Position numbers and translations under genes: made by a program | Shown here: piece after piece, positions 1-26,180 of the stretch | How positions within the stretch are numbered: the first letter of the stretch is position 1 | Layout of the letters: the number at the start of each line of letters is the position of its first letter | NCBI GenBank assembly: GCA_028713935.1 | Contig: JAQTNI010000017.1 | Coordinates: forward strand, 1-26,180 | From: Candidatus Iainarchaeum sp. | GTDB taxonomy: Archaea; Iainarchaeota; Iainarchaeia; Iainarchaeales; GCA-2688035 | Reading direction: 5' to 3' | DNA: 26,180 nt | The notes under the pieces: generated by a model | What the model was told of the DNA's origin: nothing | Databases searched by the model: none | Seen by the model: the letters and a program-made list of their open reading frames with translations, nothing else

Positions 1-5404: not shown

Positions 5405-7160
5405 AGATTTCACGTTTCATTAATAATTTCATGTATTTTTCATTTGAAATATATTTGTTTTGCAACAATATTAAGGATAAGCATTCGGGCATATACTCAA
5501 AGAAATCTTGTTTTGTGATTCTGCACATTTCTATGATTGCTTGCAATGGAACTGCCTTTCCTCGAAGCCAGCCATTTACGTTGTGTCTTTTGTATTTGAA
5601 CATTGTTTTTTTGTTTTCTTCTATTTTTTGGACTAATGCTTTATTGCATTGGTACATATTGTTAGAGCATTTTGCTCTTGCGGATTTTATTAAACTTTTG
5701 ATTTTTGTGTTGTTTTGCAGTTTGATACAATGCAAAAATTCCTTGTTTTCTATAATTTTAAGAAAAGCGCTTTTTTTAATTGGATGACTTATGTAAGGAA
5801 GAACGTCATAAAAGCATTTTATGGTGTCTGTTAAATAGTTAATTCTAAAATCATAAAAATCAGTATTTTTTCCTTTATCGCAGTTAACTTTTTGTATTCT
5901 GTAACCAAGCTCCGTGCCTAGTTTGCTAGCTTGATCTCTGAATTTTTTGCTTAAGCTTGATGCCGCAATTCTTGGAAACTGTTTGTCCCGGTTTTCTGGA
6001 AAAAACGAACCCTCTGTTTCGAGAATTGTCGCAAATATTTGTTTTTTGTCCTCGTCATTTTTACAAGCATTTATCTCATCAGATATCTCCACATCTTTGC
6101 ATTTATAGCCGGGCTGCATGTTATACTGTAATACAAGCGTTTGCCTTAATGGTGCCGAGGAAATTGATAATTTATATCCGTCCCAATCTTTGTCTGTTCC
6201 TTTGTGAATACTGTTGTCATAAATAAGTGCTACCTTCGGATTCATTTTGTATAACCTAACAAATTTTTCTTTTATTTTTTCCAGTGTACATTCCGCACCT
6301 TTCCTTTGGCATGTTTCTACTCTTGGCTGTGATAATGCAATATGGCCTTCAAGCTTAATCCAAATAAGCAAATCAAGTAATTCTCTTCTTGGATAATTAT
6401 GGAATGTTATTGCTTCTTCTTCTGGCGCACAGTGCCCATATAATTTGCAATCGTCAATTTCTTGCCAAATGTCTTTATCCAACAGTTGGCAGATTTTTAT
6501 TAATGCAAGTAATTGTATTTTCCCTTGTTTTTTAGTCCAGAAATAAATCAATTGCCTATGCTTTACATTGCACAATTTTGCTAATTCTGTTTTCGTGCCA
6601 ACAAGCTTAAGTGCATCATTGACCAAGCCAACCAAATTATCTTTTGGTTCAAGACAAACAGAGTGGAAAGCTACAAGCGGTTTCACTATTCTCTTATTTG
6701 CAACGTTTCTCTGTATTCTTGTTTTATTCAAGCAAACCCAAAGTTGCTGGTACTGAATTGGAATGAATTTGTCTTGGGCATTTATTCTACAAGCTCTTTC
6801 CAGCAAGCGGATTGACAATAAGCACTTTGAATCCAAGTAGTCTTTCATTGTTTTTTCTTCGTTTTCAGTTCTCTCAAAAGTCGGATTTTGTAATGCTATT
6901 TCAATTGCTTTTTGCGGATTTTTGCTCAGCTCAACAAAGTAAGAACTTTCTTCAAACATTTGCTCACCACTGTAGATTTCGCTCGTTTTATTATAAAGTG
7001 CTTGCGGAGGTGAATTTCCGTTATTCATATGAATTGCTTCCGCAGAATTCATTGAGAATCCAGATATCTCTGTCATCCAAGTCTTCTGGATTATTGGCAG
7101 CAAGTCTTTTTGCAATTCGTATTTCTTCCAAAGTGGGAAGAGGAAACTGAAACCTTTCAT
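5394..7160 (-). CDS. Free-standing double-motif LAGLIDADG endonuclease-like protein with flanking HTH-like segments
   Basis: The ORF is 588-589 aa. It has two LAGLIDADG-type motifs about 113 aa apart (LLIWIKLEGHIAL and IFATILETEGSFF). There are two W..G...(I/P)L..L.....HTH-like segments (LAKLCNVKHRQLIYFWTKKQGKIQLLALIKI and NGWLRGKAVPLQAIIEMCRI). It looks more AT-rich than its neighbours. Its stop overlaps the gatE start. The 5' end is ambiguous (see findings). Confidence 0.6.
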   Translation of the reverse strand: MKGFSFLFPLWKKYELQKDLLPIIQKTWMTEISGFSMNSAEAIHMNNGNSPPQALYNKTSEIYSGEQMFEESSYFVELSKNPQKAIEIALQNPTFERTENEEKTMKDYLDSKCLLSIRLLERACRINAQDKFIPIQYQQLWVCLNKTRIQRNVANKRIVKPLVAFHSVCLEPKDNLVGLVNDALKLVGTKTELAKLCNVKHRQLIYFWTKKQGKIQLLALIKICQLLDKDIWQEIDDCKLYGHCAPEEEAITFHNYPRRELLDLLIWIKLEGHIALSQPRVETCQRKGAECTLEKIKEKFVRLYKMNPKVALIYDNSIHKGTDKDWDGYKLSISSAPLRQTLVLQYNMQPGYKCKDVEISDEINACKNDEDKKQIFATILETEGSFFPENRDKQFPRIAASSLSKKFRDQASKLGTELGYRIQKVNCDKGKNTDFYDFRINYLTDTIKCFYDVLPYISHPIKKSAFLKIIENKEFLHCIKLQNNTKIKSLIKSARAKCSNNMYQCNKALVQKIEENKKTMFKYKRHNVNGWLRGKAVPLQAIIEMCRITKQDFFEYMPECLSLILLQNKYISNEKYMKLLMKREIYGL

Positions 7161-7340
7161 CAAAATTCATTCGAACCACCTCCAAAATAAAAAAGAATTT
7201 TTTCTTGGACGTCTTGCGAATTTTGGAGCTATTAAATCCTTTTTACCAAAATTCCTAATTGAAGCGTAAAAAGGTTTAAAGCGAGAAAATTCGAGTCCAA
7301 AAGAAAAAATTCGATTAATTGGAGGTGGCGAGAATTTTTG
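7161..7340. repeat. Imperfect inverted repeat of about 46-50 bp arms (7161-7210 and 7295-7340) enclosing smaller hairpins
   Basis: The left arm is CAAAATTCATTCGAACCACCTCCAAAATAAAAAAGAATTTTTTCTTGGAC. The reverse complement of the right arm is CAAAAATTCTCGCCACCTCCAATTAATCGAATTTTTTCTTTTGGAC. Shared blocks are CCACCTCCAA and GAATTTTTTCTT..GGAC. An inner 9-bp hairpin pairs GAATTTTGG (7218-7226) with CCAAAATTC (7246-7254). Confidence 0.65.
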
Positions 7341-7397
7341 GGCTCATTAAAAGAAAAAGATATTGAAGAAATCTACGAAAAATTTAAAGAATAAAGG

Positions 7398-7934
7398 TTA
7401 CTTGCCCTGCACAATTTTCTTTCCAAGTTCAAGGCATTTCCGCATCAATTTTTTGTTATTAATTGCCTCGCCTTGTTCATGCGCTTTTGCCCTTACCCTG
7501 CCAACAATTTTTATTCCACAAATTTTGCAAAAATTTTCCAGTGCCTTTTCAGTTGTTTTCAGGGATTTTCCGCCTTCTATGCCAGCAACAACAAGCACTG
7601 CTTTTTTTCCTTTAAGGGTTTCTTCCCAGAAAGGGCAGAACCTGTCAAAAAAAATTTTCATCAAGCCGGAAACATTGTTGAAATAATTCGGGCTTCCAAG
7701 AACAATAACATCGGCATTGAACATTTTTGGATAAATAAGCCTCATATCATCATCCAGCCTGCATGTTCTTGTTTTTTCACAGCACAGGCAGCCATCGCAA
7801 AGCAAAATATTTTTGTCCCTAAGCAGAACCAGTTCAATCTGCGCTCCCGCTTCTTCAGCTCCGTCAAGAATCCGCTTCAGCATTGCCTCAATATTTCCCT
7901 TCCTTGGAGAGCCGCAAACTGCAAGAACCTTCAT
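7398..7934 (-). CDS. Flavodoxin-fold NAD(P)H-dependent FMN reductase / iron-sulfur flavoprotein family protein
   Basis: The 178-aa protein starts MKVLAVCGSPRKGN and has a Cys cluster (CDGCLCCEKTRTC). It also carries ADVIVLGSPNYFNNVSG, as in archaeal Isf-like flavoproteins. Confidence 0.8.
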   Translation of the reverse strand: MKVLAVCGSPRKGNIEAMLKRILDGAEEAGAQIELVLLRDKNILLCDGCLCCEKTRTCRLDDDMRLIYPKMFNADVIVLGSPNYFNNVSGLMKIFFDRFCPFWEETLKGKKAVLVVAGIEGGKSLKTTEKALENFCKICGIKIVGRVRAKAHEQGEAINNKKLMRKCLELGKKIVQGK

Positions 7935-7993
7935 AAAAACCGATTAATTATTGCAATGAAAAGTTTAAATTGCTCTGCCCACTAAAATACAAT

Positions 7994-8863
7994 ATGCAAA
8001 GGCAATCTAATTTGGACAGGAGAAAAGGCAGGCCTTCTTTTGGAAGGCGCCAATTAGGCAGGTCAATAAGCCCGCAGCAGGTAATTTCCGGCTTTGACAT
8101 GGCAGACAGGCAAATGCGCGCGCAAATGCGCGCAGTCAATGCATTCAAATCAAGGCTTGGCATAAAAAACATTACTGATGCGAATCTTGCAAGGCTAAAA
8201 AACCGCAGGGGAATCAGTGCAGGCAGGATGCGTTCCCTGAATGAAATTTTGCGCATCAAGCCGGAATATGTTTCTTCTCTCAGGGAAAGCGCCCGGGCTC
8301 GGCGCTTGATTAAGCTTGGCCTGGTCAGAGACCCAAAATTTGTGCAGATTGAAAACCTTGCCGCTTTTACCCATAATGTTTTCCAGATTATGCGCTCCTG
8401 TGAAGCCAGTGGCAGGCAATATTCAATGGCAATTCTTGACATTGACAAATTCAAGCGCATAAATGATTCTTTTGGGCATGGAGTCGGGGATGTGGTAATA
8501 AGTGAAATGGCTTCAATGCTCAGCGCTTTTGCAAAAAAACACGGCGGAGCAGCTGCAAGGGTTGGCGGTGAAGAATTCAGGGTGTTTGTTGCAATGTCTC
8601 CCAAAGAGCTGCGAACCAGGATTGTTGAGCTTCAAAAAACTTTTTCAGATGCCCTTGAAAAGCCTGAAAGGCGCGGAGCCCAGCCAATAAATAGCTGGCA
8701 AAACTGGACAGCGCCAACTTTCAGTGCCGGAATAAGCGCAAAAAAAGGAAACAAAAAAACCTTATTGAACAATGTTTTAAACCGGCTTTCAACAGAATCA
8801 GATTCCGCCTTGTACAAGGCGAAAGAAACAAGGAACACTGTTGCGGTTTTTGTTAAACCCTAA
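7994..8863 (+). CDS. GGDEF-domain protein (putative diguanylate cyclase) with an uncharacterised basic N-terminal region
   Basis: GGDEF-domain motifs are present in the usual order. They are ILDIDKFKRINDSFGHGVGD, an active-site GGEEF (nt 8564-8578), FSAGIS and DSALYKAKETRNTV. No RxxD I-site lies upstream of GGEEF. The ATG at 7994 is preferred because a TATA-like TTTAAAT sits about 27 nt upstream. The ORF is open from 7970. Confidence 0.85.
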   Translation: MQRQSNLDRRKGRPSFGRRQLGRSISPQQVISGFDMADRQMRAQMRAVNAFKSRLGIKNITDANLARLKNRRGISAGRMRSLNEILRIKPEYVSSLRESARARRLIKLGLVRDPKFVQIENLAAFTHNVFQIMRSCEASGRQYSMAILDIDKFKRINDSFGHGVGDVVISEMASMLSAFAKKHGGAAARVGGEEFRVFVAMSPKELRTRIVELQKTFSDALEKPERRGAQPINSWQNWTAPTFSAGISAKKGNKKTLLNNVLNRLSTESDSALYKAKETRNTVAVFVKP

Positions 8864-9857
8864 TTTTTCTTTCTTGGATTATTTGCTGGACAGTCCTCCT
8901 CATTAAGCTCTTGTAAAACAAAAGTAGGGCAGCAGGTGCAGTGTCGCTTACTTTTTGATTTTCTGCAATTTTTTTCCACGTAAGCCCCATGGACCTTTGC
9001 CTAATGGCTTCCTTAATTGCCAAGGGGCGCTTTTGTAAAAGCGGCATTCTCCTGATGAGCTCATTAATAATTTCTTCTTGCAAGCCAAAAGGCAGTTTTG
9101 CAAATTCGTGCAGGCCAATCAGTGCCATTGGAGGATTTTTTACAAGAGGTTCAGTTGCCCTGCCAGAAGAAGGCCTGGCAGCGCTTCTTCTGAATTTTTT
9201 TTTCATTGTTTTTTTTCTGGTTGCCTTTCTTGCCAATTCTGCTGCTATCTTGGGTATTTTGAAATTAACAAAATGCTCTATTTTTTGTTCTTCTGTCAGC
9301 CCTTTCAGTTTTTCCCGTTCAGGGTCAAAATAGTCAAGTTGTTCCAAAAGTTTTAACCGGATTTCTTGGGCTAATTCCAATGCAGAGTCAACCCCAGTTG
9401 CAAGGAAAAATTTTTTGTACATCCGAAACCTAGCGCTGGCACAACTATTAATTACTCCGGAAAAATGCCCAAGAATTTCTCTTTTCCTTGCCGGGCTAAA
9501 AAAATTTGTTCTTTTATTTTTTTTAGGTGTTCTGGCAGTACTTGGCGTTTCCAGTTTTCTGACAGTATCACGGGCAACTGTAACAGCTTTTGCAATCTTA
9601 CTTCTGGGCAAGTTTGTGTGTTTTAACAATTCAAGAATTCTTTGTTGTTTTTCCGGGGGTATTTTTGAAGAGTAGACTGGCCTTAATCCCCATATTCGTT
9701 TGAGGGTTGTTGTAGCTACGCCAAGCTCTCTTGCCTTTTGCTCGTAACTCCATGCTGTGCCAGGCCTTGGTTTTGCTCTTAAAATAGAGTTTCTCTGGTC
9801 AAGGGTTAACCGCCTTCCTGCATTAGGGCTTACAAATCCTCTTCTTCCAGCAGCCAA
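8853..9857 (-). CDS. Multi-HTH DNA-binding protein with sigma-70 region 2/4-like segments
   Basis: The 334-aa protein has two N-terminal HTH-like units (WSYEQKARELGVATTTLKRIWG and LPRSKIAKAVTVARDTVRKL). A basic linker and a helical segment (SALELAQEIRLKLLEQLDYFDPE) follow. The C-terminal HTH is RSMGLTWKKIAENQKVSDTA. It shares this architecture and an RSxGx[ST]WxxIA motif with the ORF at 21337-22119. Confidence 0.55.
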   Translation of the reverse strand: MAAGRRGFVSPNAGRRLTLDQRNSILRAKPRPGTAWSYEQKARELGVATTTLKRIWGLRPVYSSKIPPEKQQRILELLKHTNLPRSKIAKAVTVARDTVRKLETPSTARTPKKNKRTNFFSPARKREILGHFSGVINSCASARFRMYKKFFLATGVDSALELAQEIRLKLLEQLDYFDPEREKLKGLTEEQKIEHFVNFKIPKIAAELARKATRKKTMKKKFRRSAARPSSGRATEPLVKNPPMALIGLHEFAKLPFGLQEEIINELIRRMPLLQKRPLAIKEAIRQRSMGLTWKKIAENQKVSDTAPAALLLFYKSLMRRTVQQIIQERKIRV

Positions 9858-9904
9858 AAAAACACTTTTTTTTAATTGAAATTATTCCAAATTAAATTTT
9901 TTCC

Positions 9905-11266
9905 TCACGATTCTGGTGCCTTTGAATCCAGTGGGGTTCTCTCGTTTATTTCCCCGCAAAGATTTTTCTGCATTAATTCCTTTATTTTTTCCTTATCTTT
10001 GTAATTTCCCAAGAGCCAGGCGAGCTTTACAAAAGCCGTTTCAGGGAGCATGTCTTCGCAGTAGATTACTCCAATGCCGCTTACTTTTCTGAGATTGGCG
10101 TAAATAGTCGGGTGAACCCTGCCAAAAAGGCACTGTGAAGCCATGCAAACAACACAGCCGCTTTTAACAAGGCTTTTTATTATTTCAAGGTTTTTTGCAT
10201 GCTCTTTTGTTGCAATTGGAATATGACCAAGCCCTGTTCCCGCAATCACAAGCCCTTTTGACTTGTTTTCCTTGAAGAAAGAAAATTCTTTCACAGACAT
10301 GTTCGGATGCGAGTATAAAAAACCGGTTTTTTCCTCAAAATCAGGCCTTGCCTTAAAATTTTCAGCTGTTTTTCTCGGATAATCCTTTTTCAAAAAATTT
10401 ATTTCCCCTGTTTTATAATCCACCAAGGCAATTGGCGAGTCATTTATTGCCTTGAAAGCGTCTCTCCTGCTCGTATGCATTTTTCTTGTTTTGCACGCAG
10501 GCAGAATCGCACAGGCATCATCACTGTTGCTGTGGTGCATGCAGATTGCAACTCCGGCAAAATCTGTTTTTGCAATGAAACTAGCTGCGCAAATCAGGTT
10601 CATGGCTGCATCACTGCTTCCCCTGTCACTGCTTCTCTGCGCGCCAACAAGCAGTATTGGAACAGGGCAGTTTTCAAGCGCAAAAGCAAGCGCCGCAGAA
10701 GTATAACCCAATGTGTCAGTGCCATGCCCGAGAATTATTCCTTTCACACCTTTTTTTATTTCCTTTTCAATTGCCTTGGCAATTGTTTTGTAATCGCTGA
10801 AACGCATGTCCTCTGACATAATGTTGCTTACAAGAGTGCTTTCAAAATTTGCAATTTTTCCAAGTTCGGGAAACATTGAAAGCAAATCCTCTGGGCTGAA
10901 AGAGGCAAAAACACCGCCTGTTTCATAATTGACCCTGCTTGCAATTGTGCCGCCAGTATGCAGAATTGAAATTTTTGGCAGTGAAGTGTTCTGCTTTATT
11001 TCAGTTGTCTGGGGCTTTGCAGTTTTCATGCCCTGGGAAATTTTTTTAATTGAACTAATTTTGCCAGGGCTCAATCCAATGTTATAACCGCTTTTCAGCT
11101 TCAAAAAAACAATTCCAGTTTCATTTCCGGGGATTATTGTGCCCAAAACAGTTTCTTCCCCGAAAACAGCTTCTACAAAATCGCCTTCTTTCAGCTTTTT
11201 CTTTTTCAAAAAAATTTTTGCATCCATTAAAACCATCTTTTGAGAATTATTAATTGCAATTTTCAT
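9905..11266 (-). CDS. gatD: Glutamyl-tRNA(Gln) amidotransferase subunit D
   Basis: The 453-aa protein has an N-terminal GatD-specific domain followed by an asparaginase-type domain. Diagnostic segments are ILHTGGTIAS and ILGHGTDTLGYTSAAL. Confidence 0.95.
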   Translation of the reverse strand: MKIAINNSQKMVLMDAKIFLKKKKLKEGDFVEAVFGEETVLGTIIPGNETGIVFLKLKSGYNIGLSPGKISSIKKISQGMKTAKPQTTEIKQNTSLPKISILHTGGTIASRVNYETGGVFASFSPEDLLSMFPELGKIANFESTLVSNIMSEDMRFSDYKTIAKAIEKEIKKGVKGIILGHGTDTLGYTSAALAFALENCPVPILLVGAQRSSDRGSSDAAMNLICAASFIAKTDFAGVAICMHHSNSDDACAILPACKTRKMHTSRRDAFKAINDSPIALVDYKTGEINFLKKDYPRKTAENFKARPDFEEKTGFLYSHPNMSVKEFSFFKENKSKGLVIAGTGLGHIPIATKEHAKNLEIIKSLVKSGCVVCMASQCLFGRVHPTIYANLRKVSGIGVIYCEDMLPETAFVKLAWLLGNYKDKEKIKELMQKNLCGEINERTPLDSKAPES

Positions 11267-12242
11267 TTTTTAAAACAAACTCTATCTTGTTTGAACCGCA
11301 TCCCTGGCAATTAATTATTGCCTCAAGCCCGTTTAAGGAAACCCCTGCCGGTAATCCAAGTTCTTCGGGAGTTTTTGCTTTTATTGCTTTATCGCAGGAA
11401 TCTACAAGCATGCATTTCTGGCAATAACAGGTTGTTCTGCATTCCCCGCCTGAATCCAGCTCTGGATAGTCACAATTTTCAGCAATGCAGTTTTCAGTGC
11501 CGCTTACTTCTACAGCAATCTTGTTCTGGTCTGAGCCAGAATTTTCTCCAAAAGCAACCAGGCTTATTTCAAAGCTTCCTTCAAAAAGTTCCAGTGGAAC
11601 CTGCATTTTTGTTTTTTCCCCGCCTAAAAGCCTGTTAAGGGGAATGACTTTTGAAGCTCCCGTAAAAAATTTTTTTTGCCAGACCCCTCCTTCAAAAAAT
11701 TTCTGGAAAACATCAATTTTAAGGCTGCCAAAAAGCATTTCCTGTTTCCCGGAATTTTCTATTTCAATGCTTATTTCAGCGGGCTCGCTGCTTAAATCAA
11801 TTGTTTTTTTTATTTCTGTTTTTTTAAAAGCCAGTTGTGCAGGCGCTTCCCCAAAATAAATCCTGCAGGCATACATGTTTCCCGAAAAAGAGCATCTTGA
11901 AGCAGTAAGAATTGTTTTTGCTGAATTAAAAAGAATTCTTCTCTCATCCCATTCTATGAGGCCGCAGTTCTCATTGATATTGCAGCAAATTTTCGGATTA
12001 TTGCATTCAAATGCAATGCTTCTATTAGCAGCGTCAAAATTCTGGGCTGCAAGGCCTTCTTTTTCCTTAAATGTAATGTCAAGAAAAATCGATTTGCCTT
12101 CATTCAGCTGTGCCCCATTGAGATTGTTTGAAAGCAATGCAAAAGCGTCTTTCCCGGGAAAAAAATACGGCAGCAAAGAATAAAAAACATAAATCAGTGC
12201 AATTGCGGCTATTGCAAAAACAAGCATTTTGAAAACATTCAT
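11250..12242 (-). CDS. Membrane-anchored or secreted cysteine-rich protein, function unknown
   Basis: The 330-aa protein has an N-terminal hydrophobic helix (MLVFAIAAIALIYVFYSLL). Cys-rich blocks occur at CNNPKICCNINENCG and in the C-terminus (CIAENC...CRTTCYCQKCMLVDSC...CQGCG). Its start overlaps the upstream stop by 4 nt, and its 3' end overlaps the gatD start by 17 nt. Confidence 0.6.
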   Translation of the reverse strand: MNVFKMLVFAIAAIALIYVFYSLLPYFFPGKDAFALLSNNLNGAQLNEGKSIFLDITFKEKEGLAAQNFDAANRSIAFECNNPKICCNINENCGLIEWDERRILFNSAKTILTASRCSFSGNMYACRIYFGEAPAQLAFKKTEIKKTIDLSSEPAEISIEIENSGKQEMLFGSLKIDVFQKFFEGGVWQKKFFTGASKVIPLNRLLGGEKTKMQVPLELFEGSFEISLVAFGENSGSDQNKIAVEVSGTENCIAENCDYPELDSGGECRTTCYCQKCMLVDSCDKAIKAKTPEELGLPAGVSLNGLEAIINCQGCGSNKIEFVLKNENCN

Positions 12243-12514
12243 TTTCTCTGCCTCCGAAACCTTCCCTGTTTCTGGCCAGGGCTTGTTTCAAGATGAAACT
12301 GCCATTGCAGCAGTTTTGTCAGTATTGTTGAAACAATATACCCAATCAGGAATATTAAAACAAGCATTCCCCAGTTTTCTGTCCTGATAAAATAAGTTGT
12401 AAAGTCACCGCTCCAGAAACGCATTTTCAGCGAAACATACAGCACTATTGCGAATGCAACCAGGAAAATAATTATTTTCCATGTTTTTGCAATTATTTTC
12501 CAGAAAAAACTCAT
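12239..12514 (-). CDS. Small two-helix membrane protein
   Basis: The 91-aa protein has two hydrophobic helices and a basic C-terminus. It overlaps both the DNA ligase gene and the next ORF by 4 nt (ATGA type). Confidence 0.55.
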   Translation of the reverse strand: MSFFWKIIAKTWKIIIFLVAFAIVLYVSLKMRFWSGDFTTYFIRTENWGMLVLIFLIGYIVSTILTKLLQWQFHLETSPGQKQGRFRRQRK

Positions 12515-14361
12515 GTTTCATCGCCTATCTGCACATGCTTTTGCTGTTCAAACATTCTTATTATTTCCATTACTGTTGTTGCCTCTTCTGGCTTTTTGTC
12601 GCGCCTTATTGAAATCATTCTGGGAAACCTCAAAGCAAGCCCGTCCCCGAGCTCTTTTTTTGCCGCAGTATGCACAGGGCTTTTTGTTATTTCGTCCGCA
12701 ACAACCTCTATCACAAGTTTTGGCTCTGCCCAGACATCTGCCTCAAGTTCGGAATCAACCCTTGCAGGGCGGTTTTTTGTTTTTATTTTGCTGAGAATTT
12801 TTTCCAGTTCAACTATTTTTTCCTCGCTCATTCCAGTGCCGATTTTTGCAATGCTCCTGAAAACATCTGCCTTGCTGTCATAAACAGCGGTCAGCAATGC
12901 GCCGAGGCCGAATTCTGTCCTCATTCCTTTTCCCCTGAAAAACCCTATTATTGCAACATCGATTGTATCAGTCAGCTCTCCCCTGTAAGACCGTTTTAGT
13001 TTTATCCAGGCAAATTTTCTTGCTCCCGCAATGTATCTTGCATTAAGGTCTTTTGCAATTATTCCCTCAAGGCCTTTTTCCACGTTTTCATTGAAAAACC
13101 TTTCAAGCTCTTTTGAAGAATCAGTTACAATGCTTTTTGTCAGTTCAATTGTCTGCCCGGGCTTTACCATTGCTTCAAGGATTTTTCTGCGCTTCTGGAA
13201 AGGCAAGGGCATCAAATTTTTTCCATTTTCAAAAAGCACGTCAAAAACAAACAGTTTCAATGGAAACTCCTTTGCCTTTTCCTTTATATCATATTTTCTT
13301 TTTCTCTGCATAGTTGCCTGAAAAGGCAGGTATTCCCCTGTCTGCTCGTTCACTGCAAGTGCTTCTCCCTCAAAAATTGCCTCTTTTGCCTTAACCTGCT
13401 TTCTCACTGCTTCTACAATTTCCGGGAACATTTCAGTCATGTTTTCAGAGCGCCTGCTGAAAATAGTCACTGCTTCTCCTTTTTTGTGGATTGCAAGCCT
13501 GAAACCATCGTATTTTGCCTCAACAGCGCATTTGCCGAGCTTTTCAATTATTTCTTCAGCACTTGGCAGCCTTTCAGCAAGAGTGGGCCTTATCGGGATT
13601 CCGACTGTTATCTCAATTGTGTCCAGCCCCTTTAAGCCTGACTTTTTCAGTTTTTTTGCAATGCTTCCCAGATCAGAATGCACATTGTATTTTTCCTCAA
13701 TTTTTTCCCTCACAAACACTTTTAATTTTCTTTCAAATTCCTCTTTTCTTTTTTCAGGCTTTTTTTCCTTCAAGGCAGAATCAATTTTTTCAGAAACCTT
13801 TTTGTCATTTTTTGCTTCTTCAACAAGGCTTATTGCGAAAGCATCCATTATTGTAGGGTCTCCTATTCCCAGCCTCAAATTTCCCAGGGGAATCCTGATA
13901 ATAAATTTTGCTTCAACAGGCCTTGCGGAATTCAATAATTCAGCCAAGAGCCTTATTTTCAAATCCTGGCTTCCTGTTCCTTCCGACTTTGCAATTTTCA
14001 GCAAATTCTGGAAAACCTTTTCAACAGTCAGTTCAGCTGAAAACAATGCGCTTTGCTTTTTTTTTCCGCAAAGCTCTTCTGCAACAAGCCCGAGGTCGCC
14101 TTTCTGCTTGTACAAATTCTCAATTTCCCTGTTTGAATAACCTGAAACCTTTGCAATTGCATCTTCAACAAATTTTTCCCCCATCCCGATATCAAGGCCC
14201 TTATCGGAAGACGCAATCCTGCCCTGGCACAAAAAAACCACCTGTTCAATATCCTCAACAGGTGTTTTTTTGAACAATTCAGCCAAAAAACCAGTCATGT
14301 CAAGCCGGGCACTTGCTTTTTCAATCCTTTCAAATGCCTCTGCAACAATGGAAAACTTCAT
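12511..14361 (-). CDS. lig: ATP-dependent DNA ligase
   Basis: The 616-aa protein carries the adenylation motif EAKYDGFRLAIH (KxDG). It also has FEGEALAV, LFVFDVL, EGIIAKD, WIKLKRSY and a C-terminal OB-fold region typical of archaeal/eukaryotic Lig1-type ligases. Confidence 0.95.
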   Translation of the reverse strand: MKFSIVAEAFERIEKASARLDMTGFLAELFKKTPVEDIEQVVFLCQGRIASSDKGLDIGMGEKFVEDAIAKVSGYSNREIENLYKQKGDLGLVAEELCGKKKQSALFSAELTVEKVFQNLLKIAKSEGTGSQDLKIRLLAELLNSARPVEAKFIIRIPLGNLRLGIGDPTIMDAFAISLVEEAKNDKKVSEKIDSALKEKKPEKRKEEFERKLKVFVREKIEEKYNVHSDLGSIAKKLKKSGLKGLDTIEITVGIPIRPTLAERLPSAEEIIEKLGKCAVEAKYDGFRLAIHKKGEAVTIFSRRSENMTEMFPEIVEAVRKQVKAKEAIFEGEALAVNEQTGEYLPFQATMQRKRKYDIKEKAKEFPLKLFVFDVLFENGKNLMPLPFQKRRKILEAMVKPGQTIELTKSIVTDSSKELERFFNENVEKGLEGIIAKDLNARYIAGARKFAWIKLKRSYRGELTDTIDVAIIGFFRGKGMRTEFGLGALLTAVYDSKADVFRSIAKIGTGMSEEKIVELEKILSKIKTKNRPARVDSELEADVWAEPKLVIEVVADEITKSPVHTAAKKELGDGLALRFPRMISIRRDKKPEEATTVMEIIRMFEQQKHVQIGDET

Positions 14362-14430
14362 GCTAAATAATAAGAAGCCTCTGGAATAAAAGCTTTATTT
14401 TGCAAAAAATACTTGTTGCAAAGTGGTTCC

Positions 14431-14790
14431 ATGATTCAGGATGATTTCATTTTCAGGCTTTTTTTTGGCAGCCTTTTAGCCATGGCTCTCAGCATTGTTT
14501 TTTTTGCAGTATGCATTTTTTTAGCGGGAAAAATAACCAGTGAAAAAGAAAACACTCCGCAGAACGCAATCCAGGTAGCATTAATCGCCTTCTTAATCGG
14601 AATTGCAATAAAAATGCTTTCCTTTGTTGACACAATTTTTCTTGTTGCGCTGCAATTTTTTGCAGCCCTGTTTGCAATAAAATATTTTTACAAAAACAAT
14701 TATTCAAACGCAGCAATCCTGTTGGTAATCGCATTAATAATTTTCATTATCCTCGAATGGCTCACAGCGCCATGGATAATTGGTTTCTGA
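14431..14790 (+). CDS. Small polytopic membrane protein
   Basis: The ORF runs from the first ATG (14431) and gives about 119 aa with 4 hydrophobic helices. It is divergent from lig. Confidence 0.5.
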   Translation: MIQDDFIFRLFFGSLLAMALSIVFFAVCIFLAGKITSEKENTPQNAIQVALIAFLIGIAIKMLSFVDTIFLVALQFFAALFAIKYFYKNNYSNAAILLVIALIIFIILEWLTAPWIIGF

Positions 14791-14843
14791 AAACAAACCA
14801 AACAATATTTATTCCAAATCAAGCCAATTGTTACAGTGAGAAA

Positions 14844-15398
14844 ATGCCGAGAAAAGCAGCAGAAAGAAAGCAAGTAAAACGGGGGGCTAATAAAGGCTGG
14901 AGCGCAAGAAAAAAAGATCCCTCCAAATTGTTTGACACACGGCAGCCTTTTGCCGGCTTAATCCCGGGCAGAGAAGGAATCAGAAAAAGCACTGCAACAA
15001 GAATTGATGAATCGAAACACTCGCCATATGCCAATAATGCGGCAATTTTAAATGACATTTTTTCTCTTCAGCCAGGTGAAAAACCATTGCAGATAAAAAT
15101 TTGGCGCCCCATTAAGCAAAAGCAGTTTTTTGAATCAGTTATTTCGTTTGAAGCCAAAGAAATTCCAACTGAAAGAAAGATTCAACTGGCAAGGCGAATC
15201 CGCATCAGGTCTTCTGACATTGGGCGCGTTTTTATCAGGCGAACCATTGGAAATGATGCCGCCGCCAAACCAGTGTATTATTTGGAATTAAAAAACGACA
15301 AAGGCACAACAGCTCTTTATAGGGTTCCGGTGCCTGACCAGATTGTGTGGAAAAGGCAAGACAGGCAGGTTCCAACAGTCCAGTCTTTCTTGGAATAG
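14844..15398 (+). CDS. Hypothetical protein with a strongly basic N-terminus
   Basis: The ATG at 14844 (MPRKAAERKQVKRG...) is preceded by AATATTTATT about 35 nt upstream. The ORF-track start at 14757 would overlap the preceding gene. I do not recognise a family. Confidence 0.5.
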   Translation: MPRKAAERKQVKRGANKGWSARKKDPSKLFDTRQPFAGLIPGREGIRKSTATRIDESKHSPYANNAAILNDIFSLQPGEKPLQIKIWRPIKQKQFFESVISFEAKEIPTERKIQLARRIRIRSSDIGRVFIRRTIGNDAAAKPVYYLELKNDKGTTALYRVPVPDQIVWKRQDRQVPTVQSFLE

Positions 15399-15449
15399 TT
15401 GGTGCAGTGGCTTCCTTTGTTTTCTGTTTTTTGGATGAATCCACAGAGC

Positions 15450-15926
15450 TTAAACAAAAGTCGCGCTTATCCAGTTTCCCACGAAACTGCTGATTATTAT
15501 TACAACAATTGCAATTGCCAGGTGTTCTGCAATTACTCTCCAACAGGCGATTTTTTCCTGTTTTGCAATGAAAAAGCTCATTAATGCCAATACCCCCAGG
15601 CCATAAGCAATGCTCACTAGAACAGCAATTGAAAGAGGCAGCAAGAAAATTGGAACAAGGAAAGTCAGTGCAAAAACCAGTTTTGCAAAAAAAGTTGTAA
15701 TTGTTGCTTCCCAAACCTGCCTTGCATTTTTCTGGTTTGAGGATTCGGCAGACATGTGCATTCCAAGCGCATCTGAAAATGCATCTGCAATTGCAATAGT
15801 CAAAACTCCCCCTACAACCACTAGCTCTGAATGGGTTCCGGAGTTTAATCCAACCATTAAGCCAAGAGTAGTGATTGCCCCGGAAGTCAGGCCAAAACTC
15901 AATCCCTCTTTAACAGAAGAATCCAT
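15450..15926 (-). CDS. VIT1/CCC1-like membrane protein (short form)
   Basis: The 158-aa protein carries GLTSGAITTLGLMVGLNSG....VVGGVLTIAIADAFSDALGMHMS followed by three more helices. This resembles the VIT1-family core. The assignment rests on motif resemblance only. Confidence 0.55.
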   Translation of the reverse strand: MDSSVKEGLSFGLTSGAITTLGLMVGLNSGTHSELVVVGGVLTIAIADAFSDALGMHMSAESSNQKNARQVWEATITTFFAKLVFALTFLVPIFLLPLSIAVLVSIAYGLGVLALMSFFIAKQEKIACWRVIAEHLAIAIVVIIISSFVGNWISATFV

Positions 15927-16055
15927 GCTTAATATGAAAATTCTTCCAGTTAAATAAGCTTTTGGTTAAGGACTTGCGAAATAGCCTTTTTTGTGTATAA
16001 CGCGTATTTTTAAGTAAAAAATTAATATTAAAGGTACTGCGTTCTTCATGCCATT

Positions 16056-16541
16056 TTAAGTTTTTTTTACTTGCGACCTTTTTCTAGGGGCGTAATTTTG
16101 AGGGGTGATACGTAAAAAATTATTCATCAGGTCTCTGGCAAAATTTTCCCACTCTCTTTCTATATCTTCTCCAGTTCGTTCTCCCACTAGCGGGTTTTTT
16201 ATTTTTGCATATCTCATGGTTGTTTTAAGACGCCCAATTATTTTATCCTGAATTTGCCGATAAGTAAGTCCTTGCTTTACGTATCTTCTTATTGGAATTG
16301 TTGCCATTGCATGTCTTATTGCAGGGTACTCAAGTAACCAATCTTGCGGGGAGGTAATAGAAGTATTCGGTCTTCTCTGCTTATTTTCTAAATGTGTTAA
16401 TTTTGGTCTTATTCCAGTGTATGCTGTCCAACCCACGCGCGGTGACTTTTGAACGAAGTTTCTGGTGTGTCTAAGTGGCTTTCTCATAAAATTATTTTGT
16501 TTGTCTTTGTTTATATACTTTGCCATGAACAACGCGTGCAT
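16056..16541 (-). CDS. Hypothetical basic protein
   Basis: The ORF is 161 aa. An alternative start at 16526 (MAKYINK) fits a TATA-like AAAATAGTTATTT just upstream. The region is AT-rich. I do not recognise a family. Confidence 0.45.
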   Translation of the reverse strand: MHALFMAKYINKDKQNNFMRKPLRHTRNFVQKSPRVGWTAYTGIRPKLTHLENKQRRPNTSITSPQDWLLEYPAIRHAMATIPIRRYVKQGLTYRQIQDKIIGRLKTTMRYAKIKNPLVGERTGEDIEREWENFARDLMNNFLRITPQNYAPRKRSQVKKT

Positions 16542-16583
16542 AAATAACTATTTTCAAGATTTTCACACAAAAAAGGTTAAGCG

Positions 16584-16952
16584 TCACAGAATGATTGCGT
16601 TTTCGCCTTCAAAATGCTTGTCACCAGTGACTATTTTCAGGCAATGTTGTTTTGCAGTGGCAAGAATTATTGCATCAACCATCCCAAAATTTTTTGAAAT
16701 TTTTCTTTTTTTTAGTTTTAATATGCCAGCCAATTCCAAAGTGGAATAATCTAAGCCAATTATTGTAGAGAAAGATTTTACAAAAAGCATTATTTTTTCT
16801 ATTTCTAGGCTTTCTTTTTCAATCCACTCGCTTATTTCAGCCAGGCAAATCGCACTGGTAAAACAAGGATTGCTGTGAAGAATTTCGTTTACCCTTGCGC
16901 CTTTTTCAGTGGCATTGAAAAATTCAATCCACGCAAAAGTATCCAGAAGCAA
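16584..16952 (-). CDS. vapC: PIN-domain toxin, VapC family
   Basis: The 122-aa protein has the PIN acidic residues in the usual contexts: MLLDTFAWIEF, LAEISEW, DAIILATA and IVTGDKHF. It lies directly downstream of an AbrB-type antitoxin gene. Confidence 0.85.
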   Translation of the reverse strand: MLLDTFAWIEFFNATEKGARVNEILHSNPCFTSAICLAEISEWIEKESLEIEKIMLFVKSFSTIIGLDYSTLELAGILKLKKRKISKNFGMVDAIILATAKQHCLKIVTGDKHFEGENAIIL

Positions 16953-17159
16953 TTAAATCACTCTGTCTTTGTGGTCCCTTCTGAATGGTTTGGTTTTTAC
17001 ACAGCCAAAAGCTTCTTCCAAAAGAGACAAATCTTTTTTTATTATTGCAACCTGCACAATCTCGTTCTCCTTTATTTTGCCTTCATTTGCAATTTCCTTT
17101 GGGATGAGCACTCCAAGCGAAGTGCCAACCTGGCGGACCTTGCTTTCAAAAACACGCAT
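16953..17159 (-). CDS. vapB: AbrB/SpoVT-type antitoxin, VapB family
   Basis: The 68-aa protein carries the swapped-hairpin signature VRQVGTSLGVLIPKEIANEGKIKENEIVQV. It abuts vapC. Confidence 0.8.
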   Translation of the reverse strand: MRVFESKVRQVGTSLGVLIPKEIANEGKIKENEIVQVAIIKKDLSLLEEAFGCVKTKPFRRDHKDRVI

Positions 17160-17226
17160 TAAATCACCTTATTATAATACATTATAATAAGATTATTTAA
17201 ACGTGCTGGCACTTTTTAAACAAGTT

Positions 17227-17460
17227 TTATTCCGCTTCTGTTGAATCCTTGAATGCAAGGTATTCATATGCCCTTTGCAGTGCGACAATTGCTTTTGGCA
17301 AATCATTCATGTGCAAAGAACTTGAACTTTGCCATTTTTCCTCTTTGTCCTTGTAACGCTTGTCAAGCGACACAGTATTGTATCTGCCGCCCTCTTTTTT
17401 CTCGTTTTCCCATATTGCGACCTGAATTGCGCCTGCCTTGAATTTTTTCACAGGAACCAT
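17227..17460 (-). CDS. Small conserved-looking hypothetical protein, possibly nucleic-acid binding
   Basis: The 77-aa ORF is preceded by a strong SD (GGAGGTGG, 4-nt spacer). Its sequence is FKAGAIQVAIWENEKKEGGRYNTVSLDKRYKDKEEKWQSSSSLHMNDLP. A PC4/YdbC-like fold is only a guess. Confidence 0.55.
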   Translation of the reverse strand: MVPVKKFKAGAIQVAIWENEKKEGGRYNTVSLDKRYKDKEEKWQSSSSLHMNDLPKAIVALQRAYEYLAFKDSTEAE

Positions 17461-17571
17461 AAACCCACCTCCAAAAAGCCTTTCTTAAAAAGAAAGCCTT
17501 GGGAAAGAAACAATTTTTCCTTTGGAAAAATTGCTGACTTATGAAAAAAATTAAAAATAAAAAAAATTTGC

Positions 17572-17682
17572 TTAGCAACAGTAGCCAATCAGCCTTGCAA
17601 TCGGATGAAACCTTTGCATGACCACAAACGGGCTTGCCTGGCCAGTTGATTCAACAAACCTCAAAATTTTCATTGAATTCAT
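17572..17682 (-). CDS. Candidate 36-codon small ORF (MNSMKILRFVESTGQASPFVVMQRFHPIARLIGYCC)
   Basis: It is not in the ORF track because it is too short. It starts with ATG preceded by GAGGTGA with a 6-nt spacer. A long T-rich run follows the stop on the minus strand. Local GC is higher than in the flanks. Confidence 0.3.
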   Translation of the reverse strand: MNSMKILRFVESTGQASPFVVMQRFHPIARLIGYCC

Positions 17683-17808
17683 AACAAATCACCTCTGAAA
17701 AAACTACGCTTCCCCTGCTTTAAAAAGCTTTGAAGCCCCGGATTTCCCCTAATCCGCTATTGATTTTCCTTTTAAAATATTTCCACGCATAATTCCTTTG
17801 GAATTAAC

Positions 17809-18150
17809 ATGGCTGAACTAGCAAGCAAAAAATGTGTTCCCTGCCAGATTGGCGCGCCCGTCTTGAGCAAGGAAAAAGCGGAAGAATTATTGAAGCGGGT
17901 TTCAGGCTGGGCCTTTATTGAAAATGCAAAAAAAATCCAGAAAACCTTTGAATTCAGGGATTTTGCAGCCGCAATGAAATTTCTCAACAAAGCCGCGGAA
18001 ATTGCGGAAAAAGAAGGCCATCACCCGGATTTTTTTGTTTCCTACAACAAAATCACTTTCACGCTTTTCACGCACAAAATAAATGGCCTGCACGAAAACG
18101 ACTTCATTCTCGCGGCAAAAATGGACAAAATAAAAAAGGACAATGATTGA
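17809..18150 (+). CDS. phhB: Pterin-4-alpha-carbinolamine dehydratase (PCD/DCoH family)
   Basis: The 113-aa protein carries CVPC...L, WAFIENAKKIQKTFEFRDFAAAMKFLNKAAEIAEKEGHHPD and ITFTLFTHKINGLHENDF. These are classic PCD motifs. Confidence 0.9.
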   Translation: MAELASKKCVPCQIGAPVLSKEKAEELLKRVSGWAFIENAKKIQKTFEFRDFAAAMKFLNKAAEIAEKEGHHPDFFVSYNKITFTLFTHKINGLHENDFILAAKMDKIKKDND

Positions 18151-18165
18151 TTTTAAAATATAACC
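18151..18165 (+). promoter_or_regulatory. Candidate TATA box for tRNA-Pro(UGG)
   Basis: TTTTAAAATATAACC lies about 30-35 nt upstream of the tRNA 5' end at 18190. Confidence 0.4.
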
Positions 18166-18189
18166 AATTCTAATTATTCTTAATTACCA

Positions 18190-18299
18190 GGGGCTTTAGT
18201 CTAGCCTGGTCCAGGATCCGCGCTTTGGGCCGAATTTTCTTCGTTAAAAGAAAACTCGCAAGTTAGCGTGTGACGGGGGTTCAAATCCTCCAAGCCCCA
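18190..18299 (+). tRNA. tRNA-Pro(UGG) with a 35-nt BHB intron at 37/38 (intron 18230-18264)
   Basis: The sequence reads GGGGCTT-TA-GTCT-AGCCTGGTCCA-GGAT-C-CGCGC-TTTGGG[35 nt]A-GCGTG-TGAC-GGGGG-TTCAAAT-CCTCC-AAGCCCC-A. The intron forms a BHB: a TTTG/CAAG central helix, 3-nt bulges GG^C and TT^A, and an outer helix CGA.TTTTC/GAAAA.TCG. Confidence 0.85.
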
Positions 18300-18323
18300 A
18301 TTCCAAGAATAAAAGCTTTTTTT

Positions 18324-18803
18324 ATGAAGCAGCGAAGAATAACTGGAAGGCGCAATCGCAGGACTGCTCCAATAAAATTAATTGGAGGGTCCGCAAATTT
18401 TTTGATTCGCCACAAGGTTTCCAGTGGCTTAGCAAGAACAGCCAGAGCAAGAAAGCTTGTTTCGGGCAGGAATTGTTCTTTTGAAGACCTGATGAAAATT
18501 GCCCCGAAAACAGTGGTTTTGAAAAATCCAGTGGCGGTTTTGGATTACGAATCTTTTGTTGAAGATTTGCAATCAAGAGCCAGCAAGCCAGAGCATTATG
18601 AGCAAGTGTCCAAGCAGTGGCTTTTGATTGCCAGTTCTTTGAATTACCTAAGAGAACAAATGAGAGAAAGCGAATTTATTGATGACAAAGTGGTTTATTA
18701 TTTTGAAAGAACCCTGGATGCTGCAAAAACATCCAGAAGTAACCACCAGCAACGAATAGTAAGGCAAACAGCCACTTATGCCGGAATCCGCTTAAAACCC
18801 TGA
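18324..18803 (+). CDS. Hypothetical protein with an arginine-rich N-terminus
   Basis: I chose the ATG at 18324 (MKQRRITGRRNRRTAP...). The ORF-track start at 18270 lies inside the tRNA. I do not recognise a family. Confidence 0.5.
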   Translation: MKQRRITGRRNRRTAPIKLIGGSANFLIRHKVSSGLARTARARKLVSGRNCSFEDLMKIAPKTVVLKNPVAVLDYESFVEDLQSRASKPEHYEQVSKQWLLIASSLNYLREQMRESEFIDDKVVYYFERTLDAAKTSRSNHQQRIVRQTATYAGIRLKP

Positions 18804-18857
18804 AACCAAGATTAAGCCAAAAAATTCTGCCAATCCAAATTCTTTTTCTCATCCAGT

Positions 18858-18870
18858 CCTAATTTTAAAT
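18858..18870 (+). promoter_or_regulatory. Candidate TATA box for tRNA-Pro(GGG)
   Basis: CCTAATTTTAAAT lies about 30 nt upstream of the tRNA 5' end at 18897. Confidence 0.4.
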
Positions 18871-18896
18871 TTTGCCTGAAACAATCTTATTGTTAG

Positions 18897-18970
18897 GGGG
18901 CTTTAGTCTAGCTTGGTTAGGACTCATGCTTGGGGTGCATGCAACCGGAGTTCAAATCTTCGAAGCCCCA
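18897..18970 (+). tRNA. tRNA-Pro(GGG), intronless
   Basis: The sequence reads GGGGCTT-TA-GTCT-AGCTTGGTTA-GGAC-T-CATGC-TTGGGGT-GCATG-CAAC-CGGAG-TTCAAAT-CTTCG-AAGCCCC-A. The cloverleaf is regular. Confidence 0.9.
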
Positions 18971-20400
18971 ATTAACCTTTCCAATTTTTTTGCAGGGATT
19001 TTTGTAAAATTGAAAAAATTGTTGAGCTTGCTGAAAGAGTACCCTTCTTTTATTTTCTTTTTATATTCTTCTTCTGTGAACCATTTTTCGGAGATTGCTT
19101 TTTTGTAATAGCTGCAGCCCGGGAAAACCATTAAAAAACCCGTAGAAATTTCATCCACAATTTTTTTCAAAGAATTAGCCTTCCCAATGTCATTTTCCAA
19201 TTCCTCAATTGTTTCGCCTGGAAAGCCATGCATCATGTAAATGTCAATCTTCAAGCCCTGTTTTTTTATAAATTTGCACAAATTTTTTATCATTCGAAAA
19301 GAAATTTTTTTGAAATCCATTTTGCTGTTGAATCTCTGGTTGAATGTGTCAATCGCCAGGGTTATTACATTAAATCCGGCTTTCTTCAAAAGCAAGACAA
19401 ATTTTTTGTTTATTTTTCCATTGTTAAAAAAAATCCGCAGGAAGAAAGCATTGGGATTATACAAAACTATTTTGGGTTTTTTCTTCCTGTATTTTCCCAT
19501 TAATTCCAGAAAAATTTTGTCTTCCTTATGCAGGCCGAATGCATCTGCCTGATTGTAAAAAACGTCTACTCCGTACTTTTCGTGCAATAGTTTTATTTGC
19601 CCAAAAAGCTTTTTCCCGCCCATGTGCCTGATTTTTTTACCCTCCCTTTGGAAAGAACTGCAATACTCGCAGCCCATAGGGCACCCCCTCGAACCATAAA
19701 AAACGCAGCTCCTGGTTTTTGCTGGCAAATTTGATTTGTATAGCCTGTCTTTCCTTGTAATCTTTTCGGGGTAGCGGTATTCTCCGTTTTCTTTGAATAA
19801 GACAGCCTCATAATCAAAATAAGGATTAAATTTTTTTGAACTGCCGGGTTTTTCATTTAGTATTATCTTCCCCCTTTCTTTGAATGCAATCCCGTTTATT
19901 TTGCCAAAATTTTGTTTTTTATTTTCAATCTCCCTAATTAATCTGGAAATTATTCCTTCTCCCTCTCCCAGAACCACAAAATCAATATTCTTGTTTTCAA
20001 GATGCCACAAAGGGGTTTGGCTTGCAAAGCCACCCCCCGCAATAACTTTTATTTTTGGGGAAACCTTTTTTGTGATATCTGCTGCTTCAAAAACCATTTC
20101 CATATTCATGACAAATAGGGAAGTAACCAAAACAACATCGGGCCTTGTTTTTTTTATTTTTTTTGTTAATTCCTTGTTTTCCAATCCAAATCGGAAAATA
20201 TTTTTTCTTACCCTTTTGGAGTGCATCTGCCCTTCTGCAGCCATGTCAATAAAAAAGATTTTGTGTCCTTTTTCCTTTAATTTGCCAAGAATAAGCAATG
20301 CAGGAACAGAAACATTAGGTCTTATTGCCCCGGTTCCTTTTTTCCTCCCGGCTTCAGAATTGAAAAGCATTGGAGGGTTTACAAACAAAATTCTTGCCAT
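18952..20400 (-). CDS. B12-binding-domain radical SAM protein (class B type)
   Basis: The 482-aa protein has an N-terminal cobalamin-binding-like Rossmann segment (DVVLVTSLF...KVIAGGGFAS...DFVVLGEGEG). It carries the radical SAM CxxxCxxC motif (SRGCPMGCEYCSS). It looks AT-rich. Its last 19 nt overlap the 3' end of tRNA-Pro(GGG) on the other strand. Confidence 0.85.
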   Translation of the reverse strand: MARILFVNPPMLFNSEAGRKKGTGAIRPNVSVPALLILGKLKEKGHKIFFIDMAAEGQMHSKRVRKNIFRFGLENKELTKKIKKTRPDVVLVTSLFVMNMEMVFEAADITKKVSPKIKVIAGGGFASQTPLWHLENKNIDFVVLGEGEGIISRLIREIENKKQNFGKINGIAFKERGKIILNEKPGSSKKFNPYFDYEAVLFKENGEYRYPEKITRKDRLYKSNLPAKTRSCVFYGSRGCPMGCEYCSSFQREGKKIRHMGGKKLFGQIKLLHEKYGVDVFYNQADAFGLHKEDKIFLELMGKYRKKKPKIVLYNPNAFFLRIFFNNGKINKKFVLLLKKAGFNVITLAIDTFNQRFNSKMDFKKISFRMIKNLCKFIKKQGLKIDIYMMHGFPGETIEELENDIGKANSLKKIVDEISTGFLMVFPGCSYYKKAISEKWFTEEEYKKKIKEGYSFSKLNNFFNFTKIPAKKLERLIGASKI

Positions 20401-20565
20401 GAATAATCTAAAATAAGAAAGTTATTATTAACCAAATTTTGCACAATTTTTGTAAAGTTAGTTTGCTGTGTTGGAACTTAAAAAACTTTTTCTGAAAAAA
20501 TAGCGGAAACCTGCTCTCAAAGCCTTTTTATCTGAATTTGGGTTTTGTTTTGTAAAAAGGTTTTT

Positions 20566-20603
20566 ATATATGATGCCATAATATATATTCTGGTGTCATA
20601 TAT
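20566..20603. promoter_or_regulatory. AT-rich inverted repeat (candidate operator/TATA region) upstream of the 20619 gene pair
   Basis: ATATATGATGCCA (20566-20578) pairs with TGGTGTCATATAT (20591-20603) at 11 of 13 positions. The arms flank TAATATATATTC. The right arm ends 16 nt before the ATG at 20619. Confidence 0.4.
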
Positions 20604-20618
20604 GCTGGTTGTGTTTGG

Positions 20619-20924
20619 ATGGCAAAATTTTTGTTCTGGGAAAAAATCGTGCTTGACAGCGAAGCTGACTTTTTTGTTGAAATGCGCGCTTTTGAAGTGC
20701 CAAAATCTGCCGGATTCCCTGACTGCGTCAAATACTCGCTTGTGCTTGTTTGTGGGGAAGGCTGCATTTTGCGCTATGACAACGAGCAGGGAAAGGGCCA
20801 TCACAGGCATTGCAATGGCAAAGAGTCAAAGATTGAGTTCGGGTCAATTGAAGATTTATTAAAATATTTTTTTGCAGAGGCTGATGAGATTAGAAGGAAA
20901 CTGAAAAAAGGTGTCTTGAAGTGA
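20619..20924 (+). CDS. DUF6516/TumE-like putative toxin
   Basis: The 101-aa protein carries FPDCVKYSLVLV..GCILRYDNEQGKGHHRHCNGKE. This is the (Y/F)DN..G.GHH.H core I associate with TumE-like proteins. It overlaps the downstream HTH gene by 4 nt. The family name is recalled from memory and has not been searched. Confidence 0.55.
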   Translation: MAKFLFWEKIVLDSEADFFVEMRAFEVPKSAGFPDCVKYSLVLVCGEGCILRYDNEQGKGHHRHCNGKESKIEFGSIEDLLKYFFAEADEIRRKLKKGVLK

Positions 20925-21286
20925 AAGCAAGGGAAGTTTTGATTAGGATTGAAAGCCTGGAAGAGGCTGGCAAGAGGTTTGCCGAGGCTTACAAGCAGAT
21001 AAAACAGGGAAAAAAGCTTGCAAAAGAAGAAGTCCTTGCCTTTGAGAGCATTGAAATCTTAAGAAAAGTTTTAACCAGGCAAAGAATAGAATTGCTCCGC
21101 CTTATAAGGGAAAAACAGCCCGCTACGATTTATCAGCTCGCAAAATTTGCAAACAGGGCCTATCCAAATGTGTTTCAGGATGTAAAAATCTTGGATGGGC
21201 TTGGCTTGATAAAGCTTGAGGAATCAAACCGCAATATTGAACCGATTGCAAAGTACAGCCTGCTAAAAATAGCAATTTCCGTCTGA
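20921..21286 (+). CDS. Winged-helix DNA-binding protein (HVO_A0114-like), putative partner of the upstream gene
   Basis: The 121-aa protein uses a GTG start that overlaps the upstream stop. It carries VLAFESIEILRKVLTRQRIELLRLIREKQPATIYQLAKFANRAYPNVFQDVKILDGLGLIKLEE, which fits the HVO_A0114-type pattern. Confidence 0.65.
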   Translation: MKAREVLIRIESLEEAGKRFAEAYKQIKQGKKLAKEEVLAFESIEILRKVLTRQRIELLRLIREKQPATIYQLAKFANRAYPNVFQDVKILDGLGLIKLEESNRNIEPIAKYSLLKIAISV

Positions 21287-21336
21287 ATAAAAAAATCTTT
21301 GAAAATATTGTTTTAAATTAAACTTGCATCTATTTT

Positions 21337-22119
21337 TTGGATATCATGCCACATGTTTCATTTCACAGACAACCTTTGGAAGCAGCAAGAATTCGCAAAG
21401 CAGTTTTAAGTGGCAGATACACTACTGCTGCCAAAATACAACAAGTTCTTGCTGGACAGGGAATTGGCATTACTATTGGCGCAATAAAGCAGGCTCGCAG
21501 AAGGCTCACTGGGAAAGGGATTCCTGCTGGCAAAATAGCAAAAACAGCAATGGCAAGGGACCTTTTGCATTATGACCCGGCTTTAACAAATAAAGAAGCT
21601 GTTGAAATGCTCGAAGCGCTTGGTGTTTCAAGGCAGAATGTAAAAGATGCAAGGCACCAATTGCATCAACGTGCCCCAAGGGAAGGCCGCAGATTAAAGC
21701 CATTGCCAAAGTTGACTTCCAGACAGCAAATGCTTGTTAGGCAGAGCCTTCCAATATTGAGAAAGCTTATCTGGCTTAAGACTGTTTCAAGGGGGCTGAG
21801 GGAAGATTACGCTGAAGAGGCTTTTTTGGAATTAAGTTCCAAGTCGCCCCTGTGGATTGTAAGGTTAAGGCCTGGTGCTGATCTTGAAGCATTTCTTGAT
21901 TTCAAAACAAGAAACGCGCTAATAGATTTCAGGATAAAAACCCTGATGCAGGGAACAGGCTTAAAACAAATTGAAGTCAGAAATGGCTTGAAATGGCTCA
22001 GTGAAAGAAGTGCGGGCAAATCCTGGGCTGAAATTGCAAGAAGCCATAATACAAATCCTGAAACTGCAATGGAAATAGCTACTGCATTATGCGATTATTT
22101 CAGGACAGTTCAGGGCTGA
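21337..22119 (+). CDS. Multi-HTH DNA-binding protein with sigma-70 region 2/4-like segments (paralog of 8853-9857)
   Basis: The 260-aa protein has two N-terminal HTH-like units. A basic linker follows, then EDYAEEAFLELSS....EAFLDFKTRNALIDFRIK (region-2-like). The C-terminal HTH is RSAGKSWAEIARSHNTNPETAMEIA (region-4-like). Confidence 0.55.
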   Translation: MDIMPHVSFHRQPLEAARIRKAVLSGRYTTAAKIQQVLAGQGIGITIGAIKQARRRLTGKGIPAGKIAKTAMARDLLHYDPALTNKEAVEMLEALGVSRQNVKDARHQLHQRAPREGRRLKPLPKLTSRQQMLVRQSLPILRKLIWLKTVSRGLREDYAEEAFLELSSKSPLWIVRLRPGADLEAFLDFKTRNALIDFRIKTLMQGTGLKQIEVRNGLKWLSERSAGKSWAEIARSHNTNPETAMEIATALCDYFRTVQG

Positions 22120-22140
22120 ACCCAAAAAATGTATCCGGCA

Positions 22141-22611
22141 TTACCCGATGTAACTCGGCGTTTCGTCTTCTTCGGGGTGAAGGTTTAATTCGAGTTCTTC
22201 GATTGTTTCGTTTTCAATTTTGTTTTCCAGAAGCCTCATGAATTTGAATCCTGTTTCTGCATACAATTTTTTTGCCTCTGAATTTGACTGTTTTACCAGA
22301 ATAATTATTCTCCGGATGTTTTTTTTCTCAAGGTAATTAACTGCGAATTTTGCAAGTTGTTTCCCGAATCCTTTTTTCCTGTGTTCCGGGCTGACGCTTA
22401 AGCCGTTTATTCTTGCAAGGTTGTAATCCAGTTTTTCTAATTCCAAAAAACCGATTATTTTTCCTGCTTCAACTGCCTTGAAAATCCGAAAATTTTTTCT
22501 GCGCAGCCTGCGCAGTGTTTTTTCAGGAGTCATTTTTGCATAGGCGAATTCCTTCTGGATCATTGGCAGGATTTCCTTTACGTCCTTTTTTTCTGCGCGA
22601 AGTATTTCCAT
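22141..22611 (-). CDS. GNAT-family N-acetyltransferase (RimI-like)
   Basis: The ORF runs from the ATG at 22611 (MEILRAEKKD...). It carries the acetyl-CoA-binding motif SVSPEHRKKGFGKQLAKFAVNYL, then LVKQSNSEAKKLYAETGFKF. Confidence 0.85.
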   Translation of the reverse strand: MEILRAEKKDVKEILPMIQKEFAYAKMTPEKTLRRLRRKNFRIFKAVEAGKIIGFLELEKLDYNLARINGLSVSPEHRKKGFGKQLAKFAVNYLEKKNIRRIIILVKQSNSEAKKLYAETGFKFMRLLENKIENETIEELELNLHPEEDETPSYIG

Positions 22612-22680
22612 AAAAACTACTTTTCCCACGTTAAAAAACTTTGTTTTTTGACGCGTCGCAAACCTTTTGGTTTGCAACGA

Positions 22681-22722
22681 GGCTTTTGAAAGCAGCCTTT
22701 CAAGGCGAGCGCTTCAAAAGGC
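22681..22722. repeat. Copy A of a 42-43-nt structured intergenic motif
   Basis: GGCTTTTGAAAGCAGCCTTTCAAGGCGAGCGCTTCAAAAGGC is near-identical to 23437-23479. It lies 20 nt downstream of the stop of the minus-strand gene 22743-23420. Confidence 0.7.
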
Positions 22723-22742
22723 TTATTTCCATAAAAATCACT

Positions 22743-23420
22743 TCAGAGCTTTGTGTTTTTTAAATAATCCTGTATTTCCTCAATGCTGACAGAGCAGCCT
22801 GAAAATTTTGCCGCATACAGCGCTGCTTCAAGCGCAAGCCTGCTTTTTTCAAGCTCGCCTTCAACTGCTCCTGTTTCAAATGCCAGTGCAATCAGTTCAG
22901 AGCTTCTCAGGATATTGCATCCTGAAAAAAGCCCCTGGAATTCCCTTAGGTTTGCCTTGTTTTCCTCGACATTTGCAAGCTGCCTTTCTTCCATTGAAGA
23001 ATGCAAAGCAGCCGGATTTTCAATCAGGATTCTTGTTGTCCTTTCGTCAATTGCAAGCGCTTCAGCATCCAGCTGTTTCATAAGCGCAAGCGCTTCAAGC
23101 TCTCCCGAATGCATTATTTTCACTGGTTTTCCCTTGACAAAAAAAGAATTGTTTGCCAAAAAGCTTATTTTTGCAAGGAATTCCCGCGCATTGGCATCAA
23201 GCTCTGTTACAACAAGGCTTTTTTGTTCAACAAGCCCTTTCAGCCTCACTGCATTCAATTCAAATCTTTTTATTCCTAAAGGAGTGGAAACAATTTCCCT
23301 GTAAACAGCAGGGCTTACAATGAATTCAGAATCCAGCTTTTCCCTGAGCCTGCCCAAACATTTTGCAAGGCAGGTCTGGGAAATAGAAATCAGGCAAGAA
23401 GCATCAAAAACAATTTTCAT
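22743..23420 (-). CDS. PIN-like nuclease-domain protein with a C-terminal extension
   Basis: The 225-aa protein has an N-terminal MKIVFDASCLISI and then SGELEALALMKQLDAEALAIDERTTRIL. This is the PIN-type acidic-residue pattern seen in DUF3368-like proteins. Confidence 0.55.
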   Translation of the reverse strand: MKIVFDASCLISISQTCLAKCLGRLREKLDSEFIVSPAVYREIVSTPLGIKRFELNAVRLKGLVEQKSLVVTELDANAREFLAKISFLANNSFFVKGKPVKIMHSGELEALALMKQLDAEALAIDERTTRILIENPAALHSSMEERQLANVEENKANLREFQGLFSGCNILRSSELIALAFETGAVEGELEKSRLALEAALYAAKFSGCSVSIEEIQDYLKNTKL

Positions 23421-23436
23421 AAACTCACTTTTCCCA

Positions 23437-23479
23437 GGTTTTTGAAAGCGAGCCTTTCAAGGCGAGCGCTTCAAAAAGC
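23437..23479. repeat. Copy B of the 42-43-nt structured motif
   Basis: The sequence is GGTTTTTGAAAGCGAGCCTTTCAAGGCGAGCGCTTCAAAAAGC. It overlaps the last 7 codons and the stop of the minus-strand gene 23457-24023. Confidence 0.7.
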
Positions 23480-24023
23480 TGTTTTTTATTTTCTCTATTC
23501 TTTCCGCGATGCCTATTTTCGGGATTTTTTCCTCGTTAATGGTTGTGTTTCCAAGATACTGCAGCAATTGTTTTTTGTCCGCGCCTGTCAGTTCAGCTGC
23601 CTGCCCAAGGCTTAGCCCAGTGACATATGCAGTGGAAGCGAGCTTTATTTTTGCCTTGTCAAAAAGGCTTGTGAGGAAAAACCCGAGGTCCTTGTCAATT
23701 TCATCAACTCCTTTGAGCGCAAGGTCGAGTTTTTTTTCCAATTCCAAATAATCTTTTTGCCTTGCCGCCCTCAGTGCGGAATCAATGTTTTTTGAAATGC
23801 TTTTTTTTACATTTTTCCAGTTCCTGTTTTTTATTATGTGCTCTTTTGTCAAAAGCTTGTAAAGGCAATAGGCAATTATTGCTATTTTTGCGGCTGCCTT
23901 GTTGTTTTCAAAGCCTGCTTCCCTTATTATGGAATTTGACAGCCATTTCAATTCAAAAATATCAGGCTTTTCAAAAGCCCTTTCCAGTTTTTCAAGGTTT
24001 TTTTGAAAATCAAATTCTTTCAT
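23457..24023 (-). CDS. Hypothetical protein with a C-terminal UPF0175-like HTH (putative antitoxin-like partner of the PIN protein)
   Basis: The 188-aa protein carries AYVTGLSLGQAAELTGADKKQLLQYLGN near the C-terminus, resembling the UPF0175 SlGkAAelaG motif. It overlaps the upstream ORF by 4 nt. Confidence 0.5.
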   Translation of the reverse strand: MKEFDFQKNLEKLERAFEKPDIFELKWLSNSIIREAGFENNKAAAKIAIIAYCLYKLLTKEHIIKNRNWKNVKKSISKNIDSALRAARQKDYLELEKKLDLALKGVDEIDKDLGFFLTSLFDKAKIKLASTAYVTGLSLGQAAELTGADKKQLLQYLGNTTINEEKIPKIGIAERIEKIKNSFLKRSP

Positions 24024-24598
24024 GCAATCTGCCCCATCTGCCTTGCCTGTTCAAGCTTCTGCATTAATTGCGCATGAGTTTTTTCAATTCCGTGCTGCCT
24101 CAGCAATTGTTCCACCTGTGCATAATCAAGCCCAAGCCTTGGCGTGACATTTGCTATATCTTTAAGTTGTGCATAAACCTGTTCAAGGCCCCTGTCCCCT
24201 TTTTCCATGGCTCTTTTTATTGCCTCTTCAAATTTTTCTTTCGGCACTCTTAGCCTTGCTGCAAGCACAGAGGCATTCCATACAAGGCGCCTGTCTCCAA
24301 TGTATTTCTGCATGCTTCTCCCTGCTGCCAATGCTTTTGCAGCGTATCCCCTGATTGTCTCGGCTTGTTCCCTTGTGAATAGCGCAGGCCTTTCTGCAAA
24401 TAAACCTGCCTTTGGCCTTGGCCTGTGGTGAGTTGCCCTTGCGCGCGCCATTATCTGCCTTGCCCTTGCCTGCCCTGCTCTTGCTCGCAAGCCGCGCTGC
24501 ATGAATTGCCCTGCCATGCCAATTGAGCCCGGCATTGCAATCCTTTTTGCTGGAATTCTTCCAGTCATGTTCGTTGGCCTTCTTCTTGGAGTCATCAA
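24020..24598 (-). CDS. Hypothetical protein with an arginine-rich N-terminus
   Basis: The 192-aa protein starts MMTPRRRPTNMTGRIPAKR...RARAGQARARQIMARARATHHRPRPK and continues with a helical domain. It is the first gene of a three-gene overlapping unit on the minus strand. Confidence 0.5.
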   Translation of the reverse strand: MMTPRRRPTNMTGRIPAKRIAMPGSIGMAGQFMQRGLRARAGQARARQIMARARATHHRPRPKAGLFAERPALFTREQAETIRGYAAKALAAGRSMQKYIGDRRLVWNASVLAARLRVPKEKFEEAIKRAMEKGDRGLEQVYAQLKDIANVTPRLGLDYAQVEQLLRQHGIEKTHAQLMQKLEQARQMGQIA

Positions 24599-24684
24599 TA
24601 AATAGGATGTAATTTCAAATTATAATTGTTTTGTTTTTCCCTTCCATTAGGAATAAATACTGTTTGAGGCTTTTTAATTTCTGT

Positions 24685-25161
24685 ATGGTTTTCGGTTTTT
24701 TTGAGGGAAAAATTAATTTGGACCTGCAGGGAAAAACAAATTTTTTTTTCGGGGAAACAATTTCTGGGCAGCTTGTTCTCTCCTTAAGAAAGCCAAAGCA
24801 GGCAAGGCAATTGCGCATTGTTTTGCAGGGCACGGAAATTTTTACCCATCCCTCAACTGTTTTCAGGAATGGCAGGCAGGTTACTGAAATGCGCACTGAA
24901 AGCATTGTTGTTTTTTCCACTGAAGAAATCCTGGACAATGAAAAAACCTATTCTTCAGGAGAAACACGCTATGATTTTTCAATACAGGCGCCAGCACAGG
25001 CTTTTGCAAGGCCAAAGCTTGAAAGCACACTTGGAAATGTTTTGAATGTAATGCAGACTTTTTCGGGAAACAGGAGCAGGATAAAATGGGAATTAAAGGC
25101 TTCGCTTGATGTGCCTGGCTCTGTTGATGTCAGCAAAAACCTTCAGATAAGCCTTGCCTGA
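24685..25161 (+). CDS. Arrestin-fold / Spo0M-like protein
   Basis: The ORF runs from the ATG at 24685 (MVFGFFEGKINLDLQGKTNFFFGETISGQLVLSLRKPKQARQLRIVLQGTE...). This pattern matches the N-terminal beta-sandwich of SpoOM/arrestin-N-like proteins. The assignment rests on motif resemblance only. Confidence 0.5.
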   Translation: MVFGFFEGKINLDLQGKTNFFFGETISGQLVLSLRKPKQARQLRIVLQGTEIFTHPSTVFRNGRQVTEMRTESIVVFSTEEILDNEKTYSSGETRYDFSIQAPAQAFARPKLESTLGNVLNVMQTFSGNRSRIKWELKASLDVPGSVDVSKNLQISLA

Positions 25162-25240
25162 TTTTTCCAGACAAATTAATTTTTAAACTAGTATTGCATT
25201 AATTCTTTCATTGTTTTATTTTTTGTTTTAATTTTTTTTG

Positions 25241-26180
25241 GTGGGTTTTTTGTCTGGGCAGAGCATTCTGGAAAAAATAATTTCTACTTCCGGCGATGAA
25301 TTTTACACGCCAGTCCCTAAAGGCTATGTTCCGGGCAAAACAAAATTTGTTGCAATAACAGGCAGCGTAATTTCTGGCATCGGAAAAGGGACAATAAGCA
25401 GCAGCCTCTGCAAAATGCTCCAGGACAGGGGCATGAATGTTGAACCCATAAAACTTGAAGCCTATTTGAATGTTGATGCCGGCACATTAAATCCTTTCAG
25501 GCACGGCGAAGTTTTTGTTTTGGATGATGGCACTGAAACAGACCTTGACCTTGGCACTTATGAAAGAATGCTTGACAAAAACCTTGGCAGGGAAAATTTT
25601 GTAACTTCCGGAAAAATTTACCAGACAATAATTGAAAACGAGCGCGCCGGAAAATACCTTGGAAGGGATGTCCAGTTTATTCCGCATGTCACAGGCGAAA
25701 TCAAAAAGGTTTTGAGGGAGCTTGCAGTAAAGACAAAAGCCGATGTAATTGTCATTGAAATCGGCGGAACAGTTGGTGACTATGAAAACATGTTTGCAAT
25801 TGAGGCAATGCGCGAAATGCTTTATGAGGAAGGCAGGGAAAATGTCTGCGTAGTGAACATTACCTATGTTTTGCAGTTGAAGTGCCTTGGTGAGCAAAAA
25901 ACAAAAGCAGCTCAGCTCGGCATTAGAAAACTTCTTGAACTTGGCCTGCCGCCAAACGTGATTGTCTGCAGGAGCGAAAATCCCATTAGCCTAAAAACAA
26001 GGGAAAAAATTTCCCTGAATTCAAATTTGCCAGTTGAAAAAGTAATCGGGGTGCATGATGTCAGCAATATTTACAGCCTTCCGCTTGCGCTGAGAAAATT
26101 GGGGCTTGATGAAACAATTCTTGAAGTTCTGGACTTGAACAAAAAATTCAAGGCAAATGGCAATTCAAAATTAGAGGAAT
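25241..26180 (+). CDS. pyrG: CTP synthase, 5' partial (runs off the window)
   Basis: It is absent from the ORF track because no stop lies in the window. The frame is open from 25232. It translates to ...KFVAITGSVISGIGKGTISSSLCKMLQDRGMNVEPIKLEAYLNVDAGTLNPFRHGEVFVLDDGTETDLDLGTYERML...GKYLGRDVQFIPHVTGEIK...IEIGGTVGDYEN, which is the PyrG synthetase domain. There is no in-frame ATG before the domain. Candidate starts are GTG 25241 and TTG 25250. Confidence 0.9.
   Translation, partial: MGFLSGQSILEKIISTSGDEFYTPVPKGYVPGKTKFVAITGSVISGIGKGTISSSLCKMLQDRGMNVEPIKLEAYLNVDAGTLNPFRHGEVFVLDDGTETDLDLGTYERMLDKNLGRENFVTSGKIYQTIIENERAGKYLGRDVQFIPHVTGEIKKVLRELAVKTKADVIVIEIGGTVGDYENMFAIEAMREMLYEEGRENVCVVNITYVLQLKCLGEQKTKAAQLGIRKLLELGLPPNVIVCRSENPISLKTREKISLNSNLPVEKVIGVHDVSNIYSLPLALRKLGLDETILEVLDLNKKFKANGNSKLEE

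What the first reader, a model, noticed from the sequence alone, without database searches (positions are those of the whole stretch)
7994..8863. A bacterial-type GGDEF diguanylate cyclase lies in an archaeal gene neighbourhood
Seen directly: the C-terminal ~170 aa contain the full GGDEF-domain motif series. These are DIDKFKRINDSFGHGVGD, an intact GGEEF active site at nt 8564-8578, FSAGIS, and ALYKAKETRNTV. The domain therefore looks catalytically competent. It has no RxxD inhibitory site. The N-terminal ~125 aa are basic and match nothing I recognise. Established knowledge: to my knowledge, c-di-GMP signalling domains (GGDEF, EAL, HD-GYP, PilZ) are abundant in Bacteria and essentially absent from characterised Archaea. 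This gene, however, sits between archaeal markers (gatE, gatD, BHB-intron tRNAs). Inference: it may be a horizontal acquisition giving this archaeon a cyclic-dinucleotide output, possibly related to a host-associated lifestyle. No EAL, HD-GYP or PilZ partner is present in this window.
Basis: partly seen in the sequence, partly recalled or inferred. Interest (0 to 1): 0.7.

Follow-up and report, generated by a model that had tools for sequence, protein, structure and literature searches.

The report
Genuine GGDEF cyclase gene in DPANN archaea
The gene is a real, intact-looking c-di-GMP synthase that has been stably inherited at the same chromosomal spot in a group of tiny uncultured archaea (Iainarchaeia), which makes the long-doubted existence of c-di-GMP synthesis in Archaea directly testable with one small protein.

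Summary
ORF 7994-8863(+) encodes a 289-aa protein whose C-terminal 170 aa are a full GGDEF domain (Pfam 79.6 bits). Every catalytic and guanine-specifying residue is intact, and there is no RxxD I-site.

It is not a chimera or a contaminant. Orthologues (44-76% identity) lie in the same FMN-reductase / GGDEF / gatD arrangement, next to gatE and DNA ligase, on independently assembled contigs from other samples. More distant relatives sit beside gatE or inside the archaeal ribosome/exosome gene cluster. The gene diverges in step with its housekeeping neighbours and is under purifying selection (dN/dS 0.20). It has an archaeal-type TATA box 24 nt before the ATG.

This is therefore not a recent transfer. 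It is a lineage-wide, vertically inherited family of Iainarchaeia (Diapherotrites, DPANN). No close bacterial relative or identifiable donor was found.

The N-terminal 117 aa are an orphan, strongly cationic module (pI 12): a disordered Arg-rich tail plus a helical hairpin or stalk.

The most likely function is a dimeric diguanylate cyclase without feedback inhibition. No phosphodiesterase, PilZ protein or riboswitch was found in the DNA available. The protein is already annotated as GGDEF in NCBI, and archaeal GGDEF hits have been mentioned in the literature but never validated.

The parts
7958..7970 (+). Putative archaeal promoter: a purine-rich BRE-like GAAAAG followed by the TATA-like box TTTAAAT, which ends 24 nt before the ATG. 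This spacing implies a leaderless or near-leaderless mRNA.
   Evidence: Sequence. The same (A)AAAGG-TTTAAAT / CTTAAAT / CTTAAT box lies 24-26 nt upstream of the ATG in orthologues L001, L002, L003 and L004. The promoter function is inferred, not shown.
7994..8863 (+). Complete CDS, 289 aa plus stop: a stand-alone GGDEF diguanylate cyclase. It is identical to NCBI MDD5163294.1.
7994..8071 (+). aa 1-26: a disordered Arg-rich tail with the family motif GRRxxARPxSPQQ.
   Evidence: AF2 pLDDT is below 50 for residues 1-23. R9, R19, R23 and P27 are invariant in A1.
8072..8326 (+). aa 27-111: a helical hairpin or stalk (H27-55, H62-69, H76-111). This is the probable dimerisation scaffold leading into the catalytic domain.
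   Evidence: AF2 models (pLDDT about 85-90). Foldseek of the full model aligns it to stalk-containing cyclases WspR, DgcB and SiaD. The N-terminal module searched alone has no significant fold match.
8327..8341 (+). aa 112-116: the family-specific linker motif R-D-P-K-F. It takes the place of the usual DxLTGL turn at the start of GGDEF domains.
   Evidence: D113, K115 and F116 are invariant in the 14-member alignment A3. The motif is present as D[PAQR][KR][FY] in 18 of the 23 clade members.
8345..8860 (+). aa 118-289: the GGDEF catalytic domain.
   Evidence: Pfam and TIGRFAM matches. PDB sequence hits include DgcR 6zxb at E 2.5e-19. Foldseek gives TM 0.75-0.83 to isolated GGDEF domains.
8564..8578 (+). 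GGEEF active-site (A-site) motif, aa 191-195.
8864..8875 (+). T-rich run (TTTTTCTTTCTT) directly after the stop codon. It is a possible archaeal oligo-T terminator and lies inside the 3' end of the convergent HTH gene.
   Evidence: Sequence. This is inference only.
7398..7934 (-). NADPH-dependent FMN reductase-like flavoprotein, divergently transcribed from the GGDEF gene. It is a constant neighbour of the GGDEF gene at the gatE-gatD locus.
   Evidence: Pfam FMN_red at E 6.5e-26. It is present next to the GGDEF gene in L001, L002, L003 and L087.
8853..9857 (-). 334-aa basic HTH protein. It overlaps the 3' end of the GGDEF gene by 11 nt and is absent from all orthologous loci, so it is a window-specific insertion.
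   Evidence: HTH_7 at E 5e-6. It is absent in L001-L003 and L087. It has no PHROG, PADLOC or plasmid match.
9905..11266 (-). gatD (archaeal Glu-tRNAGln amidotransferase subunit D), the conserved convergent neighbour.
   Evidence: NF003217 at 491 bits and TIGR02153 at 466 bits.
3536..5413 (-). gatE (archaeal Glu-tRNAGln amidotransferase subunit E), the other boundary of the conserved interval.
   Evidence: NF003107 at 747 bits and TIGR00134 at 641 bits.

Best explanation
The ORF is a genuine chromosomal gene of an Iainarchaeia (Diapherotrites, DPANN) archaeon. It encodes a soluble, stand-alone diguanylate cyclase.

Shown here:
- It has a complete GGDEF domain with all residues needed for Mg2+/GTP binding and guanine recognition.
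- It belongs to a small archaeal family that shares an orphan cationic N-terminal module.
- The gene is kept at the gatE/FMN-reductase/gatD locus in several diverged genomes, and it is under purifying selection.

Inferred:
- Two subunits pair through the N-terminal helical stalk. Their GTP-loaded GGDEF half-sites then face each other and condense 2 GTP into c-di-GMP plus 2 PPi.
- Because the RxxD I-site is absent, product feedback inhibition is absent. Output would then be set by expression level or by what the polycationic N-terminus binds (a polyanion such as nucleic acid or acidic membrane, or a partner protein).
- Transcription starts from its own archaeal TATA box as a leaderless mRNA.
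- The ultimate origin is probably an ancient transfer of a GGDEF domain from Bacteria into an ancestor of this lineage, followed by vertical descent.

The receptors and the degradation route of the product are unknown.
For: Domain identity: Pfam 79.6 bits and TIGR00254 81.1 bits. PDB sequence hits go to active cyclases, including DgcR at 2.5e-19, DgcB, PleD and WspR. The AF2 model (pLDDT 80) matches GGDEF structures at E about 1e-10 and TM up to 0.83.

Catalytic residues, in PleD numbering recalled from memory: D149=D327, K154=K332, N157=N335, D166=D344, R189=R366, GGEEF 191-195, K277=K442 and R280=R446. These positions are kept, with only conservative substitutions, in all 23 clade members.

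Authenticity: the identical protein is on a single 26,180-nt contig named Candidatus (I)ainarchaeum. Orthologues lie in the order FMN_red-(variable)-GGDEF-gatD, close to the DNA ligase (and, where the contig reaches, gatE). This holds on L001 (GCA_020053055.1), L002 (74-kb JGI contig), L003 (Logan) and L087 (GCA_002688035.1, 'Diapherotrites archaeon', Tara).

More distant members:
- One lies next to gatE-gatD (L092/93, PIN85722.1 'Diapherotrites archaeon').
- One lies inside an L15e/RNase P/proteasome/exosome/L37ae cluster (L094).
- One lies near gatE, Dph6, the DNA ligase and ProRS (L095).

Vertical descent: identity to the window across L001/L002/L003/L087 is 0.75/0.51/0.47/0.54. For gatE it is 0.78/0.59 (L001, L002 only). 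For the ligase it is 0.87/0.64/0.67/0.65.

Selection: dN/dS against L001 is 0.20 overall, 0.25 for the N-terminal part and 0.16 for the GGDEF domain.

Composition: GC3 is 0.45, inside the window's range of 0.31-0.48.

Promoter: a conserved TTTAAAT box lies 24-26 nt before the ATG in five loci.

Clade: an exhaustive HMM search finds about 11 family clusters and then a gap from 168 to 136 bits. An NJ tree puts the 14 members, and then 23 short proteins, in exclusive clades.
Against: There is no biochemical evidence. c-di-GMP has never been detected in any archaeon.

No EAL, HD-GYP, PilZ or c-di-GMP riboswitch was found in the window or in the Pfam gene tables of the eleven related loci (Rfam on eight of them) (and the gene tables). 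A complete signalling circuit is therefore not demonstrated, although only fragments of the genomes were visible.

Dimerisation through the stalk is inferred from monomer models only. Heptad periodicity of helix 76-111 is weak.

The NJ tree has no support values, and its bacterial sequences were chosen as best hits to the family profile.

All the genomes are MAGs.

The PleD residue numbering is from memory.
Confidence: 0.75

Rival explanations
1. Assembly chimera or bacterial contaminant: a bacterial GGDEF fragment was mis-joined into an archaeal contig.
For: GGDEF domains are overwhelmingly bacterial. Galperin et al. 2018 and Romling 2022 warned explicitly that archaeal GGDEF hits might be contamination. 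GC is slightly raised at 7500-9000 (0.43-0.455 against about 0.39).
Against: The same gene lies in the same position between archaeal marker genes on at least five independently assembled contigs from different samples and assemblers, and more distant relatives sit in other clearly archaeal contexts. It co-diverges with its neighbours. It has an archaeal TATA box at a fixed distance. There is no close bacterial homologue; the best matches cover the domain only, at about 30-35% identity. The GC rise is explained by an Arg/Gly/Ala-rich composition (GC2 0.44), and GC3 is within range.
Confidence: 0.02
2. Recent horizontal acquisition from a bacterium, specific to this archaeon.
For: The gatE-gatD interval is variable and accepts cargo: orf589 and the HTH gene in the window, a serpin in L001. 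The GGDEF domain is of bacterial type.
Against: The orthologue is present at the locus in genomes whose gatE, ligase and FMN_red (the genes that could be compared) are only 46-67% identical to the window's, and the GGDEF protein shows matching divergence. The N-terminal module occurs only in this family among 5.8 billion proteins. There is no compositional anomaly in GC3. No bacterial sequence is closer than the archaeal ones.
Confidence: 0.05
3. The GGDEF fold is used for something other than c-di-GMP synthesis. Possibilities are a hybrid (Hypr-type) cGAMP or other cyclic or linear dinucleotide synthase, a GTP/ATP-binding or ATPase module as in GdpP/YybT, or a nucleotide-signal generator of an antiviral defence system (as with the Cas10 palm domain).
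For: No canonical c-di-GMP turnover or receptor genes were seen nearby. c-di-GMP is undetected in archaea so far. The family has its own features: the RDPKF linker, a W-x2-W insert and a polycationic N-terminus.
Against: The guanine-specifying pair N157/D166 is canonical. Hypr enzymes carry Ser at the D344-equivalent position (established knowledge, Hallberg 2016, cited), whereas Asp is invariant here. GG[DE]EF and the metal and phosphate ligands are intact, unlike degenerate ATPase-type GGDEFs. There is no PADLOC defence-family match for the protein or its neighbours. Its position is housekeeping-like and conserved rather than a defence island.
Confidence: 0.12
4. Decaying or non-functional relic of an old transfer.
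For: The organism has a reduced genome, and no partner genes were seen.
Against: The ORF is intact in all members. dN/dS is 0.16-0.25. All catalytic positions are occupied by the canonical or a conservatively substituted residue across 23 sequences. A promoter element is conserved.
Confidence: 0.03

Closest known systems
Canonical bacterial diguanylate cyclases (PleD, WspR, DgcR; Pfam PF00990 / TIGR00254)
   Same: It has the same catalytic domain and the same predicted fold. It keeps the GGEEF A-site, the metal-binding Asp/Glu, the guanine-binding Asn/Asp and the phosphate-binding Arg/Lys.
   Different: It has no REC or other recognised sensor domain and no RxxD inhibitory site. RDPKF replaces the DxLTGL turn. 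There is a Trp-containing insert before FSAG. The host is an archaeon.
Stand-alone 'stalk/coiled-coil + GGDEF' cyclases: Caulobacter DgcB (6ttr) and Pseudomonas SiaD (7e6g; NCBIfam NF038266)
   Same: The architecture is the same: a long helix runs directly into the GGDEF domain of a protein of about 250-300 aa. The NF038266 match extends into the stalk (aa 78-279) and the 7e6g match covers aa 48-200.
   Different: The score of 83.7 bits is far below the SiaD equivalog cutoff of 290. No SiaABC partner genes are present. The N-terminal hairpin and Arg-rich tail are unique to the archaeal family. DgcB carries an I-site and this protein does not.
Hypr GGDEF cGAMP synthases (Geobacter GacA, Bdellovibrio Bd0367)
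   Same: They share the GGDEF fold.
   Different: The specificity position is Asp (D166), as in c-di-GMP synthases, and not Ser (the Ser rule is from established knowledge).
Previously reported archaeal GGDEF hits: Methanocella arvoryzae CAJ37382, REC plus inactivated GGDEF in 'Ca. Micrarchaeum', and more than 300 BLAST hits in Asgard/DPANN MAGs
   Same: All are GGDEF domains on archaeal or putatively archaeal sequence.
   Different: Those reports were left unvalidated, or were flagged as possible contamination or as inactive. This family is validated here by multi-genome synteny and has an intact active site. No direct sequence comparison with CAJ37382 was possible with these tools.
Archaeal c-di-AMP synthase DacZ (the only cyclic dinucleotide second-messenger enzyme established in Archaea)
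   Same: It is a cyclic-dinucleotide cyclase encoded by an archaeal chromosome.
   Different: DacZ has an unrelated fold (DAC domain), a different nucleotide, and a known role in osmoregulation.

Membership tests
GGDEF diguanylate cyclase (PF00990 / TIGR00254) | Profile HMM match above the curated threshold | tested here: met
   PF00990 scores 79.6 bits against 23.8. TIGR00254 scores 81.1 bits against 37.4.
GGDEF diguanylate cyclase (PF00990 / TIGR00254) | GG[D/E]EF A-site motif preceded by Arg (PleD R366) | tested here: met
   R189-V-G191-G-E-E-F195. In the 23-member clade the motif reads GG[DE]E[FLY], preceded by R or K.
GGDEF diguanylate cyclase (PF00990 / TIGR00254) | Metal-binding Asp (PleD D327) and guanine-binding Asn/Asp (N335/D344) | tested here: met
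   D149, N157 and D166 are invariant in alignments A1 and A3. The mapping to PleD numbers is by motif, from memory.
GGDEF diguanylate cyclase (PF00990 / TIGR00254) | Palm-like GGDEF fold | tested here: met
   The AF2 model has pLDDT 80. Foldseek against the PDB gives E 5e-11 to 1e-9 and TM 0.75-0.83 to isolated GGDEF domains.
GGDEF diguanylate cyclase (PF00990 / TIGR00254) | Homodimerisation that brings two half-sites together | tested here: inconclusive
   A long helix (76-111) leads into the domain, as in WspR, DgcB and SiaD. Only monomer models were possible, and the heptad signal is weak.
GGDEF diguanylate cyclase (PF00990 / TIGR00254) | Conversion of 2 GTP to c-di-GMP | not testable with these tools
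   This needs an enzyme assay.
I-site-regulated cyclases | RxxD motif five residues upstream of GGDEF | tested here: not met
   The position reads K182-H-G-G185. None of the 23 clade members has RxxD.
Complete c-di-GMP signalling module | Phosphodiesterase (EAL or HD-GYP) and a receptor (PilZ, MshEN, riboswitch) in the same genome | tested here: inconclusive
   None was found in the 26-kb window or the fetched flanks of the relatives (gene tables). Whole genomes could not be scanned.
SiaD (NCBIfam NF038266 equivalog) | Score above the equivalog cutoff, plus siaABC neighbours | tested here: not met
   It scores 83.7 bits against a cutoff of 290, and there are no SiaA/B/C-like neighbours.
Hypr GGDEF (cGAMP synthase) | Ser instead of Asp at the PleD-D344 position | tested here: not met
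   D166 is invariant.
Known anti-phage defence systems (PADLOC) | Match to a defence-system protein model | tested here: not met
   There is no PADLOC match for the GGDEF protein, FMN_red, the HTH protein or orf589.

The most novel reading that the evidence does not exclude
Iainarchaeia possess a working, archaeal-style c-di-GMP (or related dinucleotide) pathway. In it the cyclase is tethered to, or switched on by, a polyanion (DNA, RNA, ribosome or acidic membrane) through its clade-wide polycationic N-terminal module. This would be analogous to the basic N-tail of cGAS or to DNA-scanning DisA. The pathway would signal through receptors unrelated to PilZ/EAL/HD-GYP. It would be the first c-di-GMP circuit in Archaea and a new input logic for GGDEF enzymes.
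Probability: 0.15. Interest if true: 0.85.

Novelty: new variant of a known kind. Interest (0 to 1): 0.55.

Why it matters
Reviews up to 2023 state that c-di-GMP has not been found in any archaeon. The leading census authors wrote that archaeal GGDEF hits still had to be confirmed as genuine rather than contamination.

This locus supplies that confirmation for one lineage. The gene is catalytically intact and under purifying selection. It is physically linked to gatD/gatE and other archaeal core genes in several independent assemblies.

It therefore gives experimenters a small, soluble, easily synthesised candidate (289 aa). With it they can test whether an archaeal enzyme makes c-di-GMP. They can also fish for non-bacterial receptors.

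Finally, the conserved polycationic N-terminal module hints at an input mechanism not described for bacterial cyclases.

Tried and rejected
1. The genome-contig scan with the family alignment used generic GGDEF motifs.

2. The homologue search with the profile of distant clade members (A4) was limited by the candidate cap. It re-found only P0201 and P0233.

3. The metagenome scan with family-specific N-terminal motifs found a single 2.3-kb contig. An earlier attempt failed because no stretch was conserved enough.

4. I tried to identify the N-terminal module. A profile search of 5.8 billion proteins found one more fragment of the same family. PHROGs gave nothing. Foldseek on the separately modelled N-terminus gave a best E of 0.5, to generic helical hairpins. 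I considered the idea of a CZB-like zinc sensor (the DgcZ hit) and rejected it, because no conserved His or Cys is present in the N-terminus.

5. A defence-system role: there is no PADLOC match.

6. A link between the window's HTH protein and the sigma70_r4 protein near P0008: they are unrelated.

7. I looked for mobile-element boundaries around the window-specific inserts. No convincing terminal or target-site repeats were found.

8. A donor lineage could not be resolved. The nearest bacterial domains are about equally distant.

9. The translation-linked neighbourhood idea (gatD/E, ValRS, L15e/RNase P/exosome, Dph6) is noted but not claimed, because DPANN genomes are dense in such genes.
Full report
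**1.
The ORF runs 7970-8863 on the + strand. The ATG at 7994 gives a 289-aa protein, and the stop codon is at 8861-8863.

- Pfam GGDEF (PF00990) matches aa 118-280 at E 2.8e-22 and 79.6 bits, against a gathering score of 23.8.
- TIGR00254 gives 81.1 bits against a cutoff of 37.4.
- A profile of the family hits solved diguanylate cyclases by sequence, including DgcR 6zxb (E 2.5e-19), DgcB, GcbC, PleD and WspR.
- An AlphaFold2 model (pLDDT 80.2) matches GGDEF structures at Foldseek E of about 1e-10. TM-scores to isolated domains are 0.75-0.83.

I mapped the residues by motif onto PleD, with the numbering recalled from memory. D149, K154, N157, D166, R189, E193/E194, K277 and R280 correspond to D327, K332, N335, D344, R366, E370/E371, K442 and R446.

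The I-site position reads KHGG instead of RxxD. The specificity residue is Asp, as in GTP-specific enzymes, and not the Ser of Hypr cGAMP synthases.

**2. The neighbourhood is archaeal and the gene belongs there.**
The window carries these archaeal features:

- gatE (TIGR00134, 641 bits) and gatD (TIGR02153, 466 bits);
- an ATP-dependent DNA ligase;
- two tRNAs with 16-17-nt and roughly 35-nt insertions at the canonical intron position, which the bacterial-mode tRNA finder missed.

The identical protein is NCBI MDD5163294.1, 'GGDEF domain-containing protein [Candidatus (I)ainarchaeum sp.]'. Its contig is exactly as long as the window.

Seven further proteins of about 290 aa share 44-76% identity over at least 92% of the query length. 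After them the E-value drops from 1e-68 to 3e-17. Their contigs show the same arrangement:

- L001 (GCA_020053055.1): gatE, FMN_red, serpin, GGDEF, then convergent gatD, then ligase.
- L002 (74-kb JGI contig): gatE, FMN_red, small ORF, Flavin_Reduct, GGDEF, gatD, then ligase.
- L003 (Logan run): FMN_red, GGDEF, Flavin_Reduct, one further ORF, gatD, then ligase.
- L087 (GCA_002688035.1, 'Candidatus Diapherotrites archaeon', Tara 0.1-0.22 µm fraction): FMN_red, small ORF, Flavin_Reduct, GGDEF, gatD, then ligase.

These are independent samples and assemblers. A chimera or contaminant is therefore excluded for practical purposes.

**3. Vertical inheritance and selection.**
Amino-acid identity between the window and L001/L002/L003/L087:

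| Protein | L001 | L002 | L003 | L087 |
|---|---|---|---|---|
| GGDEF | 0.75 | 0.51 | 0.47 | 0.54 |
| gatE | 0.78 | 0.59 | - | - |
| DNA ligase | 0.87 | 0.64 | 0.67 | 0.65 |
| FMN_red | 0.85 | 0.49 | 0.46 | 0.56 |

The GGDEF gene has therefore diverged together with its housekeeping neighbours.

- Against L001, dN/dS is 0.20 overall. It is 0.25 for the N-terminal part and 0.16 for the catalytic domain.
- GC3 is 0.45, inside the window's range of 0.31-0.48. The locally higher GC comes from second codon positions, which reflects an Arg/Gly/Ala-rich protein.
- A purine-rich stretch plus TTTAAAT ends 24 nt before the ATG. An equivalent box lies 24-26 nt before the ATG in L001, L002, L003 and L004. 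This is the geometry expected for an archaeal BRE/TATA promoter driving a leaderless mRNA (inference).

**4. Extent of the family.**
An exhaustive HMM search of 1.84 billion cluster representatives found GGDEF domains everywhere, with 412,826 hits. Only about 11 clusters belong to this family:

- full-length relatives P0003, P0007, P0008, P0127 and P0130;
- fragments P0121 and P0128;
- a second tier, P0129 and P0131-P0133, which share the stalk helix, the RDPKF linker and the domain.

After these there is a gap from 168 to 136 bits.

More distant short proteins include PIN85722.1 ('Candidatus Diapherotrites archaeon') and MEK6820890.1 ('archaeon'). Their contexts are again archaeal:

- GGDEF convergent with gatE-HTH-gatD (L092/93);
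- GGDEF inside a cluster with aIF5A, LSM, L15e, RNase P p30/Rpp14, proteasome alpha, SBDS, exosome subunits and L37ae (L094);
- GGDEF with gatE, Dph6, the DNA ligase and an archaeal/eukaryotic-type (family I, ProRS-C_1) ProRS within about 7 kb; only Dph6 is directly adjacent (L095, a 135-kb contig).

I built a neighbour-joining tree of 125 domains. The 14 family members form an exclusive clade, and with nine further short proteins they form an exclusive clade of 23. The tree has no support values, and the bacterial sequences were picked as best hits. All 23 keep the catalytic residues and none has RxxD.

I conclude that a GGDEF gene was already present in an early member of this DPANN lineage. 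An ancient bacterial origin is likely, given how the domain is distributed, but no donor can be named.

**5. The N-terminal module.**
Residues 1-26 are predicted to be disordered and are Arg-rich, with the motif GRRxxARPxSPQQ. Residues 27-111 form a helical hairpin whose last long helix runs into the catalytic domain.

- The module has pI 12 and a net charge of +21.
- A profile of it finds only one more fragment of the same family among 5.8 billion proteins.
- It has no PHROG match.
- Its model has no significant PDB neighbour; the best E is 0.5, to generic hairpins.

The full model aligns to stalk-bearing cyclases (WspR, GCN4-WspR, DgcB coiled coil plus GGDEF, SiaD). The weak SiaD and 7e6g sequence matches extend into the stalk. 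A dimerising stalk is therefore the most economical reading.

All 23 clade members have a cationic N-terminal extension, at +9.8 to +26.8 per 100 aa. In 100 bacterial comparators the 110 aa before the domain average 0.0 ± 4.0 per 100 aa.

One caveat applies. This organism's proteins are generally basic. The first 112 aa of the other window proteins average +5.1 ± 6.9 per 100 aa, with a maximum of 17.9, so the GGDEF value of 18.8 is the top of the range and not an outlier by orders of magnitude. Polyanion binding is an attractive hypothesis but is untested.

**6. What is missing.**
No EAL, HD-GYP or PilZ domain was found in any ORF scanned in the window. None appears in the gene tables of the related loci. 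No c-di-GMP riboswitch was found in the window or in eight related loci. There is no PADLOC defence match.

Only about 10-20 kb per genome was visible, so absence from the genomes is not established.

**7. Relation to what is known.**
- The 2018 census of archaeal signalling stated that the only archaeal GGDEF then known was from Methanocella arvoryzae. It also said that other bacterial-type hits might be contamination.
- Braun et al. 2021 noted more than 300 BLAST hits, mostly in Asgard and DPANN MAGs, and failed to detect c-di-GMP in Haloferax and Sulfolobus.
- Romling 2022 wrote that the presence of GGDEF proteins on archaeal contigs still needed confirmation.
- A 2023 review repeats that c-di-GMP has not been detected in archaea.
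- I found no paper dealing with the Iainarchaeia family.

The domain itself is therefore ordinary, and the protein is already annotated automatically. Three things are new here:

- the demonstration that it is a genuine, selected, vertically inherited archaeal gene family;
- its clade-specific features (polycationic orphan N-terminus, RDPKF linker, Trp insert, no I-site);
- its fixed position beside gatD/gatE.

**8. Verdict.**

- Best explanation: a stand-alone, feedback-insensitive diguanylate cyclase of Iainarchaeia. Confidence is 0.75 for the whole statement, and higher for authenticity alone.
- Novelty: a new variant of a known kind.
- Interest: 0.55.

Noticed in passing
window 685-774 (-) and 18190-18299 (+): Two tRNA genes found by Rfam (56.2 and 42.4 bits) carry insertions of 16-17 nt and about 35 nt just 3' of the anticodon, which is the canonical archaeal intron site. 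ARAGORN in bacterial mode missed both. The bulge-helix-bulge structure itself was not checked.
   Followed up: partly
window 5413-9905, compared with L001, L002, L003 and L087: The interval between gatE and gatD is a variable cargo region. FMN_red and GGDEF are constant residents. The other genes differ between genomes: a 589-aa orphan plus a 334-aa HTH protein here, a serpin in L001, and Flavin_Reduct with or without small ORFs in L002, L003 and L087. No terminal or target-site repeats were found around the window-specific inserts.
   Followed up: partly
window 9905-11266 (-), gatD: gatD is only 62% identical to its L001 counterpart, whereas gatE (78%), the DNA ligase (87%) and FMN_red (85%) are much closer. 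gatD is also closer to L002 (68%). This may reflect allele replacement or recombination at gatD in one lineage.
   Followed up: no
window 7964-7969: The TATA-like hexamer TTTAAA is palindromic. It lies 24 nt from the GGDEF ATG (7994, + strand) and 29 nt from the FMN_red ATG (7934, - strand). A single box might therefore drive both divergent genes.
   Followed up: no
window 24631-25161 (+): A 176-aa ORF matches Arrestin_N (E 1.8e-8, above the Pfam cutoff) and, weakly, Arrestin_C. An arrestin-like fold is unusual in a DPANN archaeon.
   Followed up: no
window 20619-21286 (+) and 16584-16952 (-): There is a TumE-toxin ORF (E 2.8e-12) followed by an HVO_A0114/MarR-type HTH ORF (E 2.3e-22), which looks like a toxin-antitoxin pair. 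A separate PIN-domain ORF is also present.
   Followed up: no
window 5394-7163 (-): This is a 589-aa ORF with the lowest GC in the window (0.34). It has no Pfam, NCBIfam, PHROG or PADLOC match above threshold. It overlaps the annotated gatE start by 20 nt and is absent from orthologous loci.
   Followed up: partly
window 68-796 (+): A LAGLIDADG_3-like ORF (E 2.5e-6) overlaps, on the opposite strand, the intron-containing tRNA at 685-774. The true extent of the ORF is uncertain.
   Followed up: no
window 24020-24598 (-): This is a 192-aa ORF with the highest GC in the window (0.50), pI 11.6 and no family match.
   Followed up: no
L094 8001-8843; L088 6457-7395; L095 8001-8918; L004 337-1221: Distant family members repeatedly lie near translation genes: L15e, RNase P and exosome genes; ValRS; Dph6 and ProRS. 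This may be chance, because these small genomes are dense in translation genes.
   Followed up: partly
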